Below, piece after piece: positions 1 through 64,000 of a DNA stretch of 64,000 bases. A program made the position numbers and the translations under genes. Under the pieces are notes generated by a model that was not told where the DNA came from, searched no databases, and saw nothing but the letters and a program-made list of their open reading frames with translations. Position 1 is the stretch's first letter. Every line of letters starts with the position of its first letter. The stretch lies in IMG/VR virus record IMGVR_UViG_3300026493_000016, positions 81,873 to 145,872 of that record; one strand, given 5' to 3'. The stretch comes from a virus.

Positions 1-329
1 ATCCAAGTGATAAATGTATCGGTTAACATGTCACTCAGCTCGTGTCTCATATCCATTGACACTCCTGATAAGAACCCTTCTGCAAACTCACCGCACTGGT
101 CATATACATCTTCTTGCACTTCATCGATAGCGTGGTCACCACAAACACCAATAGACGGTTCAGAAACCTTTCCTACAAACAACGCTGTCCAACCCATCTC
201 AGTAGCATGCCTTACTCCCTCTAAAATAGCCTCTTCACGAGAATCAAACATATCATTACCCCAGTAGTCACATGACTGATGATTAAATGTCCATTGCTCT
301 TTTTCACTTACTGCTTTTAACTGGTCCAT
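1..329 (-). CDS. Hypothetical protein (partial, runs off window; MDQLKAVSEKEQWTFNHQS...)
   Basis: ATG at 329 after AAGGAGG SD; frame open to window edge; lies just downstream of promoter 384-412. Confidence 0.85.
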   Translation of the reverse strand, partial: MDQLKAVSEKEQWTFNHQSCDYWGNDMFDSREEAILEGVRHATEMGWTALFVGKVSEPSIGVCGDHAIDEVQEDVYDQCGEFAEGFLSGVSMDMRHELSDMLTDTFITW

Positions 330-355
330 TCTAACTCCTCCTTGTTTACGGCAAT

Positions 356-388
356 AAAAAAGTAGATACCGTTTATAGTATCTACTTT
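356..388 (-). terminator. Intrinsic terminator after 428..940
   Basis: AAAGTAGATAC-8nt-GTATCTACTTT followed by T run on minus strand. Confidence 0.85.
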
Positions 389-412
389 ATCACACTCTAT
401 TAATTTTGTCAA
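384..412 (-). promoter_or_regulatory. Sigma-A type promoter
   Basis: TTGACA-17bp-TAAAGT with TG extended -10. Confidence 0.8.
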
Positions 413-427
413 CTACTAAATTTAATA

Positions 428-940
428 TTAACCTTGTTCTCCTGTGCCACCTTCAGTTTCTCCGCCGCCTTCTGGTGGTGTAGCAGGTGTTGATTCGACT
501 GTTGTTTCTTCGATACGGAAGTCATTAACTCCAAGAGATAATGTGCTGTCAGCGAAGTCTAGGAATGCAAGAACCATCTCTTTATCTACGTTATCTGCTG
601 CGACATCCACGTATACGTCAAAACCAGTACCATTGTATCCTTGGCGACCATTTGTGTTCTGACCAAGAGCAAATACGATTTTTGTTCCATCAACGTAAAC
701 AACTGGTTCAGTTTCTTTAAACTTCAATTCTTGTGCCTCATGGTCAATGTACGCAGGTAGGATAGATTTCTTTCCAGCTACTGTCGCTACTTTAAACACT
801 AATTGACCTTGAGCTAGTGAGGTAGTATCCCCAATAGATGGTAAGTACCCTTCGCTACGAATATGTGCGAATAAGATATCACCGTCTGATAGTTTTGCTG
901 TTTCGCTTTTTAAGAACTCCGATACTTTAACAATTGCCAT
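428..940 (-). CDS. Putative virion/tail-associated structural protein
   Basis: Position after sigma factor/holin as in herelleviruses; beta-rich body with Pro/Gly/Glu tail; downstream of late-type motif. Confidence 0.5.
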   Translation of the reverse strand: MAIVKVSEFLKSETAKLSDGDILFAHIRSEGYLPSIGDTTSLAQGQLVFKVATVAGKKSILPAYIDHEAQELKFKETEPVVYVDGTKIVFALGQNTNGRQGYNGTGFDVYVDVAADNVDKEMVLAFLDFADSTLSLGVNDFRIEETTVESTPATPPEGGGETEGGTGEQG

Positions 941-1233
941 TATTTAGTCTCTCCTTTTTCTAGTTCAATTTGTTTTGCTGCGTGTTCTCGTAATCGTGCT
1001 TGTTTTGTTACTGCGTTATTTTTCCAAGCCATCTGACTAGCTGAACCGAACAACAGGACTGCGGATACAATATCGTACGTTACGTTTTGGTCAATTTCTA
1101 ATCCTAACTCATGTCCGCATAAGCGAGCAATAGCGTTAATTAGTGCAACACCGAAAACGATGAAACGAACAATCGTGGCAGCACCAATCTTAGGCGCGGA
1201 CTCAGGTACAAATACTTCGTGTTTATTTTCCAT
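940..1233 (-). CDS. Holin, SPP1 family
   Basis: Two TM segments with TIVRFI...ALINAI and WKNNAVT motifs typical of SPP1-family holins. Confidence 0.85.
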   Translation of the reverse strand: MENKHEVFVPESAPKIGAATIVRFIVFGVALINAIARLCGHELGLEIDQNVTYDIVSAVLLFGSASQMAWKNNAVTKQARLREHAAKQIELEKGETK

Positions 1234-1259
1234 TTATATCATCCTCACTTTCTACTATC

Positions 1260-1269
1260 TAATATAGCG
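1260..1269 (-). promoter_or_regulatory. Late-type -10-only promoter motif
   Basis: CGCTATATTA upstream of holin, matching the motif before tail genes. Confidence 0.6.
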
Positions 1270-1270
1270 C

Positions 1271-1591
1271 TTAGTGTATTTCGATGTCAGACACTAACCT
1301 ACTAGACCAGTAAACACGTGCTACGGAATCACTAGGGGTTACGATATCGAACCACCTACCAGCAACATCTCTACCTTCTGCAACAATACCACACGTCACA
1401 TCGGCGTAGTCTAGATAACCGATTATGAAGTGAGTTGGTACTTCGTCATCCTCATCAGGAACTAGCTTAACCTCTTTCACATCAGCGGAACCGTTATACG
1501 AATCGATTGCATCTTCTACAACTTCTTTAACCTGCTCTTCTGTCCAGTTATCTACGTCAAACCATACATCTACAGTCACCCGTGCTTTCAT
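1271..1591 (-). CDS. Hypothetical protein
   Basis: 106-aa ORF coupled to the sigma gene. Confidence 0.7.
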   Translation of the reverse strand: MKARVTVDVWFDVDNWTEEQVKEVVEDAIDSYNGSADVKEVKLVPDEDDEVPTHFIIGYLDYADVTCGIVAEGRDVAGRWFDIVTPSDSVARVYWSSRLVSDIEIH

Positions 1592-2235
1592 CCGTTTCGC
1601 TCCTTTATCATATCGTGTAGTCTAGTTCGTAACAGCTCTTTCAAGTCTGCGAGCTTCTCTTCTATGAGCAATGCAGGTACTGCACCATCTCTAGCGTACT
1701 TAGCTACTAGAATCTTAATGATGTAGCTATCTGTATTCTCACGAACTAGCAATGTTAAGATATCTCTATCAATCTCGTCTAGTTTAACTCCGTATAACGC
1801 AGCCTCTAGTACTTCCATTTCTTCTAGTAATGAATCCATAGATTCGTTCATCTCTATTAAATCCGTCACATCGAAATCATGTTTCGTAGTGAATACGCGG
1901 CTCTTGTCTCTATAGTTATTCTTGATGAAGCTGTTCTTGACACGGAGCTTTAACTTGTTATCTACGTAGAACGGGAAGTCTACCGGACCATTAATATCAT
2001 ACTCCTTAACCAGTCGTAGAAACTGCTCAGATATATATGACATCAACTCTGCTCTAGTAGCTTCATCTGGGATGTATCCTTTATACTTGTTGTACACTGA
2101 CACTCTCAGATTCTTGTATTGGTGAAATAGTTGCTCTGGGTCCCGCGAGAACACACCGTTAGTCTCCTCAACATTCTTAAGGAACCCAGCACCATTTAAA
2201 ATCTTATTTGCTTCTTTTTCTAGGTCTCTACTCAT
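1588..2235 (-). CDS. Phage RNA polymerase sigma factor
   Basis: Region 2-like segment (ELMSYISEQFLRLVKEYD...DFPFYV) and C-terminal region 4-like helices; herellevirus position after recA. Confidence 0.8.
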   Translation of the reverse strand: MSRDLEKEANKILNGAGFLKNVEETNGVFSRDPEQLFHQYKNLRVSVYNKYKGYIPDEATRAELMSYISEQFLRLVKEYDINGPVDFPFYVDNKLKLRVKNSFIKNNYRDKSRVFTTKHDFDVTDLIEMNESMDSLLEEMEVLEAALYGVKLDEIDRDILTLLVRENTDSYIIKILVAKYARDGAVPALLIEEKLADLKELLRTRLHDMIKERNG

Positions 2236-2246
2236 CTAAACCACGT

Positions 2247-2606
2247 TTAGAATCCATCCGGCAACATTCCTTTCGATATTGTTTTTACACCCGTCTTCTT
2301 ACACAAGATATCTGAGTAATGGATTGTTTGAGGTATCTTGACTAACTCCCCTTCAATGTATCCTTCAGCGTACCCTGTAGCCCATCTATCGAATGCCTTT
2401 GTGAGATGCATAACAGACGTTTGAACAGCATAAGCTGTCTTTACTTCTACTATAACAGGTAGTTTCTTAGAAATCAAATGTTGCATTTCTGTTTTCACTA
2501 CTGCATATGAAGTTGGGGCTTCATAAGGTGTGATTTCTAATCGCTCTCTGTACGTTTCTAGTAATTCTGTTACTAAGTCCATATTTGATGCTTTGGTTAC
2601 TTTCAT
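2247..2606 (-). CDS. Conserved herellevirus hypothetical protein
   Basis: 119-aa ORF with SD between recA and sigma. Confidence 0.75.
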   Translation of the reverse strand: MKVTKASNMDLVTELLETYRERLEITPYEAPTSYAVVKTEMQHLISKKLPVIVEVKTAYAVQTSVMHLTKAFDRWATGYAEGYIEGELVKIPQTIHYSDILCKKTGVKTISKGMLPDGF

Positions 2607-2620
2607 CCAACCCCTCCTTA

Positions 2621-2650
2621 AAAAATCAAGAGAGAGGAACCCCTCTCTCT
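2621..2650 (-). terminator. Hairpin/possible terminator after recA
   Basis: AGAGAGAGG-GGTT-CCTCTCTCT then TGATTTTT. Confidence 0.55.
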
Positions 2651-3896
2651 ATAACTCTAGTACTGCATTTAATTTTTCTGAGTCAATCTCACTTAACTCA
2701 TCATCGTCGTCTTCTGGAGCTTCCTCATCCGGTGTGATATCACTGATATCGTAGATAGGGTCAATCCAGTTGTCTAACTTAAGGATTTCATTGTTAGATG
2801 CTGGGAATGGTTCCCCTCGACTACCAAACTCTTCCCAGATTAGACGATTTAGAAGTTCGGCACGTACTTTGTTACCTTCCTCTTCATTTCGTAACCAATC
2901 TAAGAATCTAGCTGTCTGCATCTTGTGTTCGTTACCCTTAAGGTCAACGTAAATGTAACTTTGACCAGATTGTTTAGCGATACCACAATCGATAGCTTGA
3001 TGAACCATGTTGTACTCATAATCGAAACCAGTGTCAGCGATTAAGTAGATATCCTCTTCCTGCATTGGTCGAGCTACTTTGTTTTTACGGGTACGAATAC
3101 CTGCGATATGTCCAATACGCTCTTCCTTACCTTTGATTGTCTTCTTAATAGCTTTCTTCTGTTTAACTTCCCATCGTTGAGACATTGCGTGTTCCCAAGC
3201 TTTACCGCCAGGGGTTTTGTATTGTTTTACAAAGCTCATACCACCGATATCATCACGAACTTGGTTAATCCCGATGAACATTGCCTTAGACTCTGCAATC
3301 AATGGAGATAACTTCGTACATAACTGTGCTAGTGCGTTGGCTCGTGAGCCGACATCTTTCTCACCGAAGTCTTTTTCGTACTGGACCATAGATGGTGTTT
3401 GTCCTAATGAGTCCCAGATGTAAACGATTGGACGATTAGGTGCTTTCTCTTCGAAAGTTTTAAGTGTCTTGGCTACTGTTTTACCAACTTCCTCAATCGT
3501 TAATGGTCGACCAGCTTTAGCGTCTGGTTCTTTAATCATAATCTTCTTAGTGTTGATACCTAGAGTAGTTAGTCGGACCTTATCGCTCGTACCCTCTACA
3601 TCAATTAGAACTACAATACAACCTAACGCGGATGCTACACGTGCGATGTGATGTGTCATAGTTGATTTACCACCTGATGGGATACCTGCAATCTCAATCA
3701 TACGTCCGAACGGTAACCCTCCACCTAACGCTCTATCTAAGCGTGGGAAGAATGTCGGTAACCAGTCTTTTACTTCCGCGAAACCAGAGTCTTGTAGTAA
3801 TACCAGACCATCAGATTCACTTGTCAACTCACTCATATCGAAGTCTGCGGATAAATCTAAAATAGGTCCTTTACCTTTAACTTTAACTTTTGCCAT
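2649..3896 (-). CDS. recA: RecA/UvsX-like recombinase
   Basis: LDRALGGGLPFGRMIEIAG, Walker A GIPSGGKST, Walker B IWDS, INQVR, TPGGKA, KNKVA. Confidence 0.95.
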   Translation of the reverse strand: MAKVKVKGKGPILDLSADFDMSELTSESDGLVLLQDSGFAEVKDWLPTFFPRLDRALGGGLPFGRMIEIAGIPSGGKSTMTHHIARVASALGCIVVLIDVEGTSDKVRLTTLGINTKKIMIKEPDAKAGRPLTIEEVGKTVAKTLKTFEEKAPNRPIVYIWDSLGQTPSMVQYEKDFGEKDVGSRANALAQLCTKLSPLIAESKAMFIGINQVRDDIGGMSFVKQYKTPGGKAWEHAMSQRWEVKQKKAIKKTIKGKEERIGHIAGIRTRKNKVARPMQEEDIYLIADTGFDYEYNMVHQAIDCGIAKQSGQSYIYVDLKGNEHKMQTARFLDWLRNEEEGNKVRAELLNRLIWEEFGSRGEPFPASNNEILKLDNWIDPIYDISDITPDEEAPEDDDDELSEIDSEKLNAVLEL

Positions 3897-3954
3897 TTAA
3901 TTTCCTCCTAATGTTGTATTTCCTCCGAAGAGGAGAGTAGGTATTACCCTACTC

Positions 3955-5019
3955 TTACAGTCCCGCCTCGTCAATCAATGCATCGATGTCGACAGCATCT
4001 AAATCGTTAAGGTCGATTTCTGTATCATTAAGAGGTGTCTCTAAGTCAACGCCTTCTAGGTCATCTACTTTAACTTCTTCTGTTTTTACAGGAGCTGCTT
4101 TGACAGGTTGAGTTGCTGTAGTTGCCGCTTGAGTTTGATAAGGGTTTGTAGCTTGTGCTGTGTTTGCTGGTGTTACTGGTTGGTTAGTAGTAGCAGGTGC
4201 TGATTGACCACCTTCTTTGGGAACATTTGAATCAGGGTCGTTACTGTTTTTCCCTTCCAATACATCCGCAAATCGTTGCACCCAGTTTAGTCCATTCTCT
4301 AATAACTCAGTTGCACGACCATGGAACGATAAATCTTCCAATTCATTCTGCCATCCTTCACCTAATGGAGGTAGCTGGTTTTGGTAAACTGTAACAGGTG
4401 CTTCCATTTGACCTTGTTTAGGCTTCTGGATTAAGACTGGTGAACCCGCATTAGGGTCTAAGAATGACAATTGACGACCGCCAGCTAAACGCTTATCAGT
4501 TAATGATGAATTGATAGTTTTCATAGCTGAGTGAGGTACATCGAATAATCGAACAACTAACTTACCCTTCTCGTCTCGCTCTTGTTTTTGAGTTCCATCT
4601 GGATTCTCAATGATTTTAACACAGTTAACTGTGAAGAACTGCTTAGGTTTTTGTTGTCCGCCGAATGGAGTAGGAATCATCTCCTTAGCTGTCCATTCGT
4701 CAATCTTAGCATCCAAGAATAAGCTACCGTCTTTCTTACCTGTTAATGTAAAAGTATTAGATAGTTTCTTTTGGTTCTTAGTTGTTGCTTGTAAGAAGAT
4801 TTTACGGCAGTGTTCTGCAAATTTACCATATAAATCAGCCGATGGTAAGATTTGAATGAATACTTCCGGTTCGTCCTTGCTTAAGAATAGACGTTTATGT
4901 TTAGCTGTAGGATAAACAACCTTAGGGTTGTTACCACTGTTACCAGAACCTCCACGTCCACCTCCAGAACCTTCTAATTCCTTACGTTGTTGTTCAATAA
5001 TATCTGCAAAGTTTACCAT
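3955..5019 (-). CDS. Single-stranded DNA-binding protein (gp32-like)
   Basis: Position upstream of recA; IQILPS and VRLFDV motifs; A/T/P/Q linker and acidic tail DIDALIDEAGL. Confidence 0.8.
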   Translation of the reverse strand: MVNFADIIEQQRKELEGSGGGRGGSGNSGNNPKVVYPTAKHKRLFLSKDEPEVFIQILPSADLYGKFAEHCRKIFLQATTKNQKKLSNTFTLTGKKDGSLFLDAKIDEWTAKEMIPTPFGGQQKPKQFFTVNCVKIIENPDGTQKQERDEKGKLVVRLFDVPHSAMKTINSSLTDKRLAGGRQLSFLDPNAGSPVLIQKPKQGQMEAPVTVYQNQLPPLGEGWQNELEDLSFHGRATELLENGLNWVQRFADVLEGKNSNDPDSNVPKEGGQSAPATTNQPVTPANTAQATNPYQTQAATTATQPVKAAPVKTEEVKVDDLEGVDLETPLNDTEIDLNDLDAVDIDALIDEAGL

Positions 5020-5172
5020 TATTCATTTCTCCCTTGTTTTATAATTTTTGGTTTTTTACGTCCTCTTTGGGACAGCTGTTTAAAAGGGTTTAGCTACCTT
5101 TTTTCATCTCTCTGTACCTCTACCCTCCTTTAGTAGTTTGTAAGAATCCCTTCTTACTATTTCTATATACCA
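5020..5172 (-). promoter_or_regulatory. ssb promoter (TGGTATATAG) and structured 5' leader (hairpin, uORF MKKGS, pseudoknot, A-rich run)
   Basis: Complementary segments read directly from sequence; see findings. Confidence 0.55.
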
Positions 5173-5192
5173 TCAATCTATCAAAAAGGTAA

Positions 5193-5363
5193 CTACATTG
5201 TGGTATTTTTTAATTTACTTTCTAAATACTCTAATGCCCACTCGGAACCATCATCAGATAAAGCATAGTCTACTACTTTATCGATAATACATTCGATAGC
5301 TTCATCTCGTGTATACTCATCTGCGTTGTACATATTAATCGTTCTTTGGACTTCGTATAACAT
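5193..5363 (-). CDS. Hypothetical 56-aa protein (MLYEVQRTINMYNADEY...), not in ORF track
   Basis: Open frame with GGAGGGGCAGGTG upstream; fills an otherwise empty gap. Confidence 0.6.
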   Translation of the reverse strand: MLYEVQRTINMYNADEYTRDEAIECIIDKVVDYALSDDGSEWALEYLESKLKNTTM

Positions 5364-5479
5364 GGTAATTCACCTGCCCCTCCGCAGTTGTCGCACACTG
5401 CATCATAACCTGTTCCATATCCAGAAAAGCCACTGCCACCACAGACAGTGCACTCCTCTGTAATTATTTTCTTATCCAT
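5273..5479 (-). CDS. DnaJ-type zinc-finger microprotein
   Basis: Two CxxCxGxG motifs (CTVCGGSG, CDNCGGAG). Confidence 0.65.
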   Translation of the reverse strand: MDKKIITEECTVCGGSGFSGYGTGYDAVCDNCGGAGELPCYTKSKERLICTTQMSIHEMKLSNVLSIK

Positions 5480-5880
5480 TATTTATCCCCACTAGTACGC
5501 AGCTTAATATCGGGGATAATCTCCTCTGGACGGAATACAACTTTGTAATGATATGCATCTTCGTATTTAGCATCTGTTTGTTCGATGAAGTAACTTACAT
5601 TGTCGCTAAGACCTAAGTAATGCTTCTTATACGTGTTGTCTTTTGTTTTACATGTTACAGTTACCTTCTTAGCGTCTGATGCATCCATAGCACATAACCC
5701 TTCAATAGATAACAGATACTTGTCTGTAATACCGTTGAAGAATACTACTCGGCGTTGCACCTCAAAATTATCTGCTGATTCTGATAGGTTCTTAGAAACA
5801 GTGTCTGCCTCATTGGAACATGCTGCCAATCCTGTTAACGCCATTAATGATATTAAACCTGCAATAATCTTCTTTTTCAT
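5479..5880 (-). CDS. Lipoprotein
   Basis: MKKK, hydrophobic core and lipobox LAAC; strong SD. Confidence 0.85.
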   Translation of the reverse strand: MKKKIIAGLISLMALTGLAACSNEADTVSKNLSESADNFEVQRRVVFFNGITDKYLLSIEGLCAMDASDAKKVTVTCKTKDNTYKKHYLGLSDNVSYFIEQTDAKYEDAYHYKVVFRPEEIIPDIKLRTSGDK

Positions 5881-5895
5881 AATAAACCCCTCCTA

Positions 5896-6126
5896 TTAGT
5901 TATCTAGTAAAGATAGTTCCTTTTGTATTCTAGTACTTTCTAAAATCTCTCTAGCTTTTCTAAGGTCATGTATAACGCTGTCGGGCTTCTTCGTACCGTC
6001 CATGTTGTGCGTACACTTCGTGCAGTTAGAAGATAATTCCCCATCTTCACATATACATACATCGTTCCACCCACCTTTATATATTGTCCCTCTATTGGTT
6101 GAATACGCTCCGTCGTAAGTGCTCAT
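5896..6126 (-). CDS. Hypothetical Cys-containing protein
   Basis: 76-aa ORF with CIC...CTKC. Confidence 0.65.
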   Translation of the reverse strand: MSTYDGAYSTNRGTIYKGGWNDVCICEDGELSSNCTKCTHNMDGTKKPDSVIHDLRKAREILESTRIQKELSLLDN

Positions 6127-6286
6127 AATTCTGTTTCGCCTCCAATTTAGGAATTACTAATTCTTCTATAAACATCTCACATAGCTGCATGTCTGTCATA
6201 TCTGGGAAGCATCCGTCCTGTTTTGCCTCCTGTGCAAGACGGTACGCGTACCCATAATAAAAGTACACCTTTTGCTCAGACGTCAT
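6092..6286 (-). CDS. Hypothetical protein (start revised to MTSEQKVY)
   Basis: ATG at 6286 directly after the stop of the UvsY-like gene. Confidence 0.6.
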   Translation of the reverse strand: MTSEQKVYFYYGYAYRLAQEAKQDGCFPDMTDMQLCEMFIEELVIPKLEAKQNYEHLRRSVFNQ

Positions 6287-6293
6287 CTGTTCT

Positions 6294-6782
6294 CTAATTG
6301 CCACTAAACACACTCCCCGCTTTATGTCCGTATTGTGAATCGTTAGCCAACTGCTTACCGATAGATTGAAGCATGTTGCTACGTTGTTCAAATGCCTTTA
6401 CAATACGAGATGTACGACCTAAAATCTGTTCAAATTCTATTACACGTTTACGCTGCTGGTCATATTCAGTTCGAGTCTTAATATAAGCATCGACGGCATC
6501 CTTTGTAGGTTTCTCGCTTTTGGCTTTGATTTCCGCTCTCGCTGCGGCGTCCAGCGTGGCTACTATCTGCTCTAGTTTTAGTTCTTGGCGTTCTAGTAGG
6601 TAACGTACTTTCTCGTGCAGAGCGGACCAATAGACGTATTTAACAGGTTGCTCTAACATCTCCTCCTGTAAGTTTACAGGGTTAATTTTTAACTCTTCTC
6701 GCAAATCGAACGATTCTACTAACCCGTTTGTATCTTTAATAGTAATCTCATCGAAATCGAGGAAATCTACTGGAATGTTCAC
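6294..6782 (-). CDS. UvsY-like recombination mediator
   Basis: Helical 162-aa protein with a KPTKDAVDAYI...AFEQRSNMLQS pattern; herellevirus position between polA and ssb. Confidence 0.65.
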   Translation of the reverse strand: MNIPVDFLDFDEITIKDTNGLVESFDLREELKINPVNLQEEMLEQPVKYVYWSALHEKVRYLLERQELKLEQIVATLDAAARAEIKAKSEKPTKDAVDAYIKTRTEYDQQRKRVIEFEQILGRTSRIVKAFEQRSNMLQSIGKQLANDSQYGHKAGSVFSGN

Positions 6783-7390
6783 TCGACATCCTCCTCTGGT
6801 TCTACGTAGTCTTGTAATAAACTGTAATCTAAGCTGTCTTTTAGAGGACCGTTACCTTCCTTTAGTGGTACAAAGTCAAACTTATCTAAGAAGTCTTCGA
6901 CATAAACCCAATACTTTACTAGCACTGATTTCCTGTCATAAAACTCAATACGGAATGCTTCGTTATCTTCCTCTACGATAACAACAACTTTCGTGTCAAA
7001 ACCACCGTCACGCTCGTCCTCGTAACCGTACCAGAATGTTAGATTTGTGTAAGCCACATGGTTCTCTAACAGGTCTTGCAAGATTCTTCGTTGTTCGCGA
7101 TAAATCTCACCTGTTCGCTCTAAGTTATCTCTTAATCTAGTTCTTAGTTTTAGAGTAGGTTTCTGTACAATGATAAACTTCTCTAATGCTTGTTCTACAG
7201 TCATTAACACATGTTCACCAGTTTCTGCTACTATTGTTCTAGCTCTATGTGCCTCTTTTATATCGGTGTCTAGTTTCTTTGCGATATCTTTTAGCAACAC
7301 ATTAGCCCAATGTGACTTAGCTAGTAGAACCTCTTTGTATACCTCATTCTTGACGAAATGTTCGTTTGTTTCACCAGTATACCTTAGCAT
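6779..7390 (-). CDS. Hypothetical protein (N-terminus paralogous to 7558..7833)
   Basis: YTGET...F.KN..Y motif. Confidence 0.75.
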   Translation of the reverse strand: MLRYTGETNEHFVKNEVYKEVLLAKSHWANVLLKDIAKKLDTDIKEAHRARTIVAETGEHVLMTVEQALEKFIIVQKPTLKLRTRLRDNLERTGEIYREQRRILQDLLENHVAYTNLTFWYGYEDERDGGFDTKVVVIVEEDNEAFRIEFYDRKSVLVKYWVYVEDFLDKFDFVPLKEGNGPLKDSLDYSLLQDYVEPEEDVE

Positions 7391-7545
7391 TCTTCTTCCT
7401 CCGTTTCCTCATCGTCATGCATGTACCAAAGGTCACAATCCTCCGGTGTTACGGGTAACAGTAGAAGGAACACACCTTTACTAATCTTTTTATCTACAAT
7501 ATCTTTATGCTTGTACATACACTCGTCGCAAATATGTCCGTACAT
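7384..7545 (-). CDS. Hypothetical 53-aa protein (MYGHICDECMYKH...), not in ORF track
   Basis: AAGGGGGAG SD; open frame; overlaps next start; CxxC and acidic tail. Confidence 0.7.
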   Translation of the reverse strand: MYGHICDECMYKHKDIVDKKISKGVFLLLLPVTPEDCDLWYMHDDEETEEEEC

Positions 7546-7557
7546 GTTAACTCCCCC

Positions 7558-7833
7558 TTATAAAATATAGAATACTTTTTGCCAATAACCGTTATCTACT
7601 ACTACTGGTCGTCCTTCTTCATCGATAAAGATAAGGTAGCCCTCTGTACTTTCTTCGTATTCATCATCCACGTCTGTCTCGTTCATTGTTTTTAAGAACT
7701 CTTCTTCGGTTAAGTTAGCCCACTCTGTGTGACATCGTTTAATAGATTGATAGATGTGATTCTTCTCAAACTGCACTACTTTCTTGCCATTTTCGACATA
7801 CCATTCAGTTTCTCCAGTATAAATAGCTTTCAT
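7558..7833 (-). CDS. Hypothetical protein
   Basis: 91-aa ORF with SD. Confidence 0.75.
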   Translation of the reverse strand: MKAIYTGETEWYVENGKKVVQFEKNHIYQSIKRCHTEWANLTEEEFLKTMNETDVDDEYEESTEGYLIFIDEEGRPVVVDNGYWQKVFYIL

Positions 7834-7834
7834 A

Positions 7835-8149
7835 TTAAATTTCCCCTTTCACTTTATCTTCGAATTTAATAACCCATTGGTCATCATCAACTTCTAAGAA
7901 GAATAACTCGGTCTTGATTATACTTGAATCTAACACCTCAGCTGTAGCCCTAGTAACGATGTACATAACACCGTCAATGTTAACTAATTTACCCTTTCTA
8001 AGGTCTTCATGAGATTTATCTGTAGTATGACCATACTTTATGATACCTTCATCCCCTCGTAAAACCCAAGAGTAGTTATACTCATCTCCTTTAAGTCTAA
8101 CCTCCGTTATCGTTAACCGTCTTTCTCTAGCTATATACACGCTACACAC
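7835..8149 (-). CDS. Hypothetical protein (paralog of 8142..8435)
   Basis: Shared SWVL...II..G...DG..YIV. Confidence 0.75.
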   Translation of the reverse strand: MCSVYIARERRLTITEVRLKGDEYNYSWVLRGDEGIIKYGHTTDKSHEDLRKGKLVNIDGVMYIVTRATAEVLDSSIIKTELFFLEVDDDQWVIKFEDKVKGEI

Positions 8150-8435
8150 TCCTATCCGATTTTAATAGTTCAGTAATTTCCCCACCGTGAATCGTGTTTA
8201 AGAATGTTGAAAACTTTGTTTCTCGTACGTTCATTAAACCTTGTAATCCAAAGCTCGTCCCTGATACGATATACCTTGTCCCATCCATAGTGTACGAGCG
8301 TCCTTGATTAAAAAAGAACTCCCCTCTTCCTTGGTCAATTATATTTTCATTCGCTTGCATCAATACCCAAGATGATTCTTTTGTTTCTTGGTGCTTAAAC
8401 TGTTTTAACGTTAGTTCTTGTCTGCAAGATGGCAT
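8142..8435 (-). CDS. Hypothetical protein (paralog of 7835..8149)
   Basis: Shared SWVL...II..G...DG..YIV; GGAGGAGG SD. Confidence 0.75.
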   Translation of the reverse strand: MPSCRQELTLKQFKHQETKESSWVLMQANENIIDQGRGEFFFNQGRSYTMDGTRYIVSGTSFGLQGLMNVRETKFSTFLNTIHGGEITELLKSDRSV

Positions 8436-8668
8436 TTAATAAACTCCTCCTCCGTCTTATTTGCTAACTCTACCAATTTCCTTCCCATCTCTCTAGCATT
8501 AGATGGATGTAGATATATGATACCGCTCTCGTAAATGTAATCGGTTATGTCTAGTTCTATACTAGCCTCAAGCGTTTTATCTTTTCGTTCCTCTACATAA
8601 CCTGATACAGCTACGTAAGCCTTGTCCGTACCATCTATATCGAAACAATCAATCTGTTTCCTCCTCAT
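8411..8668 (-). CDS. Hypothetical protein
   Basis: 85-aa ORF with AAGGAGG SD. Confidence 0.7.
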   Translation of the reverse strand: MRRKQIDCFDIDGTDKAYVAVSGYVEERKDKTLEASIELDITDYIYESGIIYLHPSNAREMGRKLVELANKTEEEFIKCHLADKN

Positions 8669-9314
8669 GTTCTACCTCCTTATCATAGCATGGTTTTTGA
8701 ATGATGTCAACACTTTCTTGAAATTCTTGTGACACTTCAAAACAAGCTGCCATTTTAGCTAAATCCCTAGTTTCATAGAAAACATCCCATCCCATAACAC
8801 GTCTACCTTCTCGATATCCGTTAGATAACGCTTGTTTTGATACATCAATCTTGACTGCTAGCTCTGCCCATGTATCCGCTTTGTGTAGTTCCCCTCCTTT
8901 TTCTACACCTTTTATCATGTATGCTGGAGGTGTGTCACCTACATACCACATTCGCCAACCCATTATCTGTTCCCATTCCTTGTTTAACACCTTACTTACT
9001 GAGTTGCGAGATAATCTGTTGTCATCTGCGAACACTGATGCGTTATCATGTATCGTAATCTCATTTTCATAAGGGTCATAAACATAGAATGGTAGTTTAG
9101 TTTGGTTAGGTAGTACACGTAGTACAAACATGTCCCTATTCGCACTACCTGTCATGTCACCTATAATATGATAGTAACCTTCCATCATAATTATTTCTGT
9201 TAGTGGATACGTCTTTATATATTGTTTACCTGTAAATGTATCTGTAGCTAAGAACGTTACTGTTGATGTTAGCGGTCTTCGGATTTTAGATACGTACGCT
9301 ATTTTCTTGTTCAT
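8649..9314 (-). CDS. Protein with two NUMOD1-like HTH repeats
   Basis: Two ~50-aa repeats ending IMGWRMWY and VMGWDVFY with HTH-like cores. Confidence 0.6.
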   Translation of the reverse strand: MNKKIAYVSKIRRPLTSTVTFLATDTFTGKQYIKTYPLTEIIMMEGYYHIIGDMTGSANRDMFVLRVLPNQTKLPFYVYDPYENEITIHDNASVFADDNRLSRNSVSKVLNKEWEQIMGWRMWYVGDTPPAYMIKGVEKGGELHKADTWAELAVKIDVSKQALSNGYREGRRVMGWDVFYETRDLAKMAACFEVSQEFQESVDIIQKPCYDKEVEHEEETD

Positions 9315-9676
9315 CAGAAGTTCTTCGCCGCATCTAAAATGTCATCGTAATCTACACCAGCTTCATATGCTGCCTTTAACGCAATATCTAACTTCTTCTT
9401 AGCTTCTTCGATTTTGTGTTGCTTTTGTTTCTCAATAAAGTCCTCTAACTCTTCTAGCGTGTAATCATATAGATTAGGTACGGTATACGTCTTACCCCAT
9501 CTAGATTGCAATAATGTAGAAATAATCATGTGCACACGCTGCTCATTTAACATAACATTTGCTGATTCCCCATCTGATGTATCCGTCATCAACAACGATG
9601 CGTATAAATCGTGCGCCCCATCCTCTAATTCAAATTTACAACCTAAGTGGTCTGCGAAAGTTAATTTTACCGCCAT
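9314..9676 (-). CDS. Hypothetical protein
   Basis: First gene after promoter 9707-9735; AAGGAGG SD. Confidence 0.8.
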   Translation of the reverse strand: MAVKLTFADHLGCKFELEDGAHDLYASLLMTDTSDGESANVMLNEQRVHMIISTLLQSRWGKTYTVPNLYDYTLEELEDFIEKQKQHKIEEAKKKLDIALKAAYEAGVDYDDILDAAKNF

Positions 9677-9706
9677 GTGTATCTCCTCCTTGTTTGGTAT
9701 AATATT

Positions 9707-9735
9707 ATTCTATCACACTATTTATAGTTTGTCAA
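9707..9735 (-). promoter_or_regulatory. Sigma-A type promoter
   Basis: TTGACA-17bp-TAGAAT with TG. Confidence 0.85.
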
Positions 9736-9736
9736 T

Positions 9737-9766
9737 AAAAAAAAAAGAAGAGATTATTTCTCTTCT
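9737..9766 (-). terminator. Intrinsic terminator of the polA operon
   Basis: AGAAGAGA-AATAA-TCTCTTCT plus long T run. Confidence 0.85.
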
Positions 9767-9960
9767 TCTACGTAGTACCCATATTCCCATTTAACTGTTT
9801 CTCCGTGATACTCTATTGCGTTACAATTCTTACATTTAGTACCTACTAGATGATACACGCGATTATCATCCCCGATACGCTCGGAGTGGATTGTACGCGA
9901 TGTTTCGGTAATATGTTTATGCTTGCAAAATTGACGCTTAATAAAATCAACGATTTTCAT
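9754..9960 (-). CDS. Small zinc-binding protein
   Basis: FCKH...CKNC motif. Confidence 0.7.
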   Translation of the reverse strand: MKIVDFIKRQFCKHKHITETSRTIHSERIGDDNRVYHLVGTKCKNCNAIEYHGETVKWEYGYYVEEEK

Positions 9961-10109
9961 CCCATTCTCTCCCTTATCTCTTTAGTAGCCATTTTGTTTA
10001 ATCTTTCTAGTAGTTTTTCTAAGTCTAGTAAGTCATCCCAATCCGCTTGATATAGGTCTAATTTCTTTGTTTGTCCTAATAATTTAATTAATTCTTCTAT
10101 CTTACCCAT
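9957..10109 (-). CDS. 50-aa helical protein (MGKIEELIKLL...), paralog of 10097..10294, not in ORF track
   Basis: Open frame; ATGA overlap with next gene; DWDDL motif spacing identical to neighbour. Confidence 0.75.
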   Translation of the reverse strand: MGKIEELIKLLGQTKKLDLYQADWDDLLDLEKLLERLNKMATKEIRERMG

Positions 10110-10294
10110 CTGTTTCCCCACGCTCCTTCCTCCATCCGTATTGCTAGTTCTGTCTCTAAGTTCTCAGTTAACTTCTTAGATAGAGAGGTAAGACGTGCTA
10201 AGTCTTCCCAATCCATCTCTTGTATATTGTTAGTTAACAAGCGCTGTGTATACTCTGTCAGGTTTCTTAAGTGATTAACGTTTTCTGTATGCAT
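10097..10294 (-). CDS. 65-aa helical protein
   Basis: Overlaps polA stop; DWEDL motif. Confidence 0.7.
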   Translation of the reverse strand: MHTENVNHLRNLTEYTQRLLTNNIQEMDWEDLARLTSLSKKLTENLETELAIRMEEGAWGNRWVR

Positions 10295-13200
10295 CTTTAT
10301 TAGCCTCCATTAGATTAATAAACTCATCGTACTTCTCTTCTGTTAACTTACCACAGTTCTTACAGTTTTTCAAGTGTTTCTTTTTCATATGGTAGTCACA
10401 ATATCCTTTAACTGTAGCGAAAGTAGATAGGTCTTCTGCATCGTAGTCTACCATATCATTGTAAGTGATACCAATCTCTGCATCAGCTGTTACTGGGAAT
10501 CTAGTACGTTCTCCTTCCCAATCGATATATAACCAGTCGATAGGTAAATTTTCCATTACGTGAACACCAATCTTAGCCATTTGTTTAATCTCTTCTGGTG
10601 GGCAATCGATTACGATACTATCGTGTACTGTCATAACGATACGAGAACGTAAGTTTAGCTTCTCGATAATCTTGTTGATTAGGATAACTGAAGAGTTTGT
10701 TAAGAATGCGCCAGTACCCTGTACACGTGTATTGTTCGATTGACGAAGTGCCTCGTTCTGTTTACTTTTATCTTTAGAGAAAATATCTCGAAGGTTACGA
10801 GTGAATCCTTGTTTCGTTTCGATATATCCATGGTCACGTACAAACTGCTTGTTACCTTCGATGTATGCTTCTACCGTTGGTTTCCCTGCGAAGAAGTCTT
10901 TAAATAGCTGCTCTGCCTCTTCTAATGTCATGTCCCACTTCGGCGCGAAGGACATCGGTACCTCACCATATACTACACCGAACGATACGGCTTTTGCTTT
11001 TGTACGTTCATCATCTGTGATTTCATCGATAAGCTTCTTGAATGTTAATGCTGCTGTCTCTTTATGGATGTCAGCACCTTCAATGAACGACTTAATCATT
11101 TCATAGTCACCAGAATCTAATGCTAGAATACGAGATTCTAAGGCACTATAATCGAGCTGGATTAATGCTCCGCCATCGAATGATGTAACGAACTCTCGTT
11201 TAATCGGGTTGATATAGTCGAATCGAGTAATATCACCAGACTTCCTTGGTAAATTTTGTAAATTAGGACCAGCTGATGATAACCGAGATGTCGCTGTACC
11301 TGTAGGATTGAATCGTCCGTGTAATCGTCCATCCGCATCTACCATTTCCAAGAACTTATAAGTGAATGATTGTTTACGAGTTTTAACTAAAGAATACTCT
11401 AGGTAAATCTCTGCAAGTTCTTTATGTTCCGGATAGTTGTCCTTAATGTACTCGAACGCTGTCTTATCCGCTTTAAAGTGATACCATTCTGCCTCATGCT
11501 CTGTTATGTTGTTGTTTAAAGCAGTATCTGTAAGATACTCTCGGTTAAATGGTAACTGTACCTCATTGATAAGGTACCATGCGCGTTGTTTGTCATCTGA
11601 AGATGCTGGATTAAACTTTCGTTTCTCTGGGTCCATAAGTTTAGTTCGCAATTTCTCAGTTTCTGGGTCACGCTCTGCTTTTGGTTTAGCAAACTCTTCT
11701 ACACCCATCTGGTACAGTTCTTCTTTGTAAGCTTCAACATCCTTCGACGTTTTATATGTGCGTATAAGCTCGATTAAGCGCTGTTCTTCTGCGATGTATA
11801 TCTCAGCCATATGTTTCACATAAGGGATGTCTAATTGGACGCCAGTAGCCTCTAACTTAGCTAGTACATTAGTTAGTTCTACATAATGGTTCGAGTACAG
11901 GTCAATCTTCTTCGTTAACCCTTCATCGTGTGCTCGTTTATCTAACGCGTTGTAGATACGTAAACACACATCAACGTCACCTGCTGCATAAGGACTTAGC
12001 ATTTCAAAGAAAGGAATCCATTCATAATTAAAATCACTACCATCAATTTCATTACGCGGACTCTGTGGTGTTCCGAAATCGGGCATCTTAGGCTTCACAT
12101 ATTTTAAATCCTGCTGTTTTAATAGAAGCTCACCAATCTGCTCCATAATGGTAGGGTTATCCTCTTTTGTTTTCATGTCTTTCTTGTAAGCTGTATTCTG
12201 TTTCTTGAGTACTTTTACTACTTCTTTTAACTCTTTAATCTGTGCGTTAGCTTCTGCACGGTCAAGTGTACATTGTTCTTTCCATTCATCCTTAAGTTTG
12301 TCGATACGCTTCTTATCTTCAGCGAGAGCATTCTTCTTAAAGTTTTCCTTGAAGTCTTCTAGCTCTCTATCATATCCGCCCATATCTGTAAATTCATATG
12401 TTAAGTCTGATAGTCGTAAAGAGTCTTTTACTTCTTGGTTGACTAGTAGCCAGTACATAACCTGTGTATCTCGGTTATTATTAAACACTGTGATGTTTCT
12501 AGTTAAACGAAGGAAGCGAATATCGAACTTAATATTATGCCCGACTTTAATCTGTTTAGAACCTACGAACTCTTCTACGAATTTATAAATCTCAGCTAAC
12601 TCTCCTAGATTCCAAGTGAAACATTTATGCTGCAAAGGTATGGTGACACCTTGTCCCTCACGCCACGATAAGCTAATACATAAAGGTTTAGCTCCTACCT
12701 TCTCTGCACTTAATGTGTTAGTCTCTAAATCCCATGCAACTACAGGAGCATTAACAATCTCTTTAGTGAATATCTCACGTACACGTGCAATCGTGGTAAC
12801 GTCCTCGTACGTCACTTTCTTAGGCATGAACGCTGAGTAACCATCCTCTACATATTTCTTTAAGATACCCATATCTGCCACTACTAAGTTAGTAATCTTA
12901 GGCTGGAACAACAAATATTCCATAGAATAAGTAGGGAGAATCCAACATTCATGTGTCTCGTCTGTTAATTTAGATGTGATAATCTCTCGTCTAGGCACAC
13001 CTCGAAGTTTAGAAATCTCTGATTTTCCTATTGTAGCCTTACACGACATATTACCCATCGGAACAATAACATCGGGTTTGTCTTTAATAACCCGAGCTGA
13101 GAACTCTTCGTATAACGGGTTTGCTTCTTTCTGCGTTACGGGTACGTATGATACTGCTTTCTTATTTCTATTACGCGTACGGACCTTAGGGACACGTTTA

Positions 13201-13376
13201 AACGCGTAATCGATGTACCACTGGTCTTGTTTAAGGTTCAATCCTTTCTTACCTACCAGAGCTGCTAGTGTTTTACCTGCTTCAGTATTGTGGTAGTTAA
13301 ATTCTAGTTCGTTTGTTCCGCGCTTCTGTTTGAAGTGCTCTTCGCGGATGTGGTCTAGCGCAAACATAATTTTCAT
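10275..13376 (-). CDS. polA: Family A DNA polymerase with N-terminal UDG-like domain and 3'-5' exonuclease
   Basis: ExoI WDLET, ExoII GHNIKFD, ExoIII YAAGD; TSRLSS..PNLQN; motif A DYSALESR; motif B RTKAKAVSFGVVYG; motif C TVHDS. Confidence 0.97.
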   Translation of the reverse strand: MKIMFALDHIREEHFKQKRGTNELEFNYHNTEAGKTLAALVGKKGLNLKQDQWYIDYAFKRVPKVRTRNRNKKAVSYVPVTQKEANPLYEEFSARVIKDKPDVIVPMGNMSCKATIGKSEISKLRGVPRREIITSKLTDETHECWILPTYSMEYLLFQPKITNLVVADMGILKKYVEDGYSAFMPKKVTYEDVTTIARVREIFTKEIVNAPVVAWDLETNTLSAEKVGAKPLCISLSWREGQGVTIPLQHKCFTWNLGELAEIYKFVEEFVGSKQIKVGHNIKFDIRFLRLTRNITVFNNNRDTQVMYWLLVNQEVKDSLRLSDLTYEFTDMGGYDRELEDFKENFKKNALAEDKKRIDKLKDEWKEQCTLDRAEANAQIKELKEVVKVLKKQNTAYKKDMKTKEDNPTIMEQIGELLLKQQDLKYVKPKMPDFGTPQSPRNEIDGSDFNYEWIPFFEMLSPYAAGDVDVCLRIYNALDKRAHDEGLTKKIDLYSNHYVELTNVLAKLEATGVQLDIPYVKHMAEIYIAEEQRLIELIRTYKTSKDVEAYKEELYQMGVEEFAKPKAERDPETEKLRTKLMDPEKRKFNPASSDDKQRAWYLINEVQLPFNREYLTDTALNNNITEHEAEWYHFKADKTAFEYIKDNYPEHKELAEIYLEYSLVKTRKQSFTYKFLEMVDADGRLHGRFNPTGTATSRLSSAGPNLQNLPRKSGDITRFDYINPIKREFVTSFDGGALIQLDYSALESRILALDSGDYEMIKSFIEGADIHKETAALTFKKLIDEITDDERTKAKAVSFGVVYGEVPMSFAPKWDMTLEEAEQLFKDFFAGKPTVEAYIEGNKQFVRDHGYIETKQGFTRNLRDIFSKDKSKQNEALRQSNNTRVQGTGAFLTNSSVILINKIIEKLNLRSRIVMTVHDSIVIDCPPEEIKQMAKIGVHVMENLPIDWLYIDWEGERTRFPVTADAEIGITYNDMVDYDAEDLSTFATVKGYCDYHMKKKHLKNCKNCGKLTEEKYDEFINLMEANKDAYRKR

Positions 13377-13396
13377 TAAATCTCCTCCTTGCTACT

Positions 13397-13425
13397 ATAA
13401 TACCATAATATCATAAATCTGTCAA
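13397..13425 (-). promoter_or_regulatory. Sigma-A type promoter of polA
   Basis: TTGACA-17bp-TATTAT with TG. Confidence 0.85.
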
Positions 13426-13428
13426 TAC

Positions 13429-13460
13429 AAAAAAGAGAAGAGCTATTTGCTCTCCTCTTT
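13429..13460 (-). terminator. Intrinsic terminator
   Basis: AAAGAGGAGAGC-AAATA-GCTCTTCTCTTT plus T run. Confidence 0.8.
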
Positions 13461-13586
13461 CTCTTTCATTCTCTTTTTCATTTCCTCGATACGGTCTCGA
13501 CAATCACAGCAACATCCGCCTTGAGTTCTATGAATCACTGGATAAACTTCGATACCACAAGCATCACATGTAGGTCTATAACTCAT
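13443..13586 (-). CDS. 47-aa zinc-finger microprotein (MSYRPTCDACG...CCCDCRD), not in ORF track
   Basis: Open frame immediately after previous stop; AAGGAG upstream; two CxxC. Confidence 0.7.
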   Translation of the reverse strand: MSYRPTCDACGIEVYPVIHRTQGGCCCDCRDRIEEMKKRMKEKEESK

Positions 13587-13587
13587 A

Positions 13588-13869
13588 CTACCAACTCTCC
13601 TTATCTACTATAATACGTTCACCTTCTGTGTATGTTTTGTATACGTAATAGTAGTTAACTTTGTTAGTGTTGATGTTTATGTCATTAAACGTAATCCACT
13701 CATAATTACTGTTGTTATCGCAGAAGTCGTTGAATGACTCTGTCTCTACGTTTACAATAGACTTCATGCTACCATCATCGAATACAAAGTGTAATGTCAT
13801 TAACACCTTTTCTTTTTCTTCAACTACTTCTTCTACTTTCTTCTTCTTAAAAAAGTTTAGTATCCACAT
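13588..13869 (-). CDS. Hypothetical protein (start revised to MWILNFF)
   Basis: AAGGAG SD before ATG at 13869. Confidence 0.75.
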   Translation of the reverse strand: MWILNFFKKKKVEEVVEEKEKVLMTLHFVFDDGSMKSIVNVETESFNDFCDNNSNYEWITFNDININTNKVNYYYVYKTYTEGERIIVDKESW

Positions 13870-13870
13870 A

Positions 13871-14347
13871 TTAAATCTCCTTCCAGAACGTCGCGTTCTT
13901 AAGGATATTCTGGATGTCAACTAAGTCTAATTGATGTAACTCATACAATAAGTCATCTACAGACACAGGTTTATAATTACCATCATCTAACATTGGAATA
14001 TCCATCATACGTGTTTCCTCATGTTCAACAATAACTAGTTTCTTACCAGCAGTCATTACACCTGCTAAATCTGTCTTCTCCATAATCCAGTCACTGTATT
14101 TTGCTTTCACATGGTTGTATTCTTTTGCTTCACTATAATATTGGTAAACGAATGTTCCTTGAGCTAATACCGCGAACGGTAATGAGTTATCGTGCTTTTG
14201 TTCTTTATTTAACATATCCCAGTGAACAATATTACCTTCAATAATCATGTACGCGTCTGTAGTGCCTTCTTTGCGATACCATCCTTTTGTGAGATGCGGT
14301 AATACTGCTAACCCTACAAAAAATTCACCTTCAATTCTATCTGCCAT
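13871..14347 (-). CDS. Hypothetical protein (paralog of 14565..15059)
   Basis: GLA motif and C-terminal DIQNILKNATF. Confidence 0.8.
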   Translation of the reverse strand: MADRIEGEFFVGLAVLPHLTKGWYRKEGTTDAYMIIEGNIVHWDMLNKEQKHDNSLPFAVLAQGTFVYQYYSEAKEYNHVKAKYSDWIMEKTDLAGVMTAGKKLVIVEHEETRMMDIPMLDDGNYKPVSVDDLLYELHQLDLVDIQNILKNATFWKEI

Positions 14348-14565
14348 TATTTAATCTCCTCCTTAGTAATGTTTGCTTCACCTTCAAAGAACATAAAAGC
14401 AATCGAGTCTAATGGTAGTGCAAAGTAATCAGATACTAGTAAACCTTTAAATGTGTTAGTTCTCTTGTTGATATACTCATCCATATCCTTAGCCATTAGA
14501 CGTACACTATCTTTAATCTCCCTACCATCTTTAGTAAGGATAACCACAATATATGTGTTAAACAT
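14347..14565 (-). CDS. Hypothetical protein
   Basis: 72-aa ORF, translationally coupled. Confidence 0.75.
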   Translation of the reverse strand: MFNTYIVVILTKDGREIKDSVRLMAKDMDEYINKRTNTFKGLLVSDYFALPLDSIAFMFFEGEANITKEEIK

Positions 14566-15059
14566 TACTTCTCCCCCTTAATCAACTTCTTGAATTGAGC
14601 GTGGTTTATACCTACTACAAATGTTGAGCTATTAAGTATCTCAGATACATCTTCTGATGCGAATTCTTTTGATACATTCTCTAGGAACTTAGCCAACGAC
14701 ACTCCTCTGTTACCATATATCGCCGTATAGTATTCATGTGTACATCTAACCTCGTTAAACTGTTTTCTTGCTTCCTCGAAATTAGATTCTGTACTACCAC
14801 TTAGGTCGTAAGGCACCAGTTTTGCGTTACCGGATACACTCATGCTCATCCCTAGCAACTTGTCAAAGGATATCTCACTTACATAGTCGCTAGACAGTAC
14901 ACCATTTTGTGTGAATCTAACTTTTCGTAAGTCATTATTCTTAACGTAGTAGTACTCGTGGTAACCTCCATTAAGACCTGCGCTTAGTACATGCCCATCT
15001 AACATCGATGTTAAGGCTAACCCAGTTACTACTCTACCTAAATTAATCTGTTTGTACAT
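14565..15059 (-). CDS. Hypothetical protein (paralog of 13871..14347)
   Basis: GLA motif and C-terminal DVSEILNSSTF; strong SD. Confidence 0.8.
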   Translation of the reverse strand: MYKQINLGRVVTGLALTSMLDGHVLSAGLNGGYHEYYYVKNNDLRKVRFTQNGVLSSDYVSEISFDKLLGMSMSVSGNAKLVPYDLSGSTESNFEEARKQFNEVRCTHEYYTAIYGNRGVSLAKFLENVSKEFASEDVSEILNSSTFVVGINHAQFKKLIKGEK

Positions 15060-15091
15060 ATTATCTCTCCTCCTCTTTCTTAACTGTCTTT

Positions 15092-15120
15092 ATCTTACCA
15101 TATGTTTCTAGTAAGTACAA
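15092..15120 (-). promoter_or_regulatory. Sigma-A type promoter
   Basis: TTGTAC-17bp-TAAGAT with TG. Confidence 0.65.
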
Positions 15121-15130
15121 CCCCTAAAAT

Positions 15131-15158
15131 AAAAAAAAAGAGAAGATTATTCTTCTCT
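15131..15158 (-). terminator. Intrinsic terminator
   Basis: AGAGAAGA-ATAA-TCTTCTCT plus long T run. Confidence 0.85.
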
Positions 15159-15380
15159 AATAAAAATAGGAACAGGGAAGTTATCGAAATCCCATACAGA
15201 CCGCTTACCACAAGGTCTACATATGAATCTATAATAACGTTCGCTCTCAATATATCTAACTTTACTTTCTGCTTTAATCATACCAGCACTACAGCTAGGG
15301 CAAAATACCTCACAAGTTTGTTTACTTTTCTGCTTGTCTCCACCGAAAAACATATCAACTATCTTTTTCATTACGTTCAT
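15147..15380 (-). CDS. Zinc-ribbon protein
   Basis: CPSC...CRPC. Confidence 0.75.
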   Translation of the reverse strand: MNVMKKIVDMFFGGDKQKSKQTCEVFCPSCSAGMIKAESKVRYIESERYYRFICRPCGKRSVWDFDNFPVPIFIREE

Positions 15381-15681
15381 GCTTCCACTCCTTTGCAGGT
15401 ATTCTAATAGATTCCAGCTTTTTAAGCAGCTGCGGCTTCACTACGTACGTTTCTTCTCTTGTAACATATCTTTCGTTGAGTTGGTCCCAACACTTCTTCT
15501 TCGGCAGCTTAACCATGTCTAACGTAAGGGATTTACCTAACTTAACTTTCTCGCCACTTAGTAACGCATCTTCGATAACATCCTCTAGTAATTTAAGTAC
15601 ATCGTCCATATCCCCTAATGTATATCCGCCGTTATAGGCAATACGTCGAGCTAGTTCTTGTCGATTCACTAGATTGTTCAT
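15355..15681 (-). CDS. HU/IHF-family DNA-binding protein
   Basis: NRQELARRIA...ALLSGEKVKLG pattern plus arm region. Confidence 0.85.
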   Translation of the reverse strand: MNNLVNRQELARRIAYNGGYTLGDMDDVLKLLEDVIEDALLSGEKVKLGKSLTLDMVKLPKKKCWDQLNERYVTREETYVVKPQLLKKLESIRIPAKEWKHERNEKDS

Positions 15682-16448
15682 CTCACACCATCCAGAATTG
15701 TGACATTATGATTATACTTAAACTTACGGTTTTTCGTATCTACTAGACACTCAACCTCGTTAACATCAAATGCGTCATCACAAACAATCCAAATATTCAT
15801 CTTCCAAGTTGATAGCGGTTCTTGAAGGTGACAGAAACATTTGTATTTGTATTCCGGAAGCACGTAGAACTTACCATCGCGTTCTTCATAATATTTGCTG
15901 CGTTCTTCTGTAATCTCTTCAGATTCTAAAGCTGGGAAACTAATACGCACCTTATCGACATGGTACCGTAGGTTGTGAAGGCTAAATAGATAATCGTACA
16001 CATTTATATCCGGAAGAACGATAGGTGCGTCTACGACCGTGCTAGTAGCCATAGAAGCCAATCTAACATTCTCCACTTCATCTGCTGTGTATTCTTTCTT
16101 CGGTCCATAGATAATCTCCGATTCTGGGACACCTGCTAGTTTGTTAATTACATGTACACTTGCTTTACCTGTTACATAATATTGGATGAAACCGCCGTGG
16201 TCGAATACTAAATTGTTTAACGTATCATCACCGTATCTTTGCTGGTATACTAGGTACTTATTCTCATCTCGTTCAGTAATGATTGATGATTTGTCTTTTA
16301 GTTCACCTAGCGTATGGTAAAGCTCTTCTGCGTTTAATGCAGTCACCTTGATACCTTCTGCTTCTTTTTCTACTGTTGTATAATTAGCGTTAACACTTCG
16401 GTCCGAGTTATGGATGTTAACTGTTCTTTTTCTCACGTTCTTTGCCAT
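15678..16448 (-). CDS. Conserved herellevirus protein (possible degenerate radical-SAM/SPL-like fold)
   Basis: Position upstream of HU; weak motif resemblance, see findings. Confidence 0.7.
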   Translation of the reverse strand: MAKNVRKRTVNIHNSDRSVNANYTTVEKEAEGIKVTALNAEELYHTLGELKDKSSIITERDENKYLVYQQRYGDDTLNNLVFDHGGFIQYYVTGKASVHVINKLAGVPESEIIYGPKKEYTADEVENVRLASMATSTVVDAPIVLPDINVYDYLFSLHNLRYHVDKVRISFPALESEEITEERSKYYEERDGKFYVLPEYKYKCFCHLQEPLSTWKMNIWIVCDDAFDVNEVECLVDTKNRKFKYNHNVTILDGVR

Positions 16449-16476
16449 AGTATGACCTCCTATTTGTCTATACTAT

Positions 16477-16490
16477 TAGTATAGCACAAC
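16477..16490 (-). promoter_or_regulatory. Promoter motif GTTGTGCTATACTA
   Basis: 14-mer identical to 60490-60503. Confidence 0.65.
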
Positions 16491-16504
16491 ATAAAAAGTA
16501 CAAC

Positions 16505-16532
16505 AAAATAGAGTCCTTTTTAGGGGACTCTA
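16505..16532 (-). terminator. Intrinsic terminator
   Basis: TAGAGTCC...GGACTCTA followed by TTTTGTT. Confidence 0.7.
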
Positions 16533-16691
16533 CTTCATTCCAGTTAGCACAATTGACGTGATAATCATATCTTGTTTTGTGTATTGGATACGATGGATAA
16601 TCTGCTCTAGCATTGTTAGGTTCTTTGCATCCAAGCTAGCGTATCGTCGTTTGTTATCGGCTGTTACGTAAGATACAGAGTATGTGTTCAT
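16530..16691 (-). CDS. 53-aa hypothetical protein (MNTYSVSYV...), not in ORF track
   Basis: ATGA overlap with upstream stop; frame open to the terminator. Confidence 0.6.
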   Translation of the reverse strand: MNTYSVSYVTADNKRRYASLDAKNLTMLEQIIHRIQYTKQDMIITSIVLTGMK

Positions 16692-16954
16692 CGGTATAAA
16701 CTCTCTTTCTCTTTTACTAGATGGTTAACTAATGTGTCTTTTGCTACTTTAATCATCTTCTCCAGATTCCCTACTGTACAGTCGTTAATCTTAATCATTT
16801 CTACCTTCGCACTCATCGTTAATGCTACTAACGCGTTCTGTCCTTCCTTAGAAGAACTAACGATTACACACTCTCCTATACTGACTGTGAACTCATTAGA
16901 GTTCGACACTAAGTTTGAAATCTTCCCACTCATCTTCGCAATTGCATTCAACAT
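16688..16954 (-). CDS. Hypothetical protein
   Basis: ORF track; start uncertain. Confidence 0.6.
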   Translation of the reverse strand: MLNAIAKMSGKISNLVSNSNEFTVSIGECVIVSSSKEGQNALVALTMSAKVEMIKINDCTVGNLEKMIKVAKDTLVNHLVKEKESLYR

Positions 16955-17120
16955 GGTAACTCTCCCCTACTGGTTGGCAGTCACACTGTGTTAGCTCCTC
17001 TACTAACTCCTCTTCTGTTGTATGAAGTAAGTTTTCTAATGTGTAAGTGCCAACTCTGTTTTTCCCTTTATCGTTTGTTATAACAATCGTTACGTACTGC
17101 GTATCTAATGACCTAAGCAT
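16896..17120 (-). CDS. Hypothetical Cys-containing protein
   Basis: CDC...CNC. Confidence 0.7.
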   Translation of the reverse strand: MLRSLDTQYVTIVITNDKGKNRVGTYTLENLLHTTEEELVEELTQCDCQPVGESYHVECNCEDEWEDFKLSVEL

Positions 17121-17485
17121 TAAATCTTCTCCTCCAGCTTGTCCATCTGTTTCTTAACTTCAACTAACTCGGACAGTGTTCGCATTTGTGTAGACATATT
17201 AAAGTTTGTTTTACGGGAGAACATATCTAATAAGATATCTATTTTTGTCTTACTATGTCTTTGCTCTAAGATGAATCTCGTCATATGTGCTTGATATCTA
17301 GGTTTCAAGTTGTCGAAATGGTCTTGTAGGTAATAAGCATATTCGTATAACTCGTTCTCTAAATCTTCTCGTACCGAAGACGGACAATCGAGCTGGTTAG
17401 GGGTTGCATTATCGAACCCCTCCTCACTCTCATGACAACAACTATCGAATGCTTGGAAGCAACAATACTTGTTATTGCACTTCAT
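17120..17485 (-). CDS. Hypothetical Cys-rich protein (start revised to MKCNNKYCC)
   Basis: GAGGAG SD before ATG at 17485. Confidence 0.65.
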   Translation of the reverse strand: MKCNNKYCCFQAFDSCCHESEEGFDNATPNQLDCPSSVREDLENELYEYAYYLQDHFDNLKPRYQAHMTRFILEQRHSKTKIDILLDMFSRKTNFNMSTQMRTLSELVEVKKQMDKLEEKI

Positions 17486-17747
17486 AGTTAGCAAACTCCT
17501 CGTTAATGATGTCTTGCAGTTGCTCTTCATCAACCTTACCATTAAACGCTAGAGAAGCAATCTCTTCTACGAACGCTTTTGTTGGTCCTGCAACAACTGT
17601 GTTGTTCTCCTTGATTGCAGACACGATTTCTTTCGATTTACGGAATGCTGCTACTTTACCAAACCCATAATCTCCGCCTTCTGCTAGGTTCGCCTCGATG
17701 CGCTCCTGTAATTGTTCTTGTGCCTCTTTTTTAGTTAATGTTTTCAT
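17472..17747 (-). CDS. Hypothetical protein
   Basis: GGAGG SD, 91 aa. Confidence 0.75.
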   Translation of the reverse strand: MKTLTKKEAQEQLQERIEANLAEGGDYGFGKVAAFRKSKEIVSAIKENNTVVAGPTKAFVEEIASLAFNGKVDEEQLQDIINEEFANYEVQ

Positions 17748-17777
17748 ATTGTAAACCCTCCATTTTTTTATTTGTTA

Positions 17778-18056
17778 TTATTTTACTAGTAATTCTGCTA
17801 ACTCGTCTAACTCTTCTGGGTGGAATTTAATTGAACGCTTAAGTTCAGTTCCGATAACTTCGTCAGCATCTGCATCTTTTGGAACTTCAATCAAAATAAC
17901 CGTAGGTACAGAAGCTAATTCGTAATGCGCTGCTACTTCTGGTCGTTCCTCTACATGTACTGCTGTGTGTGCAACTTCTAGTTCATTCTCTAGGTAATTA
18001 CCTACTGCTTGACATGGTGCGCAAGGTGTTGTGTATAACTTAACTAGCTTCTTCAT
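17778..18056 (-). CDS. Thioredoxin-like protein
   Basis: CAPC active site, SVPT cis-Pro motif. Confidence 0.9.
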   Translation of the reverse strand: MKKLVKLYTTPCAPCQAVGNYLENELEVAHTAVHVEERPEVAAHYELASVPTVILIEVPKDADADEVIGTELKRSIKFHPEELDELAELLVK

Positions 18057-18458
18057 TTACTTTACCTCCAGATATTTTTTGAATTGATTAACTAGAATGT
18101 CATGTTTATAGACTTTAAATTCGGCTGTTTTGAATCCGGCTTTACGTACTGCATCTACACGATAGTGACGTGACTCTTCTAGATACAGCGTGTTAATTGC
18201 ATCTACAAGTTTGTCCACTTCTTCTTTCACTTTATTAGCTAGTTTCTTTTCTTGTAGGGCTACATGTAAACGTCGTAGAATCTCTTCTGTCTTTATGATT
18301 ACATCCTTCGTCTCGTTTACCGTATCTTTAGTTAGTACATCGTTAAGAATAGCTGTCATTAAGATTTCGTCTTCCATAGGGAAAGCACCTGCTTTATCAC
18401 CTACTACAATTTTCATTACGCGTTCTGCTTCTTCTTGTGTAAATTTATGTTCTGTCAT
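18057..18458 (-). CDS. Hypothetical protein
   Basis: 133-aa ORF, coupled. Confidence 0.75.
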   Translation of the reverse strand: MTEHKFTQEEAERVMKIVVGDKAGAFPMEDEILMTAILNDVLTKDTVNETKDVIIKTEEILRRLHVALQEKKLANKVKEEVDKLVDAINTLYLEESRHYRVDAVRKAGFKTAEFKVYKHDILVNQFKKYLEVK

Positions 18459-18684
18459 ATTCTGGTCTCCCCTTCATAATGTTTTCGTAGTCTTCGTCTG
18501 TATCATTTGCGTAATTAATCTTTAAATCGTCATCCCATTCAAACTCAGGTGACTCTTCATGAGAACTAATTTTAACACTAAAATCTGAACGTTGAATCGT
18601 TCTCTTAATCTCGTGTTCCACTTGTTCTGCACTAAAACCTTCGTAATCTGTAACGTACATCAAAATCTTGTGTAATTTAGCCAT
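18445..18684 (-). CDS. Hypothetical protein
   Basis: 79-aa ORF, strong SD. Confidence 0.75.
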   Translation of the reverse strand: MAKLHKILMYVTDYEGFSAEQVEHEIKRTIQRSDFSVKISSHEESPEFEWDDDLKINYANDTDEDYENIMKGRPEYDRT

Positions 18685-19129
18685 TGCCCTCCCCTTTCTT
18701 AAAAGCTTCTCTTGCTAGATAAGCAAAGTTATCAATCTCTTTTTGTCTAGGGTACCCTTCAAACTTAAACCTAGTAACAATGTTGTACTTACATAACATT
18801 CGGTAAAAGTAATCTTGAGCTCCGCAGTAATGTAGATACTCGCTTCTCCCACTACCAAAAAGTATAACACGTTTTCCTTTCAAAGTCAATAGGTTTTTTC
18901 GATATTTTTCTAGAAACTTAGGAAAGTCTGGTTTTAGTTGATAAGATGGATAGTAAGATGGTGTACCTAAGAATACGATATCAGAGTCGTCTATCGCTTT
19001 CTGGATGTCTTCCGGATTAGAGTGGTTACCTGTCATATCATAGATGTAGGTAAACTCTTCTTCTCTCATACTAGCTAATATTCCTACTGTATTACCTTTG
19101 AGAGAATAGTAGAGAAGTGTGGACTTCAT
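18677..19129 (-). CDS. Flavodoxin (RNR-associated)
   Basis: YSLKGNT FMN loop, LGTPSY, LFGSG..EY..YCGA. Confidence 0.9.
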   Translation of the reverse strand: MKSTLLYYSLKGNTVGILASMREEEFTYIYDMTGNHSNPEDIQKAIDDSDIVFLGTPSYYPSYQLKPDFPKFLEKYRKNLLTLKGKRVILFGSGRSEYLHYCGAQDYFYRMLCKYNIVTRFKFEGYPRQKEIDNFAYLAREAFKKGEGNG

Positions 19130-20238
19130 TAGAAGTCCATCTCTTCCTCTTCTGACTTATGTTTGTATCCGATAGCGTTACCCTGTAGGAAATCGACCTT
19201 AGACGCAATCTCGTTACTGCCAGACATCTTAGAACCGTACGTTACAATCCATTTAGCTCGTAACTCACCATTGTCTGGGAATGGCTCCTGCATACCTGCA
19301 TTGCGGCAAATTAAGTTTGCTAGATACTCAGCGTAGTTATGGTACTCATCGATTGACATTGTATCGATGTCTTTATATAACCATTCTGTCCAATCCTTCT
19401 CTAACTCTACTGCTGTTTGAATGAACGACAACGCCCAATCCATATTCTCTTTTGTGTTTAAAAATTGGTTTTCTTTAATCAAGATTTGAATGATGAAACC
19501 GAATACTTCGCTATGTTGGTTTTCATCAGCTTTAATTAAGTTAATCATATTGTTCGACTCAATCATCTTATTATCTCGAGCTAATGAATGGAAGTACACG
19601 AATCCACCAGAGAAGTATAATCCCTCTAGAATCTGGTAAGCTACTAATCCTTTAAAGATACGTAGGATTTCCTCTTCTGTGAATGTGATAGGCTCATTCT
19701 TTGCTAGTTTCTCGCGGAACAGGTCACACATGTCTTCTAGTTGTTTAATGATGTGATTGTTACGTTTAGCTAACAATGGTAGCTCCTGTACCTTTGCAAA
19801 ATATTCTTGTTTCCTTTCGAAGTTAATAACCGAACTCGTCATATGTTCGTATGAAATATTATGTGTCGTTTCAAACGATGCAATTAACGTTAATACGGAA
19901 CGTAAAGCTGGGTCAGATGTTGTCATGAATAACATCGTTACGATATCACTAGCCATCGAGTCTAACCAGTTAAGCATGCCTGATACGCGCTCATATACGA
20001 CTCTCTCATCTTCTGTTAATACTAGTTTGTACTGCTCGATATCTTTACCCATACGAACTTCTTCTGGAATCCAATACTCACCATATAGCGCTTTCTGGAA
20101 GTCCATCCACTTGTCTACTAACTGGTCGTCCCAATTTCGAATACCATTCGCTACGCCGCCAAAGATACGTGTAGCTCGGTTAGGTGCTGATGGGTTGTAT
20201 AATCTAAATGGTTTTTCTTCTGTTACAGTGTTGAACAT
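19129..20238 (-). CDS. nrdB: Class I ribonucleotide reductase beta subunit
   Basis: W.PEEV, LDS, ETTH..SY (radical Tyr), LEGLYF, DENQH; all metal ligands present. Confidence 0.95.
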   Translation of the reverse strand: MFNTVTEEKPFRLYNPSAPNRATRIFGGVANGIRNWDDQLVDKWMDFQKALYGEYWIPEEVRMGKDIEQYKLVLTEDERVVYERVSGMLNWLDSMASDIVTMLFMTTSDPALRSVLTLIASFETTHNISYEHMTSSVINFERKQEYFAKVQELPLLAKRNNHIIKQLEDMCDLFREKLAKNEPITFTEEEILRIFKGLVAYQILEGLYFSGGFVYFHSLARDNKMIESNNMINLIKADENQHSEVFGFIIQILIKENQFLNTKENMDWALSFIQTAVELEKDWTEWLYKDIDTMSIDEYHNYAEYLANLICRNAGMQEPFPDNGELRAKWIVTYGSKMSGSNEIASKVDFLQGNAIGYKHKSEEEEMDF

Positions 20239-20249
20239 TAAATCGTCTC

Positions 20250-20555
20250 CTATTCTCTGTTGAATTTATATAAGAAATCACTAACTTCCGAGTACACTTC
20301 ATTGTCATCACAGTGAGAATCACCCATGACTGTATGTGCATCGTCTAGTAAGCTATACATTGTATTAATCTTCTCTTGCAGCTTCTCCTCTTTATCTTGT
20401 AATTCTTCAATACGATGAAGAACAGATAGAATGAACTTACTCCCTGTCTCTTCTGACCATTTCTCTCCATGGCGTAGTACACTTAACTGTCCTGTTCCTT
20501 CGTTAAAACGAATCGTATACTTACCATTTTCTAAATCTACCTTTCTGATAGACAT
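20250..20555 (-). CDS. Hypothetical protein
   Basis: GKYT...LRHGEKW domain plus coiled coil; strong SD. Confidence 0.8.
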   Translation of the reverse strand: MSIRKVDLENGKYTIRFNEGTGQLSVLRHGEKWSEETGSKFILSVLHRIEELQDKEEKLQEKINTMYSLLDDAHTVMGDSHCDDNEVYSEVSDFLYKFNRE

Positions 20556-20574
20556 ATACTCTCCTCCTTAAAAT

Positions 20575-20610
20575 AAAAAATAGGTACCATAGCTTTCGCT
20601 ACAATACCTA
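20575..20610 (-). terminator. Intrinsic terminator between nrdA and nrdB
   Basis: TAGGTATTGTAGC-GAAA-GCTATGGTACCTA plus TTTTTT. Confidence 0.8.
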
Positions 20611-20638
20611 ATATACACTATATCTTATTATTTGTCAA
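20610..20638 (-). promoter_or_regulatory. Sigma-A type promoter
   Basis: TTGACA-17bp-TATATT. Confidence 0.8.
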
Positions 20639-20969
20639 CACTTTCTTTTTCTAAACTAGTAATATTTTCGAACGTTACTATTTCTCTATCCATTTCTTCG
20701 AAATTCTTACACATATACATATACTTGCCTTCACCTTTATCCATGTCTACGTATAACGTTGCCGAGTAATAATACGTAGGGTCTCCTTGCACCATATCAA
20801 CCATGGCATGATAAAATCCGTTAAGGTCAAATATCGCTAAAGTAGAACCATTAGTATACTCCAGCTTGTAACCTCGTTGAACATATTCGTTAATAATCTC
20901 GATGATAGATTTATACATACTACCACTCCCTTCTCTTATAATATAGCGAAAGAGTGGACCTAAATCCAC
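20628..20969 (-). CDS. Hypothetical protein (start may be 20918)
   Basis: ORF track; GGGAG SD before internal MYKSII. Confidence 0.65.
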   Translation of the reverse strand: MDLGPLFRYIIREGSGSMYKSIIEIINEYVQRGYKLEYTNGSTLAIFDLNGFYHAMVDMVQGDPTYYYSATLYVDMDKGEGKYMYMCKNFEEMDREIVTFENITSLEKESVDK

Positions 20970-20975
20970 TCCATA

Positions 20976-23330
20976 TTATCCCTGACACATTGGGCAGTCA
21001 GCTGGTTTTTCTCTATCTTCTGTGTGAGTATAATAGACTGTTTTCATACCTAATTTCCATGACATTAAATCTAATCGTCGTAACTCAGAAGGTGGTGTGT
21101 TCTCACTGATGTGCATATTATGTGAAATAGCTTGGTCTACGTATTTCTGTGCTGTCGCAATATGCTTTAACGCCCAACCCTCATCCATATCGAAACCGGA
21201 TTTGTATAACCATTTTGTTTTATTATTATAGTTTGGAGGGGCTACTAGAACAGTGATACCTGACTTAACCTCTGTGTAAAGTACATCGTATAATGGGTCT
21301 TCAGCAGGTGAGCCGTTCATAATAATACTATTAGTAGCTGTTGGTGCTGTCGCTTTAACATAACCGAATCTAAACGCAGTAGCTGCCATCTTACGATACT
21401 CAGTCCACTCTGGACCTGTGAATCCTCGTTTGTCGAAGAACGCGCCTGTCTGCCAGTCAGAGCCCTCATATAGTGGGTATGAACCTTTCTCTAATGCAAT
21501 CTTGTACGATGCTTTAATAATTGCTTTTAGGTAGCGTTTATGGAAACGTTCGATTTCATCTGAAGCCTTATCCGATTCCCATGGGATACCTTTGTTTGTT
21601 AAATGTGTTACTGTACCTAGTACACCTGCACCAACTGCATTATATTTCGTGTTGGTAATACGTGCCTGACCAACTGAAAGCCTTCCTTGTGCGATTACAT
21701 TGTCTAACATTCGCATTTGAATTTCTGTTAGGTCTTCATACTCTTCATCACTTAAGTCTGCTACATTATGCATAACTTGAGATGATAGATTACAAGTAAC
21801 TAAATCACCTGCTTCAACCTTATAGACTACTTGTCCTAACTCGTTATCGTCATTCTCGATTAACTTATCATAAGACATATTCATTACAATCTCTGTACAT
21901 AAGTTAGAACCTAACGGCATCCCTGCATGTGGGTTAGTGTTCATACGAGCGCTTGTATCGCTGTAATACATATAAGGAGTACCTGTAGTCATACGAGATG
22001 AACGAATCTTCTTGTATACTTGTCGGATATCTAGAACTTCCTTAATCTCTAAATCTTTTAATTTCTCTGCTTTACGATACCAGTATGTGAATGCGTGGTC
22101 ATGAATATTAGGTTCTTCGCCATCTTGCAGCAACTTTTTATCGTACTGTAAGTTAAGGTCTACACCTAAGCGTTGGCGTACTTCACGTGGGTCGAATAAT
22201 GTTACTGGTTGTACTTTATCTAAGCGACGCATAAACTCATCAGGAATACATAAACCTGTTGTAATCGATTGTGCTCGCTTCTCCTGTGTACCAGTTTTTA
22301 ATCGTAACTCTAGGAATTCCATTACGTCTGCATGCCAGATTGGTAGATAAAGAGCAATACCTGCTTTACGTGTACCTGTCTGGTCAACATACTCTGCTAA
22401 TCGAGATAACATTCCAGCTGGATGTACAATACCATTATTAGCAACTTTGACACCACGGATACGAGCGCCACGAGCTCGGAGGAATCCACCGTATACTCCT
22501 AGACCAGAACCATTCTTAGAGAATAGCGCCACTTGTTTTAATACATCGAAGATGTTATCTAAATCGTCGTCCATTGTTACGATGTGACAAGATGATAATG
22601 AACCATGTGGTCGTCCAGAATTCTTTAACGTAGGCGTAGCTTGTCCAATTAAATGATTAGCTAATGCTAGATAACCTTTTAATACCCGTTCCATACGTTT
22701 CTCTTTTGGCTCTAATCGCATCAAGTATAATACTGATGTTAACAGTCGTTCCTGTGGTAACTCTACTAGGTTTCTATCTTTGTTGTGCACTAAGTAAGTA
22801 GCTGTTAGTGCGGATAGACCAGCATAACTAAAGTTAACATCTTTTGCTGGGTCAATCATTTCACCAGCTTCCTCTAATTCATCACGTGTATAGTCTTCTA
22901 GTAATGAAGAATCATATAATCCGCGTTCGACCATCGCTAGTACATGTGAAGCGTAGTCGCCATAACCTTCGCGATAATCAAACCCCCGTAATTTAGATAC
23001 ACCTTTATACTTAGCTCGTAAGTCTACTGCTGCTACAAAGTTTAATAAAGGTAGATTATCTTTCGTTACACGAGATTGTGTCTCTCGGATTAGGTAACTA
23101 AATAATCTGTCTGCCTCAACTGTACTTTTTGCTTTAATGAACGAAATGACCGCGTCCGTAATTTCTTGCAACTCAGCGCTATCAATCTTCTCTAAGTCTT
23201 TTGTAACTTCGATGATACTATCTACAAAGTTTACGAAACGTTGTTCATCAAACTCTTTGCTCTGGATGTACGTCCCTCGATTCTTTGTAATCATTGTTAC
23301 CTTCTTTTCTGTCTGCTTTAATGTGTCCAT
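20976..23330 (-). CDS. nrdA: Class I ribonucleotide reductase alpha subunit
   Basis: ATPT, LSSC, SNLCTEI, TCNLSS, APTATNS, VYY tyrosine pair, C-terminal CPMC; degenerate N-terminal ATP cone. Confidence 0.96.
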   Translation of the reverse strand: MDTLKQTEKKVTMITKNRGTYIQSKEFDEQRFVNFVDSIIEVTKDLEKIDSAELQEITDAVISFIKAKSTVEADRLFSYLIRETQSRVTKDNLPLLNFVAAVDLRAKYKGVSKLRGFDYREGYGDYASHVLAMVERGLYDSSLLEDYTRDELEEAGEMIDPAKDVNFSYAGLSALTATYLVHNKDRNLVELPQERLLTSVLYLMRLEPKEKRMERVLKGYLALANHLIGQATPTLKNSGRPHGSLSSCHIVTMDDDLDNIFDVLKQVALFSKNGSGLGVYGGFLRARGARIRGVKVANNGIVHPAGMLSRLAEYVDQTGTRKAGIALYLPIWHADVMEFLELRLKTGTQEKRAQSITTGLCIPDEFMRRLDKVQPVTLFDPREVRQRLGVDLNLQYDKKLLQDGEEPNIHDHAFTYWYRKAEKLKDLEIKEVLDIRQVYKKIRSSRMTTGTPYMYYSDTSARMNTNPHAGMPLGSNLCTEIVMNMSYDKLIENDDNELGQVVYKVEAGDLVTCNLSSQVMHNVADLSDEEYEDLTEIQMRMLDNVIAQGRLSVGQARITNTKYNAVGAGVLGTVTHLTNKGIPWESDKASDEIERFHKRYLKAIIKASYKIALEKGSYPLYEGSDWQTGAFFDKRGFTGPEWTEYRKMAATAFRFGYVKATAPTATNSIIMNGSPAEDPLYDVLYTEVKSGITVLVAPPNYNNKTKWLYKSGFDMDEGWALKHIATAQKYVDQAISHNMHISENTPPSELRRLDLMSWKLGMKTVYYTHTEDREKPADCPMCQG

Positions 23331-23362
23331 GCAATCTCTCCTTTTATTTTTGTCTAGACTTA

Positions 23363-23372
23363 TAATATATCA
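23363..23372 (-). promoter_or_regulatory. Possible -10-only promoter of nrdA
   Basis: TGATATATTA. Confidence 0.4.
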
Positions 23373-23564
23373 GATTAACTTCCATGCGTCAAGTGATATT
23401 TTCTCCGACCACCCACACTTTTCTGGTTTTCTTTTAACGAATACTGAAAGGATTGAACCGTCTGGGTTAAACTCAACTTCAAACTTCTCAATTCCTTGGT
23501 TTTTAATCTTTTGTTTGTTAATCATTACTCCTAGAATAGGTTCTTCGATAACACTTCCCATCAT
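23370..23564 (-). CDS. Hypothetical protein
   Basis: 64-aa ORF. Confidence 0.65.
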   Translation of the reverse strand: MMGSVIEEPILGVMINKQKIKNQGIEKFEVEFNPDGSILSVFVKRKPEKCGWSEKISLDAWKLI

Positions 23565-23788
23565 AACACCCCCCTTACTAAATCATCCATGTCTTTCTGG
23601 ATTGCATCGATAAGCTTTGTATCATACACATGAGAGTGTACAGCTTGCATTACAAGTGTCACTAACTCTAGTCCCTTGTGTTCGTTCAATCCGATGTTCT
23701 GGATTACTTGAACCTTTCTATCCATTGACAAGTGCTTGTCTAGTACGGCTACCACTTTTTCAGCTAATACATTATTGTTTGACATCAT
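23561..23788 (-). CDS. Hypothetical protein
   Basis: 75-aa ORF. Confidence 0.7.
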   Translation of the reverse strand: MMSNNNVLAEKVVAVLDKHLSMDRKVQVIQNIGLNEHKGLELVTLVMQAVHSHVYDTKLIDAIQKDMDDLVRGVL

Positions 23789-23801
23789 AATCCCCCTACT
23801 A

Positions 23802-24365
23802 CTATTTGTTTAGTATATCCCAGTCTACACCTCTATAGTAATCCCAGATGACATTCTTGTCAAACGATGTGAACCCTTCTAAAGTTGTCATGAGTGTATC
23901 AAATTGATTTTCTTCTTCTCGAATATCGTCGAACTTGATAAGTTGTCGTGATACAGGGAATTTACCAGCTAACTCATTATACACTTCTTCAATGTATGGG
24001 AGTACTACGTAAATACTATCACGATTCTTAGACCACATTAAACATGGGACTAATCCTATATCCGCACAACGTCGAGCATCAGTTACAACTTGTTCCCAAT
24101 AGCTCTTAATCTTACCAGAGCTCATGAATACGTTTTTAACTTCTACACCTTCCTGTTTCTTTGCTTCATGAACAAACACGTTCTTAGAGCCTACAGGGAA
24201 TGTAATGTCACCATTCATACGCATGTCAGAACCGAATCGGAATCCACCTGCACCGGACTGTGGTACACGTTGCACATTCTCACCAGACCATGCTGTAAGT
24301 TCTTTTGCTAACTTAAGCTCAAAACCTGAGCCTTTGTTTCTTGCGCCTCTACCTTGACTAGCCAT
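23802..24365 (-). CDS. Holliday junction resolvase (Hjc-like PD-(D/E)xK)
   Basis: KGSGFEL.LA, GDI, EAK motifs. Confidence 0.85.
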   Translation of the reverse strand: MASQGRGARNKGSGFELKLAKELTAWSGENVQRVPQSGAGGFRFGSDMRMNGDITFPVGSKNVFVHEAKKQEGVEVKNVFMSSGKIKSYWEQVVTDARRCADIGLVPCLMWSKNRDSIYVVLPYIEEVYNELAGKFPVSRQLIKFDDIREEENQFDTLMTTLEGFTSFDKNVIWDYYRGVDWDILNK

Positions 24366-24742
24366 TACTTAACCCACTCCTCTAATGATGCTTTGTACTC
24401 TTCCTTACCTTGCTTGATTATCTCCATATTTCGGTTATGAATAAACTTACCTAGCAGTTCATGTAGCTCAATTACTTGGTCCTCAGACAGGTTAATATAG
24501 CAATCTTCATCACCATCAACAAAATTACTCTGATGTATATGCAGACCTAACCACTTCTTGTCTACGTAATCTTCTTCTGTAACATCTAGTTTGATTCTCT
24601 GGTCTTCCTCATCATGCATAGTAGCTCTAATATCAAACACCATGTCATGTACTTCTATATATGATTGGCAATCCTCACAGTGATAACACTGGAAATAACC
24701 ATCTTCTACAGCGTTCGTGTGTTTGCATTTAATATCTCTCAT
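24365..24742 (-). CDS. Hypothetical protein with N-terminal Cys/His cluster
   Basis: CKH...CYHCEDC; AGGAGG SD. Confidence 0.75.
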   Translation of the reverse strand: MRDIKCKHTNAVEDGYFQCYHCEDCQSYIEVHDMVFDIRATMHDEEDQRIKLDVTEEDYVDKKWLGLHIHQSNFVDGDEDCYINLSEDQVIELHELLGKFIHNRNMEIIKQGKEEYKASLEEWVK

Positions 24743-24769
24743 TATACACCTCCTAAAAGGAAGAGAGGC

Positions 24770-25210
24770 TTACGCCCCTGCTGTTTCCGATTGTTGTTTA
24801 ATAATTTCTTCTGCTTGTGCTTTTGTCAACTCAGCAACTTTCTTATCATGAGCTTCAGCTACTTCATCAAACATCTCTTGTGTAGCACCTAATTTAATAG
24901 CTACCTCTTCTAGTACGTGAACAGTTCGCATTGTACGAGTTAATTGCTGTTCAAACTCCCCTAAGATTTGAGAGAATGCAAATCTAGCTAAGATAGTAGC
25001 ATCTGCAATTGTTGCTGATGAGTTAGCAAATACAGGAATGAACCCTTCGTGCTCTTCTACTTGTACTTCTCCAGTCGAGATGTAATCTAAATAGATTTTA
25101 AGCTCCTCAGGTGTAGCTGAACCCTTTGATAATAATTCTTTAATCGCTGCTACCTCTTCAGTTAATTGTGCTTTTGTAAGTGCTTTTAAATTTTTAGTCA
25201 TATTATTCAT
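24770..25210 (-). CDS. Conserved herellevirus hypothetical protein
   Basis: Helical ORF between dUTPase and resolvase. Confidence 0.75.
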   Translation of the reverse strand: MNNMTKNLKALTKAQLTEEVAAIKELLSKGSATPEELKIYLDYISTGEVQVEEHEGFIPVFANSSATIADATILARFAFSQILGEFEQQLTRTMRTVHVLEEVAIKLGATQEMFDEVAEAHDKKVAELTKAQAEEIIKQQSETAGA

Positions 25211-25520
25211 TCTCCATTTCTATATGTTTTAGTGTTTTGTAAAATTCTGGTTCGTAGTCTTCGAATGATTCTAAAAGATATCGTCTCACTTCATCCGGCA
25301 TATTAAGGAAGAATATACGTAACCTAGCTTCCATCATGGATTGTACGGAGTCTATATGTTGAATTACCCCTTCTAGTGAATCTACAATTGCGTCTCCTAC
25401 ATCGGTTACACTTACATTCATATTCGCATACTGTTTTTGCAGCTGCAACATAGTATGACCATCGTTGTTTAACTTAGCCTCTATCATCCCATCAATGTAA
25501 TCTGTAATTCGATTTTGCAT
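25203..25520 (-). CDS. Conserved herellevirus hypothetical protein
   Basis: Helical ORF, coupled. Confidence 0.75.
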   Translation of the reverse strand: MQNRITDYIDGMIEAKLNNDGHTMLQLQKQYANMNVSVTDVGDAIVDSLEGVIQHIDSVQSMMEARLRIFFLNMPDEVRRYLLESFEDYEPEFYKTLKHIEMENE

Positions 25521-26329
25521 TACTTCACTCCCGTTCCTCCATATTTTTTATCACCGCGAGCTGTCTCTGACAATCCTTCTTTAGTAATTTCTTCATACTT
25601 AGCTCGAACGATTTCTTGGAAGTGAATCTGCGCGATACGTTCTCCTTTTTCTACCATAACAGTTCCAACAGGGAATAGGTCGTAGAATAGACGTTGTTTT
25701 GCAGATGGTTTAGGTGCCACACGGTCTACCCATGTCGCCGCATCTTTCATATTTAATTGTTCACCATTGTTTAGTAAATGTTGGATTCTAGAAATATTAC
25801 CTTCTCCGAACTCTCCTGTTTTACTACGTTCTAGCCAAGCGTTCATCTCTTTCTTGAAATCTTCCATACTCTCTGGTTTACCATACACTAAGAATTCACT
25901 CTCTTCTTCGAAGAATTCACGAGCTTGTGTGATTAAATCCTCTGGAATATTTGTATAAGGAACTCGGTTACCTGATGTATCGAATACAAAGTCTACTAAG
26001 CTACTCCCTACGAATGTGTTTCGTAGTAACACTCCAATTGTACCTCGATAACTAGCTTCGATAATACCTGTTGAGTTGGCTAAAATTAATGGAGTTTTAT
26101 AACCCATTCCACTACGTGTGTTCAACTTTAGTCCATATTTAGCATCGAACTCAGTCGTGATATTCGTCGGAACTAGAATTGATTTGAATGTAGCTGGTGG
26201 TACTAAACGTCCTTCAGCTGCGTACACATCATCACAGAAGTCATCCCCATGCGCATTCTTAGGAATTTTAGCTCCGTCCCCTAGTACAACTTTAACTGGT
26301 AATTCCGATACTTTTAATTCGTCTGCCAT
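25520..26329 (-). CDS. dut: Trimeric-type dUTPase with large insertion
   Basis: RSG (II), GIIEASYRG (III), GERIAQ (IV), RGDKKYGGTG (V). Confidence 0.85.
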   Translation of the reverse strand: MADELKVSELPVKVVLGDGAKIPKNAHGDDFCDDVYAAEGRLVPPATFKSILVPTNITTEFDAKYGLKLNTRSGMGYKTPLILANSTGIIEASYRGTIGVLLRNTFVGSSLVDFVFDTSGNRVPYTNIPEDLITQAREFFEEESEFLVYGKPESMEDFKKEMNAWLERSKTGEFGEGNISRIQHLLNNGEQLNMKDAATWVDRVAPKPSAKQRLFYDLFPVGTVMVEKGERIAQIHFQEIVRAKYEEITKEGLSETARGDKKYGGTGVK

Positions 26330-26361
26330 AATTATCTCCTCCTTGTTTTGTCTACTATTAA

Positions 26362-26390
26362 ACTATAACATATACAGTATACTTTGTCAA
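26362..26390 (-). promoter_or_regulatory. Sigma-A type promoter
   Basis: TTGACA-17bp-TATAGT with TG. Confidence 0.85.
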
Positions 26391-26398
26391 CAACTTTT

Positions 26399-26647
26399 TT
26401 AAGGTAATGGTTTCCAGTTATATACACCATATTTGAAGACTGCATCCTGTCCATATTTATCAATAGTTTCTGTGGTATCATCGTAGAAATCTGCTGCCGT
26501 ACAATTTGCTAGATACTTTAAATCTTCTGGTGAAAATAAGTCATCGATTGCAACACAGTAATGACTTGCAGCTTTACATATAAATAGTTTAGCAGCATAT
26601 TCATCCGGATAGTCTTTTTTAATTTGTTCTATCTTCATATAACCCAT
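26399..26647 (-). CDS. Hypothetical protein
   Basis: 82-aa ORF, AGGAGG SD. Confidence 0.75.
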   Translation of the reverse strand: MGYMKIEQIKKDYPDEYAAKLFICKAASHYCVAIDDLFSPEDLKYLANCTAADFYDDTTETIDKYGQDAVFKYGVYNWKPLP

Positions 26648-26658
26648 CTTATCTCCTC

Positions 26659-27735
26659 CTACATATATAATAATTCTAAGTTCAGTATCCCCTCTGCATC
26701 AGCTCTAATTGCATTATTTACTCTTTCCCAAGCTTTCTCAAATCCCAAGTCATTCGCGTCAAGATTATCAGGGCTATATACAAAGTATACTTCTCGTTCT
26801 GGTTCTTTTTCTCTAATCATGTTAGCTGTGCGAATCATCTCCGCTTTAGCATCTCTATCTAGATAGAGATATATTGGCTGTTTCCATTTTTGAGTTGATT
26901 TGAGGATTAAATCAATCTGGTCATTTGTGACCTGTTTACCAAACGTAACTACCGCGCCATCTGATAAGGTGGTCATATTGAAGAATCCCTCTACAATAAT
27001 AATCTTGTGATTGTCTCCAACTCTATCTAATCCCATTACGACATCTTTCCTAGAATACTCCCACTCTCTCGCTGTGGCGTTAAAAGACTTAATGTACGCA
27101 TCACTATCAATTGAGCGAGTATTCCAGTACACGGGCTTACCTGCGTTGTCAAAAGTAAAAAATACGAGACTATTACGCAAAGTTAATATCTTATCATTCT
27201 CTAAATAAACAATTCCTTCTAACGTGTAATGCGCATCACAGTTTTTAATCTGCTCAAGCGATACACCACGACCATGTAGATACTGTAGAAACGGATACGC
27301 CTCTGGATTATTAAAGTTGTCTAACAATCTCTTACAGTTAGTAGGTGGTCGAGGACATTTCTTTTTCACATCTGGTTTTATACCCGTATCCACATCTTGT
27401 CCTCTATTTGCAATGAAGAGAAGCAATTGCTCCTCCTCAGTTAAGTCGGCACCGTATCTAGAATGAGACATGTTACCTTTCTTGTACTCTTCTGGGTCAT
27501 AGTCGTACCCTTCTAGTATCTCTCTCGATGCCTTGTATGTCACTTCGTACAGCTTCATAACAAAACTTATAGGGTATCCAGCTTCACCGCAACGTTTACA
27601 CTGCCATAATCCTCTAGGATTCGTTTCTACATAAAGTTTATGTTTGTCGTTACCACAGAAAGGGCAGTTGAAACGCATCTCACCGTTTGCCGGAACACCT
27701 ATACCTAACTCTTGCTCTACAAAATCCATAAACAT
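26659..27735 (-). CDS. DnaG-like DNA primase
   Basis: CPFC...CKRC zinc finger; TOPRIM IVEG and LDRD. Confidence 0.92.
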   Translation of the reverse strand: MFMDFVEQELGIGVPANGEMRFNCPFCGNDKHKLYVETNPRGLWQCKRCGEAGYPISFVMKLYEVTYKASREILEGYDYDPEEYKKGNMSHSRYGADLTEEEQLLLFIANRGQDVDTGIKPDVKKKCPRPPTNCKRLLDNFNNPEAYPFLQYLHGRGVSLEQIKNCDAHYTLEGIVYLENDKILTLRNSLVFFTFDNAGKPVYWNTRSIDSDAYIKSFNATAREWEYSRKDVVMGLDRVGDNHKIIIVEGFFNMTTLSDGAVVTFGKQVTNDQIDLILKSTQKWKQPIYLYLDRDAKAEMIRTANMIREKEPEREVYFVYSPDNLDANDLGFEKAWERVNNAIRADAEGILNLELLYM

Positions 27736-27750
27736 TTCAACTCACCCTTT

Positions 27751-27933
27751 CTAGTCTTCTCGTTGATTATGAATGAATAGTGCTACACTTCGCTCCCTTA
27801 ACCTTGTCAATAGGTCCAGATACTCGTTCATTTCTGCTTCGTCGTAGAAGCATTCACCATGGTCTACCGTAGCTGCTAACTCTTCTACTAATTTAGTAAT
27901 ATAGGATTTATCTGATTTATGCATCCATAACAC
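27751..27933 (-). CDS. Hypothetical protein
   Basis: 60-aa ORF. Confidence 0.6.
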   Translation of the reverse strand: MLWMHKSDKSYITKLVEELAATVDHGECFYDEAEMNEYLDLLTRLRERSVALFIHNQRED

Positions 27934-28504
27934 CTGCTCGTGCGCTCATTCGAAGGTATGCATACGTCTCTCCGAATAAGCGGATACGGTTCTTCTCTGC
28001 TGATGTTGCCACTTCGTGGAAATTAGGTTCCTCTGTTTGCGAGTAAATATCGTTATCTGACATCAGGTGTCTTGAGTAGTATCTAGATTTTAGTAGGGAC
28101 TCTAACGAACGTAAGTCAGTTAGTACGCGTAAAATAGACTCTTGATAATTTCCTGTGAATACGTAGTTACCATCATACGTTACATACCCGTTTTGTTTTG
28201 CCCACTTAAGTGTAGCTAGATTCTTATTGAAGATATCCTGACTGAATGGGATACCGTTCTTTTGTGTCAACTTCTTCGCCCGTTTAGCTCGCACTACTTT
28301 ATATACATTTGCTGTTGAAAGTTTGTCTTTCGTAATATACATAAACCCTCGTGCATCTGAGTGCTTGTATTCGTATCCATTGTTCAACGGGTACCAGAAT
28401 ACCATATTAGTTTTCGGGAAGAAATACGATACGTCGTCCTTTTCATTGTTTGTGTTCTCGAGAACTAGCTCGATGCTCTCCGCTGAGTGATTTTTAATTT
28501 TCAT
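27917..28504 (-). CDS. Gp67-like anti-sigma factor (staphylococcal phage G1 gp67 homolog)
   Basis: WYPLNNGYEYK closely matches WYPLSNAYEYK of G1 gp67 as recalled; similar size and same position between SbcC and primase. Confidence 0.75.
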   Translation of the reverse strand: MKIKNHSAESIELVLENTNNEKDDVSYFFPKTNMVFWYPLNNGYEYKHSDARGFMYITKDKLSTANVYKVVRAKRAKKLTQKNGIPFSQDIFNKNLATLKWAKQNGYVTYDGNYVFTGNYQESILRVLTDLRSLESLLKSRYYSRHLMSDNDIYSQTEEPNFHEVATSAEKNRIRLFGETYAYLRMSARAGVMDA

Positions 28505-30394
28505 TTACTTTTTTCTCTCCTCTGTTTTAATTTTAGAAATCCCTGTGTTGTCTTTTGTAACTGTTATAACCTTCTCGAATAATGATTTAAAATGACTAGA
28601 TTGTGTGATTACGAACACTGTACCAACTTTATTAGCGATGTCTTTCAATACCTCAATAGATGACTCAATACCTTTTTCATCTAAAGCATCGAAGAACTCA
28701 TCACATACAACAAAGTTCGTATAGTGTGACACGATATCCTGTAATGCAAGAGAAATAGCTAGGTCAGCACGTTTCTTTTCCCCTCCGGATGCTAACTTGT
28801 AGTTCTTACCTCCTACACGGTTGGTTACCTGCACATCAAACTTGTCCGAGTACGTTTTGTCTTTCTTAAGTGTACGAGTAGTAAAGTTCAGCTCCATGTT
28901 TTCCCCTGCTAAACGTTTAAGGAACTCATTACCCTTCTTATTAAGCTCTGGTGTAATTAAGTCTAGTACATGAGATTTAACTCCATCGTTAGAGAATACT
29001 TTAACAACATCTTCATCTGCTAGTTTCTCTTTCTCTAGTTCGATAATCTCTTTATCTACCTTATCGATAGCGTCGGACCATTTCTTACGCTCTGCTGTAC
29101 GTGGCTTTGGCTCCGGTGTTTCTTCTAGCATTTCTAATCGTGATACAACCGCATCCTTGTTATTCTTTAGTAATTGTAACTGATGCTCATAGTTTCGGAT
29201 GTTGTTGTCTAGTTTTGTTATATGCTGCTGCATGCCTTGAATCTGATTTATCACGTCTCGTTGTTCTTTTCGTTTAGCGTCTAGTGCTGCGCTAGCTTTG
29301 TCCATAAGACCGGAGTATGGCTGGAACTTAAGTTCTAATTGCTTTAGCGCGTTAACGACAACTTGTACTTCTGTTTTAATGTTATTCTGTTCTGTTTTAA
29401 TGTGTGAAACATCTACCTGTGAACCACATACTGGACAAATATCTGTAGCATCAAGTGCCTTGTAATTCTTCAATAGTGTTTTCTGTTGCATTCGCAGCTC
29501 TTTATCCTTATTCGAGAACTTTTGTAAGATGTCTTGAACCTTGGATACTGTCTCTTCCTCTTTACTTGTATCTACATTCGCTATCTCTGCTATTTGTTGC
29601 TCGAGTTCTTTCTTTGTATCCCTATCTTTCTCGATAAGACCAAAATTAGCTGCTGGATAATCGTTTAATTCTTTTACCGCTAGCTCTAATTGCTTACGTC
29701 CGTTGATGATATTATTTTTCGTAGATTCATAGTTTGCTTTGTCATTCTGCTCCAATACATCAACTTGTGATAGTTCCCATTGCAGCTTCTCTTTTTCTTT
29801 CTTCTTATCCTCAATCTTACCTTCTGTCTCACTAACTTTATCTTTAGCAATCTGCTGCGCTGTAGAGTAGACGTCTAGCTTTAAAACCGACTCTAGTATT
29901 TCTTTCTTCTTGCTATCTGTTAAAGATGCAAAAGAACCAATACCTTCTCCCTGTGCAAATAGAATACTATTGATGAAGGTTAAGTGTGAGATACCGACAA
30001 GTTGTTCGATAAGCGTGTCTGTACCTGTGTTGCTTTTCTCAGTGATGTTAGTTCCATTACGATATACCAGCACCTTATTACCAAACTTACTATGCTTTCT
30101 ATATCTAGAAATCTCGTAACGGTCATCACCATCTCGTCCAATAAGCGTTACTTCAGTATCCTTACCAACCTTGTCATTTACAACGTCGTCACTTCCGCCA
30201 CCCTTGGAAATCTTATTATATAAAACCCAACGAATCGGCTCAGCTACTAGAGATGATTTACCTGCTCCATTGGATTCGAACTTATCATCACTCTTATTCT
30301 CCCCTTCTATCAAAATAAGACCTTGATTCTCTAAGGGAATCTCAGCGTCGTTGATAGCTAGGAAGTTCTTTACAATTAACTTCTCCCAAATCAT
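28505..30394 (-). CDS. SbcC/Rad50-like ATPase
   Basis: NGAGKSS, CPVC zinc hook, SGGE signature, DEFFD Walker B. Confidence 0.95.
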   Translation of the reverse strand: MIWEKLIVKNFLAINDAEIPLENQGLILIEGENKSDDKFESNGAGKSSLVAEPIRWVLYNKISKGGGSDDVVNDKVGKDTEVTLIGRDGDDRYEISRYRKHSKFGNKVLVYRNGTNITEKSNTGTDTLIEQLVGISHLTFINSILFAQGEGIGSFASLTDSKKKEILESVLKLDVYSTAQQIAKDKVSETEGKIEDKKKEKEKLQWELSQVDVLEQNDKANYESTKNNIINGRKQLELAVKELNDYPAANFGLIEKDRDTKKELEQQIAEIANVDTSKEEETVSKVQDILQKFSNKDKELRMQQKTLLKNYKALDATDICPVCGSQVDVSHIKTEQNNIKTEVQVVVNALKQLELKFQPYSGLMDKASAALDAKRKEQRDVINQIQGMQQHITKLDNNIRNYEHQLQLLKNNKDAVVSRLEMLEETPEPKPRTAERKKWSDAIDKVDKEIIELEKEKLADEDVVKVFSNDGVKSHVLDLITPELNKKGNEFLKRLAGENMELNFTTRTLKKDKTYSDKFDVQVTNRVGGKNYKLASGGEKKRADLAISLALQDIVSHYTNFVVCDEFFDALDEKGIESSIEVLKDIANKVGTVFVITQSSHFKSLFEKVITVTKDNTGISKIKTEERKK

Positions 30395-30573
30395 TCACTT
30401 TCCCTCACTTCGTAGTAATTCAAAATATCTTCTACGTAACGCTCTATTACATTAGCGTCTACGTACTTACCGTCTAAGCGGCTATACCATCCTGTTCCTT
30501 CTTCGAAGAACACTTGCTCTTTGTTGTAGTACCCATCGATAATTCGTTTCATCATACTTTGGAACTTGTTCAT
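30391..30573 (-). CDS. Hypothetical protein
   Basis: AAGGAGG SD after promoter. Confidence 0.75.
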   Translation of the reverse strand: MNKFQSMMKRIIDGYYNKEQVFFEEGTGWYSRLDGKYVDANVIERYVEDILNYYEVRESE

Positions 30574-30602
30574 GTTTCTCCTCCTTTATTTGATGTAAAC
30601 CA

Positions 30603-30631
30603 AATATATCATAATACCATAAAAAAGTCAA
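30603..30631 (-). promoter_or_regulatory. Sigma-A type promoter
   Basis: TTGACT-17bp-TATATT with TG. Confidence 0.8.
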
Positions 30632-30632
30632 G

Positions 30633-30661
30633 AAAAAAAGACTATTAATTAAAATAGTCTT
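30633..30661 (-). terminator. Intrinsic terminator
   Basis: AAGACTATT-6nt-AATAGTCTT plus T run. Confidence 0.7.
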
Positions 30662-31025
30662 CGTCCATAGTTCCGTACCAGAAATCATCTTGGTAAGAAA
30701 CCTTAGAGAATAATGTTCTAAGCCCTGAGCTATCTTTATCAGGTGTGATGAATAATACTTCGTGAACATAGTAAATTCCATCAATATCTGTAGTTGATGA
30801 CTCTTCACGGAATTTATCACCAACCTTAATCTCATCAAATTGTATGTCATAACCTAATGGTGTAGCTTGGTTTTCTAGTTCTCTAGTAATTAATCTTTGA
30901 TTTCCAGCTAAAGCATCTAGTGTATCTTTAGCAAAGATATACGTTCCGTTATTCACCTCTACTTCTAGTTTTTCTTTTAGTTCTTTCTCTTTTTGAGTTA
31001 GATACTCCATTCTACTCATTATCAA
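30645..31025 (-). CDS. Hypothetical protein
   Basis: 126-aa ORF overlapping the SbcD stop. Confidence 0.7.
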   Translation of the reverse strand: MIMSRMEYLTQKEKELKEKLEVEVNNGTYIFAKDTLDALAGNQRLITRELENQATPLGYDIQFDEIKVGDKFREESSTTDIDGIYYVHEVLFITPDKDSSGLRTLFSKVSYQDDFWYGTMDEDYFN

Positions 31026-32109
31026 TCTCCGCCTTTCGTTGTTTTGCCTCTTTAATGATTGCTATCGCCTTACTCTTAGTGTGCGTAAAGAACTCATCCG
31101 TATAAGCATCAACAATATCTTCTTCCGTAGAATCTACCTTAATATCAATACGTACTTCAGATTTAAATTCTCTCTGCACTTCTATACGGGCTGTCGGCAC
31201 ATCCTCTGTAATTGCAGCTACCTCTACAGCTAGTTCTTGCGGGATGACAAATCGTACATAATGGTCTTTCACGGCTTGTTCAGTATTCTCATCAATCTCA
31301 GTGATGGTAATGAACTGCTTATTAGGAATTTCAATGAATGTCGGCTTCTCGTAATATTCTCCGTTAACCAAGAACACACCTTTTACTTGTCCCTCATCAG
31401 AGAAGCTTTCTTGCAATGTGTTCCCACAGTACAACGCGTTATCCCAGTTACCGATATATTGTCGTTTATGGTAGTGTCCTAGAATAATATACGTAAACGT
31501 GTCTGGATGTAGGTCGGCAATAGAAAAAGCTCCACCTAATCTATGAGAATGACGTCCCGTCTCACTACCGTCTACACCTAAGTGAGCTACTAACATTGTA
31601 AGTTTATCTGACTGCGCTGCATGTTGTGCAAATCTATCAATCTGGTCTTTCACAAAATCAACATCATCAGAGTACGATACCGGATAGATGGTCACGTTGT
31701 CCGTCTGGTAAACTTCAAAGTCATCTAGTACAAATACATTATCAATTGCTTTGAACTGCTCTAGCGAGTGCTCAGGTATCCTAGATGAGTCAGATTGGTC
31801 ATGGTTACCTACTACCATAAACAATTCGATATCAGGTCGTTTATCCATATTCTCCTTAATAGCATTGAATCCCATATTGAAAACTAGTGATTCTACTCGC
31901 TTACGAGCGTGATAGTAGTCTCCAGCAAACACGATATGCGCATTATGCTCATCCGCTAATTCAAATATTTTATCAATAGTATTCCACTGAGCTACTAGTC
32001 TATCAGTAGCTTCAATGTCCTTACCGTTGTAATTAAAGATTTGTGGTTTAGCGAATGTACTCCAGTTATGCCAATGGAAATCGGAGAAACAAATAATATT
32101 AGTCCGCAT
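31012..32109 (-). CDS. SbcD/Mre11-like metallophosphoesterase nuclease
   Basis: SDFH, AGD, GNHD, GHYH motifs. Confidence 0.93.
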   Translation of the reverse strand: MRTNIICFSDFHWHNWSTFAKPQIFNYNGKDIEATDRLVAQWNTIDKIFELADEHNAHIVFAGDYYHARKRVESLVFNMGFNAIKENMDKRPDIELFMVVGNHDQSDSSRIPEHSLEQFKAIDNVFVLDDFEVYQTDNVTIYPVSYSDDVDFVKDQIDRFAQHAAQSDKLTMLVAHLGVDGSETGRHSHRLGGAFSIADLHPDTFTYIILGHYHKRQYIGNWDNALYCGNTLQESFSDEGQVKGVFLVNGEYYEKPTFIEIPNKQFITITEIDENTEQAVKDHYVRFVIPQELAVEVAAITEDVPTARIEVQREFKSEVRIDIKVDSTEEDIVDAYTDEFFTHTKSKAIAIIKEAKQRKAEIDNE

Positions 32110-32407
32110 TAGGATGCTCCTCCTCTAGGTGGTAATCTGTTACTGTTATTTCTTTACCACTCTTAAGAGTTAATACAAGAACACCAGATTTACCTCCACG
32201 GTAATAATCTTTAATATCTTTCGCCTCGTAATGGACTTCGTTATTCCCTCGTTTAGCCCACACAGTCACACCGCGCTTCTCTGCAAGTGTCTTTTCTTGT
32301 TTCGTAGTACTCTTTTCTTTGTCTTCTGACTTACTTGCTGCACAACCAGTTACCACACCTACTAGTAAAGTACTAGATAGTGCTAACGCTGCTAATTTCT
32401 TTTTCAT
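32099..32407 (-). CDS. Lipoprotein
   Basis: MKKK signal and lipobox VTGC. Confidence 0.8.
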   Translation of the reverse strand: MKKKLAALALSSTLLVGVVTGCAASKSEDKEKSTTKQEKTLAEKRGVTVWAKRGNNEVHYEAKDIKDYYRGGKSGVLVLTLKSGKEITVTDYHLEEEHPNAD

Positions 32408-32408
32408 G

Positions 32409-33887
32409 TTATTTCCCTCCGACTGCTTTATTTATTTCATCACTTAAGTTAGGCATAGCTATTTTAGTTTGCGACTTCTTATGTCTATCTTTTCCGAATG
32501 ACAAATCATCATTCTCCGCCTCAGCTAATACTGCTTTATGCGCTCGTTCTTCTTCCGAACTTTGATTACCAGAACCTTCATCAAACTTGTAATCCCGTAT
32601 TAGTTGTCGAGTACCATCTACAACGAACCCCAGCATCTTATCATATACTCCTTCTGGAGGGTTACGTACCTTGTCTGCGTACAATCTCAGGAACCCTGCT
32701 TTATATTCCTCAGGTATCTGATTGACTACTAACACCAATTCACAAGCGTTCTTCTTACGTACTGAACCTTCCATGTGTTCTGATGTTCTGATGATTGCGT
32801 TGTAGGCTGAACGGTTTAACTGTGAAGCTGCCCAAGTTACTACGTTAAAGTCTTGTGCTACACGTCGAACCTCTTCAAATAGTTTACCACCATCATCAGA
32901 TTCATTACCTGTTGCATTAGGGTTACGTAGTAGTTCTGGATAATCGATAATCAATACATCCACTGGAATACCTAAACGTAACATCGCATCGGATAATAAC
33001 TGCTCAATCTTTGCTAGTGTAATAGTCTGTGGTGAATAACGAGAGAATAGTAAGTTTCCTAACTTACCTTTAAGTTTGGTATAGATAGCTTGTCTTTTCT
33101 TAAACTTATCTTCGTCTAGATTATCTCCGTCGATAATATCTCCACGAGTCTGAGATAGCATAGATTGCTCGAATCGTAGCGTCATACGGTCTTTCTTTTC
33201 CTCTAAAGCTACATACAGAACGTTATAACCTTTTTTAACGTACATCGTAGCTAGGTTAGTCATAAATAACGTTTTACCGGAACCAGATAAAGCTGCAATT
33301 AACCCTAGCTCACCTTTAGCTAATCCTCCACCGTTAAGTCTGTCTAAGTCTCTAAATCCAGTTGAAATAGTGTTACTTTGTATTGCTGATAGGAGTGCTC
33401 GTTTCTCCATCTCATCATAAAGCACGTTAAAGATTTCGTTTTGTCCTCCAGTTACGTCTAACGCCTCGACATCACGAAGGTCATCGATAACCTTTTTCTG
33501 GAACTCTTCGTCATCTAGTCGCATAGCCGACTTCTTTAGAATATCAAGACGCAAGTGTTTTTTAATGTGAGCTTCGATAGACTCATCGATTACACTATCA
33601 TCACTCATATCTCGAATCTCGTAAAGGCTAGATACTGCCTCGTAATATTTCTGTTGTTTCTCTGCATCCGCTCGTTGTCTATCTAGTTTTTGCTCCACTA
33701 ATGATAGTAACGTAGACTCTGTAGCAAGAGACGAATTGCTCTTGTAAAAATGTTGGATGACCTGAGAAATCTCTACATACATGTGGTTCTCTTCCAGTGT
33801 TGATTTAGGAAGTAAAGGTAAAATCTCCTTCGCAAATGAAGGTGACTCTACCCCTTTCCTAAGTATTTCTTTAATAATTGGTTTCAT
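32409..33887 (-). CDS. DnaB-like replicative helicase
   Basis: TGF.DLD...GGL..GEL, SGSGKT, IIDY, ASQLNR, KVR. Confidence 0.93.
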   Translation of the reverse strand: MKPIIKEILRKGVESPSFAKEILPLLPKSTLEENHMYVEISQVIQHFYKSNSSLATESTLLSLVEQKLDRQRADAEKQQKYYEAVSSLYEIRDMSDDSVIDESIEAHIKKHLRLDILKKSAMRLDDEEFQKKVIDDLRDVEALDVTGGQNEIFNVLYDEMEKRALLSAIQSNTISTGFRDLDRLNGGGLAKGELGLIAALSGSGKTLFMTNLATMYVKKGYNVLYVALEEKKDRMTLRFEQSMLSQTRGDIIDGDNLDEDKFKKRQAIYTKLKGKLGNLLFSRYSPQTITLAKIEQLLSDAMLRLGIPVDVLIIDYPELLRNPNATGNESDDGGKLFEEVRRVAQDFNVVTWAASQLNRSAYNAIIRTSEHMEGSVRKKNACELVLVVNQIPEEYKAGFLRLYADKVRNPPEGVYDKMLGFVVDGTRQLIRDYKFDEGSGNQSSEEERAHKAVLAEAENDDLSFGKDRHKKSQTKIAMPNLSDEINKAVGGK

Positions 33888-33915
33888 TAAATCTCCCCTC
33901 TCCTAGTATGTTACT

Positions 33916-33944
33916 ACTATACCATACTTTTAAACTAATGTCAA
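33916..33944 (-). promoter_or_regulatory. Sigma-A type promoter
   Basis: TTGACA-17bp-TATAGT with TG. Confidence 0.85.
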
Positions 33945-34204
33945 CCAAAACCTTGACTTGTAACCCACATTATGATATGTCTACCATGTTCGTAGCACTC
34001 ATGGGGGATACACTCTTTATATTCGTCATTAAATACATACCCACCATGCCACCAATCATCAAACATCGTTGCAGCCTCGTATGAATGTTTTAGCGCTTCC
34101 GCATACGCTTCTTTATATTTAGCTTCGTAAATAATAGCAGTCTCTCTGTTTAACTTTTCCATCTGTTCATCACTAAGCTCCCCAGTAGTAATAAGTATTA
34201 CCAT
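33941..34204 (-). CDS. Hypothetical protein
   Basis: 87-aa ORF. Confidence 0.7.
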   Translation of the reverse strand: MVILITTGELSDEQMEKLNRETAIIYEAKYKEAYAEALKHSYEAATMFDDWWHGGYVFNDEYKECIPHECYEHGRHIIMWVTSQGFG

Positions 34205-35997
34205 AGTTTCATCTCCTCATCAATAGCTGATTGAATATCATCAGATAATGTAGATTCCTTCTTAATCTGTTCTGCTTTAATCTCATCACGCTTTAAGTCT
34301 AGTTCCGTTTTCTTGATGCTATACTTAGGTGTGTAGCCATCTATATTAGAAATAAAGCTCTCTTGTTCTAGTACAAATGGGGAGAACTCACGAGTAATCG
34401 CGTCTATATCTAGCTGACTAAATTTAGTTACAGGTACTGTGTTGAATCCGACTTCCTTAAACGCCGAATGTAGGTTGTCCCATGAAATATAATTACCTTT
34501 ATACTCTTGGATTAGGTCCACAAGATTAAAGTAATTACGGTATTCGTCAATTTGAACCATGTCGCGTAACACGGTATTCCATTCAGACATTGTACCTTCT
34601 GCGTTAGGTAAGATGTACTTTCCGATTGTGTGACAAACTTTGTTATACCAATCTGTATCTTTGTTAATTGCTGACGTAGGGTTATCGTGCTTTGTCGAAT
34701 TGCTCAGGTCCGCCAAAGTAGTACTAAACATAGCCGACATAAATAGTTCTGTCTTGCTAACATCTCGTGTTCCTCTTGTTAATAATAACGTTTGACGTAC
34801 GATGAAATCTTTAATAGTTCGTTGTGTCTCTTCACTAATACCTTTAGCTATCATCGTCTCACTAACACTATTGAAGTAGTTTAGCATACTTAATCCTTTA
34901 TTTGTTGTAGGAGTAAAGAATGCGTCGTACTTATTTTCTAACGTGTAGTTACTGTAATTAGTAGAAGATAACGCGTAATTACACATACGCACTATAACAT
35001 CAAACTCGTACTTGTCGTAATTTGCTGCAACCTTCCAGTGTCGGAGCTCACCTTTGTCACAGTACTTAATATGATTCTTGTAAATCTCCATACCCTCAGA
35101 AGATTTAAGTGTACTTAAGTAAGGTAGTGAGTTATTCTTACCACCGAGTCTACCTGTAACAAGTGCATATCTATTCATCTGCGCGCTAAGGTACGTACCA
35201 ATATCAATACCTTCCTCATCACACATCTTAATGAAGTTCTTGAAGTACGTCATTTCTTTAGAACCGAATACACCATCCTTGAACGGTGAGTAGTTTTGAT
35301 TGATTTGAGGGATTTTACGGGTCATAACAATGTACGAGCTATCCTCTTTATTCGATTCTACATTCTTCTCGTGACGTTTATTATGAGTTTCGATAGCTAG
35401 GTAAGCATAACGAGTGTACATAATGGACACAATGTACGCTTTAAAATCCTCTACTGCGGTAGGTGACTTCTTAAATGTATCCCATCTAGGAATAACACCT
35501 TCAATAATATCGTTGTTTGCTAGATTATAAGCACTATCAACAGCACGGCGTTTCAATAAATCAGCTTCAATTTGCTTACTGTTACGACGCTTACGGTCAG
35601 TTTTAGGTTTACGTTTTGGAGCCATAGCTAATACTTCACCTTTAATTTCGTCTGTAGTACGTTGCTCAGGTTTCGTACCGTTAACTAAAGATGATTCTTC
35701 AGACGTAGCAAACTGAACAAACTCTTGATTGAACACGACTAATGTCTTTCCTCCACGACCGGATTTAGACTCAACATCGCATACGCCCATCTCTTTAAGT
35801 TTGTTTAACTGCGTGCTAATAGTACTAACAGACTTACCGACTAATTTACTCATCTCAGTCTTCGTCATTAGTACAGTCTTATCGATTGTTGTTTTAGCTA
35901 TTTCTGTTAGCTCAACCAGTAATTGGTGACAGCTAACCCCACCATTCTTAAGGAATGATGTATTAATATATATACCTTGATTCATAGTAGTTTCCAT
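34198..35997 (-). CDS. Herellevirus winged-HTH protein (Rep/transcription regulator)
   Basis: TKTEMSKLVGKSVSTISTQLNKLKEMG...GRGG wHTH; position between the two helicases. Confidence 0.75.
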   Translation of the reverse strand: METTMNQGIYINTSFLKNGGVSCHQLLVELTEIAKTTIDKTVLMTKTEMSKLVGKSVSTISTQLNKLKEMGVCDVESKSGRGGKTLVVFNQEFVQFATSEESSLVNGTKPEQRTTDEIKGEVLAMAPKRKPKTDRKRRNSKQIEADLLKRRAVDSAYNLANNDIIEGVIPRWDTFKKSPTAVEDFKAYIVSIMYTRYAYLAIETHNKRHEKNVESNKEDSSYIVMTRKIPQINQNYSPFKDGVFGSKEMTYFKNFIKMCDEEGIDIGTYLSAQMNRYALVTGRLGGKNNSLPYLSTLKSSEGMEIYKNHIKYCDKGELRHWKVAANYDKYEFDVIVRMCNYALSSTNYSNYTLENKYDAFFTPTTNKGLSMLNYFNSVSETMIAKGISEETQRTIKDFIVRQTLLLTRGTRDVSKTELFMSAMFSTTLADLSNSTKHDNPTSAINKDTDWYNKVCHTIGKYILPNAEGTMSEWNTVLRDMVQIDEYRNYFNLVDLIQEYKGNYISWDNLHSAFKEVGFNTVPVTKFSQLDIDAITREFSPFVLEQESFISNIDGYTPKYSIKKTELDLKRDEIKAEQIKKESTLSDDIQSAIDEEMKLW

Positions 35998-36052
35998 GTT
36001 CTCTTCTCCTTATTATTTAGTTATACACCCTAGATAGATTTGTAACATAGAC

Positions 36053-36081
36053 AGTATAGCACATTTGTTAGTAATTGTCAA
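36053..36081 (-). promoter_or_regulatory. Sigma-A type promoter
   Basis: TTGACA-17bp-TATACT with TG. Confidence 0.85.
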
Positions 36082-36144
36082 GATGTTTTGTGAATTGTCT
36101 GTTAAAGGACGTATTTAGTTGTGTATAACTATTATAACACAGGA

Positions 36145-36978
36145 TTAAAACTCAAGGTTTTCCTCGTCCATGAACTTCTTGTCAAAGTAGAATTTACCCA
36201 TAAGCTTGTCCACTACTCCGTGGAAGTAAGCGAATATAGATTTATTGAATCGTGTACCAGATTTCATTTTCATAACTAGTTCTTTAAGCGCGATGTAACC
36301 AATATGGGCTTCTTGCTCTTTGTTGAATGCTGCTGTCGTGTTGTTTTGTAACACTACTCTCCATAGTTCTTCGATTGTTTTCGCTTTAGAGAAATAAGAG
36401 TTTGCTAGATTAGTGAAACGTGGATTTACCCAGTGAGCTACAAATTCCGCACTCTTTAAGTTGTTTAATGTATCTTCAGTAGAGATATTATTATTACGTT
36501 GTTTATATGTTTTAAATGTTTTTGTTTTAAGGTCTTGAGTGGTTGTTTTTTTAGCCGGACATTTAACAGGTGTTTTTGCAGGTTCCTTGTTGGACTCTTC
36601 CTCTTTTACGATTGGTAGAATAGTAACGATATTTGATGTCTGTCTCATATCTGATGGGCGCTTCATATCGTATTCTTTTACCATACCTAAATCACGAAGA
36701 CGAATCATTAATCGTTGAATCGTTTTATAGCTAACTTCTAAAATCTTAGACATAGAACGTTTTGTTAAAAAGCTCACGCCAAAGTACTTGCAGCTGTGCT
36801 CCTTAATAATCATGATAAGTTTCGATAAGTTTTGCTTCATATCCCCGCGGATATCTAATTTCTTAATATCATCACGGTAAACACGAACTACCTCGTTCAT
36901 CTCTTCTACATTTTTAAATGTTACTAAACTATTATACGTTTCCTCACATGCAACTAACTCGATGTTTGCTTTAGCCAT
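36145..36978 (-). CDS. Winged-HTH protein resembling Bacillus prophage/plasmid Rep-like HTH family
   Basis: GVSFL...SYKTIQRL..RLRDLG...RQTSN wHTH, K/T-rich linker, C-terminal helical domain. Confidence 0.7.
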   Translation of the reverse strand: MAKANIELVACEETYNSLVTFKNVEEMNEVVRVYRDDIKKLDIRGDMKQNLSKLIMIIKEHSCKYFGVSFLTKRSMSKILEVSYKTIQRLMIRLRDLGMVKEYDMKRPSDMRQTSNIVTILPIVKEEESNKEPAKTPVKCPAKKTTTQDLKTKTFKTYKQRNNNISTEDTLNNLKSAEFVAHWVNPRFTNLANSYFSKAKTIEELWRVVLQNNTTAAFNKEQEAHIGYIALKELVMKMKSGTRFNKSIFAYFHGVVDKLMGKFYFDKKFMDEENLEF

Positions 36979-37015
36979 CTGTAACTACCTCCGTTGTTTT
37001 TGTAATATAATACGA

Positions 37016-37044
37016 AGTATATAATAGAAAAAGAGAAATAGCAA
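37016..37044 (-). promoter_or_regulatory. Possible sigma-A promoter overlapping terminator
   Basis: TTGCTA-17bp-TATACT. Confidence 0.55.
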
Positions 37045-37058
37045 CAACTATTTCTCTT
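37028..37058 (-). terminator. Intrinsic terminator after helicase
   Basis: AAGAGAAATAG-6nt-CTATTTCTCTT plus TTT. Confidence 0.8.
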
Positions 37059-37074
37059 AGTAGGACAATTACTA

Positions 37075-38844
37075 TTAAATTTTAACTAGTTTCACATCGA
37101 ATTTCTCTTCTTTGTATAGACGTAAACGTTCTTTACTGTGGGATTTTAGTATGCGGTGAGTCATGTCAACAAAATCGAAAATTACAGTTTGGTTTCCGTC
37201 AACTCCGTTAAGTCGAAGTCCACGACCGATACGTTGTAAAATTTGTCTCATAGATTTACCACCGTTCAGTAGAACCATACATCCAATTGAGTTAATTGAG
37301 ATACCCTCATCGATAATCGTAGATGCTACTAAGAAGTGTAACTCGTTATTATCGAATCTAGTTAACAGTTCGGTACGCTCTTCCAGTGTTAGGTCACCGT
37401 TAAGGAATCCAACTTCGTAACCTTTTTCTTGCAACATTGCGACAGCTCTGTTACCATGTTCAATATGAGTAACCGTTAGAACGACTCCGGCTTTCTTAGC
37501 TTCATAGAATGTCACTGCCATCTTAACGCCTAATCCAGTACGGTAATCATTTTCTGCGATACCGACTTTGTAGGCTTCTAGATAGTTCTCGGCAAGTTCA
37601 ATATTTCGTGGTTCCTTAACTTCTAATACTCGGATTCTAGGTTTAGAAGATATACCACGTTCAATCATCTCAGCGTTCGACACCTTTGCAATGATATTAC
37701 CGAACAACGCTTCTAGTCGATGACACATAATCGTATCTTTCGGGTCAACCGTACCCGTTAATCCGATACGGTATTGTGCATTTTCCATAGCTAGCGCATT
37801 GTTGTACCAAGTATCACCTTTCGCACGTTGACACTCGTCGGCAATTAGTACACGTACAGAGTTAACAAAGTCATTCGCTTGTTTCCACTTATCGAAGTTC
37901 TTCTTATTCTTCTTCTCTAACACTTTCTCGAATTTAACTTTGAACCCCATAAGCTCCATCTGTACTTTAGCTTGTGAGTACGTGTTATCGTAAGCTAGTA
38001 CTGTAAGAGCTTCTTCAATTTCTAAATCATTCTTCGTTTTAGGCGTCCAGTTCTTCAAGAAGTTTTTAATGAGAGTTTTTGTGTTAACTGTTCCAATGAA
38101 TCTAGGGGCAATGTCCTCACTCATCTTCTTGAACATTCGTTCCTTAGCTGTTAGTGATACACCCTTCTTCGGGTCCGATAATGCAGATGCAAGTGAAGGG
38201 CTCATTGCGAATACTAGTTTCTTATTCTTCACATCGAATTTACCCTCACCGATTAAACCTGTTTCTTTAATGTCAATACCCAAACCTTCACAAATAGATT
38301 CACGTGCTTGCTGCAAGATATCTTTTGAGTGAACCATGAAGCATATTCTCTCATCTCTGTCAAGTAGTGGCTGAAGTATCTTGATTAATCCTGTTGCTTG
38401 GAATGTTTTACCTGCGTTTGTTGCTAGATTGACAACTCCGGTTTGTTCTGCTAGGGACTGTTTAACCGATGCATATTGGTAATCGTGAAGCGTGAGCACT
38501 TCACCCTTTTTCAAAACTGTGATTTCCTCATCGATAGAATCTTGGTGAATCAGTGGTGACGGTCTATCATCTTCAATGGTATATGTCAACATTTTTATAT
38601 ATGTCTGCATGTGACGGATACCTTCTAGGAACTTATCAAGAAACCCAGTAGGGAATTTATCGTTCTTCATATCATAGTAGTCTGTAATTCCGTCCCAGTG
38701 TCCTAGCTTGTATACTCGTGAATGAAGTGCTTTCGGGTCCTTTAATCCAAGTTGATGATGCATGTAGTCTCTTACTTCATCTTGTAGTTTTACGTTATTC
38801 TGGAAGTCTACTGTTGTGTAGCTATTACCTACCTTAATTATCAT
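37075..38844 (-). CDS. SF2 (UvsW-like) DNA helicase
   Basis: DYQ, ATNAGKT, DECQ, TGT, QRIGRGLR. Confidence 0.92.
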   Translation of the reverse strand: MIIKVGNSYTTVDFQNNVKLQDEVRDYMHHQLGLKDPKALHSRVYKLGHWDGITDYYDMKNDKFPTGFLDKFLEGIRHMQTYIKMLTYTIEDDRPSPLIHQDSIDEEITVLKKGEVLTLHDYQYASVKQSLAEQTGVVNLATNAGKTFQATGLIKILQPLLDRDERICFMVHSKDILQQARESICEGLGIDIKETGLIGEGKFDVKNKKLVFAMSPSLASALSDPKKGVSLTAKERMFKKMSEDIAPRFIGTVNTKTLIKNFLKNWTPKTKNDLEIEEALTVLAYDNTYSQAKVQMELMGFKVKFEKVLEKKNKKNFDKWKQANDFVNSVRVLIADECQRAKGDTWYNNALAMENAQYRIGLTGTVDPKDTIMCHRLEALFGNIIAKVSNAEMIERGISSKPRIRVLEVKEPRNIELAENYLEAYKVGIAENDYRTGLGVKMAVTFYEAKKAGVVLTVTHIEHGNRAVAMLQEKGYEVGFLNGDLTLEERTELLTRFDNNELHFLVASTIIDEGISINSIGCMVLLNGGKSMRQILQRIGRGLRLNGVDGNQTVIFDFVDMTHRILKSHSKERLRLYKEEKFDVKLVKI

Positions 38845-38874
38845 TTAACTCTCTCCTCTTCTTTTGTATAAATT

Positions 38875-38884
38875 AAGTATAGCA
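38875..38884 (-). promoter_or_regulatory. -10-only promoter motif upstream of helicase
   Basis: TGCTATACTT. Confidence 0.5.
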
Positions 38885-38899
38885 GAGTTAAAATTTATA

Positions 38900-38934
38900 A
38901 AGAAAAAAGAGTCCACTAAGTAGTGGGCTCTTTT
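38900..38934 (-). terminator. Terminator closing the structural module
   Basis: AAAAGAGCCCACTA/TAGTGGACTCTTTT plus T run. Confidence 0.85.
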
Positions 38935-39104
38935 AGTTTAGTTAACAATCCTGCTAGTTCTTCTTTCATTTTTGCAACATCTTCCAAGTCTTGTTTTAAC
39001 TTAATAGAGTTACGTAAATCTTGGCTCTGTTGTTCCATTTGTCTCTCCATATCAGGGGTTGGTACAAAGACCAACGCCCCAGATGAAGCTCTATATTCTG
39101 CCAT
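38916..39104 (-). CDS. Small conserved virion-module protein
   Basis: SGAL.F.PT plus coiled coil; herellevirus position after adsorption protein. Confidence 0.7.
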   Translation of the reverse strand: MAEYRASSGALVFVPTPDMERQMEQQSQDLRNSIKLKQDLEDVAKMKEELAGLLTKLKEPTT

Positions 39105-39114
39105 GCTATTCCTC

Positions 39115-42100
39115 CTATGCTCTTATACGTTGTGTTACTGCTGCTGTGAACTTCTTAACACGAGGTCTAACAAGTCTGTTTGTAGAAGATAATAACAGTC
39201 TATACTTGACTTGCGTAAACTGTCTGTTTTGATTTGCCGCGTTAGCTTTTAAATCGTCAAGTTTGACCTGATAGTTGTATCGCATAAATTCTTGGTTGTC
39301 TACTACACTGGTTTTAATTGAGTGAGTTGTACTGCCCTCCAATGATAACCATCTGTTATCTCCATCTAACATAACTTCTGCCTTTACATCAGAACCAGCA
39401 GGTAATGCAGCACTGTACTCTAATGTTAACGTATCGAAAGGTGCATCATCTTGGAATGTTGCTAGCGTTGTGTAAGTTGCACTTTCTTTACTTACGAAGT
39501 TGACGAACAATAAATCGTCCAGAGCTAACATTGGAGAGATGTATCTATTAGGCTTAAACCTAGCTCGTAGTTTTACTTGAGATACAACAAAAGGTGTTGG
39601 AACACTCGCGTAGTTCGCTAAAGGTAACCACTCACCAGAATTCACGTTACCTCCGTTATTGTCTCTGTTTAATATTTTAACTTCCCACGTACATCCTGTG
39701 TTCTCAGGTGTTAAGTAAGACGCCATTAGTAGTAATCCATTAGAATCTACATCACGCATAACATCGAACTCTACAATAGTGTCGTTAACAGTATCGAACT
39801 CAGCTGTATATATTTTAAATTTCATATCAGTGGATTGATGAACTGACCAAGATACCGCGTTAGAAGAACTAAATAGCACACCGTTTACATAAGGTTGCGA
39901 TGTTACTACTGAACCATCTACTTTGTTATTCTCACCCATTGTCGCTGTCCACATATTGTAACTAGGACTATCAGTAATGAAGACTACGCAATAGTTAACT
40001 CCTGCCTCTACCATAAGTGGGTCATCTAAAGCAATCTTTGTTTCTACTAAACCAGTGTCAGACACGTTAATCTGGTTTGGTTTAAGAACTCTCTCAGAGT
40101 ACACTGTTCTGTTAGGTAGACCACCATCACTGATTCCTCGTACTTGCATTGTAATCGGTAGTTTAGGGTCTTTCGTTGCAAAGTAAACACCGATGGAAGA
40201 TACTACACGTGCTTGCGGGAATACAAAGGATTGTGCTAATGGGTCATAAAGCTGGAATGTAACGTGTGTGCGAGTTATAGTATCTGTAGTGATTTTACTT
40301 GTCCCTTGAGCTGAGAATGTTGTGATAGCTCTACCATCACCATTCGGTTTAGAAGGGTCTCCAGCTCTGTTAGTAATTACTACTTCACGTGTACCTGTTC
40401 TAATATTTTGTGGAATCTTAAACGTACCTCGGATAACCCCTTCACCATCTGATTTAGCAACACCTACTTGACCTTGAACCTCATGACCTGTAGCTGGTGT
40501 AACAGATGTACGGACACCATCAAACTCGATATAATACCCAGACGTTAATGGTGCAAATCCATCAGCGCGGAAAGTAACATCGATAGAACGCATATACTCA
40601 ATCATTTCGCTACGAGTGGTCTGTGCTGAGCTCCACATCTCACCTTCTGCTTTATCTGTTTTACTCCAACCAAGTGATGCCTCGTTCCACTGTGCACCAC
40701 CTAGTAAGTTTGTATTGTCTACTAACCACTGATTGTAGTCATTCAGTTCCCCCCAGTTAGCTTCACCTACGTGAGCCCACCAACGGTTAATATTAGTAGT
40801 TGTAAATTCTTCGTTGTATAAGGTAACTCTAGACTCATCAATCCAGTTGTCGGAAGATGGTGTAAGTTGTAATGTACCGTTAGCTTGGAATACTTGGTAC
40901 GGGTTTACGTTCATAGGACTAGTCGCAATATTCTGTACAATCTCGGCGGTCTCTTTAAATGGAGCAGTTACAATTCTACCGTTAGCACCCCACTTAGTAG
41001 CATGGGACTCATTATCTAAGAATGAAGGTCGTTTCTTTTTATCATCTGGAGTATCAGTTGGTATTGTAATGTGTGCATCATCGAAACTGAACGATACGTT
41101 TGTTTGTGCTTTATCCATGCGAGAGAAATCGGTGAATGGGTCTACAAACAGTCCGCGTAATCGTAAAGGTTCTTGCCCTTTTTGTGCGACACGCTCAAGA
41201 GCTAACACTGCTTGATTGGCTTCTACTTGTTCTAATCTAGATTTCATAACCTGTAAATCTTCAAATCTAAGTCTCGTTACAGCAGTGTTTTTAACTACCG
41301 CCTTCTCGCTATTAGGGTAAATGTGAATATTACCTAGTTTAAGAGAGAATGGGTCAACGTTACGCGTGATAGTTGCTCTACCTTCTTCATCTGGCTCTCC
41401 AGAATGTAAGTAAATTTTACCATCCGCACCTAACATAACGATATCTTCTCGAGCTAAAGCATAATCAAAGGTAACTTGTGCCACAGAACCGTCTGCGGGC
41501 TGAGAAGCTTGTTTAAATGTTATTTTAGTTGTGCTCCCTACTCCGTTAGCGTTATCTACAGTAGATACTGTATAGTCTGTAGTATCTATAAATAATCTAG
41601 AATAATCGAATGTCGCTTTATATCCGGTACCGTCCTTAGGTCTAACAGAACCTGCGGATGTTTGCCACTCAATAAATGTAGAGCTACCATCAACTACAAA
41701 ACGATAATCTGTAAAAGGTTTAAATACGTGACCTGTTTGTGTATCTAGCGTACCAATAACTATAGAACCTTCTGTACTAGGATTCATGAACTTACTATCT
41801 ATAGTATCTCTATTGCTTGCAGCGTTACGGTTAATAGCTAAATCTACTTGTCTTTGTTTACCTGATACTCTGTTTACTTTCTGTACGAAGGAACTAGCTA
41901 CTGTAATAGGTACTCCTGTTCTGTACGTATACTCGGAGTTTACTACTGTAGACACGCTCTTCTCTTTAGGTACTTGTAATAATGTTGTGGATGGTTTTTC
42001 TACACGCCACCCATTAACGTGAGCGATACCTTTATCAACTGCTACAGTGATATAGTTACGAGCATCATTTTTAGGTTCTTCTTTTAGGTACATGTTGAAA

Positions 42101-42723
42101 CCAGTAATCTGATATGAGCCTAATGTCTCGCTATCAAATGTAGCTAGTGCTTTGTTAATTAAATCCGACTCAGGTGTTACTGATTTTGTAAATAACTGAC
42201 CATCGTCAAATACGTAAATAGTAGTTGCCTCGGTATCGTTATACGTTAGAACTACTTTTTCTTCTAATCTATCTGCACCTTCAGACGCGTAGTTAGCGAC
42301 GTCTTGTGTTAAGTCTAACAGACTCTGGTCCATAGAAGATGTAATAATACGAGATACTAGCTTAACTCCAATCTCCTCATGACCTTTACCTGTGAACTTA
42401 TCTGTTTCTTGCATCTCAAAAGGTCTAATTTTACCTGATAAGTAAAGTCTACCACTACGTACTCGTAACCCTTTAATAGGAGCTGTTTGGTCCGCTGGGT
42501 CTGAACCTGTTCGTAAGAATTGGAAGTTCATGTCATCTTGAATGTTACCGTCTTTAAAGATACTATCACCTAGTGCACCTAAGTAGTGACTCTGTATAGA
42601 CTGTAGTTCGTTTAGTTCAGATTGCTGTAAAGCTCTATCCCCTTGGAACAGGACCTGAGTCCTGTTCTGTGTGGGATTAAATCTATCGTAATAAGGTTTA
42701 TCTTTAAAAATCTCTTGAGCCAT
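39115..42723 (-). CDS. Adsorption-associated tail/baseplate protein (DUF4815-like)
   Basis: PYYDRF...VLF..DRALQQSELNELQS, EGADRL, DPLAQSF. Confidence 0.85.
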   Translation of the reverse strand: MAQEIFKDKPYYDRFNPTQNRTQVLFQGDRALQQSELNELQSIQSHYLGALGDSIFKDGNIQDDMNFQFLRTGSDPADQTAPIKGLRVRSGRLYLSGKIRPFEMQETDKFTGKGHEEIGVKLVSRIITSSMDQSLLDLTQDVANYASEGADRLEEKVVLTYNDTEATTIYVFDDGQLFTKSVTPESDLINKALATFDSETLGSYQITGFNMYLKEEPKNDARNYITVAVDKGIAHVNGWRVEKPSTTLLQVPKEKSVSTVVNSEYTYRTGVPITVASSFVQKVNRVSGKQRQVDLAINRNAASNRDTIDSKFMNPSTEGSIVIGTLDTQTGHVFKPFTDYRFVVDGSSTFIEWQTSAGSVRPKDGTGYKATFDYSRLFIDTTDYTVSTVDNANGVGSTTKITFKQASQPADGSVAQVTFDYALAREDIVMLGADGKIYLHSGEPDEEGRATITRNVDPFSLKLGNIHIYPNSEKAVVKNTAVTRLRFEDLQVMKSRLEQVEANQAVLALERVAQKGQEPLRLRGLFVDPFTDFSRMDKAQTNVSFSFDDAHITIPTDTPDDKKKRPSFLDNESHATKWGANGRIVTAPFKETAEIVQNIATSPMNVNPYQVFQANGTLQLTPSSDNWIDESRVTLYNEEFTTTNINRWWAHVGEANWGELNDYNQWLVDNTNLLGGAQWNEASLGWSKTDKAEGEMWSSAQTTRSEMIEYMRSIDVTFRADGFAPLTSGYYIEFDGVRTSVTPATGHEVQGQVGVAKSDGEGVIRGTFKIPQNIRTGTREVVITNRAGDPSKPNGDGRAITTFSAQGTSKITTDTITRTHVTFQLYDPLAQSFVFPQARVVSSIGVYFATKDPKLPITMQVRGISDGGLPNRTVYSERVLKPNQINVSDTGLVETKIALDDPLMVEAGVNYCVVFITDSPSYNMWTATMGENNKVDGSVVTSQPYVNGVLFSSSNAVSWSVHQSTDMKFKIYTAEFDTVNDTIVEFDVMRDVDSNGLLLMASYLTPENTGCTWEVKILNRDNNGGNVNSGEWLPLANYASVPTPFVVSQVKLRARFKPNRYISPMLALDDLLFVNFVSKESATYTTLATFQDDAPFDTLTLEYSAALPAGSDVKAEVMLDGDNRWLSLEGSTTHSIKTSVVDNQEFMRYNYQVKLDDLKANAANQNRQFTQVKYRLLLSSTNRLVRPRVKKFTAAVTQRIRA

Positions 42724-42735
42724 AAAGTAAGTCTC

Positions 42736-45700
42736 CTATTCTTTAGTTATTTTTATCATTGATTCGTGAACAATGTCTAGTTCATCGATGCGCTGCTGGA
42801 TGTTATCTCCTTCAATATAGGGGATGTCTCCTTGTTTGTCATGAAGTATCGCGTTGCGGAAGTCGAACGATTTACCTTCTGAACCTGAGAATGGGAACAC
42901 GATTCTGCTCATGATGTTAGTGCAGTTTTTAGGAACGTTAGCCTTAATGCTGTACGTTTTCCATTCTGGAGTTAAGGTAACAGTCTGGATAGCCTCCTCA
43001 TGTCGGTTAGTAAAGAAGAAATGCTTAAGCATAACTTGTGTTCCTGTGTCTGCTCTTAAGTCTACACTAAATGTTACTTCTGTACCTTCTTTGATGTCCT
43101 TGTTACCATCGGTGTATCCTCCAAACTGAATGAAGGCATCTAGTGTATTTAAGCACCTAACATTCGCGTATCCTTCGTGCTGAGTGTACGCTGCGCGTGT
43201 AACCCGCATGAATCTATCAATGTTTAGTATTGTGAATACTTCGCCTTGACCATATGGTACTTCTTTAGCTGCACTACCTCTTAATATACGGTTAGGAGTG
43301 TAAGATGGATAGTATTCTGCGATTCTAGTAGTACCTGATGGTTCATTAAAGTCACCTGCGTTCATTGTATCTTCATACGTTAATCCAGCTCTTGCAAATG
43401 TTGGAGTTTCTCGAAGATATATACCGCCGAATCCTTTGTTATCTAACATACCACCTTTTATTGTAGCTGCTAGGTAAATATGGTCTGCACCTTCTTCTCG
43501 TATCTTATCGAGCGGAACCATGTACCATTCTTTACCTGCAAATGTTAGTTTAGGTAGTGGTCGAGGATTAGAAGGTAATGCTTCAGCTACAGGGATAATT
43601 TTCTCTAATCTCTTATAACCCATTATACCATTGTTGATTAATGCGAAATATGTGCGGTCCTTATTATTCACCATACTTCTCATGAACTGAGCTATGTCAT
43701 AGATGTTTACATTCTCACCTCTATCTTCTGGTGCATATCTCCAAGCAGCTTTATTATCTGCCCCTAGATAGATAGACGGTCTAGAAACACGTACGTAGTC
43801 ACCAAAAGATTGTATGTGTATTCCACCAAATATTCTATCGTAAACATCAGGTGTTAATGTTTGTGTTGTATATATTCTCTCTTTAACGTTCATTCCTGTT
43901 GTTACACGTAACCAAGAACCTTGATATGATATGGGTCCGTTACCTTTTGCATAATTAATTTCCGTTCCCATTCTATTTCTATTTTGACCTAATTCCGTAG
44001 CAACACCTTTAACTATCTCAACATCGACCGCAATAGTTACGGGTTGTCCCATGAACTCTTTAAGTGCGTCGGATACTGTATAATCTTTACCTTGATTACC
44101 TACTACAGGTGCGAATAAATACTCTTCGGGTGCTTGTTCATATGGTCTGTTTAGTTCTCCTGTTGTTGGTTTTTTAATCAACATGTAATTGGCAAACTCA
44201 AACGTGTTACCAGCGTTAAGGTCGGCTACTTCAAATCTCGCATATTGGTCATTACCTAAAGATGAGGCAGTTACCGTAAACTCAGTGAATACCCTTGTCC
44301 ATTGGTTTGTGGCTCTACCGACTGTTGCTCCATTACCTATAGCAGTGTTCCAGTAGGCGTAAACTACTTTACTGTCCGTGGAAGATAACTGAGGTATTCT
44401 AACATCTGCGCTTAGTACCACTTTGTCTCCGACTTTAATAATGTCTCTATCTTTTAGTGTCCACATTTTGTATCTCATGGAGCCCCAGTTTGCGGACGTA
44501 GCGTAGACGTCACCACCATTATACTTCTGTCCTGTAGGTATACACGAATTATTTCTCCACACGTTCACTCCTTTATCTACTTCCGCAGCACCGTACGCTG
44601 TACCCCAGTCTTTTGTCCATAATAACAGGTTTCGACTTTGACCTAATGGGATAGTCTTAGGGTCTGGTTGAGATAGTCCTGCAAGTAGTTTGGCGTACTT
44701 TAGGTCCAAACTAACATTACCGGAATAACCTTCACGCAACCTACTTCTAATGTAGATACTTACGTAACCGTCTTTACTAACGTACGTATCCCTGCTGTTT
44801 AATGGAATTACGAATGTATGCGTTTGTGTTTCGAAAGTTGCTGGGAATGTTGTTTCTGGAAATGTCTTTGTACCAACCCACGCGTTATTTGCGTAACTAA
44901 ATATAGATATTTCACAACCGTTCCCGTCTCTTCCGTGTTGACCTCTAGCGACAATTGTATAACCTAAGTCTGATAAGAGGTTTTTAGATATTTGAATTTT
45001 ACCATCTTCATCTTCAACACCACGGAATACGTGTGAGCCTATACCCTTCTCTACAACATCCGGTAGATAAAAACTAACCATAATCTGTGCTGGTCCCCAT
45101 CTCTGTTCCTCAGCGACTTTGCTTGCCTCTGTTGTGATATACTTATCGTCATTCTCTAGAAGCTTATCGTAATCATCAGAAGGTATTGGTACCCAGTCAG
45201 TACTTGTAGGTACAGGTCTTATTCTCGGTTCTGTACTCGTAAATACTGTTGTACCTCTCTTAAACTCTACTTTTGTTTCGAACTTATCAACTGCAAGTCT
45301 AGTATAAGTGTTTACATCTTTGTTTGGTGTACCAGAAATACCAATGTACACATAACCATCATCACAAATGAACGATGCAATATCTTCTGGAACTATTGTG
45401 AAGATATTATCGTCATCTACTGATGTACCTAGAACTACCTTGTTATCTACGTTGTCCCATTCATGCTTAAGTGCGTCCCATCGTCTTACAGTAAACCATG
45501 TTGGTTCCCCTGCTTTCCCTGTTGCACTGATTTTTAAATCTACTCGAACGTTTCTAATTAAGTTCTGTATAAAGTCTTGTTTCTCTTTAACGGTTTGCTT
45601 ATTTGCGAAGAAGTTATCACCATATCTATCTTCAAAAACTTTAAAAATATCGTACTGATATACTTGTGTAGGTACTGCATTAACTATTCTTACTGAGTCT

Positions 45701-47460
45701 GCGTTTAAGTATTGCCCATCTTCTTTGTTTATCTTGTCTAGTTCTGTCTTTGGCTGTGATACAAGTGCATTACTTACTGTTCTATCTCCTCTAACTATCT
45801 TTAAGTTAGTAATTTTAATCGTACCCTTCAGTTTATCGAATCTGAAGTTAGCGGATGTGTATGGTACCACTTCTCGTACTGCGAGTCTGGAGGATATATG
45901 ATAGCCTTTAAAGTTACCTGCACTACTCTTAATATCCTGTGAAGCTAGTAGTCTCCAAGGATTAGAACCTTGGATGGATATACGACCATCTATAACTTCA
46001 TTAGGGTCATCAGGAGTGAACTCCCACGCAAAGTATATTGTATAATAGTTGTCATCCAAATTTACAGAGGTACCTGCATTAAACGAGCCACCGAAAAGAC
46101 CTTCATTTGTTGCACCTGTTCCTTTAAACACGAATGTTTGTGCAGGGTTAATAAGGTTCTCACCCTCAATGATTCCTGTAAAAGGAACACCACCTAAAGG
46201 TTGTGTTATTGGGTTTGCTGGAGTACCTGCGAGTAATTTCGTGTTTATTGGAATAATCTCATCATCGTAGAAGTCTATACGGAAACTTCTTAGCTCAACA
46301 GAACCTACAAAACCTCTAGCCATGACATAAGCAAAAGCTTTAGTTACAGTTTTATTTAAATCAGGTAAAGCCGCTGGACTAAACCCTTGTTGCGTAAATG
46401 TGTCTGTGACGATACTTGTGTTAGAGTAGTACATAGTTGATGTACCTGATGTAGCTTTAGGTATCTCTCCTACCCCGCTCGTATCTACCGCTCTAAAATG
46501 CCTATACGTACCGTCGGAGTAGTCTAGTCTCATTTCAACACCTACTACGTAACTATTAACACCTGATGGCTCTGCTTGTGTTACGCTTTTTGTTAAGTTG
46601 AATCCTAATCTAAAGTTTCTGTGATTTAGCTGTTTTACTGCATCTGGGCTAAGTTCTAATGAACGAGACTTAACTGGTTCACTAAGGTTTTCTGAAGTGA
46701 ATGTGTGTACACTTGTAGTTGTAACTGGCGCTAGTATAGATGTAGTACACGCATAAGAACTTCTAGGTATAAACGCATTGCGGGGTTGTAGAGAAGAGGT
46801 CTTCTCGTTGAAGTCCGGAACTCCTCTAGAACCTGCGGGTCTCCACATTTCTAATGATATGTCAGAACCGATAGCAAAGTTTCGGTCACGAAGAACTTTA
46901 GATTCTTGAATACCGTAGCTAGTTCTCTTTCTGTTTGGGAAACGAGTTAATTTAGCTGTAACACCTGCCGCTTTAAATTTTCGTATCTCTTCAATAATCT
47001 CTATTGGGACATGTTTAGTAAATCGAATGTCAATTACTGCGGATGTGTAGTACTTTCCTAACAAGTGGTCAGGTCCATTTAACTTAGATTTATTTAAAAA
47101 GAATATGTTTTTAAATGGTTCGTAGATTTCTACATCTGCATCTTCGTCATCTAACCACTTCTCGATTGCATCTTTGATAGAACCGATAGTTCCTCTCTCA
47201 GTAAGAATCCAGTTGATGATACGGCGACGGTAATCCTCGTCTGATTCATTATCCTTACGGAATACGCCAAAGATGTCTCCGTACTCATCTAACCATTCAC
47301 CTGTTGCAGTTTCTAAGTTTGCATCAGTAATTAACTCCATAGCGTCTTTTTCTGCTTCTGTAAATGCGTCCTCTATAGAAGCAACGACAGCAGTGTGGCT
47401 GTCGTTGACTTTTCCTAACATTGATTTCCAAAGTGGATGTAAATATTTAATGAAACTCAT
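42736..47460 (-). CDS. Baseplate/tail protein with multiple carbohydrate-binding-like modules
   Basis: N-terminal ATGEWLDEYG..FG..R..NESDEDYRRRI baseplate domain followed by RNL-type beta-sandwich modules. Confidence 0.8.
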   Translation of the reverse strand: MSFIKYLHPLWKSMLGKVNDSHTAVVASIEDAFTEAEKDAMELITDANLETATGEWLDEYGDIFGVFRKDNESDEDYRRRIINWILTERGTIGSIKDAIEKWLDDEDADVEIYEPFKNIFFLNKSKLNGPDHLLGKYYTSAVIDIRFTKHVPIEIIEEIRKFKAAGVTAKLTRFPNRKRTSYGIQESKVLRDRNFAIGSDISLEMWRPAGSRGVPDFNEKTSSLQPRNAFIPRSSYACTTSILAPVTTTSVHTFTSENLSEPVKSRSLELSPDAVKQLNHRNFRLGFNLTKSVTQAEPSGVNSYVVGVEMRLDYSDGTYRHFRAVDTSGVGEIPKATSGTSTMYYSNTSIVTDTFTQQGFSPAALPDLNKTVTKAFAYVMARGFVGSVELRSFRIDFYDDEIIPINTKLLAGTPANPITQPLGGVPFTGIIEGENLINPAQTFVFKGTGATNEGLFGGSFNAGTSVNLDDNYYTIYFAWEFTPDDPNEVIDGRISIQGSNPWRLLASQDIKSSAGNFKGYHISSRLAVREVVPYTSANFRFDKLKGTIKITNLKIVRGDRTVSNALVSQPKTELDKINKEDGQYLNADSVRIVNAVPTQVYQYDIFKVFEDRYGDNFFANKQTVKEKQDFIQNLIRNVRVDLKISATGKAGEPTWFTVRRWDALKHEWDNVDNKVVLGTSVDDDNIFTIVPEDIASFICDDGYVYIGISGTPNKDVNTYTRLAVDKFETKVEFKRGTTVFTSTEPRIRPVPTSTDWVPIPSDDYDKLLENDDKYITTEASKVAEEQRWGPAQIMVSFYLPDVVEKGIGSHVFRGVEDEDGKIQISKNLLSDLGYTIVARGQHGRDGNGCEISIFSYANNAWVGTKTFPETTFPATFETQTHTFVIPLNSRDTYVSKDGYVSIYIRSRLREGYSGNVSLDLKYAKLLAGLSQPDPKTIPLGQSRNLLLWTKDWGTAYGAAEVDKGVNVWRNNSCIPTGQKYNGGDVYATSANWGSMRYKMWTLKDRDIIKVGDKVVLSADVRIPQLSSTDSKVVYAYWNTAIGNGATVGRATNQWTRVFTEFTVTASSLGNDQYARFEVADLNAGNTFEFANYMLIKKPTTGELNRPYEQAPEEYLFAPVVGNQGKDYTVSDALKEFMGQPVTIAVDVEIVKGVATELGQNRNRMGTEINYAKGNGPISYQGSWLRVTTGMNVKERIYTTQTLTPDVYDRIFGGIHIQSFGDYVRVSRPSIYLGADNKAAWRYAPEDRGENVNIYDIAQFMRSMVNNKDRTYFALINNGIMGYKRLEKIIPVAEALPSNPRPLPKLTFAGKEWYMVPLDKIREEGADHIYLAATIKGGMLDNKGFGGIYLRETPTFARAGLTYEDTMNAGDFNEPSGTTRIAEYYPSYTPNRILRGSAAKEVPYGQGEVFTILNIDRFMRVTRAAYTQHEGYANVRCLNTLDAFIQFGGYTDGNKDIKEGTEVTFSVDLRADTGTQVMLKHFFFTNRHEEAIQTVTLTPEWKTYSIKANVPKNCTNIMSRIVFPFSGSEGKSFDFRNAILHDKQGDIPYIEGDNIQQRIDELDIVHESMIKITKE

Positions 47461-47470
47461 GAATACCCTC

Positions 47471-48517
47471 CTATTTTAAGTTTACCTTGACTGTACCTGC
47501 TCTTATAATCTCACTACCTTTTGTTAATAGATTACTAGGCGGTTTCTTATAATCAACATCGTAAACTAATCTCTTATCTACATCTTTAATTATACAAGAT
47601 AAATCTGTCATGATAAGGTCTTGGGACACCTGCATGCTATTTAGGTAGTTTTCAATAGCGAATCTTATGCGGTCATTTAGTGCGTTTGTAATAGCTGATT
47701 TAGGTTCGATGATTACATCAACATCAACTTCAACACTTATACGTGTTACAGGTAGAACATCTACACGTATTCCTGCTGCTCTATAATTCTCTAAAGATTT
47801 TTCTATAGCAGTCTTAACGTTTTCTGGCAAATCTCCGTTATTGTCGTGCGCATATACGTTAACCTTACCCGTAAATTCTTCGATATAAACACCTGCTACT
47901 TCCGGAACTAGTCTTGTACCATACTCAAGTGCTGGTTTAGTAGCTTTACTTAGTGATTCAATATATTGACGAAATCTTGCTCTTAGTAATTCTAGAGGCT
48001 CTTCATCTTGACCAGTTTGGACAGCTGATACGTTTGTAGATGACTTGATATTTGTAATCGGAGTAACCATGATGTCGATAGCATTCGCGGGTACGTTACC
48101 TATTGTTCCGGATTTTGTACAGAACACTTGTACAACTGCGGTAACTGCTCCTACAGGGATATAGTAGTCTTCTAGTGTTTCATAAACGTTTGCATACTCT
48201 GGGTAACTTGAGGTGAATCTTGTACCTCGGGGTATTGGTTGTATTACTTGTGTTGGGTTGTTTAACGTTATTGTGATTGGAGTATAAGCCTTCTGCGGCA
48301 ACTTTCTTTCGAATCCGAACGAGCTGTACACACCCCTAGAGATAGCTTCTAGTAGGTTCTCCTCTGTCATTACATAGAATGACTCTAACTCCGTTGCAAC
48401 GGCTTCGTAGATAGCTCTAATAGCAGAACCGACAGAGAAGTCATTAATCTTATCTGTAGACGTTAAAGTCTTATCTACCATCTTTCTATAAATTTGACTC
48501 ATACTTTTAAATTTCAT
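47471..48517 (-). CDS. Baseplate J-like protein
   Basis: DFSVGS..R, IPRGT.F, GT.GNV, G.DEE, RAAGI. Confidence 0.9.
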   Translation of the reverse strand: MKFKSMSQIYRKMVDKTLTSTDKINDFSVGSAIRAIYEAVATELESFYVMTEENLLEAISRGVYSSFGFERKLPQKAYTPITITLNNPTQVIQPIPRGTRFTSSYPEYANVYETLEDYYIPVGAVTAVVQVFCTKSGTIGNVPANAIDIMVTPITNIKSSTNVSAVQTGQDEEPLELLRARFRQYIESLSKATKPALEYGTRLVPEVAGVYIEEFTGKVNVYAHDNNGDLPENVKTAIEKSLENYRAAGIRVDVLPVTRISVEVDVDVIIEPKSAITNALNDRIRFAIENYLNSMQVSQDLIMTDLSCIIKDVDKRLVYDVDYKKPPSNLLTKGSEIIRAGTVKVNLK

Positions 48518-48526
48518 GTTGACCTC

Positions 48527-49279
48527 CTAGTTTATAAGTGATATGATACCACTAGTGTTAGCACTTAAGGCGAAACTAAATGCCTCTTCAGTTGTTATAG
48601 TTACTATTGACATCTCGACTGTTAATGTGTTACCATCAAATGAGTTAGTACCTCGCTCTACATGTTTTACCCTTCCATCAGTACGAATACAACGTTCAAT
48701 CTCATTCACCGCACGTAACGCTACTTCCTCGGACTTCTTACTACCCATAATGTCCGCTAGCGTAGAACCATAACTAGGGTGGTTTAGATAACTACCTCTT
48801 GGAGTTAATAGTCTGATAAGGATAGATTGTTTTAGATTTTCTATACCTCTACAAGTTTTAACATCCTTCTTATAGTTAGTTGATTCTGGATGACTAACAT
48901 CCCAACCATTACCGTTGAACCCCAATATCTCTCCGTCAAAACCAGCAGCTCCGTTATCATCAAGTGCTGGTAATACATCGATGTCCATACCCAATGTGAT
49001 ATCGTATATATTAGATGCATTAAATTTATCGCTGTACCTCAGTGATGTCAATACCGTAGCTCTATTATCATCGTTAACAGCAAATGTAAGTGTATCACCA
49101 ACAGTTAGTAAGTGCTCAGGATTCTTCATTTTTTCTGCGACTGTACTAACTATGTAAGGGTAGCGAAGTTTATTAAATTCTGCTAACTCCCTCCATCGTT
49201 GTGCATCTCCTAGTTTATGCTGCGCAATTGACTGAAGTGTATCACCATGCGCTATTATCTTTTCGATGTACTGTGCCAT
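48527..49279 (-). CDS. Baseplate wedge protein (LysM-like plus gp25-like)
   Basis: GDTLQSIA..LGD..W; NLKQSI..RLLTP.G...HPSYGS. Confidence 0.85.
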   Translation of the reverse strand: MAQYIEKIIAHGDTLQSIAQHKLGDAQRWRELAEFNKLRYPYIVSTVAEKMKNPEHLLTVGDTLTFAVNDDNRATVLTSLRYSDKFNASNIYDITLGMDIDVLPALDDNGAAGFDGEILGFNGNGWDVSHPESTNYKKDVKTCRGIENLKQSILIRLLTPRGSYLNHPSYGSTLADIMGSKKSEEVALRAVNEIERCIRTDGRVKHVERGTNSFDGNTLTVEMSIVTITTEEAFSFALSANTSGIISLIN

Positions 49280-49813
49280 CTATTTTACCTCCAATCCATG
49301 TGTAAGTATGGATTCAATCTGATTCTCCATATAGCCGAACGACATCTCAAATCCTCTAAACGACTCTATCATGTGTCGATATTTCCTCTGTGTAGATAGG
49401 TAGTCAGTAATGTAATTTACGTTCTCGCGTATACGAATAAAATCTTTTCTAGTTATATATGAAATATCGGGTGATTCACTCTCTATCGTATACAATATAG
49501 CGAATGCTTCTAGAACTGTAGATACAATCAATGTGTACATTCTAGGGTTAGCGCTAGCTAAGTCTGTATTTCTTGTCAAGTCAACAACAGTGTTTCTGTC
49601 GAGCTCTAGTTTATTTGTTGATATCTGTTCTGCACGTATCTTCTTTAAGACTAACATTGCTACAGCAGATAATGAAAATACAGGAGTATACATCTCTGAT
49701 TTGAACATTGGTGTGTCATTCATTGTATTGAATGGAATTACTCCGTTCTCCATTGGATATACTCCAGAACAGAACGTTACTAGTACTTCCGGTTTAGATT
49801 GTACGTCTTTCAT
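49280..49813 (-). CDS. Conserved virion-module protein
   Basis: Position before baseplate genes. Confidence 0.7.
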   Translation of the reverse strand: MKDVQSKPEVLVTFCSGVYPMENGVIPFNTMNDTPMFKSEMYTPVFSLSAVAMLVLKKIRAEQISTNKLELDRNTVVDLTRNTDLASANPRMYTLIVSTVLEAFAILYTIESESPDISYITRKDFIRIRENVNYITDYLSTQRKYRHMIESFRGFEMSFGYMENQIESILTHGLEVK

Positions 49814-49814
49814 A

Positions 49815-50594
49815 TTAGTTCCACCTTCCGTAATAACCTATACTATACCCTAAACCTGTTGTTCCATAGTTATATGCACCACTGTTAGAAATCTGTGGAT
49901 TTACTGTTGCATTGTCGTCCTTTGGTCTGTAGTATCCTCCATCACCTTTATTGTATACATCACCGCCAACAGAACCGTCATCACCGTTAGGTCTAGTAGG
50001 TGTAGGTACACTTGTATTACCTGTAGGTAAAGGTGTAGGTAGTTGCGGGTACTGTGTTGATGGTCTATAATTACCCCCACTCGGTAATGTAGGGAATCTA
50101 TTACCTATCTCAGGATTTACTACATCCGCGTCTGCTGGTTCTGAAGACGCTCGGATAATAATGAACTTCATATTATATCTGTATAGAAGAGGAGATTGTG
50201 CATCTTGAGATATCGTTATACCTTCTGGTGCTAATGTAACAATATGACTCTCATCGTTTGTAAAGTTATGAAAGTAAAACTCATCCTTAGACAGTTTCCC
50301 GTTACCACCTGTAGCTGAAAAATCAGCTATGAATTTCTTCATCTCTTTAATCTTGTTAACACCTCTATCAGAGGACTGACCTGTTGGATTAAACCCTGTA
50401 GTACCTGATATTGTCAACGTAGGGATGTCGTCTTGGAAGTCCTCTACAATGATACGGCTTTTTGTTTTAAGCGCAGTTGTTCTGTGAGGTCTTGCTTCTT
50501 CCATTGATTCTGGGTTTAGTGCGAATCGAAATGTACGTCCGCCTACTTCGAATGCAATACGTTGTAATCGTGATTTACCGTTTGCTATAGTCAT
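49815..50594 (-). CDS. Conserved structural protein (baseplate/tube initiator-like)
   Basis: FALNP...ISGTTG motif; late motif upstream. Confidence 0.7.
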   Translation of the reverse strand: MTIANGKSRLQRIAFEVGGRTFRFALNPESMEEARPHRTTALKTKSRIIVEDFQDDIPTLTISGTTGFNPTGQSSDRGVNKIKEMKKFIADFSATGGNGKLSKDEFYFHNFTNDESHIVTLAPEGITISQDAQSPLLYRYNMKFIIIRASSEPADADVVNPEIGNRFPTLPSGGNYRPSTQYPQLPTPLPTGNTSVPTPTRPNGDDGSVGGDVYNKGDGGYYRPKDDNATVNPQISNSGAYNYGTTGLGYSIGYYGRWN

Positions 50595-50619
50595 TTAAAC
50601 TCTCCTTCCTTATCGTCTG

Positions 50620-50629
50620 TAATATAGCA
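50620..50629 (-). promoter_or_regulatory. Late-type promoter motif
   Basis: TGCTATATTA. Confidence 0.65.
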
Positions 50630-50632
50630 GAT

Positions 50633-50666
50633 AAAGAAAAAGAAGGGAGCTATTAGCCCTCCTTCT
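50633..50666 (-). terminator. Intrinsic terminator
   Basis: AGAAGG-A-GGGCT/AGCTC-CCTTCT plus TTTTCTTT. Confidence 0.7.
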
Positions 50667-50853
50667 CTCCCTCAGTTTCTTCAGTTGTTTCTAGATTATT
50701 CTGCGATTCGTTATACAATCGGATTAACTCATTATTCTCTTCTTCAGATTGCCGCATGTATGCTTTTAACATTAAGTTCTCTTTCGTTTTCATCTCTAGT
50801 TCCTTTTCCAACGCTGCGATATAGTGCGCTTCGTTTACTTTAATCTCATTCAT
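50653..50853 (-). CDS. Small coiled-coil protein
   Basis: 66-aa ORF. Confidence 0.7.
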   Translation of the reverse strand: MNEIKVNEAHYIAALEKELEMKTKENLMLKAYMRQSEEENNELIRLYNESQNNLETTEETEGEKEG

Positions 50854-51389
50854 ACTAATTCCTCCGTGTCTATATTTTCATCATTTCTTAGTGGCGTAAA
50901 AGTAAACCAGTCTAACCCAGATAATACATCACTATCTGTAGTGTTAGATATCAACTCTAAAAATTTAATTAGTTTTGTATCTAGCTTCTCTTTATGAGAA
51001 ATAACACCTTCGAAGACTTCTATGAATTCTTGCTCATTATGCTCTACCACACCGCTATCCTCAGTGAACCAATGAACTACTTGTTGAGTGGTTGTCTGTA
51101 AGAGTACACGAACTCCTATGAAATCGACTTGCTTGTTTAAGGATACGTCATACATATGGTTTGTTGGAGGATGGATATACCCTGCATCTAAATCCATTGT
51201 ATACATTTCATGTGTTTCTGCTACCTTAAGTTGTTTATGAACATCTAGAATGTACTGCGGTGTTACTTCGGCAAATGTAATACCGAAGTTGTTTGCGATG
51301 TCCATTACTAGTTCATTTTTATTTGATGTTTGCATGTTTGCATATCCATTATATAACAAATCCTCTTCATATGATTTCTTAAATTCCAT
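50850..51389 (-). CDS. DUF4376-like tail fibre assembly chaperone
   Basis: W.TED..V.H...F, ending L..LDW; follows fibre gene. Confidence 0.6.
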   Translation of the reverse strand: MEFKKSYEEDLLYNGYANMQTSNKNELVMDIANNFGITFAEVTPQYILDVHKQLKVAETHEMYTMDLDAGYIHPPTNHMYDVSLNKQVDFIGVRVLLQTTTQQVVHWFTEDSGVVEHNEQEFIEVFEGVISHKEKLDTKLIKFLELISNTTDSDVLSGLDWFTFTPLRNDENIDTEELV

Positions 51390-51401
51390 GACTTTACCTC
51401 C

Positions 51402-51773
51402 CTATATAATCTTTCTTGGATTAGAATCCATTTCTAGAATCTCTTCTTTTGTTGGAATAAAGTTAGTAAAGAAGAAACGTTGTTTACCTAAAACTACTTT
51501 TCGTAGTTTAGCTCGAATTACCTCGAATGTTCGTTTATCAATGAAACGGAAGTCAATACCATCCAACTTAAGTGGGTCTGCATACGGCTCTAGTGTTCCT
51601 TGGAATACCCCAATGTCTACAAAGTAAAGTACTAGAGAGCTAGGTTCTGTGTATAGTTGCTCTCGTACGTCTTTTGCAAAACGTTCGTATGCCTCTCTGC
51701 TATCCGTATACTTCATATTATAATTACTAGTAATCTCCTCATATATTCTTGTAGGTTTATCTGTAACTAACAT
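51402..51773 (-). CDS. Hypothetical protein
   Basis: 123-aa ORF coupled to the fibre gene. Confidence 0.7.
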   Translation of the reverse strand: MLVTDKPTRIYEEITSNYNMKYTDSREAYERFAKDVREQLYTEPSSLVLYFVDIGVFQGTLEPYADPLKLDGIDFRFIDKRTFEVIRAKLRKVVLGKQRFFFTNFIPTKEEILEMDSNPRKII

Positions 51774-54521
51774 TTATTTTCCTCCTTCATTCTGTTTAAT
51801 CAGTCTTTGTGTAGCATCCCACAATGTACTAATCATTGCGTATATAACTACTGCGTCATCCTTGTCATTGGTTATAGAAGAGTGTAAATCATTCGCCATT
51901 ACACCCAGCATCTTCTTGGTTTTATTATGTGATGGCTCTTCATACTCTTTACGATAGTTATATTTAAACACATCCGCGTTTTTAACTATCTCCCATGAGT
52001 CAAGGTCATACTTTTCTATATCTTGCTTATACTCTCTCTTCGAACCAACTGTACCGTCGTGGTTTGAATATAGCTTATTTATGAATAAATCCATTCTGGA
52101 ACCGGGTCCGCCATTCTCTCCATTCTCTAGGTATATAGTACCATTACCATTAGCTCCGGCATTACTCCATATAATGCCCTTTCCATCGCTAAACAGGATT
52201 TTGTCACCATTACCTTTAGTAGTGAACTTAAATAGAGAGGTGCTGTCTTTAAACATCTGCACATCTGCACCTGAGCCTTTTGCTTGAAGTACTACTGGTG
52301 CGTTTTCGGCGATAAGTCTAACAGGTCGGTTAATTCCTATTAATTGTGTCTCGTAATCACTATCTCTTCTCATAGGTATTAGTAGTCTTATGGAGCCATC
52401 TGCATCTTTAACTGACCAAGCTGAACCTCTGTGATTTCCAGATTGACCTATAATATTACCATATTGGTCAAGATATGTTCCACCCTCACTCTTTGAGTAA
52501 AGCTCTCCGCCTAGTCGAATGTTACCTCCACCCATAGTTCTAAATATGATGTTATTATCAACCTGTATAGTATCATTATACAACCAAAAAGAATTATAGT
52601 CACTGTCGGGGGATGTAGGTGTATGTGGTGAACCTATCTTAGGGAAAACAATAGCTCCAGCTCTTATCGTACCTTTAACGAAAGCTCCACCATCAACTTG
52701 TAGTTTGAATCTATCACCTGACGGTACCATGTTTACACCGAGGGCTTGTGTTTTGGCATCCATAAACGCTATAGGTTTACCTTTACTGACTACTATGTTT
52801 ACTTGAACATACCCTGACAACTTATCTTTTACTCTCATCTGAACTTCGTAGTTTAAGTTTGTATTAAATACTACTCGTGTTTTATGATTAAACGTATCTA
52901 CACCTGCTGGAGCTGCATCGAAGTTCTTCCAAGCGGTCCATGTAGTCGATGCTGCACCCAATTCTTTGCTACGATGTTGTGGTAATTCTACTGCGTTTTT
53001 ATTTGCAGAGCCTACCCTTAATGGAGATAGCGTACCTGTAGCAGTTAGTGTTGTCCCTTCCTCGAAACTATTATCCCTAGCTCCTGTTCCGAAAATAGTA
53101 GGGGGTGCATAAGGTAGTACACTTACATTGCTTGTAACCTGCCTCTTATATCCTCGACTATCTACCGCATTTATCGAACATGTTGTATCTGTATTTGTAT
53201 TTATAACACCTATATTTAGTCTAACGTCACTACTGGTACTATAATTAGCTGTTACAGTAACACCATTAACCACTGCCTCGTATCTTAGTATTGACGCTCC
53301 GGTAAATGGTTGGGCTCTATTTGCTACAGGAATTACTACGTATGCATTTGAAATACCTTGAATCATAATTCTGGAGTTATTTGTTATAGCGGTTGATGTA
53401 CCATTACTATCTGTAACTGGAAATGAACCAGAAAATATAGGTTGTGCTATGCTACTATCTATTGAGTACGAACCATTGGACCACATATCAGAGTCATTAT
53501 TTACTTGGACACCCTCCATTCGCATTATTACTTGGTATGTCATCATGCGTCGGTCAGTTGTAGGTATAATGTTATATAGTTGCGTCTGTTCAGTAGAATT
53601 AAATGCAATGTTAAATTTGTCTGACGCCACCTCTATTCTCTTTTTGAACCTGATATTACCGTCACCTAAACTAGGTGGAGCACCTACACCGTTATACGTC
53701 CCATGGTCTACGCAGTAGACTTCAAAGGTATACTTTCCGTTATAGTTTGCTAGAGTTGCTGGTGTACTTTGTGATATAACATTTGTGCTTACGGCAACAA
53801 ATGCTAAGTTATGTCGAATAACACGACCTACACCTCCGGCTGTTGTACTACCTACCTTTACTCCATTGTTGTATGTTTCACATCTAGCAAATAACGGCGC
53901 TTCGCCTCTTCTGTCTAATGCAGTTGCTAGTCGTCTACGTAAATCTGCGTCTGTACTAACACTATAATATGCCCTTGTGCCTACATTGGTTTGAGTATTA
54001 ATAACGTACTCACTTCCATCTGCTCGTCGTGTAATAAGGTGAACTGTATGTGTGTAAGAGCTGTTTGCCCTGTTTATATCAATCCATATATCATCTCCTA
54101 GATACGCCTGAGGTGTTGATGATACTGTACTTTGTCTAGCTATTTTATCTGCTATTACGTCTCCACCATTGTTATTTAACCAAAACACGTCCCCTGTCTT
54201 TGCGACAGAGAGACGGAATCTTAGGTCACCATTACTATCGTGTGGTTGGTCCCAACTAGCACTTATTACCTGCGTACCTTGACCACCGTTAGGGTTTGTG
54301 AATTTCCAATTTCGGGTACCCGACCTAGCTTGTTCCCCGAATGATGAGTAAAGAACGAAGTCGAAGTCACCCTGTGTAGTAAATCCGTAGTTGGTACGAT
54401 AGAAGAACACAGATACGTTAATTCTACTTTTGTTATTTTGTGCGTCAGCCCATGCATCCCAATAACACCTTCCCTCTACGAACTGATTGGTCGTAGTAAT
54501 CGTAAAAGAACCACTTGCCAT
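51774..54521 (-). CDS. Tail fibre/receptor-binding protein (DUF859-like) with C-terminal S74 intramolecular chaperone
   Basis: Siphovirus DUF859-like body (HDSNG, I.R.S, DSRG, Y.PP); GSKREYKQDI and LGVMA chaperone motifs. Confidence 0.75.
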   Translation of the reverse strand: MASGSFTITTTNQFVEGRCYWDAWADAQNNKSRINVSVFFYRTNYGFTTQGDFDFVLYSSFGEQARSGTRNWKFTNPNGGQGTQVISASWDQPHDSNGDLRFRLSVAKTGDVFWLNNNGGDVIADKIARQSTVSSTPQAYLGDDIWIDINRANSSYTHTVHLITRRADGSEYVINTQTNVGTRAYYSVSTDADLRRRLATALDRRGEAPLFARCETYNNGVKVGSTTAGGVGRVIRHNLAFVAVSTNVISQSTPATLANYNGKYTFEVYCVDHGTYNGVGAPPSLGDGNIRFKKRIEVASDKFNIAFNSTEQTQLYNIIPTTDRRMMTYQVIMRMEGVQVNNDSDMWSNGSYSIDSSIAQPIFSGSFPVTDSNGTSTAITNNSRIMIQGISNAYVVIPVANRAQPFTGASILRYEAVVNGVTVTANYSTSSDVRLNIGVINTNTDTTCSINAVDSRGYKRQVTSNVSVLPYAPPTIFGTGARDNSFEEGTTLTATGTLSPLRVGSANKNAVELPQHRSKELGAASTTWTAWKNFDAAPAGVDTFNHKTRVVFNTNLNYEVQMRVKDKLSGYVQVNIVVSKGKPIAFMDAKTQALGVNMVPSGDRFKLQVDGGAFVKGTIRAGAIVFPKIGSPHTPTSPDSDYNSFWLYNDTIQVDNNIIFRTMGGGNIRLGGELYSKSEGGTYLDQYGNIIGQSGNHRGSAWSVKDADGSIRLLIPMRRDSDYETQLIGINRPVRLIAENAPVVLQAKGSGADVQMFKDSTSLFKFTTKGNGDKILFSDGKGIIWSNAGANGNGTIYLENGENGGPGSRMDLFINKLYSNHDGTVGSKREYKQDIEKYDLDSWEIVKNADVFKYNYRKEYEEPSHNKTKKMLGVMANDLHSSITNDKDDAVVIYAMISTLWDATQRLIKQNEGGK

Positions 54522-54532
54522 AATTATACCTC

Positions 54533-57500
54533 CTAGTTATTAGATATGAATGCCCAACCTGCGGTAGTAGGACTTTCTACTTTTAGAACTTTTATCGGTC
54601 CCATGTTTATTTCTTCTTCCGCTCGAAGTTTCTTAGTCCACGTCTCGTCCTTATCCAACTTAAATATTTCTTCTGGTTTTCCATCTCGGATGTAATAACC
54701 TGCGAATTGACTTGGTGTAATGACCGTGAAACCTATTTCGTTACCTTTATCGTCAATCTGAGATACTCGAATACCATCTAAGTTTAGACGGACGTTTGTA
54801 TTATAGTTTTCACCTGTTGCTAGTGTCCACTTTATCGGCTTATCTCCTATATGAACCATTATACCAGAAAGGAGAGCAGTACACTGTGTACCAGCCGTTA
54901 ACTTCAGTCGAATCTTATTAGTATCCGGTGTGAAAGCGAAGTACATTGGTGTATATCCACTATGGACTGTATCCATGTTATTAGCGATACCTCCATTGTT
55001 AATATTAACCCAATCTAGTTCACTTGTTGGGTTTTCCTTGGTTGACCTTTGTAACTCTATTTTAAATCTAAAGTTTTCGTTAGTCCCTCCTGTAAGTTTC
55101 TTGATGTAGTAGCTTACGATGAAAGGTTGGTTAGGGATAACGTTAAGGACTTGTGCGATTGTTCTAGTTCTACCTCCGGCTGTCGCCGCATCAAACATGA
55201 ATCCACTATTAAATCCAAGTGCATCCAGCTCATTCGTCTGTACTTGTGTAGGTATAGGTAGCGACTTGTCTAGGACATCATCCCAGTAGGTGAATACATC
55301 TCTCGTACCTACTGTGCTTTTAGCGAAACCAATAGAGTTCTTAACGACATTCATTCCACCTGACGAGAAGAATCTTGCTGTCCACGAACGGTCCAGTTGC
55401 TCAATCTCTGATTTTTGGACATATGGCGAAAAGTCAATGTTTTGCATAGCCTCCGCTAATGCTTGTTTGTACTCCTCACTAGCTGTGTTCAAGTCATCTT
55501 GAGTCGCAAACTTATCGAGGTCATCTTTATTTGCTTTTCCTTCTAAATCAGTTAAGTTAGCTTTGTCCTTTAAACCTAACTCGTACTCCCTCGAACTAAA
55601 TACTACACTCTTAATGGAGTCTGTTTCTACTTTCTGCTCGGCGTTCGCTAACCGTCTCTCTAAAACTGGAACAAGGTAACGAGTATCTTCCTGCACAGTG
55701 GCTAAGTTAGTACCGTACATGAATTGACCATCTTTATTATTGAATGGCGGTGTCCAATCTGTGTAGATATATCTTATAGATGTAGGGTGAGTTCCCTCAG
55801 GGTCTGCTAGGATGTCAATTGCTCCAGTGAAAGAGCAATATGATTCGAAAGTAGTTTCTACCTGATACACTATTTGCCATTGTTGACTAGAATACTTACT
55901 TACCATAGTTGGTGCTAGGTCTACAGGTCGTTTGTATTGTGCTGATATCGCAATGTTGTTTTGAATAATCATATCGTTTTGGTCGTAGTTTATAGGTGTG
56001 AAACTAGGAGCTAATCCACCCGAACCTGTAAATGGTTTAAATGTGTAGTAAACTCGACCGCCTGACTCATTTCGGATAGGGTCCCCTTCATATAACTTCC
56101 ACCCACGCATAAAGAAGGCAATATCTTCTCCACGAACATTAAATGTTGATGTGATGTTTAAATCTTCATCTGATATTAGGAATGAGAAGTTTTGGTTTGC
56201 ATAGTCTACTTTGAATTGGTTAGGTTTCGTAAAGTCTCCTGTTACTAATCTCTCTAACTCTTCTCCTTTGTGATTAGCTAATCTAACTGTACCGTTGTTA
56301 GCTATTCGTCTTGTTGCTGCGTTATTCAGTTGAACTTGTCTGTATCTTTTGCCTCCTAGTGTCACATTCTGGTTTTGTATTGTCATGAAGTATCCTGTGT
56401 CTAGTAGCACATCTGCAAATCTATTGACTTTTGTTGGAGTTCCGTCTTCTAGCCATTTAAACTCATCTCGGTTAGTACCGTCTCCATGGAAAATCTCACT
56501 AATAGTCATACTAGACCTTGTTGATTCGGTATTGTCTCTAACTGTATAGAAAGTAGGGAGAGTGATACCTGCGATTGCTCGGTTACGGTTAAAGTATCCT
56601 TCTTCTGGTCTCGGCGAGAATTCGAAAGTTTCTTCTGTGACGTCTACGGCAATCATGAAATTAGAAATAGTTACTGTACCAGTTACACCATCCATACGCA
56701 TATTAACAGATGTGAACCCCGAAACATTTAGTGGGTTTTTTGTTGTCATGTATACTCCACTCGTATTGTTAGGTGTGATGTAAACTCTAGGTGCTAGCTC
56801 TGGGTAAGGGTTACTACCCTGCATGTAGAATGAACCAGCAGGAGTTGCGTTTCCTGTAGGTTCAAAACTCCAGTAGTATCCTATAACAAACCTTCTAGAA
56901 CTCAACAGTTGTGTAGCACCAGCTGCGAAATTATATATATTCTTAGTCTCGTTACCTTCTGGTCTACCTGTTCCCGTATGTTTTTGTGGTGTAGAAGTTC
57001 CTAAAACTAAGTTCAAACCACCTACTTCTAGGTTGTTTTTGGTATTACCTTTAAAAATAGGTAGTGCTAGTGTAGTTATTGGAGGGCTAATCGCCGTTGA
57101 TGGAACTGTCAAGTCTACTAGCTTATGTTGACCGGATTTGCTTATGTTCTTAATGGTTTGGTCTATATCCTCAATCTTGTTTTCTGTGAACTCTTTTTGT
57201 TTCTTTTGAACAAGGACGGTTAGTAATGCATAAGCAGAATCATAAGCGTTCCACCATTTATCCCAATCCGCACGTTTAACATCCATGATTGTATCACTTG
57301 TAGTATCCCATGGGAACACGTTATTACGTCCGCCTGTTTTAAGACCTTTAAGGTACGCTACGAGCTCGTTATACGCTTTTTCTAACTCTTTGTATGTCGG
57401 GTCGCTTGCGCTGTCCACAGCGATGTCTCTGGCTTGTTTACGGATAGCGTGGAAACTACCTCTGTTCCATGAATCTGCATCCATCTGAGCTACAGTAGCT

Positions 57501-60466
57501 GGTTCTTGCGTACCTGACAGAGAGACACCTGTAATGTCTGCTAGTTTAACTTTGACCAAACTGCGTTCGAAACGAGTAAGAAAATTGTCGTCACCTAATG
57601 CATCCATATTGAAATCTGTGTTGTCTGTGTCTCGTCTTGTATCCTCTGGAGCAGGAACCCAGTCGGCAGGTATTACACCTTTTACTAGGATATGTGACTT
57701 AACTTCTAATCTACCACCTACACCTACAGCGGACATACTAGTAGGTTCTAGTCTCAATGTTTTATCTACGTTGTTTGGGTCATTTACAGTATCCATCATT
57801 TGTTGTGTAAATGTGAACGTACCCCAAACCATCTTCCATTGCTGGGTAGCGATAGTTGGAGCGGGATTTGGATTACCTTGTGAAGATTTGTCATATGCCA
57901 CAATAGATTCTGTTGTTCCTGTGTTATTTGTAGCATACATTCTCACAGGTATTCCTCCTGATGGAGTTACCCCTCCGACACTACGAACATAACAAGAATA
58001 TGTCAGGATGTCTCCAACAGAAATAACGCCACTTGCAGCTAACTTACTCAACTTATAATCCATACCTGCCCAAGCTTCTGCTGTAGAATTTATCCACGTA
58101 TCTTGGTTTGTTGCGTTTTGGTCTGGAGGTCTAACTGAGCTTGTTCCTCCTTTGTTTAGCCATCCTCCTGATGTGACACCTTGTGCTGTCTCTCTATTAG
58201 GGTCTGATGGGTTATTTGAGTTTTGTGTACCATAGTCACGAGAACCAATAAATAAGTTACGGATATTGACATCAAATCTGTTAACCTCTATCCATGAGCC
58301 TTGTTGCCACATCCATACGATACCTGTGCCGCGGTCATACCATAAAGAACCGTCACGTGGGTTTGTTGGTTCGACAGTACCTACCGTAATATCTTGGATG
58401 TTAGCGACTGTAACACTACCTGTAGCTAATGGAGGGTTCTTATAGTCGCAGAAGAATGTTGCTCTTTCATTTACATCTGCTGCATTAATATTGAATGAGC
58501 GACCAGAGTTTTTGTGTGCAGTGTTCCACGCTGTATCAGAAGCAGTATTATTAGATACACGCGTCCATACGAAATCGGTAGCAGGTACGGTTGTTGTTAT
58601 ATCGTCTGGTCCTTTTGTAATCTTAGCGGAGATAGTAGAGTTAACCCCACCATTAACGAATATTAGACCGTTAGATGACGATACCTCTACACGATATGGT
58701 AGATTTTTAACTGCATTATCAATCTGGTCTTGTATGTCATCTAGTTTAGAGCCTGTATTATTCTCTACCTGTGTGATTTTCATGTCTAAGTCAATAAACT
58801 GTTGAGTAATCTGCTCAGAGCTAACCTTTATAGAAATCATATTATATAGTTGAGTTAGTACTGCGCTCTGGTGTAGTGATTCTTTATTTGCGTAGTTAAC
58901 CGCGTTCTCTGCTGCTTCTTTAATACGCTCAATTTGACTAGCATCTGCTGCTTTGTCAATTTCCACTATCCATGAGTTTAAATCGTTCACATATGTCTCA
59001 GCAGCAGATGCAATATCGTCTTTCTCTTGCTTAGTTATTGTGTTGTCTGCTAACGTTAGTTTAACAACCGTGTTTAATGCAATATGGTCAGAAGCTAGTT
59101 TGTCTGCCCACTTCTTAACTGCCTGTTTTTGGTCATCTGTTAAAAATGGGTCAGTCATGATTGTACTTGTACTTCCGTCAAGAATCGATTTCTTATTATC
59201 GATGTCATCGAGACGCTTAAATATTTCTAGTTTTTGTGCATCTGTTATATTGTTGTTGACGTCATTTGCAATGTATGTTACCATATCCTCAATAGCTTTT
59301 TGAAGGCTATCCTTATTCTTACGTGCTTGGTCTTTAATCTCCTTAATACGAGCTTCAATCTCCGCAGTATCAATAAAGTAAGTATCTTTACTTACCTTCG
59401 TTTCAAGACCGCCTTCAACTTCTGTAATAGTAATCTCAAGCATCGTAAGTTGGTTATTAATTTGTTTAATTATTTTGTCAAGCTCAGGGTCAATACCACC
59501 AGAGCCACCAGAACCGATAGGTTTACCGTTTACAAGAACACCGTCTTTAGTAATCTCCATTTTAGTTTCTGGATGTTGTAACACTACAGTCCCGTCTGGT
59601 AGAATTTCCATAGATGACATGTCGAAAGACTCTTCCTCTGGATTCACCGTATCATTCTTCTTAACAATTGAGTATGAACCATCAGGTTTAAGCTCTTGGT
59701 ACGTAATACCTCCACCATCCTTATGTCTAGAACCAAGACGGAATGTCCCATCTGATTTGACAAAGAAAGTAGTTCTATGATTATCGTAAATACTTTGATG
59801 TACAAATAACATCGTAGGTGCATCTGGTGATTCTGGCTCGATTAGTTCTCCGTTAGCATAACGTGAGTGCGGAAGGTCCATATAATCAAAATGCGCATCC
59901 TGTACATAGTTATTCTCTTGGTCAGTATCCGTTGCAATTAAGAATGTTTTACCGGAAAATGTAACTTCTCGGTTACCTCGTCCATCTATGTTTTCGTATG
60001 TCATTGATGGATACAGGTTGAACGTATTCCATAGTTCTTGTTGAATGGATTCTAATGAGTCATCACCAGAAACCATGTCTGTTCTAGCTAGTTGTTGCTG
60101 GTCATCTGTCTTACCATACACGTTAATAACGATTGGCGTATCTACTTGTCCATCTATAAAACCTATAAGTACACGAGTACCGATAGTAACTAACGTAGTA
60201 GAACCATAGATATTACCGTTTGCAGTACGACCTGACATGTGTGTAGGTAGCATTGCAGAGTACTTACCATTATCGTTAGGGTTTTTAGCTGTAGAGTTTT
60301 TATCTCTCACTGTGATTACATCAACTGTGTTATACTTATAGTTAACTTTTACGACATCAGCAAGAGAGAGAGTAACTAAGTTGTTACCCTCTTTATACTT
60401 ACGTTTCATTTCTTTACCGAGTTGTGATTGGAATCTCATTGTTTGTAATGGTTCAAATTCTGGCAT
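54533..60466 (-). CDS. Large tail/baseplate fibre protein
   Basis: N-terminal OB-like spike domain (LADVVKVNYKYNTVDV, VLIGFIDG..PIV), coiled coils, binding modules. Confidence 0.8.
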   Translation of the reverse strand: MPEFEPLQTMRFQSQLGKEMKRKYKEGNNLVTLSLADVVKVNYKYNTVDVITVRDKNSTAKNPNDNGKYSAMLPTHMSGRTANGNIYGSTTLVTIGTRVLIGFIDGQVDTPIVINVYGKTDDQQQLARTDMVSGDDSLESIQQELWNTFNLYPSMTYENIDGRGNREVTFSGKTFLIATDTDQENNYVQDAHFDYMDLPHSRYANGELIEPESPDAPTMLFVHQSIYDNHRTTFFVKSDGTFRLGSRHKDGGGITYQELKPDGSYSIVKKNDTVNPEEESFDMSSMEILPDGTVVLQHPETKMEITKDGVLVNGKPIGSGGSGGIDPELDKIIKQINNQLTMLEITITEVEGGLETKVSKDTYFIDTAEIEARIKEIKDQARKNKDSLQKAIEDMVTYIANDVNNNITDAQKLEIFKRLDDIDNKKSILDGSTSTIMTDPFLTDDQKQAVKKWADKLASDHIALNTVVKLTLADNTITKQEKDDIASAAETYVNDLNSWIVEIDKAADASQIERIKEAAENAVNYANKESLHQSAVLTQLYNMISIKVSSEQITQQFIDLDMKITQVENNTGSKLDDIQDQIDNAVKNLPYRVEVSSSNGLIFVNGGVNSTISAKITKGPDDITTTVPATDFVWTRVSNNTASDTAWNTAHKNSGRSFNINAADVNERATFFCDYKNPPLATGSVTVANIQDITVGTVEPTNPRDGSLWYDRGTGIVWMWQQGSWIEVNRFDVNIRNLFIGSRDYGTQNSNNPSDPNRETAQGVTSGGWLNKGGTSSVRPPDQNATNQDTWINSTAEAWAGMDYKLSKLAASGVISVGDILTYSCYVRSVGGVTPSGGIPVRMYATNNTGTTESIVAYDKSSQGNPNPAPTIATQQWKMVWGTFTFTQQMMDTVNDPNNVDKTLRLEPTSMSAVGVGGRLEVKSHILVKGVIPADWVPAPEDTRRDTDNTDFNMDALGDDNFLTRFERSLVKVKLADITGVSLSGTQEPATVAQMDADSWNRGSFHAIRKQARDIAVDSASDPTYKELEKAYNELVAYLKGLKTGGRNNVFPWDTTSDTIMDVKRADWDKWWNAYDSAYALLTVLVQKKQKEFTENKIEDIDQTIKNISKSGQHKLVDLTVPSTAISPPITTLALPIFKGNTKNNLEVGGLNLVLGTSTPQKHTGTGRPEGNETKNIYNFAAGATQLLSSRRFVIGYYWSFEPTGNATPAGSFYMQGSNPYPELAPRVYITPNNTSGVYMTTKNPLNVSGFTSVNMRMDGVTGTVTISNFMIAVDVTEETFEFSPRPEEGYFNRNRAIAGITLPTFYTVRDNTESTRSSMTISEIFHGDGTNRDEFKWLEDGTPTKVNRFADVLLDTGYFMTIQNQNVTLGGKRYRQVQLNNAATRRIANNGTVRLANHKGEELERLVTGDFTKPNQFKVDYANQNFSFLISDEDLNITSTFNVRGEDIAFFMRGWKLYEGDPIRNESGGRVYYTFKPFTGSGGLAPSFTPINYDQNDMIIQNNIAISAQYKRPVDLAPTMVSKYSSQQWQIVYQVETTFESYCSFTGAIDILADPEGTHPTSIRYIYTDWTPPFNNKDGQFMYGTNLATVQEDTRYLVPVLERRLANAEQKVETDSIKSVVFSSREYELGLKDKANLTDLEGKANKDDLDKFATQDDLNTASEEYKQALAEAMQNIDFSPYVQKSEIEQLDRSWTARFFSSGGMNVVKNSIGFAKSTVGTRDVFTYWDDVLDKSLPIPTQVQTNELDALGFNSGFMFDAATAGGRTRTIAQVLNVIPNQPFIVSYYIKKLTGGTNENFRFKIELQRSTKENPTSELDWVNINNGGIANNMDTVHSGYTPMYFAFTPDTNKIRLKLTAGTQCTALLSGIMVHIGDKPIKWTLATGENYNTNVRLNLDGIRVSQIDDKGNEIGFTVITPSQFAGYYIRDGKPEEIFKLDKDETWTKKLRAEEEINMGPIKVLKVESPTTAGWAFISNN

Positions 60467-60489
60467 TTATATATCTCCTCCTTTTTATA

Positions 60490-60503
60490 TAGTATAGCAC
60501 AAC
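60490..60503 (-). promoter_or_regulatory. Late-type promoter motif
   Basis: GTTGTGCTATACTA. Confidence 0.65.
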
Positions 60504-62677
60504 TACCCAACATATCTTTTTACGTGTCCTTTAAACACTCTATCCCAGTAAGAACTACTCATGTCTTCCTCAGTGATTCCTTTATCTTGAGAACCGATAA
60601 ACTTACCGTTACCAGTGTATATAACAATATGACCATCAGTCTTATATGTGTCAAACCATATAAGGTCACCAACTTGCATTTGTGCTTTAACCTGTGCTTT
60701 GTCCGAGCCTCGAGAACCAACTGTCTGTAACCTTGAGTCATTCTTAATAGTATCTGTAGTCATTCCGTGCTCTCCACCTTTAAGCTGGACACCATTTAGA
60801 TTAAATATCCACCAGATGAATGATGAACAGTCGGTCTTGATTGGGGATTTAGTGAATGGGTTACCACCAGAACGACCGCCACCGAATACATAGATAGATG
60901 GTTTAGTTGTCATCTCTTTAGCTATGTTAACTGCGTTCATTGCTACTGGTCCACCTGCAACTATTCCACCTGTTCCTGTGTTACCTGTTTGACCTCCACC
61001 CGCCATCTGTGCCTCTCGTGCCGCTTTAGCTTTCTCGTATAGAGTAGCTAGTGTGTCTTCACCTAAATATCCACCTTTAAAGTCCTCTGATTTACCCCAT
61101 AGATTCGCGAAACGTTTAGCACCTCTATCTTGTAAACCTCTAGTTACTCCAATGATAGTAGAATAACCATTCGTATAACTAAACTCGTGCTGTATAGACT
61201 CAATGTAGAACTCCCACTTTGTCTCTTGTTCGAAATCTTGGTAGTATAGTTTTGTTCCTATACGAAAGGCGGGGTTACCTATTACACGAATGTCTCCAGA
61301 ATAGAAATTCGGATTCTCACAGTACCAGTTATATAGTCTATCTGTAAATGTTTTTAGTTTAGAGCTATCTGCCGATTTTTCATTATTATTTGACTGGTTG
61401 ACATCTCCTGTAGCAGATGATATAATTTGTTTATACTTATCCGGATTAAAGTTACCATCCGCGATGGCATCGATTATGCTAGTAGTCATTGAAACTGTCA
61501 TCGAAGGGAACTGCGCTTTCAATGAAGCGGACATCTCGGATTTCTTCTTACGGATAGTCTCCTTATCCATGAAACCATTCTGGTTAATGTACAACATCAA
61601 TTCATCAAATGTTGGTTGCTTAGCGGTATTCCCAGTACCATTGGCAGCATTACTAGTATTCACATTACCTGTTTGCGCTTTTGTTGCAGACAGTAGATAT
61701 CTATTAGAAGCATCTAAACGCTTATACCCATACTTTTTAATAAGCTCTGGATGGAAACGAGGATACACCCCTAAATCTAAACTAGTAAACTCCGCAATAT
61801 TAGGCGCGTCCACGCAATAAACTGAGAAGGCTTCGTTATCATTTCTGCTATAAGACTCCTGCAATACAATATCACTCGTTATTTCGTAAGATGGTAGAGC
61901 TCCCCATTTGTCTTTATCGAATGGAGTAGGTCTCATTAATGCGATACATCGTCCGTCTTTAGTGAATTCAAAGTATAACTCATTAAATGGTTTAGCTACA
62001 ACATCCTCAAGGAACTGTCTCATGGAACCTTGGTAGTTTACGAATGGTGATGGGTCTTGTAATGCCTCATCTGCTTCCCAGCTCTTAAATTCGTGAGTGA
62101 AATAATCTTGTAGTCCTGTACCATCTGCGAATGCATACTGTGCATACTTATATAAGAATCTATCCATAAGTTCGTTACCAATTCCAGCAGCAGTGTTATT
62201 AGAAAATTTAAGACCTTGCTCTGTCCCATCAGGTAACCAACCTATATCAGGAGATATAGCTGCGAACTGCTGTATTACTCCAACTTGGAAGTTGATAAGT
62301 GCTTTAGTCATTGCTTGCCCTGTAATACGATATACCAGCGTACCATTAGCGTATTCTCCATCTTTTTTAATATCAGATATTAACCCTACCATTATCCATG
62401 GGTTATCTGGTGCTTTATCTGTTACATCGGGTATAGCTTTAATACGTATTAAATCGTTAGGTCCAATTACCTTATCCCATTTATCTTGAGCTGTTACGAT
62501 GATTGAGAAAGCTGGACTATCGTCTGACATCGCATTCTTTGTTGATAGTGATAGAATCGCGTTATCAAAAGCTTTTGTTGTCAATGCTTCCCCTGTATCG
62601 TAAGTGATTTCATAAGTAGTATTTTCTGTTATTAAGTCAACCTCTATACGAGGGTATCTAGTTACAATCGTAGTCAT
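60503..62677 (-). CDS. Tail lysin: baseplate hub plus NlpC/P60 peptidoglycan endopeptidase
   Basis: Y.FGG...DCSSF...GDL.WF...GH...Y.GNG.FI. Confidence 0.88.
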   Translation of the reverse strand: MTTIVTRYPRIEVDLITENTTYEITYDTGEALTTKAFDNAILSLSTKNAMSDDSPAFSIIVTAQDKWDKVIGPNDLIRIKAIPDVTDKAPDNPWIMVGLISDIKKDGEYANGTLVYRITGQAMTKALINFQVGVIQQFAAISPDIGWLPDGTEQGLKFSNNTAAGIGNELMDRFLYKYAQYAFADGTGLQDYFTHEFKSWEADEALQDPSPFVNYQGSMRQFLEDVVAKPFNELYFEFTKDGRCIALMRPTPFDKDKWGALPSYEITSDIVLQESYSRNDNEAFSVYCVDAPNIAEFTSLDLGVYPRFHPELIKKYGYKRLDASNRYLLSATKAQTGNVNTSNAANGTGNTAKQPTFDELMLYINQNGFMDKETIRKKKSEMSASLKAQFPSMTVSMTTSIIDAIADGNFNPDKYKQIISSATGDVNQSNNNEKSADSSKLKTFTDRLYNWYCENPNFYSGDIRVIGNPAFRIGTKLYYQDFEQETKWEFYIESIQHEFSYTNGYSTIIGVTRGLQDRGAKRFANLWGKSEDFKGGYLGEDTLATLYEKAKAAREAQMAGGGQTGNTGTGGIVAGGPVAMNAVNIAKEMTTKPSIYVFGGGRSGGNPFTKSPIKTDCSSFIWWIFNLNGVQLKGGEHGMTTDTIKNDSRLQTVGSRGSDKAQVKAQMQVGDLIWFDTYKTDGHIVIYTGNGKFIGSQDKGITEEDMSSSYWDRVFKGHVKRYVG

Positions 62678-62701
62678 GTATTTTCCTCCTTTGTATACTT
62701 A

Positions 62702-62711
62702 TAATATAACA
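62702..62711 (-). promoter_or_regulatory. Late-type promoter motif
   Basis: TGTTATATTA. Confidence 0.7.
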
Positions 62712-62712
62712 G

Positions 62713-62745
62713 AAAAAGGGTAGGTGAGCTATGCTCACACCACCC
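62713..62745 (-). terminator. Intrinsic terminator after tape measure gene
   Basis: GGGTGG-T-GTGAGC-ATA-GCTCAC-CTACCC-TTTTT. Confidence 0.85.
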
Positions 62746-62747
62746 CA

Positions 62748-64000
62748 TTAAGCTATCGTCATCTCTCTTCCATAGAAACCAAGTAGACTTCCGATATCCT
62801 GTCCTGTCTTTTTCATATCCGCGCTATTCTTAACTTTATCCGAGACTTTTTCATCCCCAGTTACATTAACGTTAATTGTAGCTTGAACATTACCACTTCC
62901 CGAACCTGTTGGTGCACCTGCCATGATTGACGCTATGTTAGGCGCCCATGTTGCGTTGGTTGCGTATCCTGCGGCTTTCATCTTATCTAAATTCGTTCTT
63001 CCTTTACCGTAATACTTTTCGGATATCCACTTAGCTCCACCCATGATGCCTTTCTCAGCGGCAGAACCTCCGCCATCTTTGAATTCATAAGCGCTTGCGT
63101 ATGGACTATTGTCGAAAGCACCAATACCGAAGAAGTTTCCTTTGTCTCTAGCAATCTTAGAGGTACCCCATCCAGATTCTTCTGCTGCGTGAGCAATCAA
63201 GTAACGAGGGTCTAATCCGTATTCTTGTCCTGCTTTTAGGAATGTCGCACCCATTCCTCGCATCATAGAATCTTTAGGTGCTTTAGAATTAATCCATCCA
63301 TCTAAGTCTTCTGCTGTAAGTTTAGAGTCTGTGAATCCTAAATCATGCTGTTGAAGATTGTTTGTAGTCCACTTTTGACCTTCACCTACGAATTGTAACT
63401 TACCTTGCCCAGAGAATCCGCCTGTACCTCCTGTAGCACCTCCAGCTCCGCCGCCAACACCCATGATACCATTTTGGGCTCTTGCTTGTGCAAGTATCTG
63501 CTCAGCTCTTGTTAACACGTTCTCATACATTGTAATGTTTTCTCGTTCGTAAGATAAGTTGTCACCTTTCTTGGCTTCTGTCATCTTTTTAGTATTTGTA
63601 TTCTCTTTATCCGTCATGTTTTGAATCTGGTTGTCTTGTCCGGAAGAGATACCTAAAGCTGATGCCATGGCTCCTGATGATATTCCTAGTGAGGATGCCA
63701 TACCGTTAATCTGGTCCATATTAGGTGCACCAGTAATACCCTGTGACATTTGTGATTGTATTGCAGATGCTCCTACAGCTCCACCAGTACCTGCTGCTGC
63801 GGCTAGTGCCGATGCAGAAGTCTCAGCTTTAGCTTTGTCAGCTGCTGTTGGTTCTTCTTTAGGTTTCTTATCAAACCATCCACCTATTGTTTCACCTATA
63901 CCAGAACCAGCCCAACCACCTGCAATTGCTCCACCGATACCACCTACTGCTGTTCCTATTGGTCCAAGGAATGAACCTACTGCTGCTCCGGCTGCGGCTC
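62748..64000 (-). CDS. Tape measure protein C-terminus with GH73 glucosaminidase domain (partial; frame open beyond 63749 to window edge)
   Basis: Gly-zipper segment GAAVGSFLGPIG...; LIAHAAEESGWG, NFFGIGA, YAT. Confidence 0.85.
   Translation of the reverse strand, partial: AAAGAAVGSFLGPIGTAVGGIGGAIAGGWAGSGIGETIGGWFDKKPKEEPTAADKAKAETSASALAAAAGTGGAVGASAIQSQMSQGITGAPNMDQINGMASSLGISSGAMASALGISSGQDNQIQNMTDKENTNTKKMTEAKKGDNLSYERENITMYENVLTRAEQILAQARAQNGIMGVGGGAGGATGGTGGFSGQGKLQFVGEGQKWTTNNLQQHDLGFTDSKLTAEDLDGWINSKAPKDSMMRGMGATFLKAGQEYGLDPRYLIAHAAEESGWGTSKIARDKGNFFGIGAFDNSPYASAYEFKDGGGSAAEKGIMGGAKWISEKYYGKGRTNLDKMKAAGYATNATWAPNIASIMAGAPTGSGSGNVQATINVNVTGDEKVSDKVKNSADMKKTGQDIGSLLGFYGREMTIA

Follow-up and report, generated by a model that had tools for sequence, protein, structure and literature searches.

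How does a phage outside the T4 group set the level of its single-strand DNA-binding protein (SSB)? The question matters for phage biology because SSB is required in stoichiometric amounts for replication and recombination, and to our knowledge control of the SSB level has been worked out in T4-like phages only. We analysed a 64,000-nucleotide stretch of viral DNA (the window). It belongs to a Bacillus cereus-group phage of Wphvirus type (Herelleviridae, Bastillevirinae), and in it a 173-nt non-coding gap precedes the ssb gene. An earlier note on this DNA had proposed that the transcript of the gap may be an operator like that of T4 gene 32, with a 5' hairpin, a short upstream open reading frame (uORF), an H-type pseudoknot and an A-rich run leading to the Shine-Dalgarno (SD) sequence of ssb. 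All the motifs that it listed lie in the window where it placed them (Table 1).

We conclude that the leader is a conserved functional element. What the element does is a matter of graded probability, and the reading that we favour, with somewhat less than even confidence, is that it combines a promoter with a stabiliser-type leader–a hairpin at the 5' terminus and an orphan SD-like sequence, similar to the STAB-SD of Bacillus, inside a stable hairpin–placed in front of an open, A-rich initiation region.

The ssb locus

The ssb region has matches of 80-95% identity in 54 Bacillus phage records, and the leader is single-copy within the 146-kb genome. The gene next after ssb is UvsX/RecA-like, and a UvsY-like gene lies upstream of ssb (6294-6782), with several small genes between it and ssb. 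One of these neighbours (5479-5880, minus strand) encodes a protein that matches Phage_VG64 in Pfam and 'recombination directionality factor' in PHROG; it has a lipoprotein-type signal, MKKKIIAGLISLMALTGLAAC, at its N-terminus, an odd fit with the latter annotation. A 68-aa ORF (5273-5479, minus strand) carries two CxxCxGxG motifs of the DnaJ/anti-TRAP-like kind and overlaps the next small ORF (5193-5363, minus strand) by about 90 nt. Because relatives annotate a 46-aa version of the 68-aa ORF, some of them as anti-TRAP/TRAP, the ORF in the window appears to read beyond the usual stop. TRAP is not known from the B. cereus group, and TRAP-like GAG/UAG triplets, sought in the leader by eye, are too few to make it a candidate TRAP target.

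Table 1. Features of the ssb leader in the window, with numbers of variable alignment columns and Fisher tests against four-fold degenerate sites.
Feature	Position	Strand	Variable columns	Fisher p	Remarks
ssb	3955-5019	(-)			predicted gp32-fold single-strand DNA-binding protein, 354 aa, acidic C-terminal tail; phrog_1867, E 4e-138
ssb initiation region	5017-5035	(-)	1/16	4e-5	SD AAGGGAG 5035-5029, AUG 5019-5017
A-rich unpaired tract	5036-5058	(-)	7/24	0.007	65% A
Small hairpin UGUCC-CAAAGA-GGACG, 5 bp	5059-5074	(-)			stem invariant, 2/6 loop positions vary; -5.2 kcal/mol, z -2.1, 9/200 shuffles; GUCC/GGAC of the earlier note 5073-5060
Central block	5099-5060		6/40	2.8e-6	
Stem 1 of proposed pseudoknot, AAAAGG/CCUUUU	5102-5097/5087-5082				
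Loop pairing of proposed pseudoknot, UAGCU/AGCUG	5096-5092/5077-5073				
Long irregular hairpin, 48 nt	5082-5129	(-)			5' arm AGGAGGGU..AG.UAC 5129-5114; apical loop 5113-5098; 3' arm GUA.CU..ACCCUUUU 5097-5082; -13.4 kcal/mol, z -3.4, 0/200 shuffles
5-codon uORF, AUG AAA AAA GGU AGC UAA	5090-5107	(-)			in apical loop and 3' arm of long hairpin; not conserved
uORF start region			9/15	1.0	
GAGGU of the earlier note	5120-5116				8 nt before AUG 5107
Orphan SD-like AAAGGAGGG (STAB-SD-like)	5123-5131	(-)			invariant in 20/20 leaders
Upstream block	5138-5113		6/26	8.8e-4	
5'-terminal hairpin GUAAGAA-GGGA-UUCUUAC	5140-5157	(-)	8/18	0.18	-6.9 kcal/mol, z -5.7, 0/200 shuffles as good
Extended -10 TGgTATATA	5164-5172	(-)			GGTATATAGAAA invariant
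Promoter motif of the earlier note, TGGTATATAG	5172-5163				
-35 region TTACCT 5192-5187, in invariant block CACAATGTAGTTACC	5187-5201	(-)			overlaps stop codon of upstream ORF; A/T-rich UP-like run further upstream
Whole gap	5192-5020		49/173	6e-6	

Selection on the leader

We aligned the leaders of 20 Wphvirus genomes, which comprise 17 distinct leaders, and collected other ssb upstream regions from eight further Bastillevirinae genera, Listeria phage A511, and Enterococcus phages EF24C and ZJGS4. As a proxy for neutral change we used the four-fold degenerate sites in the first 170 ssb codons (36 of 57 variable, pi 0.20), and compared each part of the gap to them by Fisher test. Judged by this alignment, parts of the gap are under purifying selection and the constraint is patchy (Table 1): the 5' hairpin and the uORF start region change about as fast as the neutral proxy. 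Within the conserved part of the leader, one-base indels that shift the frame are tolerated. Because the start of the uORF is neutral, such indels are tolerated, and the blocks are conserved even where the frames are broken, we place the constraint on RNA or DNA rather than on an encoded peptide. The invariance of AAACAGCUG and GGACGUAA exceeds what simple hairpins need.

In ssb itself, the third position varies in 14 of the first 34 codons (4918-5019, minus strand), compared to 20-30 of 34 in the next codons. This difference suggests an extra constraint on the 5' coding sequence, which could come from the initiation region or from the Gly-rich N-terminus.

The Wphvirus leader can be aligned within the genus only, so tests for covariation are limited, and their power cannot be raised because we found no SSB homologues between 59% and 83% identity. 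Protein-guided and pattern scans of IMG/VR for more distant copies of the leader gave only known Wphvirus genomes and one 14-kb contig, and a pattern scan of metagenomes gave no match. An SD-centred pattern had 49 matches in genome contigs; these are in unrelated taxa and we attribute them to chance and to a poorly chosen pattern.

Promoter and 5'-terminal hairpin

The earlier note had proposed a promoter whose predicted start coincides with the 5' hairpin, and comparison with relatives supports the promoter. The -35 block is invariant in the 20 Wphvirus leaders, including the BPS13 clade, where it is non-coding, and it is separated from the extended -10 element by a 17-nt spacer. The window's promoter aligns with the canonical TTGACA-17-TGgTATTAT in phage B4 and TTGACT-17-TGgTATACT in phage Bastille, and the W.Ph clade has a better -35 (TTGCCT) without the TG. 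It is therefore plausible that the gap carries ssb's own sigma-A-type promoter, from which we infer a transcript start at approximately 5158/5157. By eye, we saw no match to the SPO1-type middle or late promoter consensus, and a literature search for Bastillevirinae transcript maps gave nothing usable.

With this start, the ssb transcript would begin at the foot of a 7-bp hairpin and have a leader of about 140 nt. The hairpin's pairing is kept by compensatory changes: two pairs (9-20 and 10-19 in the alignment) have changes on both sides in the BPS13 clade. There are G-U changes in two other clades, and a central G/A mismatch in one clade (OmnioDeoPrimus, DirtyBetty, Eyuki). By pair counting, these are the only compensatory changes within the leader. 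The 5'-terminal stem-loops that act as stabilisers in the aprE, ermC and hbs leaders have the same arrangement, in which a strong ribosome-binding element comes after a hairpin that sits on the predicted +1 or no more than a base or two from it. They differ from the Wphvirus leader in that its 5' end is a prediction, and in that one of its clades has a mismatched hairpin.

A different conserved block is found in five other Bastillevirinae genera (represented by BSP12, BCP78, PK16, phiNIT1 and BSP38), whose SSBs are approximately 35-45% identical to the window's. They share a nearly identical 30-nt block, (T)TGACATATGATATAATGTATGTTAGACTGT, some 40-90 nt upstream of ssb. It holds an inverted repeat (ACATA..TATGT) and two overlapping -10-like boxes, and in sequence it looks like a conserved promoter or operator.

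An orphan Shine-Dalgarno-like sequence in a predicted hairpin

Downstream of the 5' hairpin, the leader is predicted to form a 48-nt hairpin in which the invariant SD-like AAAGGAGG is paired with CCCUUUU, and then a 5-bp hairpin. The long hairpin is both the minimum free energy (MFE) fold and the RNAalifold consensus; AGGAGGGU pairs with ACCCUUUU, and UAC with GUA higher up. Its pair probability is about 0.9 in 14 of the 17 leaders, and it is register-shifted in the W.Ph clade, where a deletion and a substitution move the register and the same two blocks are still paired. The arms are nearly invariant. The apical loop, which is the neutral, length-variable start segment of the uORF, varies in both sequence and length. 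For the smaller GUCC hairpin, the predicted fold energy alone is weak evidence. All three helices of the leader agree across the MFE fold of the window, the RNAalifold consensus and the partition functions of the individual sequences.

Pair counting found no compensatory change in the long hairpin. More generally there is no covariation in its lower part, in the GUCC hairpin, or in the two stems of the proposed pseudoknot, because their pairs are invariant throughout the alignment. With no covariation in the long and GUCC hairpins, the RNA fold of the central block, though plausible, is not proven against a role at the DNA level or in protein binding.

The sequence AAAGGAGGG is complementary to the Bacillus anti-SD at the 3' end of 16S rRNA, and it stands at -112 to -104 from the ssb AUG. 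It is an orphan, with no conserved start codon behind it: the start is absent in the BPS13 clade and in Hakuna, has moved in the W.Ph clade, and elsewhere opens frames of 5, 8 or 27 codons. Among the 34 sites of AAGGAGG in the 146-kb genome, 29 precede genes, four are within ORFs, and the one intergenic orphan is the site in the leader. A copy of AAGGAGGG that also has no start codon after it occurs at about 50664 on the minus strand (genome position 132536), where it provides the 5' arm of GAAGGAGGGCUAAUAGCUCCCUUC, a terminator-like hairpin with a U-run after it.

A polypurine stabiliser at the 5' end of early RNA of phage SP82 was reportedly described by Hue and colleagues in 1995. Stabilisation that depends on an SD has been reported for SP82 RNA, aprE, gsiB and ermC, and SD-bound ribosomes stabilise Bacillus mRNAs, such as SP82 phage RNA and cry3A, without translation. 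The cry3A STAB-SD of B. thuringiensis, near -125, binds the 30S subunit without being a translation start, and blocks RNase J1 (Agaisse & Lereclus 1996). The Wphvirus leader similarly has a perfect SD-like sequence about 110 nt upstream of the true start, within the 5' UTR and serving no conserved ORF, with a 5' structure nearby; its host group is that of cry3A (B. cereus/thuringiensis) and its phage family is that of SP82. It differs from these two systems in that the predicted fold ties its SD-like element to CCCUUUU in a hairpin of -13 kcal/mol, in that some relatives start a short ORF 8-15 nt behind the element, and in that its stabilising role is putative.

In the reading that we favour, the 5' stem-loop and the SD-like polypurine would block 5'-to-3' decay by RNase J1, through binding of the 30S subunit, through stable structure, or both. 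The block would cover transcripts from ssb's own promoter as well as read-through from upstream genes, while the A-rich tract would hold the initiation region open. As an outcome, the message for a protein that is required in stoichiometric amounts would last long and be heavily translated.

Four points count against a stabiliser. The SD-like element is paired in the predicted fold (P about 0.9), which would compete with 30S binding; two G-U pairs in this helix are conserved, and in the modelled folds these, together with an alternative small stem CUACU/GGUAG (5135-5119, minus strand), would leave room for 30S binding. The alternative stem would show AAAGGAG in a 7-nt loop, and a C-to-U change in seven relatives preserves its pairing as G-U. 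The second point is the lack of covariation in the long and GUCC hairpins, and the third is the invariance of AAACAGCUG and GGACGUAA noted above. The last is that five other Bastillevirinae genera and three phages of other Herelleviridae lineages have short ssb leaders with no structured element; for the same reason, we regard the structured module as an addition made in Wphvirus. A stabiliser-type leader accounts for the invariant orphan SD better than repression of ssb by its own product does.

The A-rich tract and the gp32 fold

The earlier note described an unpaired A-rich run up to the ssb SD, and this description agrees with the predicted fold. Adenine makes up 65% of the 26 nt that precede the ssb SD, which ranks second among the 176 putative genes in the genome (median 38%). 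The segment 5058-5015 is predicted to be unstructured (-3.3 kcal/mol, z -0.2) and contains UAAAA twice, and in the ensemble the ssb SD is largely free of pairing. A tract with at least 58% A precedes ssb in 10 of the 13 Herelleviridae lineages compared, from three subfamilies, even though these sequences cannot be aligned with one another.

At the sequence level, SSB has no match in Pfam or the PDB. We therefore compared structures, using an alignment-based AlphaFold model with a core pLDDT of about 85-90 (a single-sequence model reached 36). In Foldseek searches the core of the model matches RB69 gp32 (2a1k; E 7e-6) and T4 gp32 (1gpc; E 6e-5), both with a probability of 1.0 and with TM scores (target) of 0.57-0.60. 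By this model, SSB is a fold-level homologue of T4/RB69 gp32. The zinc ligands of gp32 are not conserved: SSB has two Cys, and there is no Cys or His among its invariant columns.

These results bear on the possibility that SSB represses its own translation, as gp32 does in T4. Free SSB would nucleate at the block 5099-5059 or at the GUCC hairpin, spread cooperatively over the A-rich tract and cover the ssb SD, and single-stranded DNA would relieve the repression by titrating SSB. We consider this possible, with the balance of probability against it. In the T4 gene 32 operator (PMC535899), a structured element adjoins an unstructured region of more than 40 nt that has UUAAA/UAAA elements and includes the ribosome-binding site. 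The Wphvirus leader matches this layout: behind its structured part come some 40 nt of A-rich RNA, predicted to be unpaired, with UAAA(A) elements and the ribosome-binding site. The candidate regulator has the gp32 fold and an acidic C-terminal tail, it is encoded by the gene it would regulate, and that gene sits in a UvsY-like/SSB/UvsX-like module. The rank of the A-rich tract in the genome, its recurrence in ssb leaders that cannot otherwise be aligned, and the fact that it varies less than four-fold sites do (Table 1) also speak for this reading. The tract fits the unstructured half of the T4 operator, but it equally fits selection for strong translation, which alone would also favour A-rich, unpaired initiation regions. 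Against self-repression, most Herelleviridae ssb leaders lack a structured element, the zinc ligands are missing, and no pseudoknot is supported. Two further differences from T4 are the Gram-positive host and the lack of sequence similarity.

A T4-type nucleation pseudoknot has a candidate in the sequence, formed by stem 1 and the pairing of its loop to a downstream segment, but it fares poorly in comparison with the long hairpin. Both pairings have a probability of about 0 in the nested ensemble, because CCCUUUU pairs with AAGGAGGG instead, and forcing UAGCU to pair with AGCUG costs 3-10 kcal/mol. Going by general pseudoknot geometry, the structure is also sterically doubtful, with 0 nt between the 5' strands (L1 of zero length) and an L3 of 4 nt to cross 6 bp. 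Drawn as a plain hairpin, AGCU:AGCU costs 3-10 kcal/mol in Wphvirus; Bastille has GGAGCUAAUAGCUC before its A-rich tract. What stands of the analogy with gene 32 is thus the gp32-fold SSB, the conserved structured leader and the unpaired A-rich run; the uORF and the pseudoknot are not supported. Among the pairings that the earlier note proposed, covariation is present in the 5' hairpin and absent from stem 1, the pseudoknot stem and the GUCC hairpin.

Self-repression does not conflict with a stabilising 5' part; T4 is an example, its gene 32 mRNA being unusually stable. The two could be combined if Herelleviridae SSBs repress themselves through the A-rich tract and the Wphvirus module, consisting of the orphan SD:CCCUUUU and GUCC hairpins, both stabilises the message and nucleates SSB. 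We think this compound scheme unlikely.

The pyrimidine strand and the uORF

Two further explanations centre on elements of the long hairpin. CCCUUUU is complementary both to the upstream AAGGAGGG and to the ssb SD, AAGGGAG, and both of these are invariant, so the leader could be an SD/anti-SD switch. In the ON state CCCUUUU would pair upstream and leave the ssb SD free; in the OFF state it would pair with the ssb SD itself. The state would be set by occupancy of the upstream SD, by a ribosome or some other factor, or by translation of the mini-ORF. Blocking the upstream SD in silico gave refolds that differ between clades: in W.Ph, and to some extent in BPS13, CCCUUUU paired with the ssb SD, whereas in the window, OmnioDeoPrimus and Belinda it found a local partner once freed and left the ssb SD open. 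Also against a switch, its supposed driver, the mini-ORF, is not conserved, and covariation is absent. We regard a switch as quite improbable.

The same low probability attaches to the idea that a small gene once lay between promoter and ssb, that the leader is no more than its decaying remnant, and that its function is limited to carrying the promoter and the ssb ribosome-binding site. The uORF bears on this idea; the earlier note had proposed that it would let ribosomes melt the pseudoknot. Six different states are found at its site among the 20 Wphvirus leaders, and neither start, frame nor peptide is conserved. The 5-codon form is present in the window phage alone. Most relatives have an 8-codon version (AUG GAA AAG GUA GCU AAA CCC UUU UAA); Belinda, Nigalana and AaronPhadgers have 27 codons, and the Belinda form is annotated as a gene (phrog_23969). 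In Hakuna the AUG is replaced by ACG; a different AUG, opening 11 codons, is used in W.Ph, Crookii and a metagenomic contig; and the BPS13 clade has no ORF at this site. A regulatory uORF or leader peptide is therefore not supported.

At the same position, behind a homologous promoter and SD, Bastille has a 62-codon ORF that starts M-T-K-G-N and is annotated (phrog_11989), and B4 has a 7-codon ORF that starts M-K-G-N; the window's uORF reads M-K-K-G-S. The orphan SD and the AUG-AAA-(AAA)-GGU that follows it align with the SDs and starts of these two ORFs, and the length of the ORF drifts among 0, 5, 8, 11 and 27 codons. From these alignments, the apical loop's short ORFs are probably what remains of a small gene that Bastille retains as an open frame. 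The 62-codon ORF (Bastille locus 329-517) is found only in 14 Bastillevirus records, spans the space between promoter and ssb, and overlaps the ssb start. The B4 ORF begins with GTG (B4 locus ~465-490) and lies inside a hairpin that is followed by a U-run. A remnant without further function does not account for nucleotide blocks that are far more conserved than four-fold sites while the frames are broken; an origin as a remnant and a present function of the leader are compatible.

The last candidate, a preQ1-I type riboswitch (AAAGG-UAGCUAAAC-CCUUU and then an A-rich tail), was suggested by a loop and 5-bp stem that loosely resemble those aptamers, but it is effectively refuted: an Rfam search of the leader (801 nt and 96 nt, E<=10) gave no real match to any family, PreQ1 (RF00522) included, L1 is missing, the tail falls short of the required length, and the stem varies in its 5' strand (ACGAGG in the W.Ph clade).

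Implications

The uORF and the pseudoknot, being unsupported, drop out of further work. Three results deserve to be taken further: the SSB of Herelleviridae has a predicted gp32 fold; its gene almost always stands behind an unusually A-rich, open leader; and one genus, Wphvirus, has added to this a conserved module around an orphan SD that is like the STAB-SD of its host. If the module acts as we tentatively propose, the leader could be put to use in B. thuringiensis or B. cereus as a compact 5' UTR that boosts expression.

The leader bears on two ideas, namely that a decoy ribosome site stabilises phage mRNA, and that SSB represses its own synthesis outside the T4 group. Should self-repression prove true in Herelleviridae, autoregulation of SSB would be an ancient trait of the gp32 family and not a speciality of T4-like phages.
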